The notes under the pieces are model-generated. The model was not told the origin of the DNA and did not search any database. It was given only the letters and a program-made list of their open reading frames with translations. Made by a program: the position numbers and the translations under genes. Below, in pieces: positions 1-64,000 of a stretch of DNA of 64,000 nucleotides (positions are counted from its first letter, which is position 1; each line of letters starts with the position of its first letter). Source of the stretch: Conexivisphaerales archaeon (GTDB lineage: Archaea > Thermoproteota > Nitrososphaeria > Conexivisphaerales > DTJL01); assembly GCA_038728585.1 (NCBI GenBank), contig JAVYTR010000007.1:25680-89679 (forward strand), written 5' to 3'.

Positions 1-28
1 GAATATTACTCTGCAAGGAGAACATGAC

Positions 29-604
29 ATGAATGCTGATGGTCGAGCTGTAGCAAAGTCAAGAAGGATCGGTCTGACTGGTTCACCAAAGACAGGGAAG
101 ACTGAAATAGGAAGAGGTCTGGCAAAGGCATTGAATCTACCGTTTTACGACCTGAACTCCATATGCATAACAAAAAGACTGGGCAGGTTTCAGGGCGACG
201 AGTTCGTTGTCGACGTAAAGAGGGCAAGAGATACAATATCTTCGATTTTAAAGGGAAAATCAGGGTATGTTGTATCAGGGCTCCTGCTACCTGACCTGGT
301 AAAAAGTACTCTCCTTGATTCAGTAATTGTCCTCAGATGCAATCCAAAGGTTCTCTTCTCAAGGTATATGCAATCAGGATACAGCATGGAAAAGGCAAAG
401 GAGAATGTAGTATCAGAAGCGATAGGCGTTGTCTACTCTGAGGCTCTTGATACGTTCGGAAGGAAGGTAATACAGCTTGATATTACCAGCATGAGCCTAG
501 ACGATGCGGTTGAAGCTATTGTGAAAGGAGATTTCAAAAAGCAGGAGATAGACTGGCTGTCTGAGGCTGAAAAAGATGAATCTCTTCTAAGACTTCTTCT
601 GTAA
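29..604 (+). CDS. putative AK6/Fap7-type nucleoside (adenylate) kinase
   Basis: 191 aa. P-loop GSPKTGKT lies near the N-terminus. Size and layout match small archaeal NMP-kinase-like proteins (COG1936-like). The 3' end overlaps the convergent HerA-like gene by 18 nt. Confidence 0.5.
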   Translation: MNADGRAVAKSRRIGLTGSPKTGKTEIGRGLAKALNLPFYDLNSICITKRLGRFQGDEFVVDVKRARDTISSILKGKSGYVVSGLLLPDLVKSTLLDSVIVLRCNPKVLFSRYMQSGYSMEKAKENVVSEAIGVVYSEALDTFGRKVIQLDITSMSLDDAVEAIVKGDFKKQEIDWLSEAEKDESLLRLLL

Positions 605-2203
605 AACAGATAGCAATTCTTCATCAGGAACGACCTTTGCCAGAACAGAGCTCTTCATCTTTGCTACGTTGATTATCGCGTATCCAGTCTGAAGCTGAGA
701 CATGTATTTAGCCTGAGCCTCTGTAAGGTTCATGGCATCGCCTAGAACCTTGATATCTGAATTCCACGATACTCTGTGCACTATTCTTACCCCTGTATTC
801 TTGAGCACTTCAGGGGATATCTGTGAAGGGAATTGAGCTATATACACAACAGATTCGCCGAATTTCCTCATATCCTGTGAAAGCCTTTCAGAGACAGCAA
901 CAGGCTCCTCAGGCTTTCTGACGGGGACAAGGTTCCTGGCTTCTTCTATAATGATAGCATGCCTCAGCCCTGACTTCTCTCCTCCCAGTCTGTAATCGTG
1001 TATGGCTTTAAGGAGAAAGCTTGAGAATAAAGTCCTTGTTTCGAATTCCCTGAAGTAACCTAGCTCTATCACGGTTGGCTTGCTTAGCAACTCCTTCAAG
1101 TCAACAGAGCTCCTTCCGCAGAGTGCCCTGCCCGCCTGTCCCTCGGTAAGGGGTGCGAGTCTCCTAACAAGAGCCATCTTGGTTTCGTTGTCGAACTGGC
1201 TCCTTATCGGGGAACCATCTATCATCTGCAGCAGGCCTGACAGGTCTCTGTTGAGACCTGAAAGGTGCGCCTCAGTGCTGAGCAGGGCTATGATAGAGTT
1301 TCTGAACATGTACGACTGAGGACTTGTGAAGTGATATATATCGCAGAATATGTCAGATACTATTGCAGCATGTTCAGCAAGGCTTGAAGCACCTATGTCT
1401 TCCAGAGGGTTGAGAGTGAACTCTCCTCTTCCTGGGGCTTCAACAGAACCCCCGATTGACCTGACGAAATCACCATATTCGTTATGAATATCGAGCACAA
1501 GGAAAGGTATACCCCTTTCATTCAGCCTCTTCGCAAGAGTCATTGCTGTTGTAGTCTTTCCCGAGCCTGTCATGCCTAGAATGCATACATGCTTCGAAAG
1601 GTCTTCATCTTCAAGGTAAAGGTGCTGTCTTGGCTCCTCGTTTACGATGATTCTTGCTATGGGTATCCCGCTGGCTGTATTTTCATTCTCTGAAGGTATA
1701 TGGAACTGGGGGGTAGGTGGGGTTATGTTGCTTGAGCTTTCAAAGCTTATCAGCTGCTCCAGCTCCTCAGGTTCAACTTTACGCCTGAACCTAGAAGGTG
1801 GCGAGAGCACAAGGTCAATTACCTTTGCAGCTTTTCCCTTTGCAAGTCTCTTCAAATTGCAATCGGGCATTGCCACAGTAACAGCTGTGGCTATTACTCT
1901 CATCTGCTGTTCAAGCAGGGCCTGTGCTTCTGCAAGGGATGTGTCTTTGCATTCCGCCCAGCTCCCTATGAAGGTAGAATACTCAAAGTAGTTCTTCTCT
2001 ACTGGCTTTGCGACTACGAAGTAAATAATCGGTGTATTTGTCCTGTATAGACCGGAGAGCACGGACGAGATCCCGGCTTGGGGTTTTGACAATCTTTCCC
2101 TGAACTGAACCTTATCTGATTCCGGTTTAGGAAGATAAAGTTCGAAAAAGGAGTGAAGAAGGAGCCTTGACCCATCTCTAGCAATTATAGTGCCATCCTT
2201 CAT
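587..2203 (-). CDS. HerA/FtsK-superfamily (DUF87-like) P-loop ATPase, last gene of the pilus operon
   Basis: 538 aa. Walker A is GMTGSGKTT, followed by VLDIHNEYG (HerA-type D-x-H-G-E-Y block). Walker B is AIIIEEA, with a C-terminal AQFPSQISPEVL block. No TM helix. The first ~200 aa do not look like a HAS barrel. Starts 55 nt downstream of the pilin gene on the same strand. Confidence 0.75.
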   Translation of the reverse strand: MKDGTIIARDGSRLLLHSFFELYLPKPESDKVQFRERLSKPQAGISSVLSGLYRTNTPIIYFVVAKPVEKNYFEYSTFIGSWAECKDTSLAEAQALLEQQMRVIATAVTVAMPDCNLKRLAKGKAAKVIDLVLSPPSRFRRKVEPEELEQLISFESSSNITPPTPQFHIPSENENTASGIPIARIIVNEEPRQHLYLEDEDLSKHVCILGMTGSGKTTTAMTLAKRLNERGIPFLVLDIHNEYGDFVRSIGGSVEAPGRGEFTLNPLEDIGASSLAEHAAIVSDIFCDIYHFTSPQSYMFRNSIIALLSTEAHLSGLNRDLSGLLQMIDGSPIRSQFDNETKMALVRRLAPLTEGQAGRALCGRSSVDLKELLSKPTVIELGYFREFETRTLFSSFLLKAIHDYRLGGEKSGLRHAIIIEEARNLVPVRKPEEPVAVSERLSQDMRKFGESVVYIAQFPSQISPEVLKNTGVRIVHRVSWNSDIKVLGDAMNLTEAQAKYMSQLQTGYAIINVAKMKSSVLAKVVPDEELLSVLQKKS

Positions 2204-2257
2204 TATATCGACTAGTGCTTCTTTCTTTGCGAAGGGCCATATCCTCAGAGAGGTCGC

Positions 2258-2452
2258 CTACCAGTGCCACAGGAATCCAAACAGGTTGTTGAGGGAATTT
2301 GTTATGTCTGTCCACACTGTGGATGTTAACCCACCAGCTTTGGTCAGGACCCCCTGTATCCCTGCAACTATCAGCGAAAGTGTTACAACCGCAACTATCA
2401 GAAGTATGGCTTCCTCAACAAGCTGAACTCCTCTTCTATCCATCATCATCAC
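2258..2452 (-). CDS. type IV pilin-like protein with class III signal peptide (Flp/Epd-like)
   Basis: 64 aa. SD-like AGGTG sits directly before a run of four ATG codons. The N-terminus RRGVQLVEEAILLIVAVVTLSLIV fits the archaeal Q-x-S-x-E-x-x-x-L class III signal motif and is followed by a single hydrophobic helix. Confidence 0.6.
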   Translation of the reverse strand: MMMMDRRGVQLVEEAILLIVAVVTLSLIVAGIQGVLTKAGGLTSTVWTDITNSLNNLFGFLWHW

Positions 2453-2492
2453 CTAAGATAGAGATTGCAGCGTTTTTAACGGCACAACATAC

Positions 2493-3107
2493 TCACGCAA
2501 TGAAAACCGTTACCAGAAGGGAAGAGAAGAAATACACACCTGCAGAGGCTGACAGAAAGGAAAGTAGAGATTTAATGCTCGAATGCTCCATCCCGAAGAA
2601 CGATGCCCCAGCTATAAGCATCAGACCGAGCAGGACTGGTGCCTGCTGGCTTGAGCCATGCTGAAACAGAAAGACACCAATTTTCTCGAGGACAGGAGCT
2701 ATCGCTGCTGTGATAAGGCAGATCAGAGCAGACCTCATCTTTATTGCACTTCTGATTTCCTGTATTTCTATCAGCATCTGGTTAAGCATAGAGTTGACTT
2801 CGTTGTAGGCTGAGACAGCATCTCTTGCTGAAGATATAGACACCTCCCTGCTCTTGACTGCAAGTTCCAAGGCAAGGTCATCGTAACTCATCTCTTCGGG
2901 TCTGTAACCGCGAAGAAGGTAATGTCTCATTTTGGCAGGCACTCCATCAGTAGCTAAAAGCGAGTATGCGGATGAAAGACCGACCTGTATCTTTGCAATC
3001 ACTTCCTTTTCCCAGGTATCCCTCTTCTCCTTCTTTCTGGAGGTTAGAACCAAGACCATGCTCAATGCAAAACAGGTAGCTGCAGCTGCTGCCAGGTACC
3101 AGCTCAA
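2493..3107 (-). CDS. T2SSF-domain (TadC/FlaJ-like) pilus platform membrane protein, short form
   Basis: 204 aa. One N-terminal TM helix, a cytoplasmic helical domain, then 2-3 C-terminal TM helices. The TTG start overlaps the upstream stop (TTGA). Lies directly downstream of the secretion ATPase and the first platform gene. Confidence 0.5.
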   Translation of the reverse strand: MSWYLAAAAATCFALSMVLVLTSRKKEKRDTWEKEVIAKIQVGLSSAYSLLATDGVPAKMRHYLLRGYRPEEMSYDDLALELAVKSREVSISSARDAVSAYNEVNSMLNQMLIEIQEIRSAIKMRSALICLITAAIAPVLEKIGVFLFQHGSSQQAPVLLGLMLIAGASFFGMEHSSIKSLLSFLSASAGVYFFSSLLVTVFIA

Positions 3108-3679
3108 ATTCTCTTCACCAGTATCATTCTAGCCAGCCAGAGGCAGAGCGAATAGTCAAGAGCCAAGTAAAACTGACCTGCAATATCAGTAAAGTCCCTT
3201 TCTGCGAAGATTAGAAGCATTATCGGGACGAAAAAAGAGATCGCCTGAAGCAGGCTCAGCCTGGTTTCTATCGATGCCCTGTAGCTGCTCAAGAATCTCC
3301 TTCTCTGTTCTGATGCTGAAAGGGCTATCTCTTGACCTGATGGGGCAGATCCCTTCATGTACATCCTGTCCTCACCTTTTACAGGAAGACCCCTTAACAG
3401 GTTGGAGAGGCTTAGCTCATCTTCTTTTTTCTTCAGCAGCAGATACCTTTCCAGCAATACTCTGTGCCTTGACCTTGTCATGATAGCTACTGTCCAGTCG
3501 AGGATTCCTGACATCATAGCTTCTACAGTATCTTCTTCCTTCACCGACCTCTTTACTCTAATCCCCAAAAGGAAAAGCATGTAAGCTAAACTCAGCAATA
3601 TTATGCTAACCCCTTCACCGTTGCTGAATATGAGCGGCAGGGGCAGGAATGGTAATGCGAAGTAAGATTTATCCTTCAT
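3104..3679 (-). CDS. T2SSF-domain (TadB/FlaJ-like) pilus platform membrane protein, short form
   Basis: Likely start is ATG at 3679 (MKDKSYFAL...), overlapping the ATPase stop by 11 nt; the ORF track extends to 3763. Architecture is TM helices, a cytoplasmic helical region, then C-terminal TM helices. Confidence 0.5.
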   Translation of the reverse strand: MKDKSYFALPFLPLPLIFSNGEGVSIILLSLAYMLFLLGIRVKRSVKEEDTVEAMMSGILDWTVAIMTRSRHRVLLERYLLLKKKEDELSLSNLLRGLPVKGEDRMYMKGSAPSGQEIALSASEQRRRFLSSYRASIETRLSLLQAISFFVPIMLLIFAERDFTDIAGQFYLALDYSLCLWLARMILVKRI

Positions 3680-5189
3680 CTGAACAGACCTTCTTCCAGA
3701 CAAGGTTTGCAAATGCGCTGACATCGTATGCGTCTTTTTCCATTGCTGTGAGAAGCAGGTCAACCATCTTTACCCTTAGAGCATTGAAGTTGTGGTCTGT
3801 CAGGTCTGTCGCTTTCTGCAGCAGTCTTTCACTGGGCTCCAGAGAACGAGTTATCTCAGCTCTGGATTCTTGCCTGCAATGGATATCTCTGACAGTCATA
3901 GATTCGTCAACTTCGCTTATTCTGTTAACAATTCTTGCAGAGCTCAGCTGGTCTGGTCTCTTCATTGTAACGATAAGCCCTATATCATTGAGCTGTTCAG
4001 GCCTGATCCCCATTACGTTCACCAGCCTTCTCACCGCCTGTTCAGGGGAGGAGGCGTGAAACGTCTGCAGACAGACTATTCCTGACTCAAGTGCCTGAAA
4101 AAGGGCAGAGCACTGCAGCCTGTCCTGAATCTCACCTAATATCACTATATCCGGACTTCTGTGCAGAGTCTTCAGCACTTCTTTCATCTTGCTTCTCTCC
4201 ACATCATCACCAGATTCAAGAGGCTGCACCCTGAGCTTTGTCTGCCTGTAGCCTAGCTCTGATAATTCCAGTGACTCTACCGCATCCTCAATGTAGATTC
4301 TTCTGAGCCTAGGGTCTATTGCAAGGTCTATAGCATTGAGCAAAGTTGTTTTACCTGAACCTGAAGGCCCCAGAATTGTGATGCTTATCCTGCTGTAAGC
4401 TGCAGCAAGAATAAGCGATGCAGCCTCCAAAGTCACCGCACCATCTCTGATCAGTTTTGGCAGTGTCAGCGCTTCGGCCCCTACCTTTCTCATATGTATG
4501 GAGGGACCGTTGACCGAGACGGGCTCCAGGTCAAGTCCTATTCTCACCTTGAATCTATCAAACATCAACTCCGACTTGACTGATGGCGTTTGGAGTGTAG
4601 CCTGCTGCTGACCGTATAGCTCTGCAAAAGTTCTGAGAGAATCCTGTTCTCTCTTTTGAAGCATGAAAGTCAGCTGACATCTTCCAACTCTCCTGTGCTC
4701 TACATATGGGTAAGAAAAGTTTGAATCAGAAAAGAACTCATCAACCGCCGGGTCTTCGAATACTGTGTAGAGTCTTCCAAGACCAATCCACTCATAAGCT
4801 GCATACCTTGCAATTGACTCTGTCCTGTCTTTTGCTCCTGCAAGGTAAGGTGAAACAAGACTCATGAACCACTTCATGTACTGCTCCAGATTGGATGGTA
4901 TCGTTTCAGGAACAGGATGCTCTGAGTCAAGCATGGCCAGCGACCTGCCCACAAGCTGTAAATCAGACGCTGTCCCGCAGAACTTTGAGGTGTAGTATCT
5001 CACTCCAGACGACGATGAATATATGGTGACGCTGAAGGGATTCACTTCATAACTATCTATAATTTCCTTTATTCCGTAAGGTAATAAATCCCCCGAATAT
5101 GCCAAGCGGTTATTTTGAATTCCGGTATCTGGTTTGTGTGTGCTTTCCTCGTGGCCTTTGCTTGTCAGTTTCCTGAAAATCTTCAGCAT
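3669..5189 (-). CDS. type IV filament secretion ATPase (TadA/FlaI/VirB11, T2SSE family)
   Basis: 506 aa. Walker A GPSGSGKTT, Asp-box region IYIEDAVE, Walker B DIVILGEIQD, His box QTFHASS. This is the typical GspE/FlaI-type ATPase layout. Confidence 0.85.
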   Translation of the reverse strand: MLKIFRKLTSKGHEESTHKPDTGIQNNRLAYSGDLLPYGIKEIIDSYEVNPFSVTIYSSSSGVRYYTSKFCGTASDLQLVGRSLAMLDSEHPVPETIPSNLEQYMKWFMSLVSPYLAGAKDRTESIARYAAYEWIGLGRLYTVFEDPAVDEFFSDSNFSYPYVEHRRVGRCQLTFMLQKREQDSLRTFAELYGQQQATLQTPSVKSELMFDRFKVRIGLDLEPVSVNGPSIHMRKVGAEALTLPKLIRDGAVTLEAASLILAAAYSRISITILGPSGSGKTTLLNAIDLAIDPRLRRIYIEDAVESLELSELGYRQTKLRVQPLESGDDVERSKMKEVLKTLHRSPDIVILGEIQDRLQCSALFQALESGIVCLQTFHASSPEQAVRRLVNVMGIRPEQLNDIGLIVTMKRPDQLSSARIVNRISEVDESMTVRDIHCRQESRAEITRSLEPSERLLQKATDLTDHNFNALRVKMVDLLLTAMEKDAYDVSAFANLVWKKVCSDEG

Positions 5190-5239
5190 CTGAAGATTAT
5201 TTTGAGCGTCCTAATATAGGCAAGAATTTTTTATTGTAG
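5190..5239. promoter_or_regulatory. 50-bp divergent promoter region between the pilus ATPase operon and the pilin-like operon
   Basis: The AT-rich spacer contains TATA-like cctaatatagg and ttttttattg between two divergently oriented start codons. Confidence 0.3.
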
Positions 5240-5623
5240 GTGCAAGGGAAGGTGCAGCTTGTAGCAAAGCTCCTCTGTTCCATTCCTGTCATACTTGCGA
5301 TAGCTCTGGCCTTCTCAAGCAGCGTGCAGACTGGCGTCAGAAAGGCTGAGGAGACTGCTTACCTGCACTCTGTAGTTTCTTCACTGGAAAAAGCAGTCTA
5401 CGACAGCATTATATCGGGCACGAATTCATCTGTGCTTATCTCTCCTCCTCAAGGCTATACGATCAGGCTTTCCTGCTCCAGCTCTATACTTTCAGTTTCG
5501 GTGAATGATGTCTGGACAACGGTTTCGCTGCCTGCAGATTGTAATACGTTTGCACATGATACAGCAACAGACCAGACAATCTTCGTGAACGTGACCTCAG
5601 ACATAATTTATTTTTCATGGTGA
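5240..5623 (+). CDS. pilin-like / pseudopilin-like secreted protein
   Basis: 127 aa with a GTG start. The N-terminus QGKVQLVAKLLCSIPVILAIALAF shares the VQLV-plus-hydrophobic-helix pattern with the 64-aa pilin. The rest is Ser/Thr-rich. Confidence 0.4.
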   Translation: MQGKVQLVAKLLCSIPVILAIALAFSSSVQTGVRKAEETAYLHSVVSSLEKAVYDSIISGTNSSVLISPPQGYTIRLSCSSSILSVSVNDVWTTVSLPADCNTFAHDTATDQTIFVNVTSDIIYFSW

Positions 5624-5627
5624 TAAC

Positions 5628-6005
5628 ATGTCATCAAAGATAGTTGAATTCAGTCTCTCTTCAGCCTTTCTCTATTTGCTCATGACTGTATGCAGCATAG
5701 GGATAGCTGGCTACTCGTACAACATTTTCAGCAGCTCCTATTCCGGAATTGCAACCTCCTGCCTCAATTCTGTCTCTTCAGTTCTTTCATACATTTCAAA
5801 CGGAGGATATGCCTATGTCAATCTTGATGACCTGCCCCCAGGAGCGAGTCTGAGCCTTCGGTCAGGTATATTGCAGTTAAATATTCCAGGCACTTCTGTT
5901 TACCTGCATATTCAGGGTCTTCAGGGGAATTTCAACATAACAGGTAGAGGTCTGTACAACTTTTCAGTAGAAGGAGGCATGGTAGAGGTGAGCCCAGTTG
6001 GATGA
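5628..6005 (+). CDS. pilin-like / pseudopilin-like protein
   Basis: 125 aa. The N-terminus SKIVEFSLSSAFLYLLMTVCSIGIAG resembles a TadE/Flp-type VEF-plus-hydrophobic-helix segment. Starts 4 nt after the previous gene. Confidence 0.4.
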   Translation: MSSKIVEFSLSSAFLYLLMTVCSIGIAGYSYNIFSSSYSGIATSCLNSVSSVLSYISNGGYAYVNLDDLPPGASLSLRSGILQLNIPGTSVYLHIQGLQGNFNITGRGLYNFSVEGGMVEVSPVG

Positions 6006-6102
6006 GTACATAGAGGCGACGTTTGCAGCTGCTATGCTCACTTTAGAGATGCTCCTTCTCTGGTTGAGCATCGACAAATTTCACCAGCTGGTGGGACCAT
6101 GA
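5998..6102 (+). CDS. candidate 34-aa hydrophobic micro-ORF (Flp-like?) missed by the ORF track
   Basis: The TTG start overlaps the stop of the upstream gene, and the stop overlaps the ATG of the next gene (ATGA). Sequence is LDEYIEATFAAAMLTLEMLLLWLSIDKFHQLVGP, containing one TM helix. Supported only by the coupling geometry. Confidence 0.2.
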   Translation: MDEYIEATFAAAMLTLEMLLLWLSIDKFHQLVGP

Positions 6103-6407
6103 TCAGACAGATTGATTCGCTGATCTCTCTGGCAGTCCTGTCAACTCTTCTGGCTCTGTCTATCTCTGCAGTATCCGGGGTCAGCCAGACAGTCAATTAC
6201 AGCAGCAGGCTGCTGAAGGCTTACACATCGCTCGGAAATCAAATTTCAGCCATACCTTTTACAGTCTTTGCCACATCTTCAGGCCTTCATTACAGCAGCT
6301 GCTACTTCACTCCTGGCAACGATAAGCCTGGGAGCTATGGCCTGCACTGGACCCTTGCACTCAGAGGAAATGTGGTGGTTTCAGCGTATTGCATGGTATA
6401 TCCATGA
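6099..6407 (+). CDS. pilin-like protein
   Basis: 102 aa. The N-terminus MIRQIDSLISLAVLSTLLALSISAV is a short polar leader followed by a hydrophobic helix. The rest is Ser/Thr/Gly-rich. Confidence 0.4.
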   Translation: MIRQIDSLISLAVLSTLLALSISAVSGVSQTVNYSSRLLKAYTSLGNQISAIPFTVFATSSGLHYSSCYFTPGNDKPGSYGLHWTLALRGNVVVSAYCMVYP

Positions 6408-7090
6408 CAATCTTTGCCTTTGCAACTGGAGTGATGGTGCTGCTTGCTTCATTGTATGGGGTGTGGCTTCTTCAAATGCAGGCCAGCATTAACTCTTCAT
6501 CGATACAGCTGGCTGAGGACAGGGCTTATGCCGAGGGCTTCTTGATCTCTATGATGTACGCCTGCATAAGTTCCGTCGATAATCTGCTATCAAGCTCAGG
6601 TAATTTTGAAGTCTCAGCCAACATCAGCAATGATATGCAGGGGTCATGCATTTCCGGAGTGAAAACGATGGTCTTTACATCACCTGTGGAAATAGGGCTG
6701 AGCAATTTTAGCATAGTCATATCAGCAAGCGGTGCTGATTCTGAGTTGCTCAGAATGCATGTGCTGATAAATGTTCATTCGTATTCTTCAGCATTTGAGT
6801 TGACAAAAGATGTAAGTGTAATATGTCCATATTCTATACTTCAGGCTCAGGTTGCAATTGCGAAACTTGAGCAAGGATTCGCATCCGGAGAAGAGTTTCC
6901 TCTGAACCAGACATTGCATTACCCCTACTGGACGATAACAGAAACATCATACATCAGGAACACAACGGTTCTATACAACTTAAGACTTGTTGGACAGCAG
7001 CAGCTTTGTGCAACTCAACCTGCGAATACGTATCAGATTTTTTCGTCCGGAGAGTTAGTAATCAATGAAACAAATTCTGTAGAGCAGTGA
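6389..7090 (+). CDS. large pilin-like / pilus-associated protein
   Basis: 233 aa with an N-terminal hydrophobic helix (TIFAFATGVMVLLASLYGVWLL). Overlaps the upstream gene by 19 nt. Last gene of the plus-strand pilin-like operon. Confidence 0.4.
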   Translation: MHGISMTIFAFATGVMVLLASLYGVWLLQMQASINSSSIQLAEDRAYAEGFLISMMYACISSVDNLLSSSGNFEVSANISNDMQGSCISGVKTMVFTSPVEIGLSNFSIVISASGADSELLRMHVLINVHSYSSAFELTKDVSVICPYSILQAQVAIAKLEQGFASGEEFPLNQTLHYPYWTITETSYIRNTTVLYNLRLVGQQQLCATQPANTYQIFSSGELVINETNSVEQ

Positions 7091-7129
7091 TTCCACAGGT
7101 CTGTACTATTGTACCATCACAACATGTCT

Positions 7130-8053
7130 CTAACTCAGATTGAGTATCTTTCTGAACTTAACTCCCTGCTCTCTCAGTGTGAACTTTGATATTTTCAAAA
7201 TGTCACAAAACTCTGTCTGCAGAAAGACCTTCTTTCTGTTTGCTGCTCTAGCCATTCTTGCCTCTGCAAGATAAACACAGGTAGCAGCTACCGAGACGGG
7301 GCTGTATCCTGATGTCGCTTGACCATTCAATCTCCCGGCAATAACCTTTGATTGATTGAGCAACTCTCTGTAGTAGGTCTCAGAACCGATATGCATCTCT
7401 CCAAGTCTGCGTCTTATCATTTCCTCGTTCAGCAGTCTCTTTATGAAAAGTTGAAGGTACAGCTCAGGTTCTATCCTCACCTTCTCCCTGCTGCTGAGAG
7501 ATACGCTTATCATATGCTTAAGCCTTATATTGTAACCCATGCCTTCCATGCAACTCTTTACACTCTTCCACGACTGAGCAACTCTGCAACTCCGGCAGGA
7601 GTTTATTATACAATAGGCAGCAAGAGCTGGTAGTGTACCTCTTTCGTGTGTAAACTGGCCCAGCATCCTGTATGCCATGTATTTTGCCATGTTGGATACT
7701 CTCTTAGGAAGGGTCAGATGCTCGCAGCACCTCTCTATCATCGAAGATACATACTCGAACGACCTGTAGAGCTTCCCCAGGTCATTATGGTCGGATGTCA
7801 TCTTCATGTATGAATAGGTTGATGCTCCAAACTCCAGCCCTCTACTATGAGAATTTCCAAACCTGGGTCCCAAATAGCTTCCCAGTCTGAACTCGTCAGG
7901 AAGTACAGCACTCTTGATGTCATACACTTCGTGCACAGACCTCTCAGACTCTCCAAATATCACACCGCAGCCTGAACAGACAAGTTCAGATTCTGTCGAA
8001 ACTATTCTTCCCCCGCAAAAGTTGCATTTTGTCTGAATTTCGTCTTTTATCAT
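7130..8053 (-). CDS. divergent transcription factor B (TFIIB) paralog
   Basis: Likely start is ATG 8053 (MIKDEIQTKCNFCGG...). It has a Zn ribbon CNFCGG..CSGCG and two degenerate cyclin-like repeats. The C-terminal block SPVSVAATCVYLAEA...FCDILKISKFTLREQ parallels the canonical TFB. It lacks the GPEWRAF / B-reader block seen in the TFB at 61777. Confidence 0.7.
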   Translation of the reverse strand: MIKDEIQTKCNFCGGRIVSTESELVCSGCGVIFGESERSVHEVYDIKSAVLPDEFRLGSYLGPRFGNSHSRGLEFGASTYSYMKMTSDHNDLGKLYRSFEYVSSMIERCCEHLTLPKRVSNMAKYMAYRMLGQFTHERGTLPALAAYCIINSCRSCRVAQSWKSVKSCMEGMGYNIRLKHMISVSLSSREKVRIEPELYLQLFIKRLLNEEMIRRRLGEMHIGSETYYRELLNQSKVIAGRLNGQATSGYSPVSVAATCVYLAEARMARAANRKKVFLQTEFCDILKISKFTLREQGVKFRKILNLS

Positions 8054-8239
8054 TGTGCAAGTGAAAGGATGAGGAGGGATATGTTCATCGTGTGACACAA
8101 AGATCTGAAACAAGGAGAAAGAAGTAACCTGCAACTTTGTACTTTCAAGCAGAGAGAGACTCTGAGACAAAAATAAAATTCTGTCAAGTTAATGGAAATC
8201 GTTTAATAACTTGATTCAGGAAACAACTGCAGAGAAACG

Positions 8240-8674
8240 ATGTCAACAGCACCGTCAAGAAAGTTCATAGAAGAGCTTGGGAGTCTCATCGGAAGGAAGG
8301 TTACAGTGGAAACTTCTGAAGGCAAGAAATACAAAGGAGTAGTTCTAGGTCTGCATGAGGACCTTTCGACAGTTCTTGGAGAGGTTGAAGGCGAAGAGGG
8401 AACTTACAAGGTGATAATAAACGGAAATTCTGTAAAGGAGATCAAGCTGATTGAAAGACCGTTCGACCTCAAGAGCCTGGCAGAGGCCATAAGCAGGGTC
8501 TTTCCAGGACTTGTTAAACTCAGGGAAGATATTGGGGCCATCATTGTGATGGATAAGATAAAGGTAACCGAAAGCGGCGTCGTGGAAGGTTCAGGTCCCA
8601 GCGGAGAGAAAGTCAGACAGATCTATGAAGAATACGTGAAGAGTTTGAAAAAGGTACCAGCAGCTCAGCAGTGA
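8240..8674 (+). CDS. Sm-like (LSm) RNA-binding protein with C-terminal extension
   Basis: 144 aa. Sm1-like segment GRKVTVETSEGKKYKGVVLGLHEDLSTVL and Sm2-like segment INGNSVKEIKLI, followed by an extra domain of about 65 aa. Confidence 0.5.
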   Translation: MSTAPSRKFIEELGSLIGRKVTVETSEGKKYKGVVLGLHEDLSTVLGEVEGEEGTYKVIINGNSVKEIKLIERPFDLKSLAEAISRVFPGLVKLREDIGAIIVMDKIKVTESGVVEGSGPSGEKVRQIYEEYVKSLKKVPAAQQ

Positions 8675-8680
8675 TAAGCT

Positions 8681-10126
8681 TCATTTCTTTTTTACTACTC
8701 TCTTCCTAACGTCAGCTATGCCCTTCTTTCCTTTTCCTGCTATCCCCATCTCTGTCAAAGAATGAGGGTCGAATATCTTTTCGATCAGTTCAGCTGGCAG
8801 AAGTTTCTCCTCTTCCACAACCTGTCGAATAGTCTTACCTTCAGCCAGAGCCTTCTTGGTAACTTCTGCAGCCTTCATATAACCTATATAGGGGTTAAGA
8901 GCCAATGCAACTCCAGGCGAGGAATGGACAAGCTTCTCCATCCTTTCTCTGTTCGCCTTTATACCCGCAACGCATCTGTCTGCTAGCACTCTGCTTGAAT
9001 TCTTCAGTATCAGCATGCTGTGCAGTATATCATACGCAATGAGAGGCATCATCACGTTCAGCTCAAGCTGGCCTGCCTGGCTGCTCAGTTCAATGGCATG
9101 GTTGAGTCCCAAAACCTGAAATCCGACCATATCTACCATTTCAGGTATGCTCGGATTTACTTTGCCAGGCATTATTGAAGAGCCGGGCTGAACAGCGGGG
9201 AGCTGTATCTCGGCAAGGCCTGTTATCGGGCCGGAGTTCATCAGCCTCAGGTCGTTTGCTATCTTTATCAGGTCAATGGCTATCAATGAGAGGCTTGAAG
9301 ATAGCTCTGAAAAATCAGTCGTAAACTGTGTCGCTCCTGTCAGGCTCGGCGTCCCGCTCAGCTCCATCCCTGTCAATCTTGATAGAATTCTTACAACCTC
9401 TCTGACATATACCGGGTCTGCGTTCAAACCTGTTCCAACAGCAGTCGCTCCAATGTTCAACTCAACCAGCCTAGGTATGCACCCTTTCAGCCTTGCAACA
9501 TCTCTTCTCAGCTCCCATGCCCAGGCAGCAAACTCCTGACCGAGCCTTATCGGGGCTGCATCCATCAGATGAGTTCTGCCGCTCTTTATTATGTCATCAA
9601 ACTCCTTCGCCTTCTTGTCTAGAGTTGAGGTCAGATGCTCCAGCTCGTCGATCAGCTCTTTCATACTCAGCAGACTGGCAATTCTTATCACAGTAGGGAT
9701 GACGTCGTTTGTTGACTGACCCATGTTTACATCGTCGTTAGGATGGACTATCGAATAGTCTCCCCTCTTTCCTCCCAGTATCTCTATGGCTCTGTTCGCT
9801 ATAACCTCGTTTGCATTCATGTTGTGAGAAGTACCTGCTCCAGCCTGATAAATATCGACTACGAACTGGTCGTTCAGTTTGCCGCTGATAACCTCTTCCG
9901 CTGCTTTCATTATAGCCTTCGCCTTCTTTTCTTCAAGAAGCCCTGCCTTCATATTCGCCTCTGCCGCAGCTCTTTTCACCATGGCTGTTGCCTTGATATA
10001 TACATCCAGAGGCTTTACACCAGAAATCGGAAAATTCTCAAGTGCACGCTGTGTCTGGACACCCCAATATGCATCAGCAGGTACCTTCACTTCACCCAGG
10101 TAGTCCTTCTCAATCCTGTAGCTCAT
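8681..10126 (-). CDS. fumC: class II fumarate hydratase
   Basis: Lyase-1 signature GSSIMPGKVNP. The N-terminus YRIEKDYLGEVKVPADAYWGVQTQRALENF is fumarase-type. Likely start is ATG 10126; the ORF track extends to 10159. Confidence 0.8.
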   Translation of the reverse strand: MSYRIEKDYLGEVKVPADAYWGVQTQRALENFPISGVKPLDVYIKATAMVKRAAAEANMKAGLLEEKKAKAIMKAAEEVISGKLNDQFVVDIYQAGAGTSHNMNANEVIANRAIEILGGKRGDYSIVHPNDDVNMGQSTNDVIPTVIRIASLLSMKELIDELEHLTSTLDKKAKEFDDIIKSGRTHLMDAAPIRLGQEFAAWAWELRRDVARLKGCIPRLVELNIGATAVGTGLNADPVYVREVVRILSRLTGMELSGTPSLTGATQFTTDFSELSSSLSLIAIDLIKIANDLRLMNSGPITGLAEIQLPAVQPGSSIMPGKVNPSIPEMVDMVGFQVLGLNHAIELSSQAGQLELNVMMPLIAYDILHSMLILKNSSRVLADRCVAGIKANRERMEKLVHSSPGVALALNPYIGYMKAAEVTKKALAEGKTIRQVVEEEKLLPAELIEKIFDPHSLTEMGIAGKGKKGIADVRKRVVKKK

Positions 10127-10316
10127 ATTACAGAGTTCGTATCTGCTCAACTTAAACATTGAGGCACTATTTTATTGTATAGGTGCGGTGAGAGGCTGAA
10201 TGTCTGCCAAGACTTTCGATGCATCGGAAAGAATGCACCGGTACGAAAGTGTTAAGTTAAGTTCTGAAGGAAGCTGCCTGCTGAAAATCATCAAATTATC
10301 TGTCAGCTATGACTGT

Positions 10317-10340
10317 AATAATAATAATGATGATGATGAA
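10317..10340. repeat. trinucleotide microsatellite (AAT)n(GAT)n
   Basis: The sequence aataataataatgatgatgatgaa lies inside the 575-bp fumC / DUF309 intergenic region. Confidence 0.8.
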
Positions 10341-10734
10341 TCAGTTCCTTCGCCCTGAAGCATCGCATAATTTTCGAAGGAAGTTACGAAACATCATTTT
10401 TATGTTGCAAAAAGAACCCGCTGATTGATGTGTCTCATATTTAACCGAAGGAATTCAAGCTCTTCAGGATCCTGATGACCCACTGCTGTCATACTAAATT
10501 GACAATTTTGGCTACACCATTTGCCAATCGGCGTTATGTTCTTGGAGCAGGATAAAACCCAGGTGACTATGTATGAAGTCTAAATATGTTGTCGGGCAGG
10601 GGGATAGAAGGCAGGTGCAGCAGTATGATGATGAACTCACCAAAGCAATCAGGGCAAAGTTTGATGCAGCAATAGCTCTGGTCCGACTCCTCCCTGACGA
10701 TGCAGAATCAGAATAAGCAAAAAGAAAGACAGGA

Positions 10735-11373
10735 ATGTTTTATTATTGTTTCCTTACTGCAGAGCTAAGGTTGACTAGGTTCTTGCTCAGAATAGAAAAC
10801 AGAGGCTACAGCCCGGAGCAGCTGGCTCAGGTGAGACTGACACTCAAAAAGATAAGCCATAACATCTCGAACATAAGGGTCTCAAGCAGGGCAATAGAGT
10901 TTGACTTTTTTGCAGATTCTGAGGAGGAATTACCCAGAGATGAATTGCAAACAGCACTTGGCAGAATACTTCTCTTCAAACCTCTTACTTCATCGTATTC
11001 AAACTCGGACGACCCGATTGGTGAGGCAATGCACCTCTACAAAGAAGAGAGGTTCTGGGAGGCTCATGAAGTTCTGGAGGGAAGATGGAGGATTGAAAAG
11101 GATGTTGAGAACAGGGAACTGCTTCAGTCGCTTATACTCTTGTGTGCAGCTCTTGTTCACATGCAGAAGGGTAGAGACTCGGTCAGCCTCGGGATACTGA
11201 AGAGGGCTGAAGAAAAGATCTCTAAATATCTGAAGGATAGGAATGAGTTGTTTGGGATCGACTTTTCTGACCTCAAAGAAGGGATAAAAAGAGTGATAGA
11301 TGAAGGTAAACCCAGAATAGTGAACATTAAGTTCAACCCTGGGTCGGATTTGCTGACAGATGCTAAATTATAA
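10735..11373 (+). CDS. DUF309-domain protein
   Basis: The C-terminal half carries MHLYKEERFWEAHEVLEGRWR, matching the DUF309 consensus (F/Y-W-E-A-H-E-x-L-E-x-x-W). The start codon is uncertain. Confidence 0.5.
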   Translation: MFYYCFLTAELRLTRFLLRIENRGYSPEQLAQVRLTLKKISHNISNIRVSSRAIEFDFFADSEEELPRDELQTALGRILLFKPLTSSYSNSDDPIGEAMHLYKEERFWEAHEVLEGRWRIEKDVENRELLQSLILLCAALVHMQKGRDSVSLGILKRAEEKISKYLKDRNELFGIDFSDLKEGIKRVIDEGKPRIVNIKFNPGSDLLTDAKL

Positions 11374-11388
11374 TACTCCTGTTTAGCT

Positions 11389-12435
11389 ATGCATGGTTTA
11401 GAAGTGATAACCAGATTGCTGGCAGTACTTCTTGATGGCAAAGGGGGTGTAGAGCTGAAAGAAGTTTCTAGGCCCAAGCCTGGAAGCAATGAAATCCTGG
11501 TTAGGATGGAAGCATGCGGTCTTTGCGGAACCGATGTTGAGAAGATAAGAGGTGAGTACACTGCTTCAATGGCCGTGATCGGCCATGAGCCGGCAGGCGT
11601 AGTTGAAGAGGTGGGAGAAGAGGTGAAGGAGCTAAAGATAGGAGACAGGGTCTTTGTTCATCACCACGTACCTTGCTTGAACTGCTGGTACTGCAGACAT
11701 GGCAGCGAGACCATGTGCCCATCTTACAAAGCGACAAACATAAGTCCAGGAGGATTTTCTGAATACTTCCTTGTCCCGTCTGAAAACATTCAGAAAGGAG
11801 GAGTTCTGAAGCTACCTCAACATGTGAGCTTTGACCAAGGTTCGCTGATAGAGCCACTAGCATGCTGCATAAGGGGCCTCTCAAGGGCTGACGCTGATAA
11901 TGCTGACAGGGTACTTGTAGTGGGGTGTGGTCCAGTCGGCCAGATGCACATAAGACTTCTTGCGAATAAGGGAAAGGAGATTATGGCTGCAGATATAAAC
12001 GAAAAGAGACTTGAAGCAGCAATCGAATCTGGCTCAACGTATGTGTTGAAGAGCGACGAGGCGATGAAGAAAAATGTATTGCAATATACAGATGGAATAG
12101 GAGCAGACTTGGCAGTAGTGGCATCAGGCAATCAGCTTGCTATCATGAGAGCTATAGAGTGCACCAGGAAAGGAGGAAAGGTTCTGATCTTCGGTGTGCC
12201 TGCAAAAGGCAGCATGATAGAGCTGGACTTCAGTTCAATATTCAATTCAGAGATATCGTTCGTAACAAGCTACGGGGCCACTGACAGAGAAACCAGAATA
12301 GCTCTGGGAATGATCGCTTCAGGAGAGCTGAGCACAGACAACATTATCACTCACCATTATGGCCTTGGGGAGTTCAAGGAAGCTCTTCAGACTTATTATT
12401 CAGGGGCAGGGATGAAGATAGTCATAACGAGCTGA
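11389..12435 (+). CDS. zinc-dependent medium-chain dehydrogenase (threonine / sugar-alcohol dehydrogenase-like)
   Basis: Catalytic Zn motifs CGLCGTD and GHEPAGVVEEVG, a structural Zn cysteine cluster CLNCWYCRHG..C, and a Rossmann motif VVGCGPVG. Confidence 0.8.
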   Translation: MHGLEVITRLLAVLLDGKGGVELKEVSRPKPGSNEILVRMEACGLCGTDVEKIRGEYTASMAVIGHEPAGVVEEVGEEVKELKIGDRVFVHHHVPCLNCWYCRHGSETMCPSYKATNISPGGFSEYFLVPSENIQKGGVLKLPQHVSFDQGSLIEPLACCIRGLSRADADNADRVLVVGCGPVGQMHIRLLANKGKEIMAADINEKRLEAAIESGSTYVLKSDEAMKKNVLQYTDGIGADLAVVASGNQLAIMRAIECTRKGGKVLIFGVPAKGSMIELDFSSIFNSEISFVTSYGATDRETRIALGMIASGELSTDNIITHHYGLGEFKEALQTYYSGAGMKIVITS

Positions 12436-12488
12436 GAAACGCTTAACTATAACCCGAAGATGAGCCGAAAAGTGGTAGTGAAAGTCTA

Positions 12489-13316
12489 ATGTCTTGGGGT
12501 TTGAAGAACAGGCTGTCAAGAATATTCAACCAGAAGGATGGCAGAACTCTTATGCTTGCAGTGGACCATGGCTATTTCCAGGGCCCAACTACAGGGCTTG
12601 AAAATGCGAGAAGAACAATAGAGCCTCTGGTACCCTATGCCGATTCTCTCATGCTTACAAGAGGCATTCTCAGAACGTCTGTGGAACCATCAACAAACAT
12701 ACCTATAGTTCTGAGGATATCTGGAGGGACAAGCATACTCAAGGAGCTTTCCAACGAAGAAATCACAACATCGATTGAAGAGGCTATCAGGCTCAACGCT
12801 TCTGCTGTTGCCGTTTCAATCTTCGTTGGTGCAGAATTTGAAAAGCAGACACTTCTCAATCTTGCAAAGGCAGTAGATGAGGGCGAGAGGTATGGAATGC
12901 CAGTGCTCGCAGTCACAGCGGTAGGGAGAGATATGAACAGGGATGCAAGATACCTTGCGCTTTCGTGCAGAATAGCTGCAGAATTGGGGGCTCACCTGGT
13001 GAAGACATATTACTGTGAAGATTTCACAAAGGTTGTAAACGGCTGTCCTGTGCCAATAATCATAGCCGGAGGCAAGAAGACAGATGAGGAGAACGCTCTC
13101 AGAATGGCATATTCAGCGTTGAAAGAAGGAGCATCAGGTGTAGATATGGGAAGAAACATATTCCAGTCCGATTCGCCGGTAGGGATGATAAAGGCTCTCA
13201 GGGGAATGATTCATGGAACCCTTGGTGTAGAAGATGCTTACAAGGTGTATCTCAGCGAAAGAGGAGAAAGGGTGGAGGCAAGGCAGCAGGTCAGTCAGAT
13301 AGCCGAACCTGACTGA
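12489..13316 (+). CDS. DhnA/LsrF-family class I aldolase (COG1830)
   Basis: Contains the blocks RLSRIFN, AVDHGYFQGPTTGLE, LVKTYY, GCPVPIIIAGGKK and GASGVDMGRNIFQS. These match the E. coli LsrF / archaeal FbaB-like family as I remember it. Confidence 0.8.
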   Translation: MSWGLKNRLSRIFNQKDGRTLMLAVDHGYFQGPTTGLENARRTIEPLVPYADSLMLTRGILRTSVEPSTNIPIVLRISGGTSILKELSNEEITTSIEEAIRLNASAVAVSIFVGAEFEKQTLLNLAKAVDEGERYGMPVLAVTAVGRDMNRDARYLALSCRIAAELGAHLVKTYYCEDFTKVVNGCPVPIIIAGGKKTDEENALRMAYSALKEGASGVDMGRNIFQSDSPVGMIKALRGMIHGTLGVEDAYKVYLSERGERVEARQQVSQIAEPD

Positions 13317-13339
13317 ACTTATTTCAGTCGGCTAGCGAA

Positions 13340-13924
13340 TCATGTTCTGACAACAACCTTTCCATCCTGTATATCCACCTTAAGAAGGCTCTTCACCTTC
13401 ACTCCCGTTTCTTCTTCTATCAGCTGAACTCCTCCCAGGCCTTCTCTCTCCACCACAACCGCAGCATCGCAGATAACTGCTCCGATCTGCAGCAGCGCCC
13501 TTAATATGGCGAGCATGGTCCCTCCTGTTGCTATAATCGAGTCCACAAGCACTATTCTATCTCCCTGCTTCACAGAGTTTATGTACATGGTTGATTCTTC
13601 ATACCCAGTTTTTTTCGTTATCTTCCTTTCATTCTCCAGGAAGTAAGGTCTCTTCCTCACCATAAGGAGAGGCAGGCCGGTTACCATGCTGAGGGCTGCT
13701 CCTATGTGAAATCCCATCGCTTCAGGAACAAGTATCTTTGACTGCCTGTCAAGCTCAAGCAATCTTGCCATCTCATAGGCACAACCCCAGAGCGCCTGAC
13801 TGGGAATCTCTGGCACGCCGGAGCTGAGCGGGTTAACTATGTAGTCATACACCTTATCGCCTTGCTTTATCTTCACGATTTTTGCCTTTCTAAGGTCCTC
13901 CTTTACTTCCTTTAACCAGTCCAT
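13340..13924 (-). CDS. hpt: purine (hypoxanthine/guanine) phosphoribosyltransferase, archaeal type
   Basis: PRPP-binding motif RIVLVDSIIATGGT. The N-terminus YDYIVNPLSSGVPEI is typical of archaeal Hpt. Divergent from guaA. Confidence 0.7.
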   Translation of the reverse strand: MDWLKEVKEDLRKAKIVKIKQGDKVYDYIVNPLSSGVPEIPSQALWGCAYEMARLLELDRQSKILVPEAMGFHIGAALSMVTGLPLLMVRKRPYFLENERKITKKTGYEESTMYINSVKQGDRIVLVDSIIATGGTMLAILRALLQIGAVICDAAVVVEREGLGGVQLIEEETGVKVKSLLKVDIQDGKVVVRT

Positions 13925-13975
13925 GTTCTGGCTTTGTATGTCCAGCTTAAATAATTGACTGAGTCATAGCCAAAC

Positions 13976-15523
13976 GTGGCCCTTAAGGGAGGGATAGCTG
14001 TCCTTAACTTTGGGGGACAGTATGCCCATCTTATCAGGCGACGGCTCAGAGAAGCTGGTGTAGAATGTGAGCTGCTCCCGTACAACTCGGCTATAGATGA
14101 ATTAAACGGTGCTAGAGGTGTCATCCTATCAGGTGGTCCTTCAAGCGTCTACGGAGAGGATTCTCTCCAGCCAAGCTTCAGGGTCAAAGACCTGAAGGTA
14201 CCAGTGCTGGGAATATGCTACGGTCACCAGCTCCTCGCATACCAGCTGGGTGGTAAGGTTGAACCATCAAGGTTCAGAGAATACGGTAAGGCAAGGATAA
14301 AGGTGTTGAGGCAATCGAAGCTCTTCAGAGGTACAAGAAAGGAGTTTGATGTCTGGCTCAGTCATTCTGATGCGGTGACAGAACTTCCAGCGGGAGCTTA
14401 TACTCTGTGCAGGTCAGAGTACGGCGACAACGCAGCCATATGCTACAAAGAAGACATGATTTACTCATTGCAGTTTCACCCAGAGGTAAGCCATACACAG
14501 TTCGGTGATAGGATTCTTGAAAACTTTGCCAGATTGATTTGCGGGTGCAAGCCCGGCAGAGCAAGCAGAAATACCATAGCTGCAATGGTCAGTCAGGTCA
14601 GGAAGCAGGTTGGTAAGGACAAAGCAATCTGCGCTGTCAGCGGAGGCCTAGATTCAACGACCGCAGCGGTGCTTGTTAAGAAAGCGATAGGAAGGAGGCT
14701 GAAGTGCGTGTTTGTCAACCACGGATTGATGAGAAAGGGAGAAGCTGAAGAAGTGCTCAGCATACTGAGGAACAACCTTGGTCTCGATGTTGACTACGTG
14801 GATGCGTCAGAAAGGTTTCTGCTCAGCCTGAAGGGGATAACTGACCCAGAAAGGAAGAGGCTTGTTGTAGGGAAACTTTTTGGTCAAATTTTCGAAGAAT
14901 ACGTCTCTAACAGGCTGGATGAAGGTTACAGATGGCTCGTTCAGGGCACAATCTATCCAGATGTGATAGAGAGCTCTATGCCTGTACCAGGCTCGCCCCG
15001 GATAAAGTCTCACCATAACGTAGCAGGGTTACCTGATTCTCTGAAAAAGAGGCTGAAGGTTCTTGAGCCCCTGAAGGAGCTCTACAAAGATGAAGTGAGG
15101 GAGCTTGCAAGGAAGATAGGGATACCTGGTACGATTATAGCCAGACATCCATTCCCTGGCCCAGGACTAAGTGTGAGGATTATAGGCGAAGTGACGCCTG
15201 AGAAACTTGAAGTTTGCAGGGAGGCAAGCTGGATATTTGAGGATGAGCTGAAAAGGGCAGGACTTTACGATAAACTCTGGCAGGCATTCGCTTTTGTGGG
15301 TGACGACAGGGCTGTAGGAGTGGTAGGGGATAACAGAAGGTATGGCTACATAGTCACCCTGAGAGCAGTCACTTCGCGGGATGGTATGACAGCCTCTTTT
15401 TACCCCATTCCTTGGCGTACACTTGATAAGATAAGCAGAAGAATAACCAACTCAATGTCACAGGTGACTATGGTCAGCTACTCTGTAAGCAATAAGCCAC
15501 CGTCAACTATCGAACCTCAGTAG
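13976..15523 (+). CDS. guaA: GMP synthase (glutamine-hydrolysing), fused GATase + ATP-PPase
   Basis: GATase catalytic block GICYGHQLL, PP-loop SGGLDS, and a conserved C-terminal dimerisation domain ending PPSTIEPQ. GTG start. Confidence 0.9.
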   Translation: MALKGGIAVLNFGGQYAHLIRRRLREAGVECELLPYNSAIDELNGARGVILSGGPSSVYGEDSLQPSFRVKDLKVPVLGICYGHQLLAYQLGGKVEPSRFREYGKARIKVLRQSKLFRGTRKEFDVWLSHSDAVTELPAGAYTLCRSEYGDNAAICYKEDMIYSLQFHPEVSHTQFGDRILENFARLICGCKPGRASRNTIAAMVSQVRKQVGKDKAICAVSGGLDSTTAAVLVKKAIGRRLKCVFVNHGLMRKGEAEEVLSILRNNLGLDVDYVDASERFLLSLKGITDPERKRLVVGKLFGQIFEEYVSNRLDEGYRWLVQGTIYPDVIESSMPVPGSPRIKSHHNVAGLPDSLKKRLKVLEPLKELYKDEVRELARKIGIPGTIIARHPFPGPGLSVRIIGEVTPEKLEVCREASWIFEDELKRAGLYDKLWQAFAFVGDDRAVGVVGDNRRYGYIVTLRAVTSRDGMTASFYPIPWRTLDKISRRITNSMSQVTMVSYSVSNKPPSTIEPQ

Positions 15524-15524
15524 C

Positions 15525-15788
15525 TCAGAACCTTCTCTCCCATTCCTTCAGAGTGTAAACCCTAAGTCCAGAAAGATGATAGGGGTCATTATCAGCTATT
15601 ACCTTAGCCTCGTTGATGTCAGATACGTTCAGAAAATAAGCTCCTCCGCTTCCATCCGAAAATCTGCCTGCCATAATCAGCTTGCCAGACTTTTTCAGGT
15701 TTTCGAGGTATTTGAGATGCTCATCCCTATAGGGGTTCAGCCTCTCCCTGCTGGCTACAAGGTTCGAGATGACAATATATTCGGCCAT
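15525..15788 (-). CDS. YciI-like protein
   Basis: 87 aa. The pattern R..HL.YL..L..SGKL..AG ... DPYHLSGL..Y.LKEW is typical of the YCII domain. Confidence 0.55.
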   Translation of the reverse strand: MAEYIVISNLVASRERLNPYRDEHLKYLENLKKSGKLIMAGRFSDGSGGAYFLNVSDINEAKVIADNDPYHLSGLRVYTLKEWERRF

Positions 15789-16286
15789 AACCGATGTTGA
15801 TGCAAAGAAAAGATTAAACCTTTTGTCACCAAGATTATGGAATTTTCTCTTTTCCAGAAAATATATTTGCCAGGGTGGATAGAAATCGACTGATAGCTAT
15901 TCTTAGAGGGGCGAAATCAATCGCTATAAGGCTAATGTGAAGCTTGATGATAACAAGATATTGCACCTTCAAACTAATGCAAAAGAGTTCTTTGATGCAC
16001 TTGGTGATAAGATACTTCTCGTTTATGAATAAATTCATGAACAGATGCAATTGCGTAACACATATGATTCTACTGAGCTAGGAACACCATTAGGTGCATA
16101 TTATCATAAGATGTAGTGCAGAGAGATACCAGCTGGCATTCATAAATGTAGAGTGAGTCATGGAGGCGAATTTATCTCTGTAAGGCAGAAACTTTTGAAA
16201 TGAAGAAATGCGTAAATACGCGCTAAAACCGATATCGGATATGCGATATCGAATCACTTCATACAATGCCAGGGGGTGCACCTTGA

Positions 16287-17315
16287 TTGTCCGTTGACCC
16301 CTATGGTGCAGACCATGGAACAGAAACCGACATAATAAAGGTAAGAGACCTCTCAAAACATTTTGGTAAACTCAGGGCAGTCGACGGTATAACATTCGAG
16401 GTAAAGGAAGGCGAAATCTTCGGATTTCTTGGACCGAACGGTGCTGGCAAGACTACGACCATAAACATGCTGACAACCCTTCTCCCCCCAACTTCAGGGG
16501 AAGCGATAGTGTGCGGATTTGATGTGAGAAGCCAACCAAATGAGGTAAGGAAGAGAATAGGTGTGGTTCCTCAGGAATATACAGCTGATGAAGATTTGAC
16601 CGGGATGCAGAATATACTCCTCTGTGGTGACCTTTATGGTCTCAATAGGAGCGAGACAGAGAAGAGGGCAAGAGAACTCCTTGACCTGGTGGAACTGACT
16701 GATGCTGCTAACAGAAAGGTAAGTGCATATTCAGGAGGGATGAGGAGAAGGCTTGAACTTGCTTCAGGTCTTATAAACAGCCCACAGCTTCTCTTTCTGG
16801 ATGAGCCTACTCTAGGGCTTGATGTGCAGACAAGGACTGCTGTCTGGGAATACATTAAACAGCTGAAGGAAGAATACAGTATGACCCTTTTCGTTACAAC
16901 TCACTATCTGGAGGAGGCTGATTCCCTCTGTGACAGGATAGCTATCATAGACCATGGGAAGATAGTCAAGATAGGCTCTCCTTCTGAGCTCAAAGCCGGG
17001 CTAGGAGGAGATGTGATTCAATTAGCTGTAGAGGGTAATGTGGATCTGACCGATTCCATAAAGAGAATAAGTCTGGTCAAGGATGTGAAGAAGGTAGATT
17101 CAACCTACAGGATTAAGGCGGAGAGAGGAGAAGAAGCTGCTCCCCTGATAATCGACATGATCAGGTCGAATGGCTTGCATGTGACAAAGATTTCTCTCAC
17201 GAAACCTACTCTCGACGAAGTCTACCTCGAATATACGGGAAGGGCCTTCAGGGATGATGAAGACCCATCAAGAGTATGGGCTCAGAGGATGACGATGAGG
17301 AGGGCCAGAGCTTGA
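16287..17315 (+). CDS. ABC transporter ATP-binding protein (ABC-2 / DrrA-like)
   Basis: Walker A GPNGAGKTT, signature YSGGMRRRL, Walker B LLFLDEPT, H-loop TTHYLEEA. TTG start preceded by AGGGGG. Confidence 0.85.
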   Translation: MSVDPYGADHGTETDIIKVRDLSKHFGKLRAVDGITFEVKEGEIFGFLGPNGAGKTTTINMLTTLLPPTSGEAIVCGFDVRSQPNEVRKRIGVVPQEYTADEDLTGMQNILLCGDLYGLNRSETEKRARELLDLVELTDAANRKVSAYSGGMRRRLELASGLINSPQLLFLDEPTLGLDVQTRTAVWEYIKQLKEEYSMTLFVTTHYLEEADSLCDRIAIIDHGKIVKIGSPSELKAGLGGDVIQLAVEGNVDLTDSIKRISLVKDVKKVDSTYRIKAERGEEAAPLIIDMIRSNGLHVTKISLTKPTLDEVYLEYTGRAFRDDEDPSRVWAQRMTMRRARA

Positions 17316-17353
17316 ACGAAGAAAAGAAGACAGTTGAATCATCAAGAACCCAA

Positions 17354-18238
17354 ATGAATGAGAAGATGTTACAGAAGGAGGTTTCCAGGCAGAGAAGTCA
17401 GGCTTCTCATACGCATTCCGTGAATCCTTCTCCCTGGCATGGTCTCTGGGCGCTGACTAACAGGGACCTCAGAAAGTGGTACACCAATCCTTTCCAGCTC
17501 TTCATGTCACTCATCCAGCCTGTAATATGGCTGGGTCTCTTCGGCAAGGCTCTTGACTTCGGGGCGATCTTCACAGGTTCAGCTCCTCAGCTTTCCGGAG
17601 CAATACTAACTTCTGTCTTCGGTACAAGCAGCTACTTCTCTTTTCTGGCAGCTGGCATGCTGACGTTTGTGATACTCTTCACAGCTATGTTCAGCGGAAT
17701 GTCGATAGTATGGGACAGAAGGTTCGGCTTCCTGAACAAAGTCCTGACAACACCTGTGGCAAGGGGGTCTATAGTGATGGCAAAAGTTCTTTCAAGCGTT
17801 GGCAGGTCTCTTGTGCAGGCTGCAATAGTTCTTGTTATAGCTGTTGCTCTCGGTATGGATACGAGCAAGATGACAATTCTTGGAGTGGCAGGTAGCTTCG
17901 CAGCGATGTTCCTGATGGCCATAGGGCTGTCATCCCTCTTCGTAATGCTTGCGCTCAGGTCGACTGACTGGCAGACACAGATGGCTATAATGAATCTGCT
18001 TAACCTCCCTCTTCTGTTCGCTAGCAATGCACTGTTTCCGGCCAAGTTTATGCCTGAGTGGCTTCAGTACATAGTCAAAATAAACCCTGTCAGCTATGCT
18101 ACAGACGCAGCAAGACAGCTTCTCCTCGGTTCTACAGGCATAGCCTCTCTAGCATTCGACTTTTCCTTTCTTGCTGGGTTTGCAGTGCTCTTCTCAGCTA
18201 TAGGTATAGTCATGTCCTGGAGATACCTCACAAAGTAG
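17354..18238 (+). CDS. ABC-2 type transporter permease
   Basis: Six predicted TM helices after a charged N-terminal leader. Lies directly downstream of the ABC ATPase. The start is ambiguous (17276 or ATG 17354). Confidence 0.7.
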   Translation: MNEKMLQKEVSRQRSQASHTHSVNPSPWHGLWALTNRDLRKWYTNPFQLFMSLIQPVIWLGLFGKALDFGAIFTGSAPQLSGAILTSVFGTSSYFSFLAAGMLTFVILFTAMFSGMSIVWDRRFGFLNKVLTTPVARGSIVMAKVLSSVGRSLVQAAIVLVIAVALGMDTSKMTILGVAGSFAAMFLMAIGLSSLFVMLALRSTDWQTQMAIMNLLNLPLLFASNALFPAKFMPEWLQYIVKINPVSYATDAARQLLLGSTGIASLAFDFSFLAGFAVLFSAIGIVMSWRYLTK

Positions 18239-18333
18239 GTTCAGGTTCATTCATCTCTAAAGCGACACCATCATCTTTTTTAACATCAGGTAAACAGCAG
18301 GGATGCTGATACAGTCAGATGGTAGGGTAAAAC

Positions 18334-19401
18334 ATGAACTATACCGGTCAGAAAAGCTATGGTAAAATAAATTACGACCATTTCGTATCCACCATCCTGC
18401 CTCAGCTTGGCTCAGCGAGAAGCGAATTGGTGCTGGGGCCTGCTCCTGGTGTTGATTTTTCAGCCATAAGGATTGCCAGAAACAAGACCCTGCTTCTCAG
18501 TTGTGACCCGATAAGTTATCTGCCCGAGCTCGGTGCAGAAGACTCCGCTTTTATCTCAATCGCTTCTCTCACAGCAGACCTGCTGACATCAGGAGTAGAA
18601 CCCGCATACGCTGCATTTGTGCTCACACTACCTCCAGAGATGAGCAATGCAGATTTCAGAAGGTACTGGGCTGCTATAAACAGAGAGTGCCAAAGGATGG
18701 GAATAGCTATTGTGGCAGGCCATACTGGTTCATACCAGGGATGCAATTACAGCATAATAGGTTCAGGCTTCGTCATGACAACAGCAAGTGCAGGCAGATA
18801 CGTCAGCTCGTCGATGGCCAGACCTGGTAATAAACTGATAATGACAAAGACTGCTGGTATAGAAACCACTTTTATCTTTGCCAAATCTTTTCCGGAAACG
18901 GTCAGGAAGGAAATAGGGAATAAAGCATTCGAAGAGGCTGTTTCATTAATAAGGAAGATGTCAGTCTTTGATGATGCCATTTCTGCAGTTTCGGTAGGAA
19001 TGCATGCAAAGGGTATAACATCGATGCATGATGTTGCTGAAGGAGGAGTTATAGGAGCTGTCGTCGAACTGGCAGAAGCCTCCTCTGTCGGTGTGCTTGT
19101 GCACGAAGACAAAATACCGGTTGCTCCTGTAACTAGGAAAGTATGTGACCTGTTTTCACTCAACCCACTGACCACTCTGGGCGAAGGGTCTCTTCTCCTC
19201 ACATGCCCTCCTTCCAAAGAAAGAAGGGTGCTGAACGCTCTAAGAAAGTCAGGGGTTGAAGCAACGACGATAGGGAAGATAGTTGACAAGAGTGAAGGAA
19301 GAATACTCGTAAGGAATGGTAGCGAAGAAAGGCTCGGTTCAGTCGATTCAGCAGAGTACTGGAGAGCCTATGCTGAGGCGAAGTCTAGGGGTCTGACCTA
19401 G
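18334..19401 (+). CDS. AIR-synthase-related (PurM/HypE/SelD-fold) protein
   Basis: 355 aa. N-domain block DFSAIRI...LLLSCDP and C-domain block GITSMHDVAEGGVIGA, typical of the PurM-like superfamily. Confidence 0.6.
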   Translation: MNYTGQKSYGKINYDHFVSTILPQLGSARSELVLGPAPGVDFSAIRIARNKTLLLSCDPISYLPELGAEDSAFISIASLTADLLTSGVEPAYAAFVLTLPPEMSNADFRRYWAAINRECQRMGIAIVAGHTGSYQGCNYSIIGSGFVMTTASAGRYVSSSMARPGNKLIMTKTAGIETTFIFAKSFPETVRKEIGNKAFEEAVSLIRKMSVFDDAISAVSVGMHAKGITSMHDVAEGGVIGAVVELAEASSVGVLVHEDKIPVAPVTRKVCDLFSLNPLTTLGEGSLLLTCPPSKERRVLNALRKSGVEATTIGKIVDKSEGRILVRNGSEERLGSVDSAEYWRAYAEAKSRGLT

Positions 19402-19457
19402 AGAAACGGAAAAGTAAAGCTATCCAGGATTGAATCAGCATAAGCGCATATATACGT

Positions 19458-19982
19458 ATGCAAAGACAGTTCTTTGTTATGTCAGACCTACATGAAATGG
19501 TACTGAGTGTGGGTGGATTCAGAAACCTCTTCGAATCGCTTAGAAATAAGGGCGTCGATGTTGAAAAGGTTGTGACAGAGGCTTTAGCGAATTCAAATCC
19601 CCTCTTTTCTTCAATAGGCTTCAGGGTGAGAAGATTATCTGACGGTAGGGCTGAGATAGAATTCCCGATGAGCAGAGAAGCATCAAGGGCAGGAGGAATA
19701 GTGCATGGTGGCATCATAATGTATGCACTTGACACTACGCTTGGTCTAGCGGTTATGACTGCCAGCCAGGCCATTAACCAATATACACTAGAGCTCAAAG
19801 TTAACTTCCTAGAGCAGTTAAAGAAAGACCCCTTCACAGTAGAGGGAAGGCTGCTCAGACTGGGCAGAACAACTGCAGTGGCTGAGGGAGAAATCAGGGA
19901 TGCAGAAGGTACCATCTGCTCAAAAGGCATAGGCACATGGTATCTGGTCCATAACCATCAAGATGAAAAGAAAGAACGATAA
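19458..19982 (+). CDS. PaaI-family hotdog thioesterase
   Basis: Block GGIVHGGIIMYALDTTLGLAV followed by a C-terminal beta-sheet region, characteristic of PaaI/4HBT thioesterases. Confidence 0.7.
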   Translation: MQRQFFVMSDLHEMVLSVGGFRNLFESLRNKGVDVEKVVTEALANSNPLFSSIGFRVRRLSDGRAEIEFPMSREASRAGGIVHGGIIMYALDTTLGLAVMTASQAINQYTLELKVNFLEQLKKDPFTVEGRLLRLGRTTAVAEGEIRDAEGTICSKGIGTWYLVHNHQDEKKER

Positions 19983-20075
19983 GCAAGCGATGCTTTCTGT
20001 CGAATATTATTGAGCTGATTGAGAACCTGTTTAAGTCTCACAAATTAAACGGAGCCTTGTCAAACTGATTCAGGC

Positions 20076-21341
20076 ATGTCAAAGGTAACTTTAGCACTGC
20101 ATCTGGGGCTTCCCCTCTACCCGAACAGGGCATTTCCTTATGATAGGGCGAAGAGGATAGCTGAAGAGGCCACTCTGATGGACAAATATTTTGACTATGG
20201 GCTTAGTCACAGAATGTATCTTGATGAATACAGATGGATATACAGCCCTTTGCTCGAAGGATTCAAATCTGCTATTGATGAGCTGCAGAAATCAGGTTCA
20301 AATTTCAAATTTGCACTCTGCATCTCAGGGCTTCTGCTTGAACAGATGCTGAAAGAGGACAGGTCTCTCATAAATACGATAACCGCTATGGTAAATTCTG
20401 GCTCTGTCGAAATGCTCACAACCCCGTTCTATAACAGCCCTTCATCAGTCTATCCATCTGGCACGGCCGAGTTTGAAGAGCAGGTGAAGGAGCATCAGCA
20501 GCTGATAAAGAAGGTATTCTCAGCAGATACAAACATACTTGTCAATAGCAAGCTGATATACAGCGATAGGGTGGCGAAGGCTGCAGAAGCACTTGCCCTC
20601 AAAGGTGTTATCGTCGACGAAGTCCCCAACCTGAACGTTCACACATCAGGCCAGGTCTATTCTAGCGCAGTTTCTCCAGGCATCAAGCTCCTGGTCAGAG
20701 ACCTGAAATCAAGTCTTGCCCTGATAAGAGGTGAGCTGAGCACTCATCAGCTTTTGCAGCAGGGGTATCATCTTCTGTATCTTGAAGGTAGATATCTACC
20801 CAGAGCAAGTCCTATTGTCTACAGGAATCTTGCTCTTTCCTTTGTGCAGGCCGGAATAGAGACTGTTCTACCTTATGAGGTGGCTGAGGAGAGTATACCT
20901 TCAGGAAGCGTATCTGTACCTGAGCCTATGAACATAGCCACTTCTGAGGTTGATGGGGACTTTTCAACTCTGATAAGAAACCCAATGCAGAGAATGTACC
21001 ACGACAGGCTCTTCTCTCTGCAGCCTTATGTGAACGAGGTAAACGACCAGAGAATTAAAGGAATATGGAGGCTGATGCAGCAGGTCGATTTTCTTGCTGC
21101 GATGGACGAAAGAAACTCTGAGGATACTGAAAGCAACTTCAGCTCAGCATATGAGGCTTTTGCAGTATTGAATACCATACTCGTCGATTTTGAGGGGAAG
21201 GTTGCAACGCTTGTTCAGAGGATAAGGAAGGCGAAGATGCAGGCTCAGCAGAAGCTGATGCAGGCTCAGCAGTTGGCTGCACAGCAGCAGCTGCAGCAGC
21301 AGACGATTGCTCAAGCCTTACAGCAGGTAAAGCAGACATAA
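20076..21341 (+). CDS. GH57-like domain protein with degenerate catalytic motifs and Q-rich coiled-coil tail
   Basis: The N-terminal ~190 aa follow the GH57 pattern (FKFALCISGLLLEQML..., GSVEMLTTPFYNSP). However, HQP is replaced by HLGLP, and the TERV nucleophile region reads SDRV. The C-terminus is QAQQKLMQAQQLAAQQQLQQQ. Confidence 0.45.
   Translation: MSKVTLALHLGLPLYPNRAFPYDRAKRIAEEATLMDKYFDYGLSHRMYLDEYRWIYSPLLEGFKSAIDELQKSGSNFKFALCISGLLLEQMLKEDRSLINTITAMVNSGSVEMLTTPFYNSPSSVYPSGTAEFEEQVKEHQQLIKKVFSADTNILVNSKLIYSDRVAKAAEALALKGVIVDEVPNLNVHTSGQVYSSAVSPGIKLLVRDLKSSLALIRGELSTHQLLQQGYHLLYLEGRYLPRASPIVYRNLALSFVQAGIETVLPYEVAEESIPSGSVSVPEPMNIATSEVDGDFSTLIRNPMQRMYHDRLFSLQPYVNEVNDQRIKGIWRLMQQVDFLAAMDERNSEDTESNFSSAYEAFAVLNTILVDFEGKVATLVQRIRKAKMQAQQKLMQAQQLAAQQQLQQQTIAQALQQVKQT
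21237..21302 (+). repeat. coding direct repeat plus CAG-rich tract
   Basis: atgcaggctcagcag occurs twice (21237 and 21258), followed by a cagcagcagctgcagcagcag tract. Together they encode the poly-Q tail of the GH57-like protein. Confidence 0.8.
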
Positions 21342-21403
21342 TATATAGCAGCTTAAATATAATCTCCTCCCACGCCTGCCTATGAACTCATCAGGGGCTG
21401 ATA

Positions 21404-22525
21404 TTGATGAGACTGCTTGAGTACCAGGCAAAGGAGCTTATGTCAAAATTCGGGCTGAAGGTTCCCAGGGGGAAGGTGGTTAGCGACGTTTCAGATGCCG
21501 AGAGGTTTGCGAGGACGATAGGTTATCCTGTAATCCTAAAGGCACAGCTTCCGATTGGTGGAAGGGGCAAGGCGGGGCTGATACTTAAGGTTAAGGATGA
21601 CACAGAGCTTCAGGCGAACTTCAGAAGGCTGCAGGAAACAAGAGTTTCAGGATACACAGTAAGGGAAGTTTTGGTGGAGCCATTCTTGGCTCATGACAGG
21701 GAATTGTACATTTCTCTCTTCGAAAACAGGGGAGACAGGTGCTTCACTCTGATTGCCTCTTCATCAGGAGGCGTAGATGTGGAGGAAGTGAAGGACAAGT
21801 ACGTTGCTAACTTTGGCCTGGGTGGGCCTAGTGAAGAGGTCTACTCAGCTGCAGCATCATATCTGAAGCTGACATCGAAGGAGAGGGAAAGGTTCATCTC
21901 GACCGCAAAGAAGCTCTACACAGTCTTTGACAGCTCAGAAGCCGAACTTGTTGAAGTGAATCCACTTGCATACGTTAGCAACTCAAGCAGCAATGACTTT
22001 ATGCCTCTGGACGCCAAGATAATACTCGATGATAATGCTCTGTTCCGCAGGCCGGAACTGAAGCCATATCTGCCTAGCGACATATCTGTAGAAGAAGCGG
22101 AAAAGTACGGGTTCAACTTTGTGCCTCTTGACGGAGACGTTGCTGTGGTAGGCAACGGTGCTGGCCTTGTTCTTGCAACCCTTGATATGGTATCTTCTAG
22201 AGGCCTCACCCCTGCATGCTTTCTGGACCTGGGAGGAGGTGCAACACCTGAAAGAGTTCTTGCTGCACTCGAGCTTCTCTCTAAAGCACTACCGAACATG
22301 AAGGCACTTTTCATAAACGTCTTCGGAGGAATCACTAACAGCGTTTCTGTAGCCGAAGGTTTCCTTGAAGCCAGAAGGCGTGGTCTCTTGTCAAAGCCAT
22401 TTTTCATCAGGCTGTCAGGTGCAGGTGAGGATGAAGCTAGGGAACTGCTAAGGCAGAACGGGATAGATTCCCACATCGATGTCGAGGAAGCTCTGGATTC
22501 GCTGAGCAGGTGGGGTGGAAAGTAA
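21404..22525 (+). CDS. sucC: succinyl-CoA synthetase beta subunit
   Basis: ATP-grasp N-terminus MRLLEYQAKELMSKFGL and a C-terminal CoA-ligase domain. Translationally coupled to sucD (TAATG). Confidence 0.9.
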   Translation: MMRLLEYQAKELMSKFGLKVPRGKVVSDVSDAERFARTIGYPVILKAQLPIGGRGKAGLILKVKDDTELQANFRRLQETRVSGYTVREVLVEPFLAHDRELYISLFENRGDRCFTLIASSSGGVDVEEVKDKYVANFGLGGPSEEVYSAAASYLKLTSKERERFISTAKKLYTVFDSSEAELVEVNPLAYVSNSSSNDFMPLDAKIILDDNALFRRPELKPYLPSDISVEEAEKYGFNFVPLDGDVAVVGNGAGLVLATLDMVSSRGLTPACFLDLGGGATPERVLAALELLSKALPNMKALFINVFGGITNSVSVAEGFLEARRRGLLSKPFFIRLSGAGEDEARELLRQNGIDSHIDVEEALDSLSRWGGK

Positions 22526-23424
22526 TGCAGGACTCGCTTCTTTCTTCATGGCTTTCTGGCAGCAAGGACCCGAAGGGTGTACCTGTGCTGGTTCAGGGAA
22601 TCACAGGCAGATATGGCAGGCTTCATACAGAGCTGATGCTGAATTACGGTACAAACATAGTTGCAGGCGTGACCCCAGGGAAAGGAGGGACCGAAGTGCT
22701 TGGTGTTCCAGTCTTTGACAGCTGCGATGAAGCAGTCAGGAGGACTGGAGCTGCAACAAGTGTTGTCTTCGTCCCAGCCCCAAATTATCTATCCGCAGTC
22801 GTCGAAGCTATAAGGGCTGGAATAAAGCTGGTAGTAGGTATAACAGAGAGGGTTCCTGTCAGGGATACGCTCAGATCTCTTGAAGAAGCAAGAAGATACA
22901 ACGCGAACCTTATAGGTCCGAACACCCCGGGTATAATCTTCCCTGGCAGAATAAAGCTGGGTATCATGCCTGTTCAGCCGTTCATTGCTGGAGATACCCT
23001 GGTTCTTTCAAGGAGTGGAACCTTGACATATGAAATCTCAAACTACCTCAGAAAGGCAGGGATTGGAATATACTCAGCCATAGGCATAGGCGGAGACCCG
23101 ATCAATTCCACAAACTTCATCGAGGCTCTTGAGATGGCCAGAGATAATTCTTCGATAAACAACATAGTGATAATAGGAGAGATAGGTGGAGATGCCGAGG
23201 AGAGAGTTGCATCTTACATAAGCAGTACTGGTCTCAGGAAAAAGGTTGTTGCATACATAGCAGGCAGGTCAGCACCGAAGGAGAAGAAGATGGGTCATGC
23301 TGGCGCAATAATCATGGGAGAGGCAGGGACTGTCGAAAGCAAAGAAAGGGCTCTCAATTCAGCTGGAGTACCTGTGGCGAAGATGCCATGGGAAGTACCA
23401 GAACTAGTCAGACACAAAAATTAG
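22525..23424 (+). CDS. sucD: succinyl-CoA synthetase alpha subunit
   Basis: CoA-binding block GITGRYGRLHT and phosphohistidine loop MGHAGAII. The ATG at 22525 overlaps the sucC stop. Confidence 0.9.
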   Translation: MQDSLLSSWLSGSKDPKGVPVLVQGITGRYGRLHTELMLNYGTNIVAGVTPGKGGTEVLGVPVFDSCDEAVRRTGAATSVVFVPAPNYLSAVVEAIRAGIKLVVGITERVPVRDTLRSLEEARRYNANLIGPNTPGIIFPGRIKLGIMPVQPFIAGDTLVLSRSGTLTYEISNYLRKAGIGIYSAIGIGGDPINSTNFIEALEMARDNSSINNIVIIGEIGGDAEERVASYISSTGLRKKVVAYIAGRSAPKEKKMGHAGAIIMGEAGTVESKERALNSAGVPVAKMPWEVPELVRHKN

Positions 23425-23443
23425 AGATCAATTGACTAATTGA

Positions 23444-23467
23444 TTGATTGATTATTTAATCAATCAA
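23444..23467. terminator. AT-rich perfect hairpin between convergent sucD and radical SAM genes
   Basis: ttgattgatta-tt-taatcaatcaa forms perfect 11-bp arms, embedded in a (ttga)n tract between two stop codons. Confidence 0.3.
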
Positions 23468-23482
23468 CTGCAGACAAGCAGT

Positions 23483-25159
23483 TCATGCTGCAAGCTGGGC
23501 TATGGTTTCTATTCTCCTGGAGCCGTTAAGGCCATACTGTTTGACCTTATCTATGTCGACTCCATGTTTCTTGCATATAGATTCAACCACCTTCAGCATA
23601 GCATAACCACCAAGAGCTATTATGCTTGAAGCACCTAGCTTTGAGAATATGTTTCCACCACCTTCAGCATAAGCATCCCTAGACGCCATCTTCGCAAGAT
23701 GCCTGTAGGAAGCGTAGTAGACTGCAAGCTGAGCCTTTGTGAGGATCTCAGTACTGAACTTTCTGCTCTTTATCATACCTAGTGGTACATTCTGCATAGG
23801 TGTTACAGTGAATTCGAACGGCCTGTCGTTCACATATGATTCGCTCATTCTGTTTATCAGGGCTACAGTCTCCCAGTTATCCTCATCAGTTTCGGAATTC
23901 TGACCAACCTGCACAGTGAACGCAGGCCTCCACCAGAACATATTCATGTTTCTTGTTCCCTGCCAGACTATTTCCTGCCAGCTGCCATCTGCCCCTATCT
24001 TGAGTGGCAAAGTCTTGTTCGGCATATGTAGCTTCGCAAGCCTGTCGCTCCCTGTCTCCAGCCCTACCTGTATCCCTATCCAGTTGGACGGACCTGCATG
24101 TATTATCTGGGAAAGCTTGGCAAGCAGTTCTGGATATGCAGCAGGTATGGATATTCTGCCATGAGTTGGGTTTGTATCATAAACACCATCTATCTGCATG
24201 ACAGAGCTGAAGAGCTCTATCAGTGCATCTTCGTTCGGGACGAACCTGGGTCCGTGCATATATGCGAATATCTCGTCGCTGTGGAGCCATGCATGGTGAA
24301 GCCCTGCCCTAACGTTGACCTCTATCTCCTTCTTTATCTTCTCCACAGGATAATAACGGAGGGGCCTGAGTGTCACTTCGCAGAAGTCACACCCTATCCC
24401 GCACCCCCTCATGACTTCGGTCAGAGTCTTCATCGTAGGCCTGACTATTTCGGGTATCTGGTCGAGTGTTGGATACATTCTGATCCCTGGCCTCCTTGAA
24501 AGGAACCTGTCATCCTTCACCCACCTTCTGTTGAACGATTCGTCGTAGGTTATGTAACCCTTGAAGAACAGGTTTGTGTCTATTGCATCCTCATACATCT
24601 GCTGGAAGAGTAGATGGATTATATCATCAGTTTCACCCTGGAATGCATAATCTACATGGAACCTGTCAAGTTCCTCCGGAGCTATGGTGAACTCCCATAC
24701 TCCTGGCCCTCCTACCACAAGCTTGGCCTTCTTCCCCTTTCTGGCCTTGTTTATTCTTGTCAGTAGGTACTCCCATTCCTTCCTTACCCATGGATACGAG
24801 TTGTTTCCGAACAGAGCCGCATATGACATGGTCAGAGGCCCGAACCCCAGAGGGTCCATTGTTGAGACACCTATTATCTCGGTGTCATCCTTTATGAAAT
24901 TTTCAAGATAATCTATATGGGGGACAGCAACTTCTTCCCTCTTGTGATGCAGTAGCAAAGCTGCTTCAATCTTTCTTATCGAATAAGTCGACAAGAGCGC
25001 TTCCCCGTTCTGCAATGCTGGGGAATCTCTCCCCTTGAGGAAGTTGTAGACGAATCTGGGAACCATATCGGATGGTGCGCATGGTAAGAAGTCCAGTAGA
25101 GGAAATTCCCTGTAGTCGTGTGAGAGTGTCAAATCTGAAACGAGAACGAACCTTGTCAA
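23483..25159 (-). CDS. radical SAM enzyme with N-terminal B12-binding-like domain (COG1032-like), function unknown
   Basis: 558 aa. CxxxCxxC cluster motif RGCGIGCDFCEV near residue 250. TTG start. Confidence 0.7.
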   Translation of the reverse strand: MTRFVLVSDLTLSHDYREFPLLDFLPCAPSDMVPRFVYNFLKGRDSPALQNGEALLSTYSIRKIEAALLLHHKREEVAVPHIDYLENFIKDDTEIIGVSTMDPLGFGPLTMSYAALFGNNSYPWVRKEWEYLLTRINKARKGKKAKLVVGGPGVWEFTIAPEELDRFHVDYAFQGETDDIIHLLFQQMYEDAIDTNLFFKGYITYDESFNRRWVKDDRFLSRRPGIRMYPTLDQIPEIVRPTMKTLTEVMRGCGIGCDFCEVTLRPLRYYPVEKIKKEIEVNVRAGLHHAWLHSDEIFAYMHGPRFVPNEDALIELFSSVMQIDGVYDTNPTHGRISIPAAYPELLAKLSQIIHAGPSNWIGIQVGLETGSDRLAKLHMPNKTLPLKIGADGSWQEIVWQGTRNMNMFWWRPAFTVQVGQNSETDEDNWETVALINRMSESYVNDRPFEFTVTPMQNVPLGMIKSRKFSTEILTKAQLAVYYASYRHLAKMASRDAYAEGGGNIFSKLGASSIIALGGYAMLKVVESICKKHGVDIDKVKQYGLNGSRRIETIAQLAA

Positions 25160-25353
25160 GCTGCTGCCACCTCTTTTAAGAGGAAGGGGTATGCCATCCC
25201 TTCTGTTTGCAGTGATAAGATGGGAAGGCTTTCCAGCACCAGCATAGAATGAGAGGCTACTATGAAGATATTAATAAATCTCACCTTAATCTCATAGCTG
25301 TAAAAAGTGATTCGGGAAAGGCTAAAATATCCATCTTATTCTGCTAAGGCTTC

Positions 25354-25524
25354 ATGCCTATAGCTGATGCAATGAAGAAACAGATCGCTATGGAGAGAAG
25401 GTTGTTTTACAAGATATGCATGAACTGCGGGGCAAAGAATCCTATAAAGGCTACAAGATGCAGAAAGTGCGGAAGAAGCAACGAGCTTAGGCTCAAGAAC
25501 AGGCAAACAGGGCCAAAGAAGTAA
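25354..25524 (+). CDS. rpl40e: 50S ribosomal protein L40e
   Basis: 56-aa ORF absent from the ORF track: MPIADAMKKQIAMERRLFYKICMNCGAKNPIKATRCRKCGRSNELRLKNRQTGPKK. The C-x2-C...C-x2-C zinc ribbon and overall pattern match L40e. Confidence 0.85.
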   Translation: MPIADAMKKQIAMERRLFYKICMNCGAKNPIKATRCRKCGRSNELRLKNRQTGPKK

Positions 25525-25539
25525 ATAATGAGCAGATAA

Positions 25540-25600
25540 GAAGACAGAAGAAAAAAGGGAAGCTAAAGAAAAATGGCTGATTCAAAAATCAGGTCTATTA
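25540..25600. terminator. terminator region between rpl40e and the gdhA 3' end
   Basis: Contains the hairpin ctgatt-caaa-aatcag. On the minus strand, T5 and T6 runs lie downstream of the gdhA stop. Confidence 0.3.
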
Positions 25601-25614
25601 GCTAAGCTCAGCTC

Positions 25615-26874
25615 TCAGATCCAGCCCCGTAATTTCATTGCATGTTCTACTTTCTTGACAGCTACTATGTATGCAGCCATCCTCATGTTAACTTTCTTGC
25701 CCATCTCTTCGTAAGTATTCAGCACGTCCTTGAACGCCTTTGTCATCTTCTTGTCGAGATTTTGATAGACTTCTTCTTCGCTCCAGTAGTAGCCATACCT
25801 ATCCTGCACCCACTCAAAATATGACACAGTCACTCCTCCTGAATTGCACAGAAAGTCTGGAATCACAAACACACCCTTTTCAGCAAGAATCTTGTCTGCC
25901 TCTGGTGTTGTGGGACCGTTTGCAAGCTCAGCTACAAGCTTTGCCTTCACCTTATCCGCATTATCCTTTCTCAGCTGGTTCTCGATCGCTGCAGGGATCA
26001 GCACATCAACATCGAGCTGTAAAAGCTGCTCGTTGCTTATCTTTTCAGCTCCCGGAAAGCCTTCAAGGTTGCCCTTGCTCTCCTTGTACTGCACAGCCTT
26101 CTGTACATCTATACCTGATGGGTTGTAGATCCCTCCCCTTGAATCACTCACCGCAACAACCTTTCCGCCAAACATCTTGCTCACCAGCCTGGCTGCAAAG
26201 CTTCCTGCATTCCCAAAGCCTTGAATAGCAAACTTTGCCTTCTTCAGGTCCATCTTGAGGTATTTCGCAGCCTCTCTTATGTTGTACATACCTCCCATCG
26301 CAGTTGCATCTCCTCTTCCCAGAGAACCCCCTATCTCCACAGGCTTGCCCGTTATAACAGCTGGTTCATACCTGCCTGAGAGCTTGCTGTATTCATCCAT
26401 CATCCAGGCCATTATTTGTGGGTCGGTATATACGTCAGGCGCAGGTACGTCGTTGTCTGGTCCTATAATCTTGGCTACAGCCCTTATGTAGCCTCTGCTT
26501 AGAGCCTCGAGTTCAGCCTTGTTCATCTGCTTGGGGTCGCATATGACTCCTCCCTTTCCTCCTCCAAGAGGTATATCAGCAACGGCTGTCTTCCAGGTCA
26601 TCCACATAGCCAATGCCTTTACCGTATCGAGCGTCTCCATCGGATGAAACCTGATTCCTCCCTTTGCAGGTCCTCTTGCATCGTTGTGCTGAACTCTGAA
26701 CCCCTTGAACACGTTGACGCTTCCATCCCTCATCTTCACAGGGATCTGTACTTCAAGAACCCTGAGTGGTTCTCTAAGCAGAGCTCTTGCTGCATTTTCC
26801 AGCTTCATTATCTCTGCTGCTTCGTCGAACTGTTCTTGGGCTATCTTGAATGGATTCAGCTCTTCTTTTGACAA
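25615..26874 (-). CDS. gdhA: glutamate dehydrogenase
   Basis: Blocks AKGGIRFHP and PLGGGKGGV (active-site Lys region), and the Rossmann motif [10 protein letters not shown]. Confidence 0.9.
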
Positions 26875-27067
26875 AAACTCTCCCCACCAGCATAGCGCGG
26901 ACCCGTCGTCTTTATAAAACTTGCAACATTTCCAGCTTTAAACCTGTATTTCTAATAACTTTTTTTATTGCATGCAGATACAAGCTGCTAAGGTAAAATT
27001 CGACGACTTTCACATTAAATTTTTAAGCATGTCAAATCAACAATAAGGCATAGAGCACAGCTGAAAG

Positions 27068-27574
27068 ATGAAGCTTCCCATCTGCACCTTTGATGCCAAG
27101 ATAGGCGTACTGTGTCCTAAGTGTGAAGCGAAGCTGAGGAACGGAGAGCTGACACAGACAGACGTTGACATATCGATAGCTCTTGTGAAGCTTGCAAGCA
27201 AGTTTCCTGCTCTGGATAAACTTACACTGAAAAGAGCCTTCTCTCTTGATGGAGAAATTGTTCTTCTTTTGGGTCAGGGAGATATGGCACAGATAAGGTC
27301 GAATCCTAAGCTGGCATCAGCGGTCCAGGAAGCTCTGGGTAAGAAGGTATGGTTCACAGAAGCGGAGAGTGATGATAGGAAGTTTGTTGAAAGCCTGCTT
27401 TACCCTGCCAGGATAATGACTATGAATACGGTCTTTGTTCCAGATGGGAGCAGAATCATGAAGATAACCATCCCTGGGAAGAGGACTTCAAAATTCCCTG
27501 TCGACATTGAAAAGGTAAAAAACATAGTCAAGGAGACCAGGGGGATAGACCTGGTCGTCAGATTTGAGAGATAG
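27068..27574 (+). CDS. NusA-like KH-domain RNA-binding protein with N-terminal zinc ribbon
   Basis: 168 aa. Zn ribbon C-x12-C-x2-C (CTFDAKIGVLCPKCEAK), then a KH-like region. The block DDRKFVESLLYPARI...PDGSRIMKITIPG resembles archaeal NusA. Confidence 0.45.
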   Translation: MKLPICTFDAKIGVLCPKCEAKLRNGELTQTDVDISIALVKLASKFPALDKLTLKRAFSLDGEIVLLLGQGDMAQIRSNPKLASAVQEALGKKVWFTEAESDDRKFVESLLYPARIMTMNTVFVPDGSRIMKITIPGKRTSKFPVDIEKVKNIVKETRGIDLVVRFER

Positions 27575-28856
27575 AGAAAAGTTACTCGATATCACAGAAG
27601 CCTCTTCTGCAGATGTGGGCAGCAAGGTTTCTGTTTCAGGCTGGGTAGAGGATGTAAGGCCTCTCGGCAGCCTACTCTTCGCTGTGCTGAGGGATGCCAA
27701 TTCATCAATACAGCTGGTCTTCGATAAGGAATCTGGGGAAGCTTTTGAGTCAGCAGGCAAGGTACCAAGGCAGAGCTATGTCGTTGCAACTGGTATTCTG
27801 CAGGAGAGCAGGTCGAAGAATTATAAGAAGGAGATAAGGGTAGAAAAGCTTACTGTAGCTGGCGAGGCAAAGCATCCTCTCCCCCTCGACCCAACAGGAA
27901 GGGTAGATGCTAACCTCGATGTCAGACTTGATGCAAGGGCTTTAGACCTGAGGAACCCCAGGGTTTCAGCGATATTCAAGATCAAGGCAACTTTTCTTTC
28001 ATCTGCTCGAAGCTATCTGCAGAAAAATGGCTTCCTAGAAGTCAATACTCCAAAGCTGATAGGCGCTGCAGCAGAAGGGGGGGCTGAGCTGTTCAGGGTA
28101 AAATACTTTGACAGGGAGGCATTTTTGGCGCAAAGTCCCCAGCTTTACAAGGAAGAGCTGACCCTTTCCCTGCAGAAGGTGTTCGAGATTGCCAGCTATT
28201 TCAGAGCTGAAAAGAGCCATACAACAAGGCACCTGAACGAGTTTCTGAGCCTGGATGCTGAAGCAGCTCTCTATACAAAGGAGGATGCCATGAGTCTTCT
28301 TGAAGGTCTTTTGGTTGATGCGTTGAAGACGATAAGCGAGGAAAGAAGAGATGAGCTGAAAAGGCTTGATGTCAATCTGGCCATTCCATCCCTACCGCTA
28401 GAAAGAATAACCTATTCAGAAGCGCTCAGCTACCTATCTTCAAACGGCAGGGAACTGAAATTCGGAGATGACCTTGATAGTGATTCGCTCAAGATTCTGT
28501 CGGGCAGGATGAAAGGCTACTACTTCATCACAGACTGGCCTGCTGAATGCAAGCCGTTCTACATAAAACCATCAGGCAGAGAATTGACAGAGTCGTTTGA
28601 CCTCATGGCCGGGGCTCTCGAACTGGCGTCAGGAGGCGAGAGGGTGGCAACAAGAAGTCTGCTCGAAGAGAGGCTGGTCGCCAAGAATCTGAATCCAAAG
28701 GATTTCGAGTCACACCTGAGATGCTACGACTGGGGTATGCCTCCCCACTCTGGATGGGGTTTCGGCGTTGACAGATTCATAGCTCACATAACGAACCAGA
28801 CAAACATAAGGGAGGCTGTCCTCTATCCCAGGGATGAAACCAGGCTCACCCCTTGA
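27564..28856 (+). CDS. aspS: aspartyl-tRNA synthetase (archaeal/eukaryal type)
   Basis: N-terminal OB fold, class II motif 2 FRAEKSHTTRHLNEF, motif 3 GWGFGVDRF. Overlaps the upstream gene by 11 nt. Confidence 0.9.
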   Translation: MRDREKLLDITEASSADVGSKVSVSGWVEDVRPLGSLLFAVLRDANSSIQLVFDKESGEAFESAGKVPRQSYVVATGILQESRSKNYKKEIRVEKLTVAGEAKHPLPLDPTGRVDANLDVRLDARALDLRNPRVSAIFKIKATFLSSARSYLQKNGFLEVNTPKLIGAAAEGGAELFRVKYFDREAFLAQSPQLYKEELTLSLQKVFEIASYFRAEKSHTTRHLNEFLSLDAEAALYTKEDAMSLLEGLLVDALKTISEERRDELKRLDVNLAIPSLPLERITYSEALSYLSSNGRELKFGDDLDSDSLKILSGRMKGYYFITDWPAECKPFYIKPSGRELTESFDLMAGALELASGGERVATRSLLEERLVAKNLNPKDFESHLRCYDWGMPPHSGWGFGVDRFIAHITNQTNIREAVLYPRDETRLTP

Positions 28857-28865
28857 GGTTCTTGT

Positions 28866-30116
28866 TCATGCAAGGATGTTCCAGGAAATCTTTCCCTGAA
28901 AGATCGTTCCCTCTTCAGAATCCACTCTATTGATCAGCCTGAGCGGTATGCCGTTGTAGCGTAGATAGCCAAGAAATGCGACCATCCAGGGATTGCTTGG
29001 CAGCCTGTCTGTTCTTTCTCTGAGCTCTATCGAGATCAACTTTGTTACATCGTCATACCTTACTTTTCCTCTTTCAGCCAAGAAATGGTCAAGAAGCTCT
29101 GTCCACGCATGAAGCCCAGCTTCCGGCTTAAGAGTGAATATTCTGCTCGGTACAGCTGAGGCTAGTCTGAGGTAGAAGTCTGTCGAAATCGCTTCTAAAT
29201 CCTCATTCTTCATCCTGCTGAAGAGAGTATCAAGGAGAAGCTTTTCAACCCTTGAAGTGCTTAGTGATTCTAGCTCTTCAGCCAGACCAGAGCTCTTCAT
29301 CCTCATGTACCTGTTCATTTCGACCGAGTCATTCCAGAGCTGCTGAAAGTAGTCTCTCTCAACCATAGAGGCAACATCACCGAGCGAGATTATGGTTGCT
29401 CCTCCGCTGCTCGGGTTGGCTATCATTACAGAGGAACCGTCAGCAATAAATATGCTTCTGCCTTCATTCGCTTTGCCTATCAAAACCCTGACTTCTGATG
29501 CTATGTCAGGCCTTGCTTGCTCAGCCACTTCTTCAAATCCCTGGTTCATAACCACAATCTTGACATCAACATCACGCAGTGAAAGGGAGGCAAGTTGCTT
29601 TCTGCAACAGCTTATCAGTACGTTCATCCAGTAGCTGTCAACTACAGCATGGAAACTGCTCTGGCAGTCCTCTATCATGTCCGAGAGCCTCGCCTGGGCT
29701 TCGCTTGCAACATAGATGTAGTACTTTCCTTCAGCTATGGATTTCCCCTTCAGTCCTTCCTCCCTCAGCCTTCTTATTCTGGCGAGACTAGCTTTCAGCT
29801 CCTTCAACCTCTTCTCCTCTTGCCTGATGGTAGAATCGAAGACTTCATCTGCATCGACAGCTGTGAACCTGAGCGGCTTCTCTTTAAGCCTCAGCAGACC
29901 TCTTTTGGCAAGACTTCTTACGCTCTGGTAGACCTTTGTCCTTGGCACGCCTGACCTGAATGCCAGCTCCCTCATAGGAAGAGAACCTTCTGTCAGAGCA
30001 CATATGTAGACTCTTGCTTCATACTCCGTCAGTCCCAGCTCCTTGAGCGAGTCTATAGCAGCCCTTCCCTGTGCCTGCACATGCTGCAGATACCAGCTGC
30101 AAATAGAATATGTCAT
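28866..30116 (-). CDS. TrmB-family transcriptional regulator with extended C-terminal region
   Basis: N-terminal wHTH LGLTEYEARVYICALTEGSLPMRELAFRSGVPRTKVYQSVRSLAKRGLL, a coiled-coil linker, a TrmB_C-like middle domain, and about 150 extra C-terminal residues. Divergent from the ESCRT-III genes. Confidence 0.7.
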   Translation of the reverse strand: MTYSICSWYLQHVQAQGRAAIDSLKELGLTEYEARVYICALTEGSLPMRELAFRSGVPRTKVYQSVRSLAKRGLLRLKEKPLRFTAVDADEVFDSTIRQEEKRLKELKASLARIRRLREEGLKGKSIAEGKYYIYVASEAQARLSDMIEDCQSSFHAVVDSYWMNVLISCCRKQLASLSLRDVDVKIVVMNQGFEEVAEQARPDIASEVRVLIGKANEGRSIFIADGSSVMIANPSSGGATIISLGDVASMVERDYFQQLWNDSVEMNRYMRMKSSGLAEELESLSTSRVEKLLLDTLFSRMKNEDLEAISTDFYLRLASAVPSRIFTLKPEAGLHAWTELLDHFLAERGKVRYDDVTKLISIELRERTDRLPSNPWMVAFLGYLRYNGIPLRLINRVDSEEGTIFQGKISWNILA

Positions 30117-30146
30117 GTCTATGTTTCTTAACTTGCAGCTCTAATT

Positions 30147-30177
30147 TGTCACCGGCAGGCCTGTAACCGGAGTGACA
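30147..30177. promoter_or_regulatory. imperfect inverted repeat in the TrmB-like / cdvB divergent promoter
   Basis: TGTCACCGG-N11-CCGGAGTGACA has GTCAC/GTGAC half-sites with a 2-nt bulge. It lies between start codons 30116 (-) and 30241 (+). Confidence 0.2.
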
Positions 30178-30240
30178 GGAAGGCAGGGTTACATCAACCA
30201 TAATACTGCTTGAACCGATGCATAAGCAGGTGCAGTAATA

Positions 30241-30888
30241 ATGTCCGAATTCAGCAAGAAATGGCAGACACCCAATACTCCGGGCTTCGGAGAGAGGGTC
30301 AGGGAAGCTGTCAGGCCAGCAGGGCCTCTAAAGCCAAGGATAGACGCAGCCGTGAGAAGCATCCAGATACAGATCTCAAAGCTTGATGCTACGAGCAACA
30401 GGCTGAAGGAGAGAGACACAACACTATTCAACAAGGTAGTCGCATCGATTCAGAAGCATGATACACAGCACGCATCTGTCTATGCAAACGAGCTCGCAGA
30501 GATAAGAAAGATGAACCGGATGGTTTCATCTGCAAAGATAGCCCTCGAACAGATAGTACTCAGACTCAGCACTGCAACCGAGCTGGGCGACATAGTGGTA
30601 ACGCTTGCTCCAGCGATGGCAGTGATAAAGAGTGTCAAGTCAGGCCTTGTCGGAGTGATGCCTGAGGCTGAACAGGAGATCAGCGAGATCAACAATGTAC
30701 TGAGCAGCATACTCGTAGATGCAGGCCAGCTTGGAGGCTTGACTCTGAACTTTGAGGCAGCGAACGAAGATGCAGAGAGGATACTGGGCGAAGCTTCAGC
30801 CGTTGCAGAGCAGAGAATGAAGGACAAGTTCCCGGACCTACCAGCTCTCGGAACACCCGAAGGACAGAGTTACACACAGCAGTCCTAA
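30241..30888 (+). CDS. ESCRT-III (Snf7/CdvB-family) protein, short paralog
   Basis: 215 aa with a helical-hairpin core. Blocks VYANELAEIRKM and ALEQIVLRLSTATELGD match the CdvB family. The C-terminal Pro-rich motif FPDLPALGTPEG is MIM2-like. No winged helix. Confidence 0.8.
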   Translation: MSEFSKKWQTPNTPGFGERVREAVRPAGPLKPRIDAAVRSIQIQISKLDATSNRLKERDTTLFNKVVASIQKHDTQHASVYANELAEIRKMNRMVSSAKIALEQIVLRLSTATELGDIVVTLAPAMAVIKSVKSGLVGVMPEAEQEISEINNVLSSILVDAGQLGGLTLNFEAANEDAERILGEASAVAEQRMKDKFPDLPALGTPEGQSYTQQS

Positions 30889-30918
30889 GACAGCAGAACT
30901 GTCTGAGTGGGCTGCATG

Positions 30919-30935
30919 TTTCTTTCTTTTTATTT
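30919..30935 (+). terminator. oligo-T tract downstream of the first ESCRT-III gene
   Basis: tttctttctttttattt lies about 30 nt after the stop codon. Archaeal termination typically uses T runs. Confidence 0.3.
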
Positions 30936-31021
30936 AGTTGTAAACGATTATCGACAACTATGTAGTATATCTTCCAGCCGAACAACTTTCTCCGTCTGTA
31001 GCTTTGACAGGGAGATAAGAA

Positions 31022-31885
31022 GTGAAGTTAGCAGCCTGGGGGAAGCAGAAAGAGAAGAGGGAAGGAATAAGGGACAAGGTGCTAGATGCGATAAGGAAGC
31101 TAGAATACCATAAGAGGGAGGTGCAGAATCTGAGGAGAAGACTACAGGACAGAAGCAACAGGATTTTTGAAAGCGTTGTTGTCTGCATACAGCTTGGGGA
31201 GAAGGATAAAGCAACGATATACGCTAACGAAAACGCAGAAATTAAGAAGATAATGAGGGCCCTCAGGACAGCGGAGCTTGCGCTGATTCAGGTTATACTC
31301 AGGCTTGAGAGCATAAGGGATGTTGGAGAGGCGATGAAGGAGATGGAGCAGGCCTTCGGTGTCATAAAGAGCATGGGTAAGGTTATAGAGGGGATGTCTC
31401 TGCAGATGAACGTAGCCCAGGATAACATACAGAATACACTGAACGAGACCATGGCAGAGCTTCAGCAACTTGCTCCAGACCTCAGGCTGGATGTTCAGAC
31501 ATCAAACGGAGAGCAGATAGTAGAAGAGGCTATGAAGTACATAGAGCAGCAGATAGCAGCTGAAGGACTTCCTGACCCGGCAAAGCTCATGCAGGATGTA
31601 GCCAGCATAGAAAGCAGTATGCAGGCAAGGCCCCTGCTCGCTTCAGGAGAAGGTGAGGATGAGAGGCTGAAGATAGATGTGGTATCATCTCCGGGCAACA
31701 GCATAGAAGATCTGGTAAGTAACTATGTGAGGTCAAAGGGGGGCAGGCTTGATATATACGATACAGCGAACGCAGTAGGGGCTCCGGTTGAAGAAGTTGA
31801 AAGAAGCATCATCAAGCTTGCGAGCGAAGGGAAGATCAAGCTCCAGAGGAACGAAGGAGCTGAAGCAGGAGGGATTCAGGCATGA
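31022..31885 (+). CDS. cdvB: CdvB-type ESCRT-III protein with C-terminal winged-helix domain
   Basis: 287 aa. ESCRT-III core (IYANENAEIKKIMRALRTAELALIQVILRLESIRDVGE), a Pro motif EGLPDPAKL, and a C-terminal wH-like segment DIYDTANAVGAPVEEVERSIIKLASEGKIKL. The stop overlaps the vps4 start. Confidence 0.8.
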   Translation: MKLAAWGKQKEKREGIRDKVLDAIRKLEYHKREVQNLRRRLQDRSNRIFESVVVCIQLGEKDKATIYANENAEIKKIMRALRTAELALIQVILRLESIRDVGEAMKEMEQAFGVIKSMGKVIEGMSLQMNVAQDNIQNTLNETMAELQQLAPDLRLDVQTSNGEQIVEEAMKYIEQQIAAEGLPDPAKLMQDVASIESSMQARPLLASGEGEDERLKIDVVSSPGNSIEDLVSNYVRSKGGRLDIYDTANAVGAPVEEVERSIIKLASEGKIKLQRNEGAEAGGIQA

Positions 31886-33078
31886 GTGAACAGGCAGCTC
31901 ATGAACTAGAGAATGCTGCTAGCAGGTATGCAGCAGAAGCGATCAAAGCTGACAGTCAGGGAAGTTATGGCACAGCTATCAACCTCTACCAGAAGGCGAT
32001 ATCAACACTGATGAGACTTGTTCAGCTCTACCCCGAATACAAGCTGAATCAGCTTTATCTGCAGAGGGCAATGACGTATCAGGAGAGGATAAAGGCTCTT
32101 CAGTCAGCTAGAGGGATGCTTCCTCCAGACAACCCCAGCAACGAATTCTCGCCCAAGATAGCATCCTCTCCTTCTTCATCAGGGACTATGGTGGAGACGC
32201 TGAAGGCGTCGTTTGATGACCTGGTTGTGAAGGAGAAGCCGGATGTCAGGATAGATGACGTAGTCGGTCTGGAGGACTCGAAGAGAGCTCTTAGGGAAGC
32301 AATAATCTTTCCGTACAAGAGACCAGACCTGTTTCCTCTTGGCTGGCCTAGGGGTATACTTCTTTATGGACCTCCTGGCTGTGGCAAGACGATGCTTGCT
32401 GCGGCAACTGCAGCAGAGATAGATGGGTACTTCATAACAGTCGATGCTGCAAGCATAATGAGCAAATGGCTGGGAGAAGCTGAAAAGAACGTTTCCAGGC
32501 TTTTCAATACAGCAAGAGAACTGACCAAGGATGGGCATCCCTGCATCATATTCATAGATGAGGTAGACTCTCTGTTGGGAGTAAGGAACCAGGAAGTTGG
32601 AGGGGAGATAAGGGTCAGGAACCAGTTCCTGAAAGAGATGGACGGAATTCTTGACAAGGGCCACAAGAGGCCTCTCTACGTTCTTGCTGCGACAAACAAG
32701 CCTTGGCAGCTGGATGCACCTTTTCTGAGGAGGTTCGAGAAGAGGATCTATGTCTCTCTTCCTGATACTGCAGCAAGAAGGTTCATGTTCGAACAGTACA
32801 CCAAGCCTCTAACCCTAGACCCGAGCGTGAGCCTTTCAGAACTTGCAAGACTTTCAGAGAACTACTCAGGCAGCGATATCAAGGATATCTGCCAGGCAGT
32901 GCAACTGAGGGTTGTAGCTGAGCTGTTCGAAAAAGGCTCGGCAAACGACCCGAACAACAAGCCAAGGCCTATAACTATGAACGACTTCAAGGAAGTTCTG
33001 AGGATCAGAAAGCCGAGTGTACCGAAGGAGGCGCTGAAGGCATTCATAACCTGGAGCGAAAACTATAAGGCTCTTTGA
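31882..33078 (+). CDS. cdvC: Vps4/CdvC AAA+ ATPase with N-terminal MIT domain
   Basis: MIT-like three-helix N-terminus (AINLYQKAISTLMRLVQLYPE), Walker A GPPGCGKT, Walker B IIFIDEVDS, and an SRH region. Confidence 0.9.
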   Translation: MSEQAAHELENAASRYAAEAIKADSQGSYGTAINLYQKAISTLMRLVQLYPEYKLNQLYLQRAMTYQERIKALQSARGMLPPDNPSNEFSPKIASSPSSSGTMVETLKASFDDLVVKEKPDVRIDDVVGLEDSKRALREAIIFPYKRPDLFPLGWPRGILLYGPPGCGKTMLAAATAAEIDGYFITVDAASIMSKWLGEAEKNVSRLFNTARELTKDGHPCIIFIDEVDSLLGVRNQEVGGEIRVRNQFLKEMDGILDKGHKRPLYVLAATNKPWQLDAPFLRRFEKRIYVSLPDTAARRFMFEQYTKPLTLDPSVSLSELARLSENYSGSDIKDICQAVQLRVVAELFEKGSANDPNNKPRPITMNDFKEVLRIRKPSVPKEALKAFITWSENYKAL

Positions 33079-33125
33079 GAGAGCTTCCAATTAGATTTAT
33101 AACCATATGCAAAGAAGAGTTCAGC

Positions 33126-33599
33126 ATGCCAAAACAGATCTTTGACGCCAAGACATTCAAGGATATTTTACCCAGAGCAGAAGAGGTAAGGGTTGTAAGG
33201 AGCGATGGTAAGACAAAGCTGAAGCTCAGGACAAAGAGTATGCTTTACACTTATGTTACGGATGAGATTGAGGCTGAAAGACTCCTGAAGGATATCGACA
33301 AGCCTGTTGTAGACCTTACTCCAAAGAAACCAGAGAAGGAGAAGCCAAAGGAAGAGGGCAAGAAGCCAGAAGCTAAAGCTGTAGAAGTGGGAGTGGAGGA
33401 GGAGAAGAAGAAGGAAGGGAAAGAGAAGGAGAAGGCCAAAGAAAAGGCGAAGGTAAAGGCTGAAGAAAAGAAGGAAGCAGAAACAGAAGCTAGAGCAGAA
33501 ACAGAAACAGAAGCTGAAGCTGAGGAAAAAGAAGAAAAGGAAAAGAAGCCTGCTAAGAGGTCAAGAGGGAAGAAGAAAGAGGAGAAGACTGAGCAATAA
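33126..33599 (+). CDS. ribosomal protein L38e-like domain fused to a K/E-rich low-complexity tail
   Basis: From ATG 33126 the sequence is MPKQIFDAKTFKDILPRAEEVRVVRSDGKTKLKLRTKSMLYTYVTDEIEAERLLKDI. This aligns by eye with eukaryotic L38 ([60 protein letters not shown]). About 90 aa of K/E/A/T-rich tail follow. Confidence 0.6.
   Translation: MPKQIFDAKTFKDILPRAEEVRVVRSDGKTKLKLRTKSMLYTYVTDEIEAERLLKDIDKPVVDLTPKKPEKEKPKEEGKKPEAKAVEVGVEEEKKKEGKEKEKAKEKAKVKAEEKKEAETEARAETETEAEAEEKEEKEKKPAKRSRGKKKEEKTEQ
33330..33596 (+). repeat. coding low-complexity purine-rich (GAA/AAG/GAG) tract
   Basis: Encodes the KEKPKEEGKKPEAK...ETEAEAEEKEEKEKK tail. Internal short repeats such as gaaacagaagc are present. Confidence 0.7.
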
Positions 33600-34343
33600 A
33601 GGTATAGTCAGACCAGGCAGAACCTTTCTTTTCTTGAGCAAAAGCATAGTCAGCATAACACCTGAATCGACTACAACCATAGAAACCAGTGCGAAGAATA
33701 GTCCCTTCATCAGAAAGGCAGCGGCAGGCACCATCGAGTAGAATATCTGGTCTCCTAAGCCCATAGTTATCTTTCCAATATCCATGCTGAGCATTCCGAA
33801 CCCGGGCTCGTCGATAGCCCTTTTTAGAGGACCCTTGAATACAGCTATCACGTCATAGATTGCAAAGAAAAGGAGGATGAGGTAGAGGGTGGGAGGTGTG
33901 AAGACTATTCCCAAGAATGCGCCTGATTCACTGCTTACAAGTACTGCAAGTGCAGTCTTCGACATTGTATTTCCCCTGAAGATGACAACATATGCAAGTA
34001 TGGCTACTGCGGCGCTCGCAACCAGAGATAAGTAAAAGGGTATATTTTGCATCCCAAGTATGAGAGATGTGAGGATGAAGATAAGGAAGGCTTCTGCAGC
34101 AGCATAAACAGCTTTGGCGGTTCTGTGCTTCCTAAGCCTGAGGTATATTAGAGTTCCCAGACCGGGCAAAAGAACAAAGATGAGAGCATTAACTACATAC
34201 GACCCCTTCCCGCTCACGGGTTCGAAAGCTACCTGTCCGAAGAGCGAGGATATGGATGATGCAAATGCTATGGCTGCAAGCTGTGCGGTTGCTGTTATAA
34301 GTAAGACGAAGCCCTCATGCCTCAATCCCATAACCATAAACAC
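33561..34343 (-). CDS. presenilin / signal-peptide-peptidase-like intramembrane aspartyl protease (A22 family)
   Basis: 260 aa, polytopic. Has the YD motif (FFAIYDVIAVF), the G-x-G-D motif (MGLGDQIFYS) and a PAL-like PAA motif. The 3' end overlaps the convergent L38e-like gene by 39 nt. Confidence 0.65.
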   Translation of the reverse strand: MFMVMGLRHEGFVLLITATAQLAAIAFASSISSLFGQVAFEPVSGKGSYVVNALIFVLLPGLGTLIYLRLRKHRTAKAVYAAAEAFLIFILTSLILGMQNIPFYLSLVASAAVAILAYVVIFRGNTMSKTALAVLVSSESGAFLGIVFTPPTLYLILLFFAIYDVIAVFKGPLKRAIDEPGFGMLSMDIGKITMGLGDQIFYSMVPAAAFLMKGLFFALVSMVVVDSGVMLTMLLLKKRKVLPGLTIPLLLSLLLFLLPS

Positions 34344-34395
34344 TTGGAATATCTTATGGATTCATAAGTGCTCCGTCAAATGTTCTCTGCAGCAG

Positions 34396-34926
34396 CTACA
34401 GCTTCACTTTTGCTGCGCAATCGTTGCAGAGAACCGGCAACCTTGCATCGACTTCCTGCAAGGTGTTCGCAAACTTCATTATGCATGTCTCCTTTTCGCA
34501 GTGGTTCAGGCCAACAAGGTGACCTATTTCGTGAGCCAGTTCTTTGTAAACCCTTTCTTCGAACTTCTTTGAGTCTGCAGATTCCTTCAACCTCTTCAAG
34601 GAGACAACGGCTGAGCCTGCTCTTGGCTCCGCATAGCCAAACACAAAGTTTGAGCCCGGGATGAATATGTCGTTGTCTGTTAACCCTACTACCAGGTCAT
34701 ACCCCCCATTCTCCTTCAATTCCTTAAGATGACTGATCAAAGAAGTTGCATTCCACTGCCTTCTAGCCTGGTCATACCCATTGCCAGACACTTCGAACGA
34801 ACCTGGGATTATCCTTGCCTTCAGCCCGTAGACTGATGCTGCAGTAAGTGCAGGGGAATCGTCATGCAGCAGGACTTCGTCCCCCAGATGAACAAACGTG
34901 ATAAGTCTTTCACTTCTAGGCTTCAA
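34396..34926 (-). CDS. amzA: archaemetzincin
   Basis: Zn motif HEIGHLVGLNHC, plus C-terminal cysteines CIMKF...CNDC. About 176 aa. The TTG start overlaps the upstream gene by 11 nt. Confidence 0.85.
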   Translation of the reverse strand: MKPRSERLITFVHLGDEVLLHDDSPALTAASVYGLKARIIPGSFEVSGNGYDQARRQWNATSLISHLKELKENGGYDLVVGLTDNDIFIPGSNFVFGYAEPRAGSAVVSLKRLKESADSKKFEERVYKELAHEIGHLVGLNHCEKETCIMKFANTLQEVDARLPVLCNDCAAKVKL

Positions 34927-36181
34927 TCAGGTCACCCATCTTCGGCACAATGGCTTCAAGACCGAATTCTTCCCGCAGAGTCTGGGAGAACTTCTGGCTA
35001 TATTCCTTTTCCCCGTGCACAACTATCACCTTAGGATTGCCCTTGACCTTATCTTTGAAAAACTTCATCAGTTCGGACCTGCCCAGGTGTGATGAGAAGT
35101 CATACCTCTGCACATCTGCCAGAACTTTCTTGTACTTTCTTCCGTCTATAGTTACCTCCTTTTTCTCCAGAAGTCTTGCCCCTGGAGTTCCAGGAACCTG
35201 GAAAGAGACTATGGCTATGACACTCTTCGGGTCTCTAGCTATCTGTGAATTGTAGAACACTGAAGCCCCGCCTACAAGCATACCTGCAGGAGAAATTATC
35301 ACCGAGGGCTCTGAAACTACCCTTCTTCTTGTTCCGTGGTCTCTCACGTACTCCACTCTGGCAAGTGCCCTGCTCAGATATTCGACATCCTTGACATAAT
35401 CCCCATTCTCAAGAAGGATCTGGTTCGTTTTCAAAGCCATACCGTCCATGTAGACCCTTCCCTTGAAGCCATGAGCATAAAGGATGCAGGCTATCTCCTG
35501 CGCTCTCCCTACAGCGAAAGAGGGGACAAGAAAAACACCTCCTCCTTCAACTGTCTCCTTTGCAGCCTGAACAAACCTTTCCTCCTCCATCTTCCTGTCT
35601 ACGTGGTCGGAATAGGAGTAGGTGCTCTCTGTTATCAGGATGTCAGGTTCTACAGATGGCAGCTGTGCCCCTGCAAGAAGCTGTGTTTCCACAGTATTCA
35701 TATCTCCTGTGTAGATTAACTTCTTTCCGTCCTTACCCTCAATTTCAGTTATAGCGCTTCCTGGTATATGCCCAGCATCGTAAAACCTGAGCTTTGCAGA
35801 TTTTACATCAAAATCATCGTTATAGCCTTTCATCATGTAGGACCTGCTGAACCGCCTTACAGCCTCTGAATCGAAAGGAAGCAGGGGACCGCTTATGTTA
35901 AGAAAGTCGTACAGCAGCAGCTCAGAAAGGTAAAGTGTGACAGGTGTCCCATACCCTGCGGGACCTGCTGAAACGTAAAGAAGAGGTGCTGCCCCAACAT
36001 GGTCGAGGTGGGCATGACTCAGCACTACAGCATCGACATCTCTTGGCCTGACGTGTGCAGGGAAGAGAGGTTCTCTATGCATCTGAACACCGTAGTCAAG
36101 GAGTATTCTTGCACCATCATCTTCAACCAGAAAACCTGACCTGCCTACTTCGCCTGCAGCTCCAAGAACCCTAACTTGCAT
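34916..36181 (-). CDS. metallo-beta-lactamase / beta-CASP ribonuclease (aCPSF2-like, no KH domains)
   Basis: MBL motif HAHLDHVGA, a beta-CASP middle region, and a C-terminal motif VVHGE. 421 aa. Confidence 0.8.
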   Translation of the reverse strand: MQVRVLGAAGEVGRSGFLVEDDGARILLDYGVQMHREPLFPAHVRPRDVDAVVLSHAHLDHVGAAPLLYVSAGPAGYGTPVTLYLSELLLYDFLNISGPLLPFDSEAVRRFSRSYMMKGYNDDFDVKSAKLRFYDAGHIPGSAITEIEGKDGKKLIYTGDMNTVETQLLAGAQLPSVEPDILITESTYSYSDHVDRKMEEERFVQAAKETVEGGGVFLVPSFAVGRAQEIACILYAHGFKGRVYMDGMALKTNQILLENGDYVKDVEYLSRALARVEYVRDHGTRRRVVSEPSVIISPAGMLVGGASVFYNSQIARDPKSVIAIVSFQVPGTPGARLLEKKEVTIDGRKYKKVLADVQRYDFSSHLGRSELMKFFKDKVKGNPKVIVVHGEKEYSQKFSQTLREEFGLEAIVPKMGDLIEA

Positions 36182-36249
36182 GAATTACCACTGTTAACTT
36201 TGACAGTCTGGCTTTTTAAGGAGCCTCTATAAACCTTTGCGAGGAAAAT

Positions 36250-36954
36250 TTGTTCCAGGTAATACCGAAGGACCTGCCTGTCAAGGGTGCCAGGCTAATA
36301 ACAGGTTTCCATGGAATCGGCGCTACTGGTTATTGGACTGTCAAATACCTTATTCAGAAGCTTGAAGCGAAGAGGGTAGCAGTTATAGATTCCGATTTCC
36401 TACCTCCCGTCTCTGCAACGTTTGCCGGCAAGCTTGTTACCCCTTACGAGCTATATCAGAAAGAGGACATCTTCCTGCTTAAGATCGATATACCTCTGCT
36501 GAGAGAGAATGAAGTGCCCTTCTACAGGGAGCTTGCCGAATGGGTTGCATCCTCTGGATTCTCGGAAGCAGCTCTGGTAGGAGGCCTGGATTCGAACCTC
36601 AAGGTGGATGATACAACGCACAGGGTTGTGTTTACAAGCAGCTTCATTCCGAGACCTCCGCTTACGGATTCGAAGATACTTGAAGACGACCACATTATCG
36701 TTGGACCTGTAGCTGTACTACTCAACAGGTTCGAGATGCTTAACTTCCCTGCTTATGCCATACTTGCATATGCAAGCACCGAAAGAGTAGACCCCAGAGC
36801 TGCGTCATCAGCCATAGAAGTCCTTTCTTCTCTCTACGGCTTCAAGGTGGATACGGCTCCCCTCATAAGGGGCGCTGAAGCCCTTGAAGAACAGACAGAG
36901 AGGGGAGAAAGAATATCTGACAGGTATCAGAGACAGAGTTCAATGTACACCTGA
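36250..36954 (+). CDS. PAC2-family proteasome assembly chaperone-like protein
   Basis: N-terminus LITGFHGIGATGYWTVKYLIQKL is typical of archaeal PAC2/PbaA-like proteins. TTG start. Confidence 0.55.
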   Translation: MFQVIPKDLPVKGARLITGFHGIGATGYWTVKYLIQKLEAKRVAVIDSDFLPPVSATFAGKLVTPYELYQKEDIFLLKIDIPLLRENEVPFYRELAEWVASSGFSEAALVGGLDSNLKVDDTTHRVVFTSSFIPRPPLTDSKILEDDHIIVGPVAVLLNRFEMLNFPAYAILAYASTERVDPRAASSAIEVLSSLYGFKVDTAPLIRGAEALEEQTERGERISDRYQRQSSMYT

Positions 36955-36967
36955 GCTCAAATCTTTC

Positions 36968-38530
36968 TTAGACACTTGCATTTTTACTGCTGTTGGTCCC
37001 TATCCCTTTAATTCTAATCAGCTTCACATCTATCCCCCTATCCTTCAACTTTCTGACGAATTCCTTCAGCCTTGCAGAGTAGGGAAGAAACATTGTTTGT
37101 CTGGCTATGTTCACCTTCGAATACCTCTTTCTGATTATCCATGACATGAGGAAAGAAAGCGAATCAACAAGGACATCTTCAGGAGTTACGGAAGGAGTAA
37201 CGTTTTGCACAAGCGGATAGATTCCCAGAATGGCTACTGGTATTACCGACAGAAATGGATGAAATATTGCTAAATCAGTCTTCGTCTTGCTGGCTTCTGT
37301 CAGTAGCTGGCCAGAAGAGGTAAAAACCCTGTCAGCATCGCCTTGCAAAAAGATTATTGTCAGAGAATCTGAACGTTTTGTATAATTGCTGATCATTCTT
37401 CTTCTGTGCATTCTAACCTCGGGAGAATCCAGGTCATACACGTCGAAGAAGAAGAATGCCCTCCTCTTGTCAACCCTGCTCCCCTCCTCAAACTGCTTCA
37501 GCACAGGCTCAGGGAAGGGAAGGACTGAAAAGAGATTCGGATGGCTGCGAAGCCTCAGCATGAGATAATTCCACAGCCTGCCTTCTCTTATCGCTTCCTT
37601 AGTCATATCAACCTCCTGCTTTATTATGAATAGGTTATGCAGTGCCAGCTCCGCCATGCGCTTCTCCCTTGGAAGAGCCTTCAGCGATTCTGCAGTGTAA
37701 TCGCTGCAGACCCTGCAGCTGCATGGAAGCACCTCCAGCTCGTGCAGCTCCCTAACTCCGTTCTGCAGCATGTACTTATCTTCCTTAGCAAAAAGGGCAT
37801 AGGATGCGGAGTCGAACATATCACACCCCAACGCGACTGCTAGGGGAATGGTGAAGGGATGCCCTGCTCCGAAAAGATGAACAGGCTTATCAGCTGGCAG
37901 CTCAGATTTTGCTGTTGCAATCAGCTTCACCACCTCTCTGTACCTGTAATTATTCATGAATTCCACAGGCGAGCCTATCGCAAAGAGGTCGAAAGGAAGT
38001 GAAGACATCTTCTTGGCTGAAAGCCTGACCAGGTCTTCAAAAGATCCACCCTGTATCGGACCTGCCCATGCAGGCGGTTTCTTCATGTATGGTAGTGATT
38101 TCTCAGCAGCTAAAAGTGTCTCATGCACTGTCAACTCTGCCTTCTTTCTGTCCTTTGCAGCACCTGTCGGTAAATCGAGTATCACTGCAATATCTGTACC
38201 TATCTTAACTTGGTATTCTGCAATCTGTATAGGCTCGGCTTCTACATCACCGTAGAGCAGAGCCTGGTAGCCTCCTGAATCGGTCATGATTACCCCATCG
38301 AAACCTGTTTGCCTGTGTATATCTACTCCATCAGGAAACTTCTTCATTGTGATGTAGGAATTTGTCATTATCGCTTCGAAGCCTATTTCTTTCAGGACCT
38401 TTGCTGGTATCTGCTGAGCTATGGGATGTACTACAGGAAGGTAGGCAGGAGTTTCGAAAGTTTTGCCCCCTACATGTATTCTCCCTATTCTTCCTGCAAG
38501 GTCTGTCTCTCTTACTTCAAAACTGAGCAA
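36968..38530 (-). CDS. tgtA: archaeosine tRNA-guanine transglycosylase
   Basis: N-terminus GRIGRIHVGGKTFETPAYLPVVHP, TIM-barrel TGT core, and Zn site CSCRVCSDY...H. Confidence 0.85.
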   Translation of the reverse strand: MLSFEVRETDLAGRIGRIHVGGKTFETPAYLPVVHPIAQQIPAKVLKEIGFEAIMTNSYITMKKFPDGVDIHRQTGFDGVIMTDSGGYQALLYGDVEAEPIQIAEYQVKIGTDIAVILDLPTGAAKDRKKAELTVHETLLAAEKSLPYMKKPPAWAGPIQGGSFEDLVRLSAKKMSSLPFDLFAIGSPVEFMNNYRYREVVKLIATAKSELPADKPVHLFGAGHPFTIPLAVALGCDMFDSASYALFAKEDKYMLQNGVRELHELEVLPCSCRVCSDYTAESLKALPREKRMAELALHNLFIIKQEVDMTKEAIREGRLWNYLMLRLRSHPNLFSVLPFPEPVLKQFEEGSRVDKRRAFFFFDVYDLDSPEVRMHRRRMISNYTKRSDSLTIIFLQGDADRVFTSSGQLLTEASKTKTDLAIFHPFLSVIPVAILGIYPLVQNVTPSVTPEDVLVDSLSFLMSWIIRKRYSKVNIARQTMFLPYSARLKEFVRKLKDRGIDVKLIRIKGIGTNSSKNASV

Positions 38531-38642
38531 TACTTGGCTAGGGTGCTGCCTGATGATTGTATAAACTTTCCATCAGACATTTGCAGGTTGCAAACGTTGA
38601 TTTACTGGTTGATGAAGAGTCAAGTGCTGGTGCTTCAAAGGT

Positions 38643-39500
38643 TTGCAGGAAACTGACCCATCGCTCTTCGAAAAATATCTCCCTGCCAGAAGAAGAGACT
38701 CAAGAAAGGGCGAGAACGGAAGGGTGCTTGTTGTGGGAGGGAGCAGCATCTATCATGGCGCGCCTGTACACGCAGCAAGAGGGGCCCAGGCTGCTGGAGT
38801 AGACCTTGTCTACATAGCAGTTCCAAAGGTTCAGGCTGTAGCTGTGAGAAGCATGTCTGCAGATTTCATAGTCTTTCCGCTACCTGATAGCAAGCTTACA
38901 CGCGGCTCAGTGAACAGGCTTCTGAACTGGTTGCCCGAAGTAGATGCAGCTGTGATAGGACCAGGGTTGGAGATAGCAAAAGAAGAAGCCTTCAAGGACC
39001 TAGCAATCAGCCTCATCTCTAGGTCAGCGAGTCTGGTGATTGACGCAGGAGCTCTTCAGCCGTACATCGCTCCTGTGATAAAGGGAAGGAATGTTGTCGT
39101 TACACCACATGCTGGAGAGTTCAGACGTCTCTTTGGTGTTCAGCTTGCCGCTTCTGTCGAGGAAAGGGCTGCTGTGGTTGAAAGGAAGGCAAAGGAATTC
39201 TCAATAACCATACTTCAGAAGGGGCATGGAGATGTCATAAGCGACGGGGCTACAACCTATCTGAACAGAACCGGCAGGGCTGCCATGACTGTCGGAGGGA
39301 CAGGAGATGTGCTCGCTGGATTGACCGCTGGGCTGATAGCTTTGAAGGTTCCGCTTCTTCATGCTGCTGCAATGGCTGCGTATGCAAACGGTGAAGCAGG
39401 AAATGAAGTATGGAAGAGAGTCGGGAACAGGGTGACAGCTGAAGAGCTTGCAGAAGAGCTGAGATACGTGCTTAAGAAGTATGACAAGCAGGATGTGTAG
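38643..39500 (+). CDS. ADP/ATP-dependent NAD(P)H-hydrate dehydratase (YjeF C-terminal type)
   Basis: Blocks KGENGRVLVVGGS..YHGAP and GGTGDVLAGL of the carbohydrate-kinase-fold NnrD family. Confidence 0.8.
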   Translation: MQETDPSLFEKYLPARRRDSRKGENGRVLVVGGSSIYHGAPVHAARGAQAAGVDLVYIAVPKVQAVAVRSMSADFIVFPLPDSKLTRGSVNRLLNWLPEVDAAVIGPGLEIAKEEAFKDLAISLISRSASLVIDAGALQPYIAPVIKGRNVVVTPHAGEFRRLFGVQLAASVEERAAVVERKAKEFSITILQKGHGDVISDGATTYLNRTGRAAMTVGGTGDVLAGLTAGLIALKVPLLHAAAMAAYANGEAGNEVWKRVGNRVTAEELAEELRYVLKKYDKQDV

Positions 39501-39503
39501 AGA

Positions 39504-40211
39504 ATGAGCAAGGGCGACGTAGGGCTTGGAGAGGACTGGCAGAAGCTTATCAAGGATTTCGAAATATTGTCAGAATACTATGACGAAGGAAATAAGATAC
39601 TTTCGTTTGGAAATGATATAAAGTTCAGGACAGAGCTTCTTGACCAGGGACTGCCTGCTTCCGGCGTATTTCTTGATATCGGCTGCGGGCCTGGCACTAT
39701 GTCTGTCATTGCAAGGGATTTGAGACCTTCAATGGAAGGTGTGCTTCTGGACCCTGTACCAAAGATGCTATCCAAAGCTGTTTCTAACCTCTACGGAGAA
39801 AAATATCATTTTGTCTGCGGCATATACGAATACCTGCCTTTCCGAGACGAGGCTTTCTCAAGCTGCATGGCAGGCTTCACAATCAGGGATGCAAGAAACA
39901 GGCTCGCAGCATTCGATGAAATCAGGAGAGTGCTGAGAAAGGGTTCGAATTTCTTATTCATAGACCTGGCAAAACCTGACTCAGCATTGAAGAGGTTCCT
40001 CGTTTCTACCTACTGGAAGTACATAGCTCCTGCAAGGCTTAGGATTGCGATGGGTGAAAGGGGCAAGCCATATGAGGATATTTACGTAACCTACAAGCAT
40101 CTGCCCAGCAACTCTGTCATAATAAGAGAAATGCATGAGAAGATAGGAAGGGCTGACTACAGAACAAAGATGTTTGATGGAGTGCTTATGGCAATAGTGA
40201 CAAAGATGTGA
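39504..40211 (+). CDS. class I SAM-dependent methyltransferase (UbiE/MenG-like)
   Basis: UbiE-type N-terminal block YYDEGNKILSFGNDIKFR, SAM motif I VFLDIGCGPGT, and post-I acidic residues. Confidence 0.7.
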   Translation: MSKGDVGLGEDWQKLIKDFEILSEYYDEGNKILSFGNDIKFRTELLDQGLPASGVFLDIGCGPGTMSVIARDLRPSMEGVLLDPVPKMLSKAVSNLYGEKYHFVCGIYEYLPFRDEAFSSCMAGFTIRDARNRLAAFDEIRRVLRKGSNFLFIDLAKPDSALKRFLVSTYWKYIAPARLRIAMGERGKPYEDIYVTYKHLPSNSVIIREMHEKIGRADYRTKMFDGVLMAIVTKM

Positions 40212-40392
40212 AAATGCGCAGCAACCTCATTCTCAGCCATTATACCTTCTTCATAATCAGTCTGCTCAGCTCTAAGCAGAAACCACCTGGTCTCAGATTA
40301 GACTTTTCTGCTAGCTTCTAACCTACCAATTTAGCTTCAGGTTTGATTTAAGATAATGCTATTATACCCCTCCTATTCAGGATAAAAACGCA

Positions 40393-40716
40393 ATGGGTGG
40401 AGTAAAGAAGAAGACACTAGCAGGCATGGAGAAGGAGCAGGCCAGGAAAGAGGCAGAGGAGAGGGAGAAAGAAAAGAAGAAGGAGAAGGGTAAGCCGAAA
40501 GCAGGGGGCGCACAGCCACACCTTACTTTCAGTCTGAAAGATGAAGAGGTTATCAATTCATTAAAGGGTCTTAAGGCGATTACGATTCATTCTGCAGCAA
40601 AGGCTTTCAACGTCAGGGCAAGCGTGGCAGCAGCTACGCTGCGGTCGATGGAAGCCAAAGGTCTCGTCAAAAAGGTTGGTGGCTTCAGCGGTCATTATGT
40701 GTATGCTCTAGCCTGA
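40393..40716 (+). CDS. rps25e: 30S ribosomal protein S25e
   Basis: 107 aa with a K/E-rich N-terminus, then a winged-helix segment ITIHSAAKAFNVRASVAAATLRSMEAKGLVKKV. Confidence 0.75.
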   Translation: MGGVKKKTLAGMEKEQARKEAEEREKEKKKEKGKPKAGGAQPHLTFSLKDEEVINSLKGLKAITIHSAAKAFNVRASVAAATLRSMEAKGLVKKVGGFSGHYVYALA

Positions 40717-40729
40717 GTTCTCATCTTTT

Positions 40730-41119
40730 TTATCTTATCTCAATCAGAAGCTGAGCCCTGTCCCCAGACCTTGCATGAGCAAGGATATCCATTCCTTCTT
40801 TTACTTCTCCGATATGGTTCATCGGTCTGGGAACGCTCTGGTTTGTAAGAATGAATCTGATCGAGCCATCCAGAGGCAGCAGAGCTACACTCCCTGCTTC
40901 AAATTCCTTCTTGCTCTTCTCCAGGCCTGCCTTTATCCCTGCAACCAACACAACCTGCTCCTTCTCTCTCGTTATCACTCCCTCAACCTTACCAGCCTTT
41001 ATCAGCTGAGCATTTGTGAACGGAGCCAGATGTTTTACAAGCTCCCCTCTGACCTCGCCTTTTTCAGAGATTACAAGCCTGAAAGGTATCCTCGAGAAGG
41101 AGGGTGCTGCACTACTCAT
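40730..41119 (-). CDS. cyclophilin-like (TM1367/PF04126-like) small protein
   Basis: 129 aa. The segment FEAGSVALLPLDGSIRFIL resembles the F-x-x-G-D-I-A-Y-W-P motif region of that family. Weak call. Confidence 0.35.
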   Translation of the reverse strand: MSSAAPSFSRIPFRLVISEKGEVRGELVKHLAPFTNAQLIKAGKVEGVITREKEQVVLVAGIKAGLEKSKKEFEAGSVALLPLDGSIRFILTNQSVPRPMNHIGEVKEGMDILAHARSGDRAQLLIEIR

Positions 41120-41136
41120 GCATCATCACACCTCAA

Positions 41137-42390
41137 CTAGGCATTCTTGATGATCAGTCCCAGCACATCCACCCCTTTCAGCAATCCCAGAGAACCCAGC
41201 TTAGAATTGCTCTCTGTAAATCTCTTTAACCCATCTCTCCCCAGAGACGAATTGCTTATCATGAGAGGGACAGGGTCATCGCTGTGGGCCTTGAGTTCGC
41301 ACGGTGTTGCATGGTCAGCTGAAACAGCAATCACAACATCATCTCCGACCTGCCGAAGCAGGGGTCCAAAATACATCTCATCTATCTCTTCTATAGCTTC
41401 TTTCTTCTGCTCAAACATACCGTCATGACCAAACTCGTCAGGCCCCTTAAGATGTAGGTATACAACATCACTCTTCTTCAACGACTCGAGGGTCAGTTTC
41501 ACCTTCTTCTCATAATCTTCCTTGCCTGATATCATTATATCAAGCCCAGCTAGCTTTGATATCCCTATCTCCACAGGCATATCGACGACTGCGGAAAACC
41601 TCCTACCGTATTTTTCGCCCAGCTTCTGAATATGAGGGTAAGAATCGCCTGCATCCCTCAGCAGAAGAACGTTTGCCGGTCTGTACCCTCTGCTCACCCT
41701 TGCCTTGTTCACCTCGCTCCTGCTGAGAACCTGAAATGATTTCGAAGTGAAATCGTTCACCAGACTAGCTGCGAGGATTGCACTCCTTTCCTCGAGAAGA
41801 GGCCTGCAGGGTTCAAAAGAAGGCGTTTCACCTATACTCTTCGCAACTCCCATCCCCTTCGCCCTGACATACCCAGGGTCTGTATTCGATATTTCGCCGC
41901 TCAGCATCTCTTGATGTCTGATTATCAGCACTCCTCTGTGACCAAGAGTATGCCTGAAGATAAAAGAGGCTTTCTGGTCATCCAGCTTTACTTTGCTGTT
42001 TATTTCTTCTTCAAGGTCTTTTGCTTCCTGTTCACTCAGGTTTCTGCCAGCCCTTCTGTCCAGTATTAATCTCATGTCATCGCTTGCTGTGGCAAAGTTT
42101 GCCCTCATTGCAACGTAGCCATCCCTGAACTCTAGGCCGGCACCTATCGCTTCTATCACCCCTCTGCCAGGATATCCTTGTGAAAAAGAGTAGCCGAGCA
42201 TGCTGAAAACCGCTATGTCTGATTCAGGTGCAACCCCTTTTCCGACAGTTATAACATGTCCCATCACAGATTTTTCTGCTATCCTATCCAGGTTTGGAGT
42301 TTCAGCAGCCTCCAGAGGTGTTTTACCTGATAGCTCTCTGACAGGTCTGTCTGCCACGCCGTCTATGAGTGCATAGATCACCTTCTTCAT
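41137..42390 (-). CDS. apgM: 2,3-bisphosphoglycerate-independent phosphoglycerate mutase, archaeal type
   Basis: N-terminus LIDGVADRP, metalloenzyme blocks LHLKGPDEFGHDG and VSADHATPC. Confidence 0.85.
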   Translation of the reverse strand: MKKVIYALIDGVADRPVRELSGKTPLEAAETPNLDRIAEKSVMGHVITVGKGVAPESDIAVFSMLGYSFSQGYPGRGVIEAIGAGLEFRDGYVAMRANFATASDDMRLILDRRAGRNLSEQEAKDLEEEINSKVKLDDQKASFIFRHTLGHRGVLIIRHQEMLSGEISNTDPGYVRAKGMGVAKSIGETPSFEPCRPLLEERSAILAASLVNDFTSKSFQVLSRSEVNKARVSRGYRPANVLLLRDAGDSYPHIQKLGEKYGRRFSAVVDMPVEIGISKLAGLDIMISGKEDYEKKVKLTLESLKKSDVVYLHLKGPDEFGHDGMFEQKKEAIEEIDEMYFGPLLRQVGDDVVIAVSADHATPCELKAHSDDPVPLMISNSSLGRDGLKRFTESNSKLGSLGLLKGVDVLGLIIKNA

Positions 42391-42484
42391 AGTCTGATTA
42401 CCTGCTTGAAAGGTATATCAACGTAGCTGATTTCGTATCGATCGACAAGCAAAATTTATCACACCCTTCCTTTCTGCAGATATC

Positions 42485-43072
42485 ATGGTAAACAAAAGGA
42501 AGTTAGCTGGTCTGCTTCTCTTTATCGGTGTTCTGCAGTTTCTGTTCAGTTTGATGCTGGCTGAATTCCTTTACCCAGATTATAGTGTATCGCAGAATTA
42601 CATTAGCGACCTCGGAGCTACCTGCAGAACGATCTGTCAGGTCTATCAGCCCTCTTCAACGATTTTCAACTCATCACTTGTCCTGACTGGAATATTTGTT
42701 GTTGCAGCTGGCTATTTCTACTGGTTATCAGGCGGAGCCAGAAGCAGACTGCTGACAGCACTTCTTTACGTTGCTGGTGTATCTGCTGCGGGAGTAGGTC
42801 TTTTCCCTGAAACTACCGGAATATTGCACAGCATTTTCTCCATAATAGTCTTCTTCAGCATGGCATTCGCCGCAATTGCTTCCTTCAGGGTGACAAAGCA
42901 GCCCCTCAGCACTTTGTCCTTGCTCTTAGGCCTGATGACCCTGGTTTTCATCTTTCTGTATGTGGGAAAGGTTTACCTTGGCCTTGGGGCAGGAGGGGCT
43001 GAAAGGTTCATAGTGTATCCTGTATTATTCTGGGCTTTATCTTTCTCAGGCTATCTCATGTCCTCTGAATGA
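42485..43072 (+). CDS. DUF998-like polytopic membrane protein
   Basis: 195 aa with six hydrophobic helices. The N-terminal LMLAEFLYPDYSVSQNYISDLG pattern is reminiscent of DUF998. Confidence 0.4.
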   Translation: MVNKRKLAGLLLFIGVLQFLFSLMLAEFLYPDYSVSQNYISDLGATCRTICQVYQPSSTIFNSSLVLTGIFVVAAGYFYWLSGGARSRLLTALLYVAGVSAAGVGLFPETTGILHSIFSIIVFFSMAFAAIASFRVTKQPLSTLSLLLGLMTLVFIFLYVGKVYLGLGAGGAERFIVYPVLFWALSFSGYLMSSE

Positions 43073-43124
43073 ATCGTCTTAAATAACAGCATAAATAGTA
43101 AAACCTCCGAAAGGAGCGGTATGG

Positions 43125-44876
43125 TTGAGTTCTTTGGCATCTGCTGAGCCGTGGTATTTTGACGATATGCAAGGCAAATTTCAGGCCAGGCTGAAAGGGG
43201 TAAGAACAGAAACCAAGTCTGCAATGGATGGGAATTTTGAGGGGACAAGTATAGTTGCAACTCTTGAAGCAAAGTTCGATATGGAAGTGTTTGACAGGCT
43301 ACATGACCCTACATTCATTGCGATAGAAAGGGAGACGAGCAAGGGACCAATAAACCTTGTATACGAAGTGACCTCGGTTCAGCCAATGCACTTTCAGATG
43401 CTCGGAGTCACTTCAAGCATACCCCAGCAGATAAGGGAGGAATTTCTTGAGAGGGTCAGCAAAAGCTGGAACGGCAGCCAGGAGACTTGGATTGACCTGG
43501 CAGCATTCCACACAGGATACAAGATGTTCTTTGAAGGAAACGAACTGAAGTTTGAAAGGACAAAGTTGACCCCACTGCAGGGCTCCGTAGCTCATCTGCT
43601 TTCAAAGAGGGCAGTTGAAAGTCTGATATGCGTTGAGAACGGAATGGAGCTCGGCAGGGTGAAGGGGCTGGATATAGAGCTGGCTGTCGATGAATCATCT
43701 CTTGTCAAGTATCACATGGGCGTTTTTGGATTCACAGGGACTGGCAAGTCAAACCTCACTTCGCTGCTCGTCAGAAAACTGATGGAGAGAGATAGCAGGC
43801 TGAAGGTCTGTTTTCTCGATGTCTCCGGAGAATACTCCGTGAACCTGATAGACAAGCTTGACTACTGCAGCATTTACTCAGCTGAAGAATTTGATGGAGT
43901 AGATGGTTTTGCCCAATCCCAGGTTATACCTGATACCCTAGCATCTTTTCCTGGGATTGAAGAAAGGATAAGGAGCAGGTTTGAAACTATGAACAGAGAG
44001 GGAAGACTAAAGAGATTGGCTGTTTCGGAGCAATTCAGCCAGGTCAGCCTTGATAGTATTTATGAAGTGCTTGAAAGAATATCGTCTGAGGGGAAGACTG
44101 GCTCTCTTTCTGTCGAAAACACTCTTAGGTCTTTGCAGCATTACTTCATGAAGAAAGGTATACCTTCATCAAGGCTTCTCAGCGAGGTTGATGAAGAGAA
44201 TAAGAATCATCTAAAAACAGAGCTTGAGTCTCTAAAGGGAAAGCTGCACGAAAAGTCTGGTGCTCTGAAAGATGTTGAGGCTCTCCTCGAAATGATCAAC
44301 AACATTCCTGAAGGCGAAAGCCCTGATATCGATACGCCTGAGACTCTAGCACACAAGTTTCTCAGCGGAGAGCAAAGGATGCTGATAATGTATCTGCCAG
44401 AGCCTTACCTGGCTCAGCAAGTTGCAGCAAGGTTCCTGAACAGACTGCTCTACCTGAAGAAGATACGTGGAAGAAGAGAAAATGTACTTGTGGTTCTAGA
44501 CGAAGCTCAGGAATTCGCCGCAAAGGAGCCAAAGGGCACTCAAACAGATTCTAACAGGGCTGTTGAAGCCCTTTTGAGGCAGGGGAGAAAGTATGGCGCA
44601 TCAGCCCTGATAAGCACACAGAGAGTTGCTTACATAAACGTAAATGCTCTGCAGCAGCTTCACAGCTACTTCGTCAGCACTCTTCCCAGAGTTTACGACA
44701 GGATGGTGATAGCTGACTCCTTCAGCCTTGACCTTGGTGTGCTGCAGAAGACCACAGAGCTTCAGACAGGAGAATGGCTCTTTGTCAGCTACAAGGCGAC
44801 AAAGCAGAAGAACGTTCCTGTCTTTTTGACAGCTCAGAATAACGAAGACATTGTCAGGAGCTACCTGTCAGGCTGA
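43125..44876 (+). CDS. herA: HerA-family hexameric ATPase/helicase (HAS barrel + FtsK-like ATPase)
   Basis: 583 aa. N-terminal barrel-like region, Walker A GFTGTGKSN, FLDVSGEYS block, long helical insert, Walker B VVLDEAQEF, then LISTQRVAYINVNAL. SD AGGAG lies upstream of the TTG start. Confidence 0.75.
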   Translation: MSSLASAEPWYFDDMQGKFQARLKGVRTETKSAMDGNFEGTSIVATLEAKFDMEVFDRLHDPTFIAIERETSKGPINLVYEVTSVQPMHFQMLGVTSSIPQQIREEFLERVSKSWNGSQETWIDLAAFHTGYKMFFEGNELKFERTKLTPLQGSVAHLLSKRAVESLICVENGMELGRVKGLDIELAVDESSLVKYHMGVFGFTGTGKSNLTSLLVRKLMERDSRLKVCFLDVSGEYSVNLIDKLDYCSIYSAEEFDGVDGFAQSQVIPDTLASFPGIEERIRSRFETMNREGRLKRLAVSEQFSQVSLDSIYEVLERISSEGKTGSLSVENTLRSLQHYFMKKGIPSSRLLSEVDEENKNHLKTELESLKGKLHEKSGALKDVEALLEMINNIPEGESPDIDTPETLAHKFLSGEQRMLIMYLPEPYLAQQVAARFLNRLLYLKKIRGRRENVLVVLDEAQEFAAKEPKGTQTDSNRAVEALLRQGRKYGASALISTQRVAYINVNALQQLHSYFVSTLPRVYDRMVIADSFSLDLGVLQKTTELQTGEWLFVSYKATKQKNVPVFLTAQNNEDIVRSYLSG

Positions 44877-44903
44877 GATGAACTGGTAGGGCAAGAGAGA
44901 AAG

Positions 44904-45590
44904 ATGAAAGAGAGGATAGCAATAGTTGGAGGAACAGGCAGGCTCGGGAAGGGTCTAGCTCTAAGGCTGATTAAGGAGCATGAAGTGTTGATAGGGTCCA
45001 GGTCAAAGGAGAAGGCTGATACAGTAGCAGGTGAGGTTGTTGCAAGAGCAGAGAAACTCTACTCGACCTCAGGGTATAACGGGAGAGTGGAGGGAGAACA
45101 TAATCAATCAGCAGTGGAGAAGTCTGCATTCATCATCCTTGCGGTTCAGGCAGAACAGCTCGAGTTATTTCTTTCTGCTGCACTGGATTACAGCTGGGAT
45201 GGCAAAGTGGTTCTATCGCCTATCACAAGAATGAAGAGAGCTGATGGAATGCTGGATTATCATCCTTTTGAGAGTCAGGGCAGGATTCTCTCAGCAGCTG
45301 AATTCGTTCAGAGCAAGCTCAGCAGGGCTGCTGTGGTGTCTGGGCTCCAGCTTTTACCAGCTTCAGCACTCTGGAGGGAGAAAGAAGTCGCTCCATATGA
45401 CATACCTATGGCTGGAGATGAAACTCATGTCAGGTATGCGATGCAAGTGCTGAGTTGCATACCCAACTTAAGGTATCTTTACGCAGGACCTCTGCATGTC
45501 TCTTATCTGATAGAGTCCGCTCTGCCCCTTCTTCTGAACATAGCGATGAAGAATGGTTTTAACAGTCCTGGGTTGAGGGTTCTGGCATGA
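44904..45590 (+). CDS. NADP oxidoreductase, F420-dependent-type Rossmann protein (Npd/FNO-like)
   Basis: N-terminal dinucleotide fold IAIVGGTGRLGKGLALRL...GSRSKEKA. 228 aa. Confidence 0.55.
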   Translation: MKERIAIVGGTGRLGKGLALRLIKEHEVLIGSRSKEKADTVAGEVVARAEKLYSTSGYNGRVEGEHNQSAVEKSAFIILAVQAEQLELFLSAALDYSWDGKVVLSPITRMKRADGMLDYHPFESQGRILSAAEFVQSKLSRAAVVSGLQLLPASALWREKEVAPYDIPMAGDETHVRYAMQVLSCIPNLRYLYAGPLHVSYLIESALPLLLNIAMKNGFNSPGLRVLA

Positions 45591-45913
45591 AGCTTGGACT
45601 GATATCCAAGTCGCTTCTTTTGGGGTTTGCACTCCTGCTTTCCACACTATCATATAACTACGTATACGTATGGAATACCTCTAACAACAACGGCCATATA
45701 ACCTATGTTCTACGTTACTATGGCCTGCCTTTTCAGTACATCTTCCAGGAGCTGAGCAGCCCTGTGGGTCCCTCCAGCTATTTTAAGGTCTCTGCAGGAT
45801 ATTTCACCGTAGACCTGCTCTTCTGGAGCGCTGTGGCAGCACTGGTAATAATTGCAGTGTCAAGATATATTGCCAAGGGATCTTCTCTAACTCAGCAGGC
45901 AGCGGGGGTATAG
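45587..45913 (+). CDS. small membrane protein, unknown function
   Basis: 108 aa with an N-terminal signal/TM helix and a C-terminal TM helix. ATGA overlap with the upstream gene. Confidence 0.35.
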   Translation: MKLGLISKSLLLGFALLLSTLSYNYVYVWNTSNNNGHITYVLRYYGLPFQYIFQELSSPVGPSSYFKVSAGYFTVDLLFWSAVAALVIIAVSRYIAKGSSLTQQAAGV

Positions 45914-45923
45914 GTGAGCAGTT

Positions 45924-46787
45924 TTGAGTAAAGCAGACCAAGTTTTGCTTGGTGTTCACGTTTCTATCTCAGGCTCTATCGACTTAGCTGTAGATAGAGC
46001 TCTGACTCTTGGCTGCACAACATTTCAGATGTTCACAAGAAACCCTCAGGGATGGAAGTACGCAGAGCTCGCTGAAGAATCAGTAAAACTCTTCAAGTCA
46101 AAGCTGAAGAAGAGCAACATAAAAGTCGCTGTTGACCATATGCCGTATCTTCCAAATCTATCTTCACCTGTAGACAGCATATACCAGAAGTCGCTCGAGG
46201 CACTCACCGTGGAGCTGAGGAGGGCAGACTCTCTCAATCTGCAGGAGCTGGTGGTGCACCTCGGGAGCCACATGGGTAAAGGACTAGCATACGGGCAGAG
46301 AAGGCTTGCTGAAGCTGTCAGAAAGGCGCTGAATGAAGCTGAACCTTCGTGCCACCTGTTGCTCGAAAACATGTCAGGACAGAAAAATGCAGTAGGTGCA
46401 AGCATAGACGACCTGTCAAAGATTATGAAACTCATAGGAGATGATGAGAGGGTTGGTGTATGCCTGGATACATGCCATCTTTACGCCGCTGGTTATGACA
46501 TAACTACAGAATCAGGGATTGACAAATTGCTCGAAGATTTTGACAGTATGATAGGGATTGACAGGCTCAGGGTTGTGCATCTGAACGATTCGAAGGGTGA
46601 GCTGGGTTCAGGACTTGACAGGCACGAAAACATAGGCAAAGGCTACATAGGGAAGAAAGGGTTCAAAAATATTCTTGCCAGGGAGGAGATAACATCCAAG
46701 CCTCTGATACTTGAAACACCAGTTGGAAGCGAAGAAGACTACAGGACTGATATGAAGACTGTTAGGGAGCTTCTCAAAGACTGCTAG
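45924..46787 (+). CDS. nfo: endonuclease IV (AP endonuclease family 2)
   Basis: Blocks VVHLGSH, LLENMSGQ and VVHLNDSKGELGSGLDRHENIGKGYIG. Confidence 0.85.
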   Translation: MSKADQVLLGVHVSISGSIDLAVDRALTLGCTTFQMFTRNPQGWKYAELAEESVKLFKSKLKKSNIKVAVDHMPYLPNLSSPVDSIYQKSLEALTVELRRADSLNLQELVVHLGSHMGKGLAYGQRRLAEAVRKALNEAEPSCHLLLENMSGQKNAVGASIDDLSKIMKLIGDDERVGVCLDTCHLYAAGYDITTESGIDKLLEDFDSMIGIDRLRVVHLNDSKGELGSGLDRHENIGKGYIGKKGFKNILAREEITSKPLILETPVGSEEDYRTDMKTVRELLKDC

Positions 46788-46844
46788 CATTTAGATGTAC
46801 GTTTGATATGTCTATAAGTACATGCATCCATCCATCCATGCATA

Positions 46845-47633
46845 TCAGAACTCTTTCTTGACGTTTAACTTCCCTGTTATTCTGTATTTCATCACGTCAA
46901 GCTTCAGAAGTTGGATTGCGAGAGCCGGGTCGACCCCTTTGGGGCAGACAAGAGAACATGCTCCTGCAAATTCACAACCCCAGACCCCGTTCATGTCGTC
47001 AACTATCTCCAGTCTCTCCTTTTCTCCCTGGTCCCTTGAGTCGTTGTTGTACCTGTACGCTTGGGCCAGAGCTTGGGGTCCTAGGTAAAGGGGGTTTGTA
47101 TTCGAGATTGGACAGGCATCAACACACAATCCGCATTTTATGCAGTATGAGAAAGGAAGGTAATAGTCGAGCTGCCTTCTTGTCTGAGTGTACTCTTTTT
47201 CGGCCCTGAACTTCTCCTCAACATCATCCCTTATCAGCCATGGCTTCACAGACCTGTGTTTTCTGAAGAATTCTTCGAAATCTGTTACCAAGTCCTTAAG
47301 AATGGGATGCGCCTCCATCGGGCCGACTTCAATCCTCTCACTGCCGAGCGAAAAGATGTTTGTTTCGCAGGCAAGCCTTGGTTTGTTGTTTATCACCATG
47401 GCGCAGGAGCCACATATACCCATCCTGCAGCTGTATCTTATGCTCAGTGTGTTATCCTGCCAGGCTTTTATGGTAAGAAGTGCATCAAGCACAGTGGTGA
47501 ACCTGTCAGCCTTAACCCTGAACTCCTGAACTTCGAATTCATTCGAAGAAGCAGATGACCTCTTTACAGCTATAGTGAATTCCCTGATCTCCTTTGACGC
47601 AGCCTTCTGCTCTGTCAACTGCTGAGCCGTCAA
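46845..47633 (-). CDS. sdhB: succinate dehydrogenase iron-sulfur subunit
   Basis: 2Fe-2S motif CRMGICGSC, 4Fe-4S motif CIKCGLCVDACP, 3Fe-4S motif CSLVCPKG. Confidence 0.85.
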   Translation of the reverse strand: MTAQQLTEQKAASKEIREFTIAVKRSSASSNEFEVQEFRVKADRFTTVLDALLTIKAWQDNTLSIRYSCRMGICGSCAMVINNKPRLACETNIFSLGSERIEVGPMEAHPILKDLVTDFEEFFRKHRSVKPWLIRDDVEEKFRAEKEYTQTRRQLDYYLPFSYCIKCGLCVDACPISNTNPLYLGPQALAQAYRYNNDSRDQGEKERLEIVDDMNGVWGCEFAGACSLVCPKGVDPALAIQLLKLDVMKYRITGKLNVKKEF

Positions 47634-47857
47634 TTTTCTGCCTTCACTTCCCCGTGGCCAGAATGCAGGTATATTGCCCTTATGGCAACTGCACCATAGA
47701 TTATTGAACCGAGAGCTATGAGAAAGTTGATTATGTATCTAACTGTTTGGGCTGCGGAAAAAGGAGCCAAGACCGAAGATATTATCAGCAGCACAGGTAG
47801 GCCTATCATCGTTATGTAGCCGAAAAGCATTATGTATGCAGCCTTCAACTCCACCAC
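47630..47857 (-). CDS. small succinate dehydrogenase membrane anchor subunit (SdhD-like)
   Basis: 75 aa with two TM helices. Overlaps both flanking sdh genes (4 nt and 13 nt). The call is based on position only. Confidence 0.45.
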   Translation of the reverse strand: MVELKAAYIMLFGYITMIGLPVLLIISSVLAPFSAAQTVRYIINFLIALGSIIYGAVAIRAIYLHSGHGEVKAEN

Positions 47858-48273
47858 CCCAGAATTGCTACCAAAGCTACAACCCAGAGCAAACCTACTA
47901 TGTAGGGGATTGCTTGGTAAAGGTTCACCATGCTATCACCATATCTCTTCCTTATGAGTGAAACATATTCGTCGTTCAACCTACCAAACACCATGCCTCT
48001 TGACCAGCTCATCGATAGCCCTTTCACAGTTTCGATAAACTGTGGTGTGATGAGAAGCCAGAACAGCACTGTGGCTACCCTTGAAGCAAGTAAAATGCTG
48101 GAGTTCTGATGCACCAGCAAGGAATAGAAGAGAAAGATGCCGTAGATTATCGAATAGAACGCAAGCACCCTGTTGAAAAGCATATGTATGAACGATGCTC
48201 TGTAGAATCGAATCAGCCTTGCAATCCTTCTCTGTCCGTCTCTCATATCCTTCAACTTCTTCTGCTGACTCAT
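47845..48273 (-). CDS. succinate dehydrogenase membrane anchor subunit (SdhC-like)
   Basis: About 142 aa from ATG 48273, which overlaps the sdhA stop (TGATG). Three TM helices. The call is based on position only. Confidence 0.45.
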   Translation of the reverse strand: MSQQKKLKDMRDGQRRIARLIRFYRASFIHMLFNRVLAFYSIIYGIFLFYSLLVHQNSSILLASRVATVLFWLLITPQFIETVKGLSMSWSRGMVFGRLNDEYVSLIRKRYGDSMVNLYQAIPYIVGLLWVVALVAILGWWS

Positions 48274-50018
48274 CAGTAGACCCTCTCCATTGGCTGCCAC
48301 TTGGTTATTTTAACGGGTGAATAAGCTATTCTGGGCAAAGTATCTGTCCTGAATGCAAGGGTATGCTTGAGGAAGTTTGCATCATCCCTCTTAGGGTACT
48401 CCTCCATCGCATGGGAGCCTCTGCTCTCTCTCCTTGATATCGCACCTTCAACAACTACCTGAGCAAGTTCTATCATGTTTCCTATCTCTATGGCATCCCT
48501 CAGGTTGCTGTTGAAGACTCTGCCTTTATCCTTGACATATATATCCTGATACCTCTTCCTGAGCTCCAGAAGCTTATTTCTGGCAACCTCAAGCCCTGCA
48601 ACTGTCCTGTATACATACACATAATTGTCCATGGTCTCCCATAGCTCCTTTCTCAGCTGGTATGGATTTTCTGAACCAGAAGCTGTTTCGTATCTCTCCA
48701 GCTCCCTGCTTGCTGCTCCTATCAGGTCCTGAACCAGCTTTGTCTGCTGCGGGTCTGCGTTTTTCAGCGCATAACTTGCAGCTTCCTCGCCTGTCACCCT
48801 CCCCCAGATCACGCACTGGCTCAGGGAATTGCTTCCAAGTCTGTTTGCTCCGTGCACACTGACACATCCGCATTCACCAGCTGCCCAGAGCCCCTTTACA
48901 GGTGTACCTTTTTCATCGAGCAGAACTTGACCGTATATGTTAGAATGTATGCCTCCCATCGTGTGGTGTGCAGCAGGCCTTACAGGTATAGGCTCATCTG
49001 CAGGGTTTGTGCCAAGAGTCTTCATCACAAGCTCCTTGATCATTGGCAACCTTTCGTTTATCTTATCCTCACCCAGATGCCTGAGGTCAAGCAGGACATG
49101 TTTTAGACCACTCGCTTCATGGGTCAGGCCTCTACCCTGCCTTATCTCTGTTATCATAGCTCTTGAAACTATATCCCTCGGTGCAAGCTCCATCAGTTTC
49201 TTTGCATAGTTCTCCATGAACCTCTTTCCTTCAGAGTTCAGCAGGTAGCCGCCTTCACCCCTTGCAGCCTCTGTAATCAGAACCCCGCTCGGCACCAGCC
49301 CTGTAGGGTGGAACTGTGTAAATTCCATGTCCTTTGTGGGAATACCTGCCTTGTATGCTATTGCAATACCATCTCCAGTGCTCGAATATGCTGTTGTCGT
49401 GAAACCGAAGAACCTTGATGCACCGCCAGTAGCTATTATCCCTGCCTTGGCAAGAAATACCTTATGCTCACCTGTAGCCAGGTCAAAAGAGTAGAAGCCT
49501 TTGAACTCACCATCTGCCAGAAGAAGTTTCGTCACATAATGTTCATGAAATATCTCTACATCCCTGAAGGAGAGCAGGTTGTCGTAAAGAGCACTCAGCA
49601 TAAAGAATCCAGTCTTGTCTGCAGCAAAAGCTGTTCTAGGAACACTCATCCCTCCAAAAGCTCTCAGTATTATCTTACCTTCATCATTTCTGTTCCATGG
49701 CACCCCCAGGTGATCGAAGAACCTTATCTCCTTTGGTGCTTCATTCACCAGAAATTCTATTGCATCCTGGTCGCCAAGATAATCGCTCCCCTTGGCTGTA
49801 TCAAACCCATGAAGCTCTATCGAATCTCCATTCTCTCCAGGATAAAGCACTCCGGATATCCCTCCTTCAGCAGATACTGAGTGGCTTCTCATTGCATGAA
49901 GCTTTGAAACGAGTGCTATCTTCAGCGAACCATTTGAGATTCTCGCTGCCTGAAGAGCAGCCCTCATACCTGCAAGACCACTGCCTACTATGACTACGTC
50001 AAATTCCAGAACTTGCAT
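48273..50018 (-). CDS. sdhA: succinate dehydrogenase flavoprotein subunit
   Basis: FAD motif VVIVGSGLAGMRAAL, the HS segment for covalent FAD (RSHSVSAEGG), FHPTG, and HGANRLGSNSL. Confidence 0.9.
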   Translation of the reverse strand: MQVLEFDVVIVGSGLAGMRAALQAARISNGSLKIALVSKLHAMRSHSVSAEGGISGVLYPGENGDSIELHGFDTAKGSDYLGDQDAIEFLVNEAPKEIRFFDHLGVPWNRNDEGKIILRAFGGMSVPRTAFAADKTGFFMLSALYDNLLSFRDVEIFHEHYVTKLLLADGEFKGFYSFDLATGEHKVFLAKAGIIATGGASRFFGFTTTAYSSTGDGIAIAYKAGIPTKDMEFTQFHPTGLVPSGVLITEAARGEGGYLLNSEGKRFMENYAKKLMELAPRDIVSRAMITEIRQGRGLTHEASGLKHVLLDLRHLGEDKINERLPMIKELVMKTLGTNPADEPIPVRPAAHHTMGGIHSNIYGQVLLDEKGTPVKGLWAAGECGCVSVHGANRLGSNSLSQCVIWGRVTGEEAASYALKNADPQQTKLVQDLIGAASRELERYETASGSENPYQLRKELWETMDNYVYVYRTVAGLEVARNKLLELRKRYQDIYVKDKGRVFNSNLRDAIEIGNMIELAQVVVEGAISRRESRGSHAMEEYPKRDDANFLKHTLAFRTDTLPRIAYSPVKITKWQPMERVY

Positions 50019-50077
50019 CTCTCAGCTGGGCTTCGGGGGCTGCCGTATAGGTTTTTCTGATTTAATGTTTAACATAA

Positions 50078-50332
50078 TCAGGAATAGCTAGGTGCCTGCT
50101 TCTTCCTGATCAGCTCCTTTGGTACACTTGCAAGCCTGACCACGTTGCTGCTCTGAATCATGTATATAGGCAGACCAGTGTTTGGGTCGTTGCCAACCCT
50201 GAATATTGCACTTACTATGCTCTTGTACATCAGAACACTTCCGTCCTTCAGCTTCAGCTTTATCCAGTGGTCCTCTCCTTCTGCTTCAAAATCAACCAGT
50301 TCTCCTCCTTGCGGCATTATAGGTGCGCTCAA
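50078..50332 (-). CDS. small conserved-looking hypothetical protein
   Basis: 84 aa, soluble, beta-rich (WIKLKLKDGSVLMYKSIVSAIFRV). No family recognised. Confidence 0.3.
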   Translation of the reverse strand: MSAPIMPQGGELVDFEAEGEDHWIKLKLKDGSVLMYKSIVSAIFRVGNDPNTGLPIYMIQSSNVVRLASVPKELIRKKQAPSYS

Positions 50333-50432
50333 TCCTTTTCTACCAATCAGCAGATAAGGGATTGATTTAAAGAGTTTCGTCTCCTTACACTCATCTTAAT
50401 TAATCCATGCATCAGTAGGCTCTGCGCCGAAG

Positions 50433-51230
50433 ATGGCAAAGGTAAAAATTCTTGTGAGCAACGACGATGGCCCATCAAGTCCTGGGGTTCAAGCCTTAGT
50501 GAAATCTCTTTCAGAATTTGCCGAGGTATATCCTGTCATTCCTGAAACACCCAGAAGTGGAACTAGCATGAGCCTAACATTCCACAAGCCTCTGAGGATA
50601 AGGGAGGTTTCTGTAGCAGGAAGAAGGGGCTACCTTGTTTCTGGCAATCCCGCGGATTCTGTAATGATGGCTCTCAACAGGATACTTGAGTCAAGACCGG
50701 ATGTAATGGCTTCAGGGATAAACATAGGAGACAATACAGGCCTGCAGGATGTCTTTGCATCAGGTACTGTGCAGGCTGCAATACAGGCAGCCTTCGCAGG
50801 AATTCCTTCTGTTGCCTTCTCGATGCAGATACAGGAGGCTGCCATCTTCTCCCCAGCTGAAGCAAAGGGTAACTTTCAAGCAGCATCTGACTGGGCATGC
50901 AGAATAATAAAATGGATAGCCTATGAGGGGCTCCCAGAAGGGGTTGACCTGCTTAACGTGAACTTCCCCCTCAGAGTCAGCAAAGATACCAGGGTGGTTG
51001 TAGCCAGGCTTGCCAAGAAGAAGTATCAGAACTATGTTGAACAGAGGCTTGACCCCAGAGGCAGACCATATTACTGGGTCTGGGGAAAAAGGCTGGAGAA
51101 GTATGAAGAGGGTACAGATGCCTATGCTGTCCTTGAGCGAGGTTTCATATCTGTAACACCACTCAAGGTAGACCTCACAGCATCCGATGCAGACCTTGAA
51201 AGACTGATCAAGCACCTCGCTTCTCATTGA
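50433..51230 (+). CDS. surE: 5'/3'-nucleotidase SurE
   Basis: N-terminal motif ILVSNDDGPSSPG, block SGINIGDN, 265 aa. Confidence 0.85.
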   Translation: MAKVKILVSNDDGPSSPGVQALVKSLSEFAEVYPVIPETPRSGTSMSLTFHKPLRIREVSVAGRRGYLVSGNPADSVMMALNRILESRPDVMASGINIGDNTGLQDVFASGTVQAAIQAAFAGIPSVAFSMQIQEAAIFSPAEAKGNFQAASDWACRIIKWIAYEGLPEGVDLLNVNFPLRVSKDTRVVVARLAKKKYQNYVEQRLDPRGRPYYWVWGKRLEKYEEGTDAYAVLERGFISVTPLKVDLTASDADLERLIKHLASH

Positions 51231-51266
51231 TAACGTTTAACTTCTCTCTTTCTATCTTGCAAGCGC

Positions 51267-51806
51267 ATGAAGGAGAGGTCTTTACTGTCGAGCAGAGTAG
51301 TCTACAGAGGCAGGCATATAGCTGTGAGGGAGGATGATGTTAAAGAAGATGGTAATCTGCATCGTTATGAGATAGTTGAACACCCTGGTGCAGTTGCTGT
51401 ACTGGTGGTCGACGAGAAAGACGGATGCCTAATCTTTGAAAGACAGTACAGGTACAGCCTTAAAGAATATCTGTACGAGATTCCTGCTGGTACTCTTGAA
51501 GAAGGAGAGCAGCCTGAAAGGTGTGCAAGAAGGGAGCTAATGGAGGAGACTGGCTATCTTGGTGAAGATATGAGGAGGCTTGTGAGTATAAGGACTTCTC
51601 CAGGTTACACCAACGAAATTCTTCACATATTCTACTGCAGAGCTTCAGGCAGAATTGAAAGCAGGCCAGAGGTTGATGAGGAGATAGAAGTTGTAAAGCT
51701 GAAGCCTAAGGATGTAGGTATGATGGTGAAGAATGGCGAGATAGTTGATTCAAAGACTCTGGCTGCACTTCTTGTCGCAGAAGCTCTCAGGCTTGTGGAG
51801 CTGTGA
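51267..51806 (+). CDS. NUDIX hydrolase (ADP-ribose pyrophosphatase-like)
   Basis: Nudix box GTLEEGEQPERCARRELMEETGY. Confidence 0.85.
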   Translation: MKERSLLSSRVVYRGRHIAVREDDVKEDGNLHRYEIVEHPGAVAVLVVDEKDGCLIFERQYRYSLKEYLYEIPAGTLEEGEQPERCARRELMEETGYLGEDMRRLVSIRTSPGYTNEILHIFYCRASGRIESRPEVDEEIEVVKLKPKDVGMMVKNGEIVDSKTLAALLVAEALRLVEL

Positions 51807-52824
51807 CCTGTGCAGCCTCCTTCTGCTTTGCAGTAGGCTCAGCCAAAGTACTATGCTCGAATGCAGGAGCGCTGGGTTGCAGAAGTTTCTTTATCCTGTT
51901 AGCTGCAGTTGCTGCTTGTCCGAATCCAACTGCAAGAAGGTTCTGCCTGAAACCTGACCTGGGTGACGCTACATCGCCTGCTGCAAATATACCTGGAATG
52001 CTTGTCTGCTGCAGGTCATCGACAAGCAATCCTCTGTTATCCATCTCTATCCCCCATTTCTTCATTATGCTGAGGTCTGCCTTGTATCCTACCAGCACCA
52101 GTATATCATCGACCTGAAGACTTTCATCTGAGTTAGTTTGGGTGTTTGTCACAACTGCTCTCTCTACCCATTCGTTTCCTTGCACAGCTTTCAGTACATA
52201 GAAGAGCTTAACCTTGACGTTTGAATGCATCAGCTCGTCTACAGACTTTTCGTGAGCTCTGAAGACATCTCTTCTGTGAATGAGGGTTGTATCTGAAGCG
52301 ATATCCTTAAGATGAAGGGCCCAGTCAACTGCTGAATCTCCTCCGCCTACTATCAGCAGCCTCTTGCCTCTGAACCTCTCCGGGTCCCTTACGTAGTAAA
52401 ATACCCCTTTTCCTTCGAACTGAGGTATACCTTCAGCCTCAACCTTGTTCGGGCTGAAAGTCCCTATGCCAGTTGTTACAAGTATGGCCTTGCACCGGTA
52501 GGTCGATTTGTCAGTAGTTACCTCGAAATCCAGTTCACCCCTCTTTGCTATGTTCAGAACCTTTTCTCCCAGCCTGACTGCGGGGTTGTATTTCATCGCC
52601 TGCTTTACCAGATTGCTTACGAGTTCCTTTCCGGTAATTTCATAGAATCCTGGCATATCGTATATGTATTTGTCAGGGTAGAGAAACGTTATCTGCCCGC
52701 CAAGGTCCTCCGTAGCTTCTATCAACAGAACGTCAAGGTCCCTGAAGCCGGCATAATAGGTGCTGAAAAGTCCTATGGGCCCTCCTCCGATGACTATTAC
52801 GTCGTAAACCTTGTCTGAACTCAA
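51787..52824 (-). CDS. thioredoxin-reductase-like ferredoxin-NADP+ reductase (YumC type)
   Basis: FAD motif VIVIGGGPIGL, LGGQITFLYPDKYIYDMPGF, NADP motif IVGGGDSAVDWA, FAAGDV. The 3' end overlaps the convergent NUDIX gene by 20 nt. Confidence 0.75.
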   Translation of the reverse strand: MSSDKVYDVIVIGGGPIGLFSTYYAGFRDLDVLLIEATEDLGGQITFLYPDKYIYDMPGFYEITGKELVSNLVKQAMKYNPAVRLGEKVLNIAKRGELDFEVTTDKSTYRCKAILVTTGIGTFSPNKVEAEGIPQFEGKGVFYYVRDPERFRGKRLLIVGGGDSAVDWALHLKDIASDTTLIHRRDVFRAHEKSVDELMHSNVKVKLFYVLKAVQGNEWVERAVVTNTQTNSDESLQVDDILVLVGYKADLSIMKKWGIEMDNRGLLVDDLQQTSIPGIFAAGDVASPRSGFRQNLLAVGFGQAATAANRIKKLLQPSAPAFEHSTLAEPTAKQKEAAQVTAPQA

Positions 52825-52983
52825 GGCCCGAGGGCAGGGGCGGTTTGCACCTTCTATTTACCTTTCTGGTAGAATAGGAGCGATGACATATAATAACGAT
52901 AGCAATAGTAATAACATAAACCCAACAACGATTCTTCAAAGCTTCAGTTCCAGAAAGGCTTATAACCTGAATGGATAGCAATA

Positions 52984-53388
52984 TTGTGTTTGTCCGATTC
53001 AAAAGATAAATTGGATGATGTAATCTCGGAGCTTAAGAAGCTTAACGAAGCGCTTGCAAAACCTCCTTCCCCGCCTCCTCCAAAGGGGCTATGGAATGAA
53101 TTCAAGGCGTTTCTTGGGAAAGGGGGAGTCTTGGCATTGGCAGTTGGTTTCATAATGGGTACATACATCGGCAAGGTGGTGTCAGCATTGGTGTTCGACA
53201 TAATAATGCCTATTCCTGGAGCTCTTACACCTGGAGGCAACTGGCAGAATGCAACTTTTACTGTTGCCATAGGGAATGGCATGAAGTTCGCAGTAGGAGA
53301 CTTTGTAGCAAACGTTGTTAACTTTCTCATCGTTGCTGTTGTAGTCTTCTTTATAGTCAGGTATGCAACAAAGCTGGGAATAAAGTGA
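52984..53388 (+). CDS. mscL: large-conductance mechanosensitive channel
   Basis: Core EFKAFLGKGGVLALAVGFIMGTYIGKVVSALVFDIIMPIPG plus a second TM helix. Has an unusual N-terminal leader of about 35 aa containing PPSPPPP; the start is uncertain. Confidence 0.8.
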   Translation: MCLSDSKDKLDDVISELKKLNEALAKPPSPPPPKGLWNEFKAFLGKGGVLALAVGFIMGTYIGKVVSALVFDIIMPIPGALTPGGNWQNATFTVAIGNGMKFAVGDFVANVVNFLIVAVVVFFIVRYATKLGIK

Positions 53389-53437
53389 TGCTTTACAAAA
53401 TACGTTATTAAAAGAGCATTTCCAGGCAAGAGCTACG

Positions 53438-54379
53438 ATGAAGCATCCCTTCAGCAGCGTTGAGGACTATGAAGCGCAGCCAGGCCTGACAAGGGACCTG
53501 CTTAAGAAGATGAAGTTGGCAGGAGGCTTTCAGGCATCCCATCTCGGCAGAGCGGCTGATATACTGCGTACCATGTGGTACGATAAGAAATGCACAAGAA
53601 TGCTCTCCTTCACTGCAGATATAGTATCGACAGGCCTCAGGGGAGTTCTCAGACAGCTTGTGAGAGAGGGCACTGCTGACATGATAATCACGACGTGCGG
53701 AACTCTGGACCATGATATTGCCAGGTCTGTTGGAGAGTATCTTGAAGGGGATTTTTCATTCGATGATAGGGAGCTTCTGAAAAGAGGTTATCACAGGCTA
53801 GGTAATGTGCTTATACCCAGACAGGCATACGGACCTGCAATAGAAAGATTCATGCAGAAGATGCTGGAAGAGAAATTCTCCTCATCCACATCACCAATAC
53901 CACCCCACCAGATCATCTGGGAGGCTGGCAAGAGATTGGACGAAAAGTCGATATTATACTGGGCCTACAAAAAAAGCATACCTGTAATAGTGCCCGGCAT
54001 ATTCGACGGAGCTTTTGGTTCACAGCTCTGGCTCTTCTATCAGTCCCACAGAAGATTTCAGGTTGACATGATGGCAGACCAGCAGCTCATCGCTGATACA
54101 GTATTCAGCTCGCAAAAGCTCGGGGCTCTGATACTCGGAGGGGGAATCTCAAAGCACCACACCATCTGGTGGGCTCAATTCAAGAGCGGGCTTGATTTCG
54201 CTGTATATGTAACCACAGCTACTGAATATGATGGAAGCCTATCAGGCGCGCAGCTCAGAGAGGCGATAAGCTGGTCGAAGGTGAAGCCGAAGGCAAAGCA
54301 AGTAACTGTCATAGGGGATGCAACTGTGATTCTTCCACTTCTTGTATCTGCTTCTCTTAAAAAAACGGGTAACGTTTAA
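53438..54379 (+). CDS. dys: deoxyhypusine synthase
   Basis: 313 aa. Blocks SFTADIVSTGLR, ITTCGTLDHDI and LILGGGISKHH. Confidence 0.85.
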   Translation: MKHPFSSVEDYEAQPGLTRDLLKKMKLAGGFQASHLGRAADILRTMWYDKKCTRMLSFTADIVSTGLRGVLRQLVREGTADMIITTCGTLDHDIARSVGEYLEGDFSFDDRELLKRGYHRLGNVLIPRQAYGPAIERFMQKMLEEKFSSSTSPIPPHQIIWEAGKRLDEKSILYWAYKKSIPVIVPGIFDGAFGSQLWLFYQSHRRFQVDMMADQQLIADTVFSSQKLGALILGGGISKHHTIWWAQFKSGLDFAVYVTTATEYDGSLSGAQLREAISWSKVKPKAKQVTVIGDATVILPLLVSASLKKTGNV

Positions 54380-54409
54380 TTTAATAGTATCCCCTGTTTA
54401 TCTTCTACC

Positions 54410-55387
54410 GTGAAAGACCCCTTCGAGTTTCTGGCGAAGGATTATCTGCCATGGATGAAGGGTCTGGTCTCTATAGACCTCTCCCAAAGAGGTTATAGCC
54501 AGTCCAAGATATCAACGATGCTAGGGGTTACCCAGCCATCCATAAACTACTATCTCAGGAAGGAGAAGAAGGAGTACTTGAGCAGACTTCAGAGGATAGG
54601 TCTTACCGAGCAGAGCATCAAGGAACAGGAAGGCGAATTCAGGGAAGCAGTTGTCGCAGGGGGCTCCGAAGGGATGCTCAGGACGATGCAGGTGATGCTC
54701 AATGCATTAGCAAGCGGAGAGCTGTGCAATTACCACAAGAAGGTCTACCGTGCACCATCTGACTGTGATGCATGCATGAGGCTCTGGGGGTCTGGCGACC
54801 AGAAGGAGAGAAGCAGAATAGTTTCATCGTTGAACAGAGCTGTTTCTGTTCTGGAGAGCTCTAGCACATTTCCGCTGCTCATACCTGAGGTGAACACGAA
54901 TTTCGTCCTTGCAGCAAGGGATGCGAGAAGCGAGAAGGACGTAGCTGGGATAGAGGGGAGAATTGTGAAGTTAAGAGGAATGGCTAGAGCCATGAGTGGA
55001 GCAGAGTTCGGAGGAAGCGGTCATCTTGCCTCCGTATTGCTTGCCGTTAAGAAATTCTTCCCCAAGATAAATTCAGCCATGAACATCAGGTATGATAGAG
55101 CCATACACGAAATACTGACCTCTCTGCACTGGAAGCTGCTAGAGCTGCCAGCCAGCGAACCTTTGACCTCTGAACAGATCCCTCATCTGGTCGAAGAGAG
55201 GCTCTCGGAAATGTGCAGAAACGGCAAGATTACTAGCCTGGATGCTGTAACTCATGCTGGAAGCATAGGTATCGAGCCTTCAACTTACATCTTTGGAGCG
55301 GATACTGAAGAGGTGCTCAGGAAGGTTCTGGACCTGGCTGCGGCGTATGCATCAAGGAGGACGGAAACGGTTCATAACAGGCATTAA
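54410..55387 (+). CDS. HTH + ThiN-domain protein (ThiR-like regulator or thiamine-phosphate synthase ThiN)
   Basis: N-terminal HTH GYSQSKISTMLGVTQPSINYYLRK. The C-terminal ThiN-like block is PLLIPEVNTNFVLAARDARSEKDVAGIEGRIVKL. Confidence 0.5.
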   Translation: MKDPFEFLAKDYLPWMKGLVSIDLSQRGYSQSKISTMLGVTQPSINYYLRKEKKEYLSRLQRIGLTEQSIKEQEGEFREAVVAGGSEGMLRTMQVMLNALASGELCNYHKKVYRAPSDCDACMRLWGSGDQKERSRIVSSLNRAVSVLESSSTFPLLIPEVNTNFVLAARDARSEKDVAGIEGRIVKLRGMARAMSGAEFGGSGHLASVLLAVKKFFPKINSAMNIRYDRAIHEILTSLHWKLLELPASEPLTSEQIPHLVEERLSEMCRNGKITSLDAVTHAGSIGIEPSTYIFGADTEEVLRKVLDLAAAYASRRTETVHNRH

Positions 55388-55470
55388 TTTTGAAAAAATC
55401 ATATTATATACTGTGTCAACATCATAAAACCTAATTCTTTTATAACCCCACCTTCTGGAGAGCACACCTA

Positions 55471-56706
55471 ATGTCCCTTCTGGGCTATCTGGTTATATTC
55501 CTAGGTGGCCTTTTAGCTGTCTATTCGCTTTACTGGGGTTTCTTGCTTGTCGTGGGAGGGGACTACATAAGGAAATTCAGGCAGAGGGAGGTCAAGCTAG
55601 ATAAGCCATTTTACCTGCCTTTTGTGTCCGTGATAGTTGCCGCAAAGAACGAGGAGAAGGTGATAAGAAGGCTTGTAAGTTCACTTCAGACGCTTAATTA
55701 CGATCCATCAAGGCTTGAATTCATCTTTTCTGAAAGCGGCTCTACAGATAACACGAGGAGCATACTCTTCGCGCTTGCAGAGAGGGAGCCAAGAATGAAG
55801 GTTGTTACAAGCAGCATCGCAGGAAAAGGAAATGCGCTGAACGAAGCGATAAAGGTGGCAAGAGGCGAAGTCTTCTTCTTCCTTGATGCAGACTGCGTGC
55901 CAGAGAAGGATTTCCTTCTAAAGGCTGCAGAAGAATACAACAAGGGGAACAAGATTCTTGTGGGCTACTACAGAACGATAAATGCAACTCAAAGCATATG
56001 GTCAAGGCTTGCAGTGTTTGAGGATTTTCTCTGGCGTGTGATGGGAGCAGGGAAGGCGAAACTGAATCTGTCAATACCTGTTGCAGGTCCGTGCACTGTC
56101 ATAAGCAGGGATGCGATAGAAGCGGTTGGAGGCTTCAGGAATACGTTGACTGAGGATATAGAGTTATGGATGAGGCTTCTGAAGGCGGGGTATGTTGGAA
56201 AGTATGTTGATGCTTATGTCTGGCTTGAAGCACCTGTAACTCTTCAGGTGCTGCTCAGGCAGAGGATAAGGTGGTACAGGGGTTACCTTGAAACTGCTTT
56301 GATGCATCTCGATATAGTCAAGCATGCCCCTCTGTCACAGGCTGCAGATGCTTTGCTTATGCTTTCCACGCCCTTCTTTGCGATGTTATCTCTTCTTTCC
56401 TATGCGGTATCGATGCTAAGTCTACCTGCTCTCCCCACAAACATCTCAATACTCCTTTTCGTCGGATGGTTCATAGGGTCGAACCTGCTCGGCCTCTTCT
56501 TGCTAAACATAGGTGTAATGTTCATTCTTGGAAACGACGGCAGCGAGCTGGCAAGAATGTCACCTCTTGTCTATCTGTACACTGCAGTCCTCTCTCTTTC
56601 AAGCTCGATTGCGATTCTAAATATGGCTTTCAGCAGGCCAAGAAAGTGGATAAAGACTGAAAGGACTGGCTACGTCGACCCGATCTTTGCAAAGCTCAGG
56701 AGATGA
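55471..56706 (+). CDS. membrane-bound processive family 2 glycosyltransferase
   Basis: N-terminal TM helix, SVIVAAKNEE, the DxD motif in FLDADCV, the Q-x-x-R-W motif QRIRWYRG, and four C-terminal TM helices. Confidence 0.8.
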   Translation: MSLLGYLVIFLGGLLAVYSLYWGFLLVVGGDYIRKFRQREVKLDKPFYLPFVSVIVAAKNEEKVIRRLVSSLQTLNYDPSRLEFIFSESGSTDNTRSILFALAEREPRMKVVTSSIAGKGNALNEAIKVARGEVFFFLDADCVPEKDFLLKAAEEYNKGNKILVGYYRTINATQSIWSRLAVFEDFLWRVMGAGKAKLNLSIPVAGPCTVISRDAIEAVGGFRNTLTEDIELWMRLLKAGYVGKYVDAYVWLEAPVTLQVLLRQRIRWYRGYLETALMHLDIVKHAPLSQAADALLMLSTPFFAMLSLLSYAVSMLSLPALPTNISILLFVGWFIGSNLLGLFLLNIGVMFILGNDGSELARMSPLVYLYTAVLSLSSSIAILNMAFSRPRKWIKTERTGYVDPIFAKLRR

Positions 56707-56775
56707 GCGCCTCTGCTCTCTGAGGATTCGGAGAAAGAAGATGCTGATGGTAAAACATCCAGTCTTTCATCCAAG

Positions 56776-58173
56776 ATAAGGCTGTATGACACACTTACAA
56801 GAAAGGAGGTCGAACTTGACAGTAAGGAGAAGAAGACGGTTAAAGCATATGTTTGTGGCCTGACAGTCTATGACAGAGCTCACATTGGCCATGCCAAATC
56901 CATAGTATTTTTCGACGTGCTCAGAAGAGTCCTCAGAGCAAAGGGATTCCAGCTGAAGTTTGTGCAGAATTTCACAGACGTTGATGATAAGATAATCGAC
57001 AAGGCCGAAAAGCTTAGAATAGACGCTGGAACTCTCTCACAGAGATACATCGAAGAATACTTCCGGGATTTTGATGAGCTGAATGTCGAGAGAGCTGATG
57101 TCATGCCAAGGGCGACTGAGAATATAGACGAGATGATATCGATGATAAAAGGGCTGATTGAAAAGAAATATGCCTACGTTGTGGAGTCGGGGGTATATCT
57201 TGATGTCACAAAGGTGAAGGAATACGGAAAGCTTTCAAGAATAAGGGTTGATGAACTGAAGAAGGGGGCCAGAGTTGAGCCTGATCCCTACAAGAAGAAC
57301 CCGCTTGACTTTGCGCTTTGGAAATTCTACGACAGCAGCCCTTCCTGGGAATCGCCGTGGGGCAGAGGAAGGCCTGGATGGCATATCGAATGCTCGGCGA
57401 TGATACACAGGTTCCTGAATGAGCCGATAGACATCCATGGAGGAGGAGAAGACCTGCTCTTCCCTCACCACGAAAACGAGATTGCACAGAGTGAATCACT
57501 ATTTGGAAGACCTCTCTCAAGGATTTGGCTTCACGTCGGGATGGTGAAGCTTGAAGGAGTGAAGATGTCCAAATCACTCGGCAATATAGTGTCTGTCAGG
57601 GATTTTCTGGATGCGTTTGGGCCTAACTTGCTCAGATACTATGTCATATCATCACACTACAGAAAGCAACTGGACTATACAGAGCAGCTGGTGGAGAAGG
57701 CTAAGGAAAACTGGAGGCTGATAGAATTGGCAGATGCAGTTGTCAGCAGGTACAAAGCCATAGGAAGGGATGATGAGGATGCTCAGCAGGCGGAGAAGAG
57801 TCTGAAAGCATTCGACCAGCATCTTACTCAGGATATGAACACATCATCTGCTCTTGCAGAACTGGTAAGACTATCCAGGCTTGTCAGTTCAGCCTTCACT
57901 AGAGGGGATTACGATGAAGGAAAAGAATCGCATCTTGCTTCTTCTTTCAGGCTGGAGTTCAGCACACTTGGCTTCAGACGGAAGGATGTCGATTCCGAGC
58001 AGAAGGAAAGGGTAAAAATGATGATAGAACAGAGGGAAAGGCTCAGAAAAGATGCTAAGTACGAAGAGGCCGACAGGATAAGAAAAGTGCTTACTGATAT
58101 GAGAATTGCGATTGTAGACCACAGCAAGGGTACATTATGGTACTTCAGCGAACTCCTTCCCCCTAAGAAGTGA
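56776..58173 (+). CDS. cysS: cysteinyl-tRNA synthetase (start codon unresolved, see findings)
   Basis: Conserved N-terminus [12 protein letters not shown] begins near 56776. HIGH motif at 56881-56892, KMSKS as VKMSKSLGN. The first canonical in-frame start (GTG 56917) lies downstream of HIGH. Confidence 0.85.
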
Positions 58174-58244
58174 TCCGCCTAGACTTCATTTACGCGGAAG
58201 ATTTTTTAAGTATGGTGTAAATCATACTTGCTGCAGGGAATCGC

Positions 58245-59357
58245 ATGGTTGTTTACTTTCAGACTGCCACAGACATACTGACCTACATAACAAACATCGT
58301 GTGGGTTGTAGTAATTATGGCCTTCCTGTTCTATGGTAATAGGATACAGGTCTACCTGTCTCTGAGAAAGGTAGGAGGTAGTTTGAAAGCGCTCGAAAGG
58401 ATGAGAGATGAGACGAAGAAGAGAATGGTGCAGGAGTTCTCAAAGTATGGTGGAGATGCGATAGAGATCAAGGCTGAAACAGACAGGCTTCTCTCCAGCA
58501 TCCTGATCGACCCTGTTTCGATGGACCCTAGTGGAATCGTATACAAGCTTGAACATCTGATAAAGACTTATGAGGATTACTTCAAGAAGAAGGTAGAAAG
58601 GCTGACACCAAGCGCAGACAAGACGGTCAGGCAGAATCTATCAAACATAGTTGAGATAGGCATGTCTCTTGACTATCTTTACAGATACGTGAGGCATTTG
58701 TATGCATCTGCAAAGAGGTACAACGACCTCTTCGCAGTGGTTCAGCTACAGATGACCCTGCCCTTGCTGATGGACTCAGCGGAAGCATACTATGCAGCCA
58801 CTGATGCGTTTGTAAAGGGTGAACCGATAGGAGACAGCTTTGGTCCTATGGTCGCTTCAGCCATCATCAGCAGCAGTTCAGGTTCAAAACCACAGCAGAT
58901 TTCGGAAGAGACTGTTTACTCTGAAGTGAATTATGAAGGGAGAAGACTAATTGTCGTCAAGGCTGAAGGGCCAGGAGGAACAGTCGGAAGGCCAGGAGAG
59001 GCTGTAGAAAAGCTTCTTGAAAGCAATCCTGATACATCACTTGTAATAACCATCGACGCAGCTCTGAAGCTGGAGGGAGAAAACTCTGGAGAGGTTGCTG
59101 AAGGTGTTGGTGCTGCAATAGGTGGGCCTGGCGTAGACAGGTACAGGATAGAGGGGATAGCTACAAAGCATAATGTTCCGATGTATGCTGTGGTTGTGAA
59201 GATGTCAGAGAAGGAAGCGATAACAAAGATGAAGAATGAAATAAAGAACCAGGTTGACGAAGTACTCAGAAGGGTGAGAAGGCTGCTGTACGAGAAGACT
59301 GAGCCAAATTCAAAGGTTCTTCTGGCAGGGATTGGCAATACAATAGGCGTACCCTAG
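58245..59357 (+). CDS. conserved archaeal membrane-anchored protein (DUF1512-like)
   Basis: 370 aa. N-terminal TM helix (IVWVVVIMAFLFYG), then a soluble helical and alpha/beta region. The family call is from memory only. Confidence 0.3.
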   Translation: MVVYFQTATDILTYITNIVWVVVIMAFLFYGNRIQVYLSLRKVGGSLKALERMRDETKKRMVQEFSKYGGDAIEIKAETDRLLSSILIDPVSMDPSGIVYKLEHLIKTYEDYFKKKVERLTPSADKTVRQNLSNIVEIGMSLDYLYRYVRHLYASAKRYNDLFAVVQLQMTLPLLMDSAEAYYAATDAFVKGEPIGDSFGPMVASAIISSSSGSKPQQISEETVYSEVNYEGRRLIVVKAEGPGGTVGRPGEAVEKLLESNPDTSLVITIDAALKLEGENSGEVAEGVGAAIGGPGVDRYRIEGIATKHNVPMYAVVVKMSEKEAITKMKNEIKNQVDEVLRRVRRLLYEKTEPNSKVLLAGIGNTIGVP

Positions 59358-59367
59358 TTTTACCAAT

Positions 59368-60312
59368 CTACGATATTTCAGAAAGCAAAGCAAGCCAAGC
59401 CTTCTTGATGTTTTCTGGGTCATAACCTCCTCCTCCCATAGCTAAAAGCCTGCCTTCGCACATTTCATGCGCAAGCTGATGGACTTTTCTACCTGCATAC
59501 CTGTGCACCTCTTCGCTGTACTGAAGGTGTGTTAAGGGATCTCCCTTTAGTCCATCCGCTCCTGCCTGAAGAAAGATTATATCTGCCCGACTCTTTCTGC
59601 AGAATTCCAGCGCTTCGTCAAAGGCATGCATGAATTCTCTGTCACCAGAGCCAGGGGGCAGAGGTATGTTCAGCTTTGTACCAATCGCATCTCCTTTGCC
59701 TTTCTCATCCCTGAAGCCGGTTCCGGGAAAAAGATACCTGCCGTCTTCATGAATATCAGCTATGTATAGCCATTCCTCTCCCTCAAACGGGTAATAGACA
59801 CCATCTCCGTGATGTGCGTCTATATCGATATAAAGAACATTCTTGCATCCCATCTTCTCATGTGCAGTTTTTATTGCTATTGCAGCATCGTTGAAGACGC
59901 AGAAGCCAGAGGCTGAGCCGGGCATCGCATGGTGCAACCCTCCCAGCGGATTGAAGCCATGTTCTATTTCCCCCTTGTTCAGAGCGTTCAGAAGGGTGAG
60001 AGTTGATCCAACTGGGATAGCTGAAGCTTCATAGATTCCTATGAATGCTGGGGTGTCTCCATAGTCAAGGTAGCCAATTCCTGTTTCTGAGGCTAACTTT
60101 ACCCTCTCGACGTAGCTCTTTTCATGAAAGAACAGTATATCTTTCTCGCTGGCTTGTTTTGGCCTGTATATCTTCAGACCTCTCTGCCTGGCGAAGTCTT
60201 CCGCAGCCTTCAGAAATGGTTCAACTCTGCTGGACCTCATCGGATGCGTCCCTGGAAAGCTGTAGCTCAGAAGCTCAGAACCTAGTATAATCCCAGTTCT
60301 GCACCTGTTCAA
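59368..60312 (-). CDS. histone deacetylase-family amidohydrolase (AcuC / acetylpolyamine amidohydrolase-like)
   Basis: Blocks GGLHHAMPGSASGFCVFND and DIDAHHGDG. Confidence 0.85.
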   Translation of the reverse strand: MNRCRTGIILGSELLSYSFPGTHPMRSSRVEPFLKAAEDFARQRGLKIYRPKQASEKDILFFHEKSYVERVKLASETGIGYLDYGDTPAFIGIYEASAIPVGSTLTLLNALNKGEIEHGFNPLGGLHHAMPGSASGFCVFNDAAIAIKTAHEKMGCKNVLYIDIDAHHGDGVYYPFEGEEWLYIADIHEDGRYLFPGTGFRDEKGKGDAIGTKLNIPLPPGSGDREFMHAFDEALEFCRKSRADIIFLQAGADGLKGDPLTHLQYSEEVHRYAGRKVHQLAHEMCEGRLLAMGGGGYDPENIKKAWLALLSEIS

Positions 60313-60318
60313 ATCGAT

Positions 60319-60804
60319 CTATCTCTTGTACCCTATCTTCCTGAGAAAGCTCTTTCTTTCTTCAGCCTTTGCAGGATCCTCAACACCCAATGGGCTATTA
60401 CCATCTATAACCCCCATCACGCCTCTTCCCTGCTCAGTCTCTGCAACTATCACTTGGAGAGGGTTAGCAGTGGCGCAGTAGATACCAGCTACCTCCTGTA
60501 CTTCCTTAAGCCTGTTCATGATGTTTATCGGATATGCGTCTTTCAGCACTATGACAAGCAAATGCCCGGCTGAAACAGCCTCTGCTATTTCTATCGCCTT
60601 TGACTTACAGCTTTCCTCAGTTCCGTCGTGCCTTATCAGTCTGTCACCGCTGGACTCGTTGAAAGCTATTCCGAACTTTATACCCGGAAAGGCTGTTGTC
60701 AATGCTTCATACACATCTTCGACAGTCTTTATGAAATGAGACTGTGCAAGGATGACATTGTACCCTTCTGTCTTTACGTCAACAACCTTCAGCTGCAGGC
60801 TCAT
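60319..60804 (-). CDS. adenosine-specific kinase family protein (PF04008-like, COG1839)
   Basis: 161 aa. Blocks AQSHFIKTVEDVYEAL, FGIAFNESSG, GHLLVIVLKDAYPINIMNRLKEVQEV and CATANP. Confidence 0.65.
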   Translation of the reverse strand: MSLQLKVVDVKTEGYNVILAQSHFIKTVEDVYEALTTAFPGIKFGIAFNESSGDRLIRHDGTEESCKSKAIEIAEAVSAGHLLVIVLKDAYPINIMNRLKEVQEVAGIYCATANPLQVIVAETEQGRGVMGVIDGNSPLGVEDPAKAEERKSFLRKIGYKR

Positions 60805-60830
60805 GGTAATACAAGCTGCAACATCTGGAT

Positions 60831-61661
60831 TTAAACAGAGTGCTTTATCAGGTCCTTTAACGAACTTGATAGCGATTGAAGATGCCGTTTCAGATGCAGC
60901 TCATCAGCAGAAAGGTTCAGAGAATTGGCGAGCACAGACTCAATCTGCGAATCTCTCTTCGTACTAAGAAGTCTCGAGATAGCCCAGTAAGAATAATAAA
61001 GCGAATCGAATATCTTACCTTCTTCTGTGAGGCCCATCATCTTCCTTGCAGTAGCTCTTCCTCTGGCTCGGTCAAGGTAAAGGCTAATCTTTTCGGCCCT
61101 TCTCTTAGCATTTGTATCGCTTGCCAGGTCGAAGCTAGCTGCTTCTGCAAATTGTGAAAGTAGGGAATTTTCTCTCAACTGTGATGCGAGATGAGATGGG
61201 TGAGGTTCTATCCCTCTCTGTAGCAGGAGAAGCTCTGATACATCTGCTATTGATGAAACAAAGTACAGAGTAGCTTCTCTTATTTTACCTTTTTCAAGAA
61301 AGGCAAAGGAGTTCATAAGGTTCGAGGTGGAATTGACTTCAGCCTCTTTCAATCGCAGCCTCCTTGCTTCTTTTACTCTTTCCTTTGATTCCGGGTTCAT
61401 TATCTTTGGCAGGTTCCACTGCGGGTCAGAAATCACCTCATAAGGGTATGAGATGAAGGTCTTTACATCATGAATCGGCTCAACAACGTAAAAATCATCT
61501 TCGTATTTCATCAACCTGGCTCTTCCAATTGCAGGATAGACTGCAAGGTTAAATTCACAGTACTCTCTTCTTTTCTGGTCAGCTGAGCAGCCAGTAAGAA
61601 AGATACTGGAATCAGGGAATTCGGAGCTGACTCTCTCCAGTATTGCCAGGGGTATTTCCAC
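60831..61661 (-). CDS. hypothetical protein, possible degenerate nucleotidyltransferase + HEPN-like helical domain
   Basis: 276 aa. N-terminal FLTGCSA...EFNLAV resembles a minimal-NTase G-S / D-x-D region with the acidic dyad altered. The C-terminal half is helical and contains an R-x4-H motif (RGIEPH). Confidence 0.25.
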   Translation of the reverse strand: MEIPLAILERVSSEFPDSSIFLTGCSADQKRREYCEFNLAVYPAIGRARLMKYEDDFYVVEPIHDVKTFISYPYEVISDPQWNLPKIMNPESKERVKEARRLRLKEAEVNSTSNLMNSFAFLEKGKIREATLYFVSSIADVSELLLLQRGIEPHPSHLASQLRENSLLSQFAEAASFDLASDTNAKRRAEKISLYLDRARGRATARKMMGLTEEGKIFDSLYYSYWAISRLLSTKRDSQIESVLANSLNLSADELHLKRHLQSLSSSLKDLIKHSV

Positions 61662-61744
61662 GTCAATCGTTAAAGCATTATAGGTATATATTGGCAGCTG
61701 GGTGCAAAAACAGGTAGGTAAATACGCAATGTTTAAATAGGATG

Positions 61745-61752
61745 TTTATAAC
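61745..61752 (+). promoter_or_regulatory. TATA-box candidate for tfb
   Basis: tttataac lies about 25-32 nt upstream of the GTG start, consistent with a leaderless or short-leader archaeal promoter. A second TATA-like element, tttaaata, is at 61732. Confidence 0.3.
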
Positions 61753-61776
61753 TTATACTTACAGATAAGTTTTCGG

Positions 61777-62757
61777 GTGTTAGATGTGAGTTATAGAAGA
61801 GATCCTTATGCGTCGGAACCGAGCGGCGAAAAGTGTCCAAGATGCGGAAGGGGTCCGATGGTGATGGACCCATCGAGCGGAGAGATGGTCTGCGGCTACT
61901 GCGGGTTCGTAGTCAAAGAGAGGATAGAGGAGACTGGACCAGAGTGGAGAGCATTCTCAAAGGAGGAAAAGGACGACAGAAGCAGAACAGGCATACCGAT
62001 GTCACTTGCAATGCACGACATGGGCCTTGCAACAGTCATAGGTCCTGAAGACAGGGATGCCTCAGGCAAGAGTCTCTCAAGCAGCGTTAGAAGCGCGATG
62101 GACAGGCTCAGAACCTGGGATGGCAGAAGCCAAGTCCATGAACCTGTTGACAGGAACCTGAGGCAGGCATTTAGTGAGCTTGACAGGCTTGCTGATAAGC
62201 TGAGCATCTCTGACGTAGTAGTTGAAAGGGCTGCATACATCTACAGGAAGGCTCTTGAAAGGGGTCTGGTCAGAGGGAGAAGCATAAGTGCGCTGATAGC
62301 TGCATCCGTATACGCTGCCTGCAGGGCAACAGAGACACCCAGAACTCTCAAGGATGTGACTGCTGCAAGCAGTGTCAAGAAGAAGGATATAGCAAGATGC
62401 TACAGGCTTCTGCTAAGAGAGCTTGACATAAAGATGCCGATAATGGACCCCATAAAGAATGTAAGCAGAATTGCTAGCAAGGCAGGTCTGACAGAGAAGA
62501 CTAAGAGAAAGGCTGTTGAGATTCTGAAGAAGGCTATAGAATCAAGAAGTTCAGCTGGCAAAGATCCTATGGGACTTGCCGCTGCAGCTCTCTACGTTGC
62601 CTGTGTGCTCGAGGGTGAAAGTAAAACACAGAAGGATATAGCTGAGGCCGCAGGGGTTACAGAAGTAACGATAAGGAACAGGTACAAGGGGCTGAAGACA
62701 GCTCTGAAGATACAGGAACCAGCGCTGAGCGAAGCAGAACAGGGTCAGTCAATGTAG
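61777..62757 (+). CDS. tfb: transcription initiation factor B (TFIIB), canonical
   Basis: Zn ribbon CPRCG..CGYCG, B-reader/linker GPEWRAF..DRSRTG, two cyclin repeats, and the C-terminal HTH GVTEVTIRNRYKGL. Confidence 0.9.
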   Translation: MLDVSYRRDPYASEPSGEKCPRCGRGPMVMDPSSGEMVCGYCGFVVKERIEETGPEWRAFSKEEKDDRSRTGIPMSLAMHDMGLATVIGPEDRDASGKSLSSSVRSAMDRLRTWDGRSQVHEPVDRNLRQAFSELDRLADKLSISDVVVERAAYIYRKALERGLVRGRSISALIAASVYAACRATETPRTLKDVTAASSVKKKDIARCYRLLLRELDIKMPIMDPIKNVSRIASKAGLTEKTKRKAVEILKKAIESRSSAGKDPMGLAAAALYVACVLEGESKTQKDIAEAAGVTEVTIRNRYKGLKTALKIQEPALSEAEQGQSM

Positions 62758-62789
62758 ACTGCGAATTATTTAGAAAGAAATAGCTTCCT

Positions 62790-63332
62790 TTAAGCCCAGA
62801 GCTCTTCTGCATCGTGCACCCTGTTCTTTGCTAAATAATCAAGGTCTACTGCTGAGTATGCATCTCTGCATTCTCTTTCTATTATCTTCATGTACATCTT
62901 GACTTCATCATCGCTCATGCACTGGAACATGTACCTGCCATGGTAGGGGGCAGCTCTGCCATCTCTCTTGATCAGCTCAAAGTGCATGAAAGGATCTCTT
63001 CTCTTAACTGTTACTGGCTTCCTGTCGTTGTTCAGGTTCACGACCTCTAAGGCCAATCTGCCAACGAACCCGCTGTGTACCTTTGCAGCATTAAGAAAAG
63101 ACAGTCCCATCCTTCCGAATTTGCTCTTCGCTGTCAGATGAGCCACATAATCGGGAGGGACGAAGACTATCTCTGCAGAGATCAGGTTTATATGCTGCAG
63201 GTAGCTTATCGTCACATCATCCCTTACAGTGAGCACATAGCCGTCTCCGTCCATCAGCTCCTCGCTGAAAGGGTGTATCACAGAATACCTCTTCTGCAGA
63301 CTCTCAAAAACATCCTTGCCAGCTACCGACAT
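62790..63332 (-). CDS. dCTP deaminase / dUTPase-superfamily protein
   Basis: 180 aa. The block SKFGRMGLSFLNAAKVHSGFVGRLALEVVNL matches the Dcd pattern (S-x-x-R-x-G-L ... D-P-G-F-x-G-x-x-T-L-E). Confidence 0.6.
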   Translation of the reverse strand: MSVAGKDVFESLQKRYSVIHPFSEELMDGDGYVLTVRDDVTISYLQHINLISAEIVFVPPDYVAHLTAKSKFGRMGLSFLNAAKVHSGFVGRLALEVVNLNNDRKPVTVKRRDPFMHFELIKRDGRAAPYHGRYMFQCMSDDEVKMYMKIIERECRDAYSAVDLDYLAKNRVHDAEELWA

Positions 63333-63354
63333 CGAGCTTCACCCTATTGTGCCC

Positions 63355-64000
63355 CTATTTAAAAGCGATTTGAGTCGTTCTTTTGGAGAGAAAGGTCTTT
63401 ACGACCATGAAGAGGAGGAAGATGTAAAGAGCTGCAGCTGCAACTATAAGCAGTAGGTTGACGTAAAATACAGATGAAAGGAGCAATTCACCCTGCACAG
63501 CATTTCCTGATGCATCGACTACTCCCCTCAGCTGGTCGAAATAGGTGAATGCTGACTGATAATAGTCAAACCCCCAGTGCAGTATCACCGCAGCTGGGAA
63601 ACCATGAGTGTAATATATCGCTGCAAGTATCAATCCTACTGCAGAAGCGCTCACAAACTTGCCTATCTCCCAGCCACCTCCATATAAAACGTGTGCCGCA
63701 CCAAACGCAAACGAGCTGAGTATGATGGCAGCTATGAGTCCAGGCTGCTTCCAGAGCTGTACGCCTGCTTCACCCAGTGCCTTGGAGGGATGCCACAGAG
63801 CCTTCAGTGCTAGGCCTCTCCCCTTGGCAACGTAAGCAAGCACAAAGCTGGTCAATCCTACAAAGCAGACCCTGAAGCCTATCTCCTCTCTCAGAGGAGC
63901 AAAGGTTGATAGAAGGAAGAAGTACCTCTGGTCTGTATTTGTGAGGCTTCCGACAGGTAAGCCTACAGTGTTAAGCAACTGTTCAAGAAGGACAGCAAAG
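63355..64000 (-). CDS. CPBP-family (CAAX-type) intramembrane glutamic protease, N-terminus beyond the window edge
   Basis: Motif 1 REEIGFR, motif 2 FAFGAAHV, motif 3 HWGFDY. The reading frame stays open to position 64000, so the gene is probably truncated by the window. Confidence 0.75.
   Translation of the reverse strand, partial: FAVLLEQLLNTVGLPVGSLTNTDQRYFFLLSTFAPLREEIGFRVCFVGLTSFVLAYVAKGRGLALKALWHPSKALGEAGVQLWKQPGLIAAIILSSFAFGAAHVLYGGGWEIGKFVSASAVGLILAAIYYTHGFPAAVILHWGFDYYQSAFTYFDQLRGVVDASGNAVQGELLLSSVFYVNLLLIVAAAALYIFLLFMVVKTFLSKRTTQIAFK

Follow-up and report, generated by a model that had tools for sequence, protein, structure and literature searches.

Positions 587-8170 of the window (the whole 64-kb stretch of DNA that was analysed) are read here, with moderate confidence, as one conserved chromosomal module of Thermoproteota/TACK archaea, and we lean towards a pilus-coupled apparatus for DNA uptake or exchange as its function. 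CedD and the Tad/type IV pili are both known; what is new is a CedD-like ATPase fixed inside an archaeal pilus operon, and no published description of a pilus operon with a CedD-like motor has been found in the literature. As the pairing is met again in several lineages of archaea, a pilus-linked DNA-uptake machine of wide distribution is suggested.

Layout of the module

The original prediction had described five co-oriented genes on the minus strand (587-5189), and the ORF listing of the window contains all of them at these coordinates. The module is bigger than these five genes, with a TFB paralogue (7130-8170) and, at 5240-7090, four divergent pilin-like genes belonging to it as well. Its features, with the two flanking genes used as positional anchors, are the following:

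29-604, plus strand: Fap7/adenylate-kinase-like AAA_18 kinase, anchor outside the machine (AAA_18 1.9e-12, PRK03839 1e-23)
587-2203, minus strand: CedD-related HerA/VirB4-clade ATPase, 538 aa, soluble (ORF, Pfam, NCBIfam, AlphaFold2, Foldseek, hhalign)
2258-2452, minus strand: Flp-like major prepilin, 64 aa (ORF, 15-orthologue alignment)
2453-2492, minus strand: 40-nt spacer with TATA-like TTAAAAA (2473-2479), ~24 nt upstream of the pilin start (sequence reading)
2493-3107, minus strand: predicted single-domain T2SSF (TadB/TadC-like) platform protein, 204 aa (profile methods)
3104-3679, minus strand: second small membrane protein, 191 aa, candidate T2SSF half (alignment and hhalign)
3669-5189, minus strand: type IV filament assembly ATPase of the T2SSE family, 506 aa (Pfam T2SSE 4e-23)
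5190-5239, no strand: 50-nt divergent intergenic region with TATA-like TAATATA (5212-5218) (sequence reading)
5240-5623, plus strand: pilin-like protein, 127 aa, MQG/KVQLVAKLL..., minor pilin candidate (orthologues likewise placed in L003 and L006)
5628-6005, plus strand: pilin-like protein, 125 aa, N-terminal hydrophobic helix (ORF, relatives, N-terminus comparison)
6099-6407, plus strand: pilin-like protein, 102 aa, ..RQIDSLISLAVL.. (ORF, relatives, N-terminus comparison)
6389-7090, plus strand: pilin-like protein, 233 aa, MHG/ISMTIFAFATG.. (orthologue starts MRRG/VTLTLFALATG..)
7130-8170, minus strand: divergent TFB (TFIIB) paralogue, Zn ribbon and cyclin repeats (Pfam TFIIB 6.3e-11, two stretches)
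8240-8674, plus strand: SmAP/Lsm protein with Lsm_C domain, anchor outside the machine (Lsm_C 4.4e-19)

Regarding the junctions, the 11-nt overlap, the 4-nt TTGA overlap between the 191-aa and 204-aa genes (kept in relatives) and the 40-nt spacer between the T2SSF and pilin genes (2453-2492) have all been found in the sequence as described earlier, and the gap between the pilin and ATPase genes, previously given as 55 nt, measures 54 nt (2204-2257). Inspection of this gap has revealed neither a T-run terminator nor a well-placed TATA box, and in relatives the prepilin gene lies directly upstream of the ATPase gene with a spacing of 0-7 nt or an overlap; no separator is seen between the two genes. 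The TTAAAAA element may be an internal promoter from which the pilin and downstream ATPase genes are transcribed. TAATATA is located ~25-26 nt from each of the two divergent start codons and may be a promoter common to two leaderless transcripts; the spacing of this divergent element is not kept in the relative L003. A second, generic HerA-like gene has been noted elsewhere in the window (43125-44876).

The pilus machine

The 506-aa ATPase carries intact motifs (GPSGSGKTT, DIVILGEIQD), scores 74 bits against FlaI, 64 against TadA and 46 against VirB11, and has afGspE (2oap), CpaF and FlaI as its top PDB sequence matches, a likeness to the Tad/Flp and archaeal type IV pili (Epd, Aap, Ups); by these scores and matches it is classed as archaeal GspE/FlaI/CpaF type and not VirB11 type. 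That both small membrane proteins are T2SSF-like, as originally proposed, has been borne out for the 204-aa protein and is suggestive for the 191-aa one, neither of them having a Pfam match. The profile of the 204-aa protein retrieves true Pfam T2SSF proteins in a search across the whole library and aligns to T2SSF in hhalign with 99% (E 5.8e-18, 183 columns), which supports its assignment as a divergent T2SSF platform. For the 191-aa protein, with its start set at the ATG producing the 11-nt overlap (an ORF of maximal length would begin at 3763), the topology resembles that of the 204-aa protein and hhalign against T2SSF proteins reached 74% (E 2.8e-5, 68 columns), so that a second T2SSF half, and thus two separate single-domain proteins comparable to TadB and TadC, is only suggested.

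The 64-aa prepilin carries a class III signal peptide (MMMMDRRG/VQLVEEAILL..., with Glu at +5); it has a single hydrophobic helix, and its C-terminus is short and amphipathic. Its motif [RK][GA]/xQL[IVLF]EE, with Q, L, E and E invariant in 15 orthologues and [RK][GA] at -2/-1, bears out the signal peptide claimed before. Among the divergent genes, the 127-aa protein and its orthologues have a common G-x-QLV motif at their N-termini, and the 125-aa protein possesses a conserved acidic residue (..IVEF..), its orthologues starting MVEVLEY.. or ..AELVEY... The very short pilin with a Flp-like G/xxxxE motif and the several minor pilins are again Tad/Flp-like. The module differs from Tad in being devoid of secretin and outer-membrane parts, as expected for archaea, in having no prepilin peptidase within the locus, in platform proteins too divergent for Pfam and, as from archaeal type IV filaments in general, in the extra HerA-clade ATPase fixed in the operon, which is no described component there.

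T2SS and Com pseudopili consist of one major and four minor pilins. As the five pilin-like proteins of the module mirror this composition, it has been considered that a Tad-/T2SS-like pseudopilus device exports or imports some other macromolecule, with the HerA-clade ATPase unfolding or feeding the substrate and its novel N-domain as a possible substrate adaptor. This appears improbable, given that no conserved candidate substrate gene has been found in the locus or its relatives, and that the annotations of the HerA/FtsK/VirB4 relatives retrieved in the analysis are those of DNA translocases, conjugation ATPases or DNA-repair helicases. In the Com system of Gram-positive bacteria, the pilins of the pseudopilus capture DNA and a separate cytoplasmic ATPase, ComFA, acts with ComEC in import. 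The module follows the same logic of a filament plus a separate ATPase, by analogy only, as ComFA is a DEAD-box-type helicase and not HerA/VirB4-type, and ComEC and ComEA have no counterparts in the module.

The presence of a VirB11-family ATPase alongside a VirB4-like one and a small pilin is superficially reminiscent of a type IV secretion core, which would make the locus an integrated conjugative or other mobile element with such a transfer system. We regard this as the most improbable of the readings, since the T2SSE ATPase belongs with FlaI, CpaF and GspE and not with VirB11, the platform is T2SSF and not VirB6, GC content is uniform across the locus, no mobile-element genes have been noted beside the module, and the housekeeping flanks are constant over distant lineages. 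Compared with conjugative type IV secretion, Ted and Ced, the module also lacks VirB2/TedC, VirB6/CedA and coupling-protein genes.

The second ATPase and its relation to CedD

The HerA hallmarks claimed originally for the 538-aa protein are all present and intact (Walker A GMTGSGKTT with K216, VLDIHNEYG, Walker B IIIEEA with E420/E421), the catalytic residues being invariant in 112 sequences; Pfam has matched the DUF87/HerA central domain (1e-16) and HerA_C. The ATPase domain comprises residues 176-526 and follows a linker, and a transmembrane segment is absent. In place of a HAS barrel, the AlphaFold2 model (whole-protein pLDDT 90.4) has an alpha/beta N-domain of about residues 1-150/190, consistent with the earlier expectation of a non-HAS-barrel N-terminus; Foldseek has returned for this domain neither the VirB4 N-domain nor any other significant structural match. 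The top Foldseek match of the protein is S. solfataricus HerA (4d2i, E 1e-19), and the ATPase fold is the same as in VirB4/TrbE and TedB/CedB (VirB4 C-domain, TM 0.75, rmsd 4.5 A). Together with the Pfam matches and weak PADLOC matches to HerA and mad8, this could indicate a DNA-repair or anti-phage HerA standing beside the pilus operon by chance. Such a coincidence is very unlikely: with the HerA equivalog models, whose cutoffs are 800-970, the protein reaches only 40-55 bits, which together with the missing HAS barrel sets it apart from repair HerA; no HerA/NurA-type repair or defence partner has been detected in the locus or the fetched flanks; the window has its separate generic HerA-like gene (43125-44876); and the adjacency to pilus genes is kept across phyla, which chance cannot explain. 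With its uniform GC, housekeeping flanks and weak PADLOC matches, the locus looks neither mobile nor defensive.

CedD (Saci_0667/SiRe_1715), described in 2025, is a DNA-import ATPase of the crenarchaeal Ced system of Sulfolobales, which genetics shows to be indispensable for DNA import; it is dependent on TFB3 and not needed for aggregation. Its family has been reported only from Sulfolobales, Desulfurococcales, Acidilobales and Thermofilales (PMC11823120, PMC11868833). Among the curated families, CedD gives the highest score for the 538-aa protein (175.5 bits, 1.8e-51, though far under the curated cutoff of 600 bits of the model NCBIfam NF053655), against 55 for repair HerA, 38 for VirB4 and 14 for CedB, and likewise for nine further family members (154-193 bits). 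Only the ATPase domain of the 538-aa protein aligns to CedD, over ~330 residues, with hhalign against Desulfurococcales CedD reaching a probability of 100% (E 5.4e-44, residues 176-526) and signature blocks in common (DxHNEY/DWHGEY, ETK.ALLRRL.PL, ELRKFGE, KN.G.RI.H). In the orthologue from the pilus locus L013 (Thermoproteota MAG), the full CedD model has been aligned (positions 5-526 of 527, 211 bits). With a CedD HMM, the window family scores 126-186 bits, and all bacterial relatives rank below it (59-107 bits); a bacterial HMM has scored the window family higher than CedD, and in a neighbour-joining tree built on the ATPase domain, the window family and Desulfurococcales CedD do not form a clade that leaves out a group of ~900-aa bacterial proteins (11/100 bootstraps). 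Therefore, sequence places the protein in the same subclade as CedD without proving orthology, the sister relationship being unsettled by this tree. Several defining features of CedD proper are lacking: CedD has a transmembrane segment, which the window protein and the other Nitrososphaerota members do not have, the N-domains cannot be aligned, and the CedD gene stands alone and does not close a type IV pilus operon. Neither CedA nor CedB has been found near the window ATPase, and the window pilins are unrelated to Ups pilins. The pilus-locus orthologues of Brockarchaeota and Korarchaeota are closer to CedD in architecture, consisting of a transmembrane segment, an N-domain and the ATPase.

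The proposed role of VirB4 in the type IV secretion systems of bacteria is to dislodge the VirB2 pilin. The second ATPase could accordingly be a motor of pilus biogenesis or dynamics, extracting the Flp-like pilin from the membrane or driving retraction in a two-motor pilus for adhesion or aggregation, and we consider this less probable than DNA transfer but the strongest of the alternatives. Its gene is tight to the pilin gene in all relatives, its fold is VirB4/HerA-like, and the locus contains no DNA channel, nuclease or DNA-binding gene in Pfam and curated-family profile searches, nor is a CedA- or VirB6-like channel or CedB found in the rest of the 64-kb window; PilT, moreover, is not encoded in archaea (Makarova et al.). 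Against a pilus motor, CedD as the nearest characterised relative is needed for DNA import and not for aggregation, and the direct match to VirB4 is weak. To our knowledge, the type IV filament systems studied to date assemble with a T2SSE ATPase alone.

Chromosomal position and proposed mechanism

Synteny with the pilus genes, on which the original prediction had been made to depend beforehand, holds in every relative examined, across phyla and down to 34-36% identity. The order of a TFB-like gene (in most loci), pilin-like genes, T2SSE, two membrane genes, a ~65-aa pilin, ATPase and AAA_18 kinase is kept in 17/17 related loci whose flanks are long enough; these belong to MAGs of Nitrososphaerota, Brockarchaeota and other Thermoproteota, and the arrangement is far beyond chance. 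The Lsm_C gene borders the module in relatives from Conexivisphaerales and in Brockarchaeota, and CedD in Desulfurococcales; the AAA_18 kinase gene, which is convergent with the 538-aa ATPase gene and has 18 nt in common with it, holds the same position in relatives and adjoins CedD in L024, L028 and L034. Loci of Desulfurococcales and Ignisphaera contain, in this order, Lsm_C, Rpo8, CedD, and AAA_18 and/or thermosome genes, those of Brockarchaeota the ATPase, AAA_18 and thermosome genes, and a korarchaeal locus Rpo8, a TFB-like gene and then a CedD-like ATPase with transmembrane helices. In Sulfolobales, tfb3 (saci_0665/SiRe_1717), thermosome beta (saci_0666/SiRe_1716) and cedD (saci_0667/SiRe_1715) carry consecutive tags (PMC5817253, PMC6061795, PMC4569737, PMC10465181, PMC11823120, PMC11868833). 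Taking into account these common flanks (computed for Desulfurococcales, and from published locus tags for Sulfolobales), with Lsm_C/Rpo8 on one side, the Fap7-like kinase/thermosome on the other and a TFB paralogue nearby, we read the 538-aa ATPase as CedD's counterpart by position, in this case within a pilus operon. The recurrence of the housekeeping flanks (Lsm_C, Fap7-like kinase, thermosome, fumarase) in distant lineages implies vertical inheritance, and the clustered module is the probable ancestral form of tfb3, ups and cedD, which are now dispersed in Sulfolobales.

The original proposal of a second motor coupling the pilus to DNA or protein transfer is supported by CedD as top family, by the CedD chromosomal position and by the conserved synteny, which suggest its narrowing to CedD-like DNA import. 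In the DNA-uptake reading, the T2SSE motor and platform would assemble a short Flp-type pilus for cell contact or DNA capture. The second ATPase is presumably a ring translocase, as are its HerA/VirB4 relatives, and would dock at the cytoplasmic face of the machine and pump DNA across the membrane, as CedD is needed to do in Sulfolobus. The Brockarchaeota and Korarchaeota orthologues carry their own transmembrane helices; docking of the Nitrososphaerota protein would need partner proteins. The TFB paralogue is a candidate for a regulator dedicated to the module and may turn it on in the way TFB3 activates ups and ced; a TFB-like gene occupies the matching place in most of the related loci whose flanks are long enough. 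Its Zn ribbon match is weak, and its true start is probably the ATG at 8053.

A T2SSE ATPase and platform accompanied by a TFIIB homologue are also known from subsystem 4D of Pyrobaculum/Thermoproteus, which lies beside Rpo8, has neither pilins nor a HerA-type ATPase and has been interpreted as a remnant taken over for another use (PMC4858521; Sivabalasarma and Albers 2026 preprint). By its published description, it resembles the present loci in landmarks, with a TFB-like gene by the module and Rpo8 by CedD in Desulfurococcales and Korarchaeota, and differs in that the window module is complete, with five pilin-like genes and a CedD-like motor.

Gene content of the pilus locus

A complete gene set for a Tad-like type IV filament has been found at this locus of the Conexivisphaerales, an order within the phylum Nitrososphaerota, and a CedD-related ATPase with intact catalytic residues is fixed to it, with a TFB paralogue adjoining. 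The five minus-strand ORFs of the original prediction have all been located at its coordinates, and of the two intergenic gaps the one of 40 nt has been borne out, while the second measures 54 nt and not 55 nt.

Features of the locus, in window coordinates
29-604, convergent with the ATPase gene: AAA_18 kinase (Fap7-like), flank anchor
587-2203, minus strand: second ATPase, 538 aa; Pfam DUF87/HerA central domain 1e-16; GMTGSGKTT, VLDIHNEYG, IIIEEA
2258-2452, minus strand: prepilin, 64 aa; predicted class III signal peptide motif
2493-3107, minus strand: 204-aa membrane protein; start overlaps the stop of the preceding gene as TTGA
3104-3679, minus strand: 191-aa membrane protein; the ATG chosen gives an 11-nt overlap, longest ORF from 3763
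3669-5189, minus strand: T2SSE ATPase, 506 aa; Pfam PF00437 4e-23; GPSGSGKTT, DIVILGEIQD
5240-7090, opposite strand to the operon: four pilin-like ORFs (127, 125, 102 and 233 aa), recognised by their N-termini
8240-8674: Lsm_C gene, flank anchor common to CedD neighbourhoods

The nearest solved relatives of the T2SSE ATPase by sequence are Archaeoglobus GspE (2oap), the Tad ATPase CpaF and FlaI, with VirB11 absent among the closest, and NCBIfam ranks FlaI (74 bits) before TadA (64) and VirB11 (46). Neither Pfam nor NCBIfam has yielded anything usable for the prepilin, the four divergent pilin-like proteins or either membrane protein; when the alignments of the membrane proteins were run as profiles against PDB sequences, only noise was returned, and hhalign has aligned just a 23-column motif between the 191-aa and the 204-aa protein. 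For the latter, a word-indexed homologue search has given 2 matches and an 8-sequence profile 12, none of them with a Pfam domain. Since these word-indexed searches fell short, T2SSF proteins have been reached by an exhaustive HMMER search of 1.84 billion representative proteins with a profile combining the 204-aa protein and the few homologues that could be found for it, which has returned 49 proteins. Pfam T2SSF has been found in six of the ten weaker matches scanned (four measure ~290-320 aa and score 54-79 bits, two are shorter and score 30-36 bits), and the matched stretch coincides with the T2SSF domain. In hhalign the 204-aa set matches the T2SSF set with 99% probability (E 5.8e-18, 183 columns), a score somewhat inflated because the comparison set was drawn from the protein's own matches, its margin still being large. 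The label 'T2SSF-like', originally given to both membrane proteins, has thus held for the 204-aa protein, while for the 191-aa protein the alignment (74%, E 2.8e-5, 68 columns) is suggestive only. Two separate single-domain T2SSF proteins would correspond to the TadB/TadC layout.

The 64-aa protein is a prepilin with a predicted class III signal peptide and Glu at +5 as in Flp pilins. Its 15 aligned orthologues share a basic leader, [RK][GA] at -2/-1 and the motif xQL[IVLF]EE followed by a hydrophobic helix, the Q, L, E and E being invariant in all 15. The divergent pilin-like genes begin 50 nt from the T2SSE start, and the N-termini of the window proteins and their orthologues read MQG/KVQLV.., ..IVEF.., ..RQID.. 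and MHG/ISMT.., so that the filament set comprises one major pilin and four candidate minor pilins. A prepilin peptidase (PibD/FlaK/EppA) has not been identified among the locus genes with Pfam or NCBIfam.

The 54-nt gap before the ATPase gene, as read from the sequence, holds neither a T run nor a TATA-like box at useful distance, and the proposed operon, which was said to end in this ATPase, appears not to be interrupted by a terminator or promoter between the pilin and ATPase genes. The motif TTAAAAA at 2473-2479, ~24 nt upstream of the pilin start, is a candidate internal promoter that could serve pilin and ATPase together, and TAATATA at 5212-5218 lies ~25-26 nt from both divergent start codons. 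Within the gap, an out-of-frame ATG at ~2242 opens a short frame on the minus strand of 2204-2245 (MALRKERSTSRYN...), and a 4-nt deletion near the annotated start (..aat/gaag/gat ggc..) would join it to the ATPase frame as ..YNDGT.., which resembles ..FNDGT.. of a 76%-identical relative. A 5' frameshift or assembly error may accordingly have trimmed ~13-15 N-terminal residues from the ATPase gene and created the unusual gap. The 3' end of the ATPase gene shares 18 nt (587-604) with the convergent kinase gene, and comparable tail-to-tail overlaps have been seen in relatives, e.g., at the homologous loci L003 (11642-11662) and L057 (10642-10683).

Along the entire window the GC content is flat at ~0.46-0.49, ARAGORN has found no tRNA gene and no Rfam family has reached its gathering threshold. 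The sampled window ORFs are mostly housekeeping or metabolic genes (fumarase, GMP synthase, tRNA-guanine transglycosylase, succinate dehydrogenase flavoprotein, phosphoglycerate mutase).

Family and fold of the second ATPase

The best NCBIfam family of the 538-aa protein is 'DNA-translocating ATPase CedD' (NF053655; 1.8e-51, 175.5 bits), with residues 193-524 matched to model positions 211-525, followed at a distance by crenarchaeal repair HerA (54.9 bits), anti-phage HerA (44.5), VirB4 (37.7) and CedB (14). CedD has also ranked first in 9 relatives of the protein, at 154-193 bits. The score of the 538-aa protein covers the ATPase part only and falls far short of the CedD equivalog cutoff of 600 bits; the model seems tuned to Sulfolobales, since the Desulfurococcales and Ignisphaera proteins at the CedD position, among the loci listed, likewise stay below the cutoff at 208-299 bits, often near full length. 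The pilus-linked ATPase of the Thermoproteota MAG locus L013 aligns to positions 5-526 of the 527 in the CedD model (211 bits), and the pilus-linked family as a whole matches Desulfurococcales CedD in hhalign with E 5.4e-44, the alignment being confined to the ATPase domain.

An AlphaFold2 model of the 538-aa protein has been obtained with a pLDDT of 90.4 and beta strands from residue 2 onwards. In Foldseek the full model has matched HerA of S. solfataricus at E 1e-19 and, with TM 0.75 and rmsd 4.5 Å, the C-terminal domain of VirB4, a comparison dominated by the ATPase domain that does not separate HerA from VirB4. The first ~150 residues are predicted to form a beta-beta-alpha-beta-beta-alpha-beta-alpha domain, for which, modelled alone (pLDDT 78), Foldseek has found no match at E < 1e-3, neither a HAS barrel nor a VirB4 N-domain; the model thereby confirms the non-HAS-barrel N-terminus that had been noticed from the sequence. 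For CedD itself, a transmembrane domain, an N-domain and a HerA/VirB4-like ATPase have been described (PMC11823120, PMC11868833), and the N-domain superposes on part of the VirB4 N-domain according to Wu et al. Unlike CedD with its N-terminal transmembrane domain, the 538-aa protein contains no hydrophobic or transmembrane segment, and the transmembrane domain is likewise missing from the other Nitrososphaerota proteins of the family; N-terminal hydrophobic helices are present in the orthologues of Brockarchaeota, other Thermoproteota and Korarchaeota. The catalytic residues (Lys216 of Walker A, Glu420/Glu421 of Walker B) are, with many further positions, invariant in 112 family members, and the second ATPase is therefore likely to be catalytically active. 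At 8135-10551 of L056, a Brockarchaeota-type locus, the ATPase is a 516-aa protein (P0118) without the N-domain, the start of its gene lies within reach of an overlapping 299-aa ORF, and the gene may be split or frameshifted; the protein is also extended by ~100 aa at its C-terminus.

Several other identities have been considered for the protein. Repair HerA, kinship with which would have spoken against the original prediction, has been rejected, given the alpha/beta N-domain without a HAS barrel, HerA equivalog scores of 40-55 bits against cutoffs of 800-970, and neighbours that, in the window and in relatives, are pilus genes and the Fap7-like kinase, with no nurA, mre11 or rad50 beside the ATPase gene. 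An anti-phage HerA is likewise disfavoured: PADLOC has returned only weak matches on the window and nothing relevant. A mobile conjugation system of the T4SS kind has been rejected: the VirB4 score of 37.7 bits compares with a cutoff of 643, the T2SSE ATPase is not of the VirB11 type, the platform is T2SSF, the flanking genes are housekeeping genes and the GC content is uniform.

Neighbour-joining recovers the pilus-linked family as monophyletic in 97 of 100 bootstraps and Desulfurococcales CedD in all 100; the two have been recovered as a clade in only 11 of 100, because bacterial proteins of 890-1080 aa join the family. Reciprocal HMMs show the family in a 'central' position: the CedD HMM scores the family at 126-186 bits and the bacterial group at 59-107, and the bacterial-group HMM scores the family at 108-167 bits and CedD at 69-103. 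Five sampled bacterial proteins have reached just 37-83 bits on the Sulfolobales-trained NCBIfam model. As the tree does not resolve the relation to CedD, we have relied on the HMM score ranking and on gene position. Sequence comparison by itself supports a common subclade in which CedD is the closest characterised member, and orthology to CedD rests on gene position.

Among the matches listed, the bacterial loci (L021, L025, L029, L030 and L033) belong to Actinobacteria, Clostridia and Anaerolineae. The ATPase domain at the C-terminus of their proteins resembles the archaeal family (108-167 bits) to about the same degree as CedD does, the uncharacterised 'serine-rich protein' NF033849 is their best or second-best NCBIfam family, and phmmer has found no T2SSE gene within 10 kb.

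Conserved gene order and chromosomal position

A Conexivisphaerales MAG encodes a protein with 100% identity to the 538-aa protein, and the full-length homologues among the matches listed (34-77% identity) come from MAGs labelled Conexivisphaerales, Nitrososphaerales, Nitrososphaerota, Nitrosopumilales and Bathyarchaeia, with ~675-aa versions carrying the N-terminal hydrophobic helices in Brockarchaeota and other Thermoproteota. In all 17 of the listed loci with enough flanking DNA the gene order has been kept: a TFB-like gene, 4-6 divergent small genes with hydrophobic N-termini, T2SSE, two membrane genes with a 4-nt overlap, a ~65-aa pilin, the ATPase, and the convergent AAA_18 kinase. The TFB-like gene has been seen in most loci and is absent or undetected in at least L056, and the distance between pilin and ATPase genes in relatives is 0-7 nt, or an overlap. 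Orthologues thus adjoin pilus genes in 17 of 17 loci, so that a lack of synteny, which would have spoken against the proposed pilus-motor coupling, clearly fails as an objection, and chance adjacency of pilus operon and ATPase has been rejected. The module has been vertically inherited in a housekeeping neighbourhood.

The position of the module leads to CedD. In the Desulfurococcales and Ignisphaera loci listed, a CedD-like gene lies between Lsm_C with Rpo8 (Pfam RpbG 3e-32) and the AAA_18 kinase and/or thermosome; the same Lsm_C and AAA_18 anchors flank the pilus-plus-ATPase module of the window, and in the Brockarchaeota-type loci L005 and L056 AAA_18 is followed by thermosome. A korarchaeal locus shows the order Rpo8, a 250-aa Zn-ribbon TFB-like gene and a CedD-like ATPase with transmembrane helices. 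The loci listed include few from Nitrososphaerota and none from Sulfolobales. In Sulfolobales, according to published locus tags rather than inspected sequence, tfb3 (saci_0665/SiRe_1717), thermosome beta (Saci_0666/SiRe_1716) and cedD (saci_0667/SiRe_1715) are consecutive (PMC5817253, PMC6061795, PMC4569737, PMC10465181, PMC11823120, PMC11868833). From the common anchors, the consecutive Sulfolobales tags and the full-model alignment of L013, we take the 538-aa ATPase to be the counterpart of CedD by position.

A putative ancestral DNA-uptake machine

CedD was named only in 2025, in two papers that show it to be essential for DNA import in Sulfolobales and part of the TFB3-dependent UV regulon, and that present it as a separately encoded component of the Ced DNA importer (PMC11823120, PMC11868833). 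Both give its range as Sulfolobales, Desulfurococcales and Acidilobales, to which Wu et al. add Thermofilales, and neither mentions Nitrososphaerota or a link to a pilus operon. The accessories of archaeal type IV pili listed by Makarova et al. 2016 (PMC4858521) include KaiC, MoxR, vWA and TFIIB and no HerA-clade ATPase; in the 'clade 4D' that the same work describes from Pyrobaculum and Thermoproteus, pilins are lacking, and the T2SSE ATPase and a membrane protein are accompanied by TFIIB and RPB8. A 2026 census preprint gives the same picture, the terms HerA, CedD and VirB4 being absent from its text, and in Abby et al. 2020, where four pilus types are catalogued for ammonia oxidisers, HerA families appear solely in the repair category. 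The literature searched has contained no report of a CedD/HerA-type motor encoded within a type IV pilus operon, none of a CedD relative from beyond the Crenarchaeota, and none of a gene-transfer apparatus for the lineages annotated Nitrososphaerales and Nitrosopumilales, which belong to Nitrososphaerota. Each part is of a known kind; what is new is that they occur in fixed combination, how widely this combination is spread among lineages, and the link that gene position makes to tfb3-cedD. A type IV filament machine thereby gains a HerA-clade ATPase as a constant accessory motor, and current archaeal censuses list no such component.

One and the same chromosomal slot, in Nitrososphaerota, Brockarchaeota and other Thermoproteota alike, carries adjacent genes for a TFB paralogue, for a type IV pilus and for a motor of the CedD type. 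In the best-supported reading the pilus would provide contact or capture DNA, the second ATPase would act at the machine's base and drive DNA through the membrane, by analogy with ring translocases of the same fold, and the TFB paralogue would be the switch of the module. The second ATPase might instead serve the pilus itself, by pilin extraction or retraction; this main rival, the less probable of the two, draws on the invariably tight coupling of pilin and ATPase genes and the absence of a channel gene from the locus. As a tentative proposal, which we hold to be possible and somewhat short of probable, TFB paralogue, Tad-like pilus and CedD-like ATPase may constitute a machine for DNA uptake or exchange that is ancestral to the TACK archaea and has been passed on vertically. 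The tfb3, ups and ced DNA-damage regulon of Sulfolobales would descend from it in dispersed form, 'subsystem 4D' of Thermoproteales, which lacks pilins, would be a remnant of it, and it would give Nitrososphaerota a pilus-dependent uptake of chromosomal DNA. If true, the DNA-damage exchange system of Sulfolobus would gain an evolutionary origin, the puzzling 'subsystem 4D' would be reinterpreted, and a concrete DNA-uptake apparatus would be predicted in environmentally dominant archaea.

The 64-kb window contains no CedB-like gene. A further DUF87/HerA-type ATPase of 583 aa is encoded at 43125-44876 (plus strand), directly after a DUF998 membrane protein (42485-43072, plus strand), with no nuclease partner among its scanned neighbours; it is very distant from the 538-aa protein, has no CedB match and shows weak generic or anti-phage HerA matches (PADLOC 'HerA Type III coevolved' 95 bits, NCBIfam all ≤57 bits).

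Downstream of the module, thermosome, histone, ribosomal protein S17e and a Urm1/ThiS-like gene recur at L005, L056 and L057. These genes echo the Urm1-thermosome linkage reported in S. acidocaldarius (PMC4569737) and indicate that the CedD position lies within a chromosomal block of old and conserved make-up.
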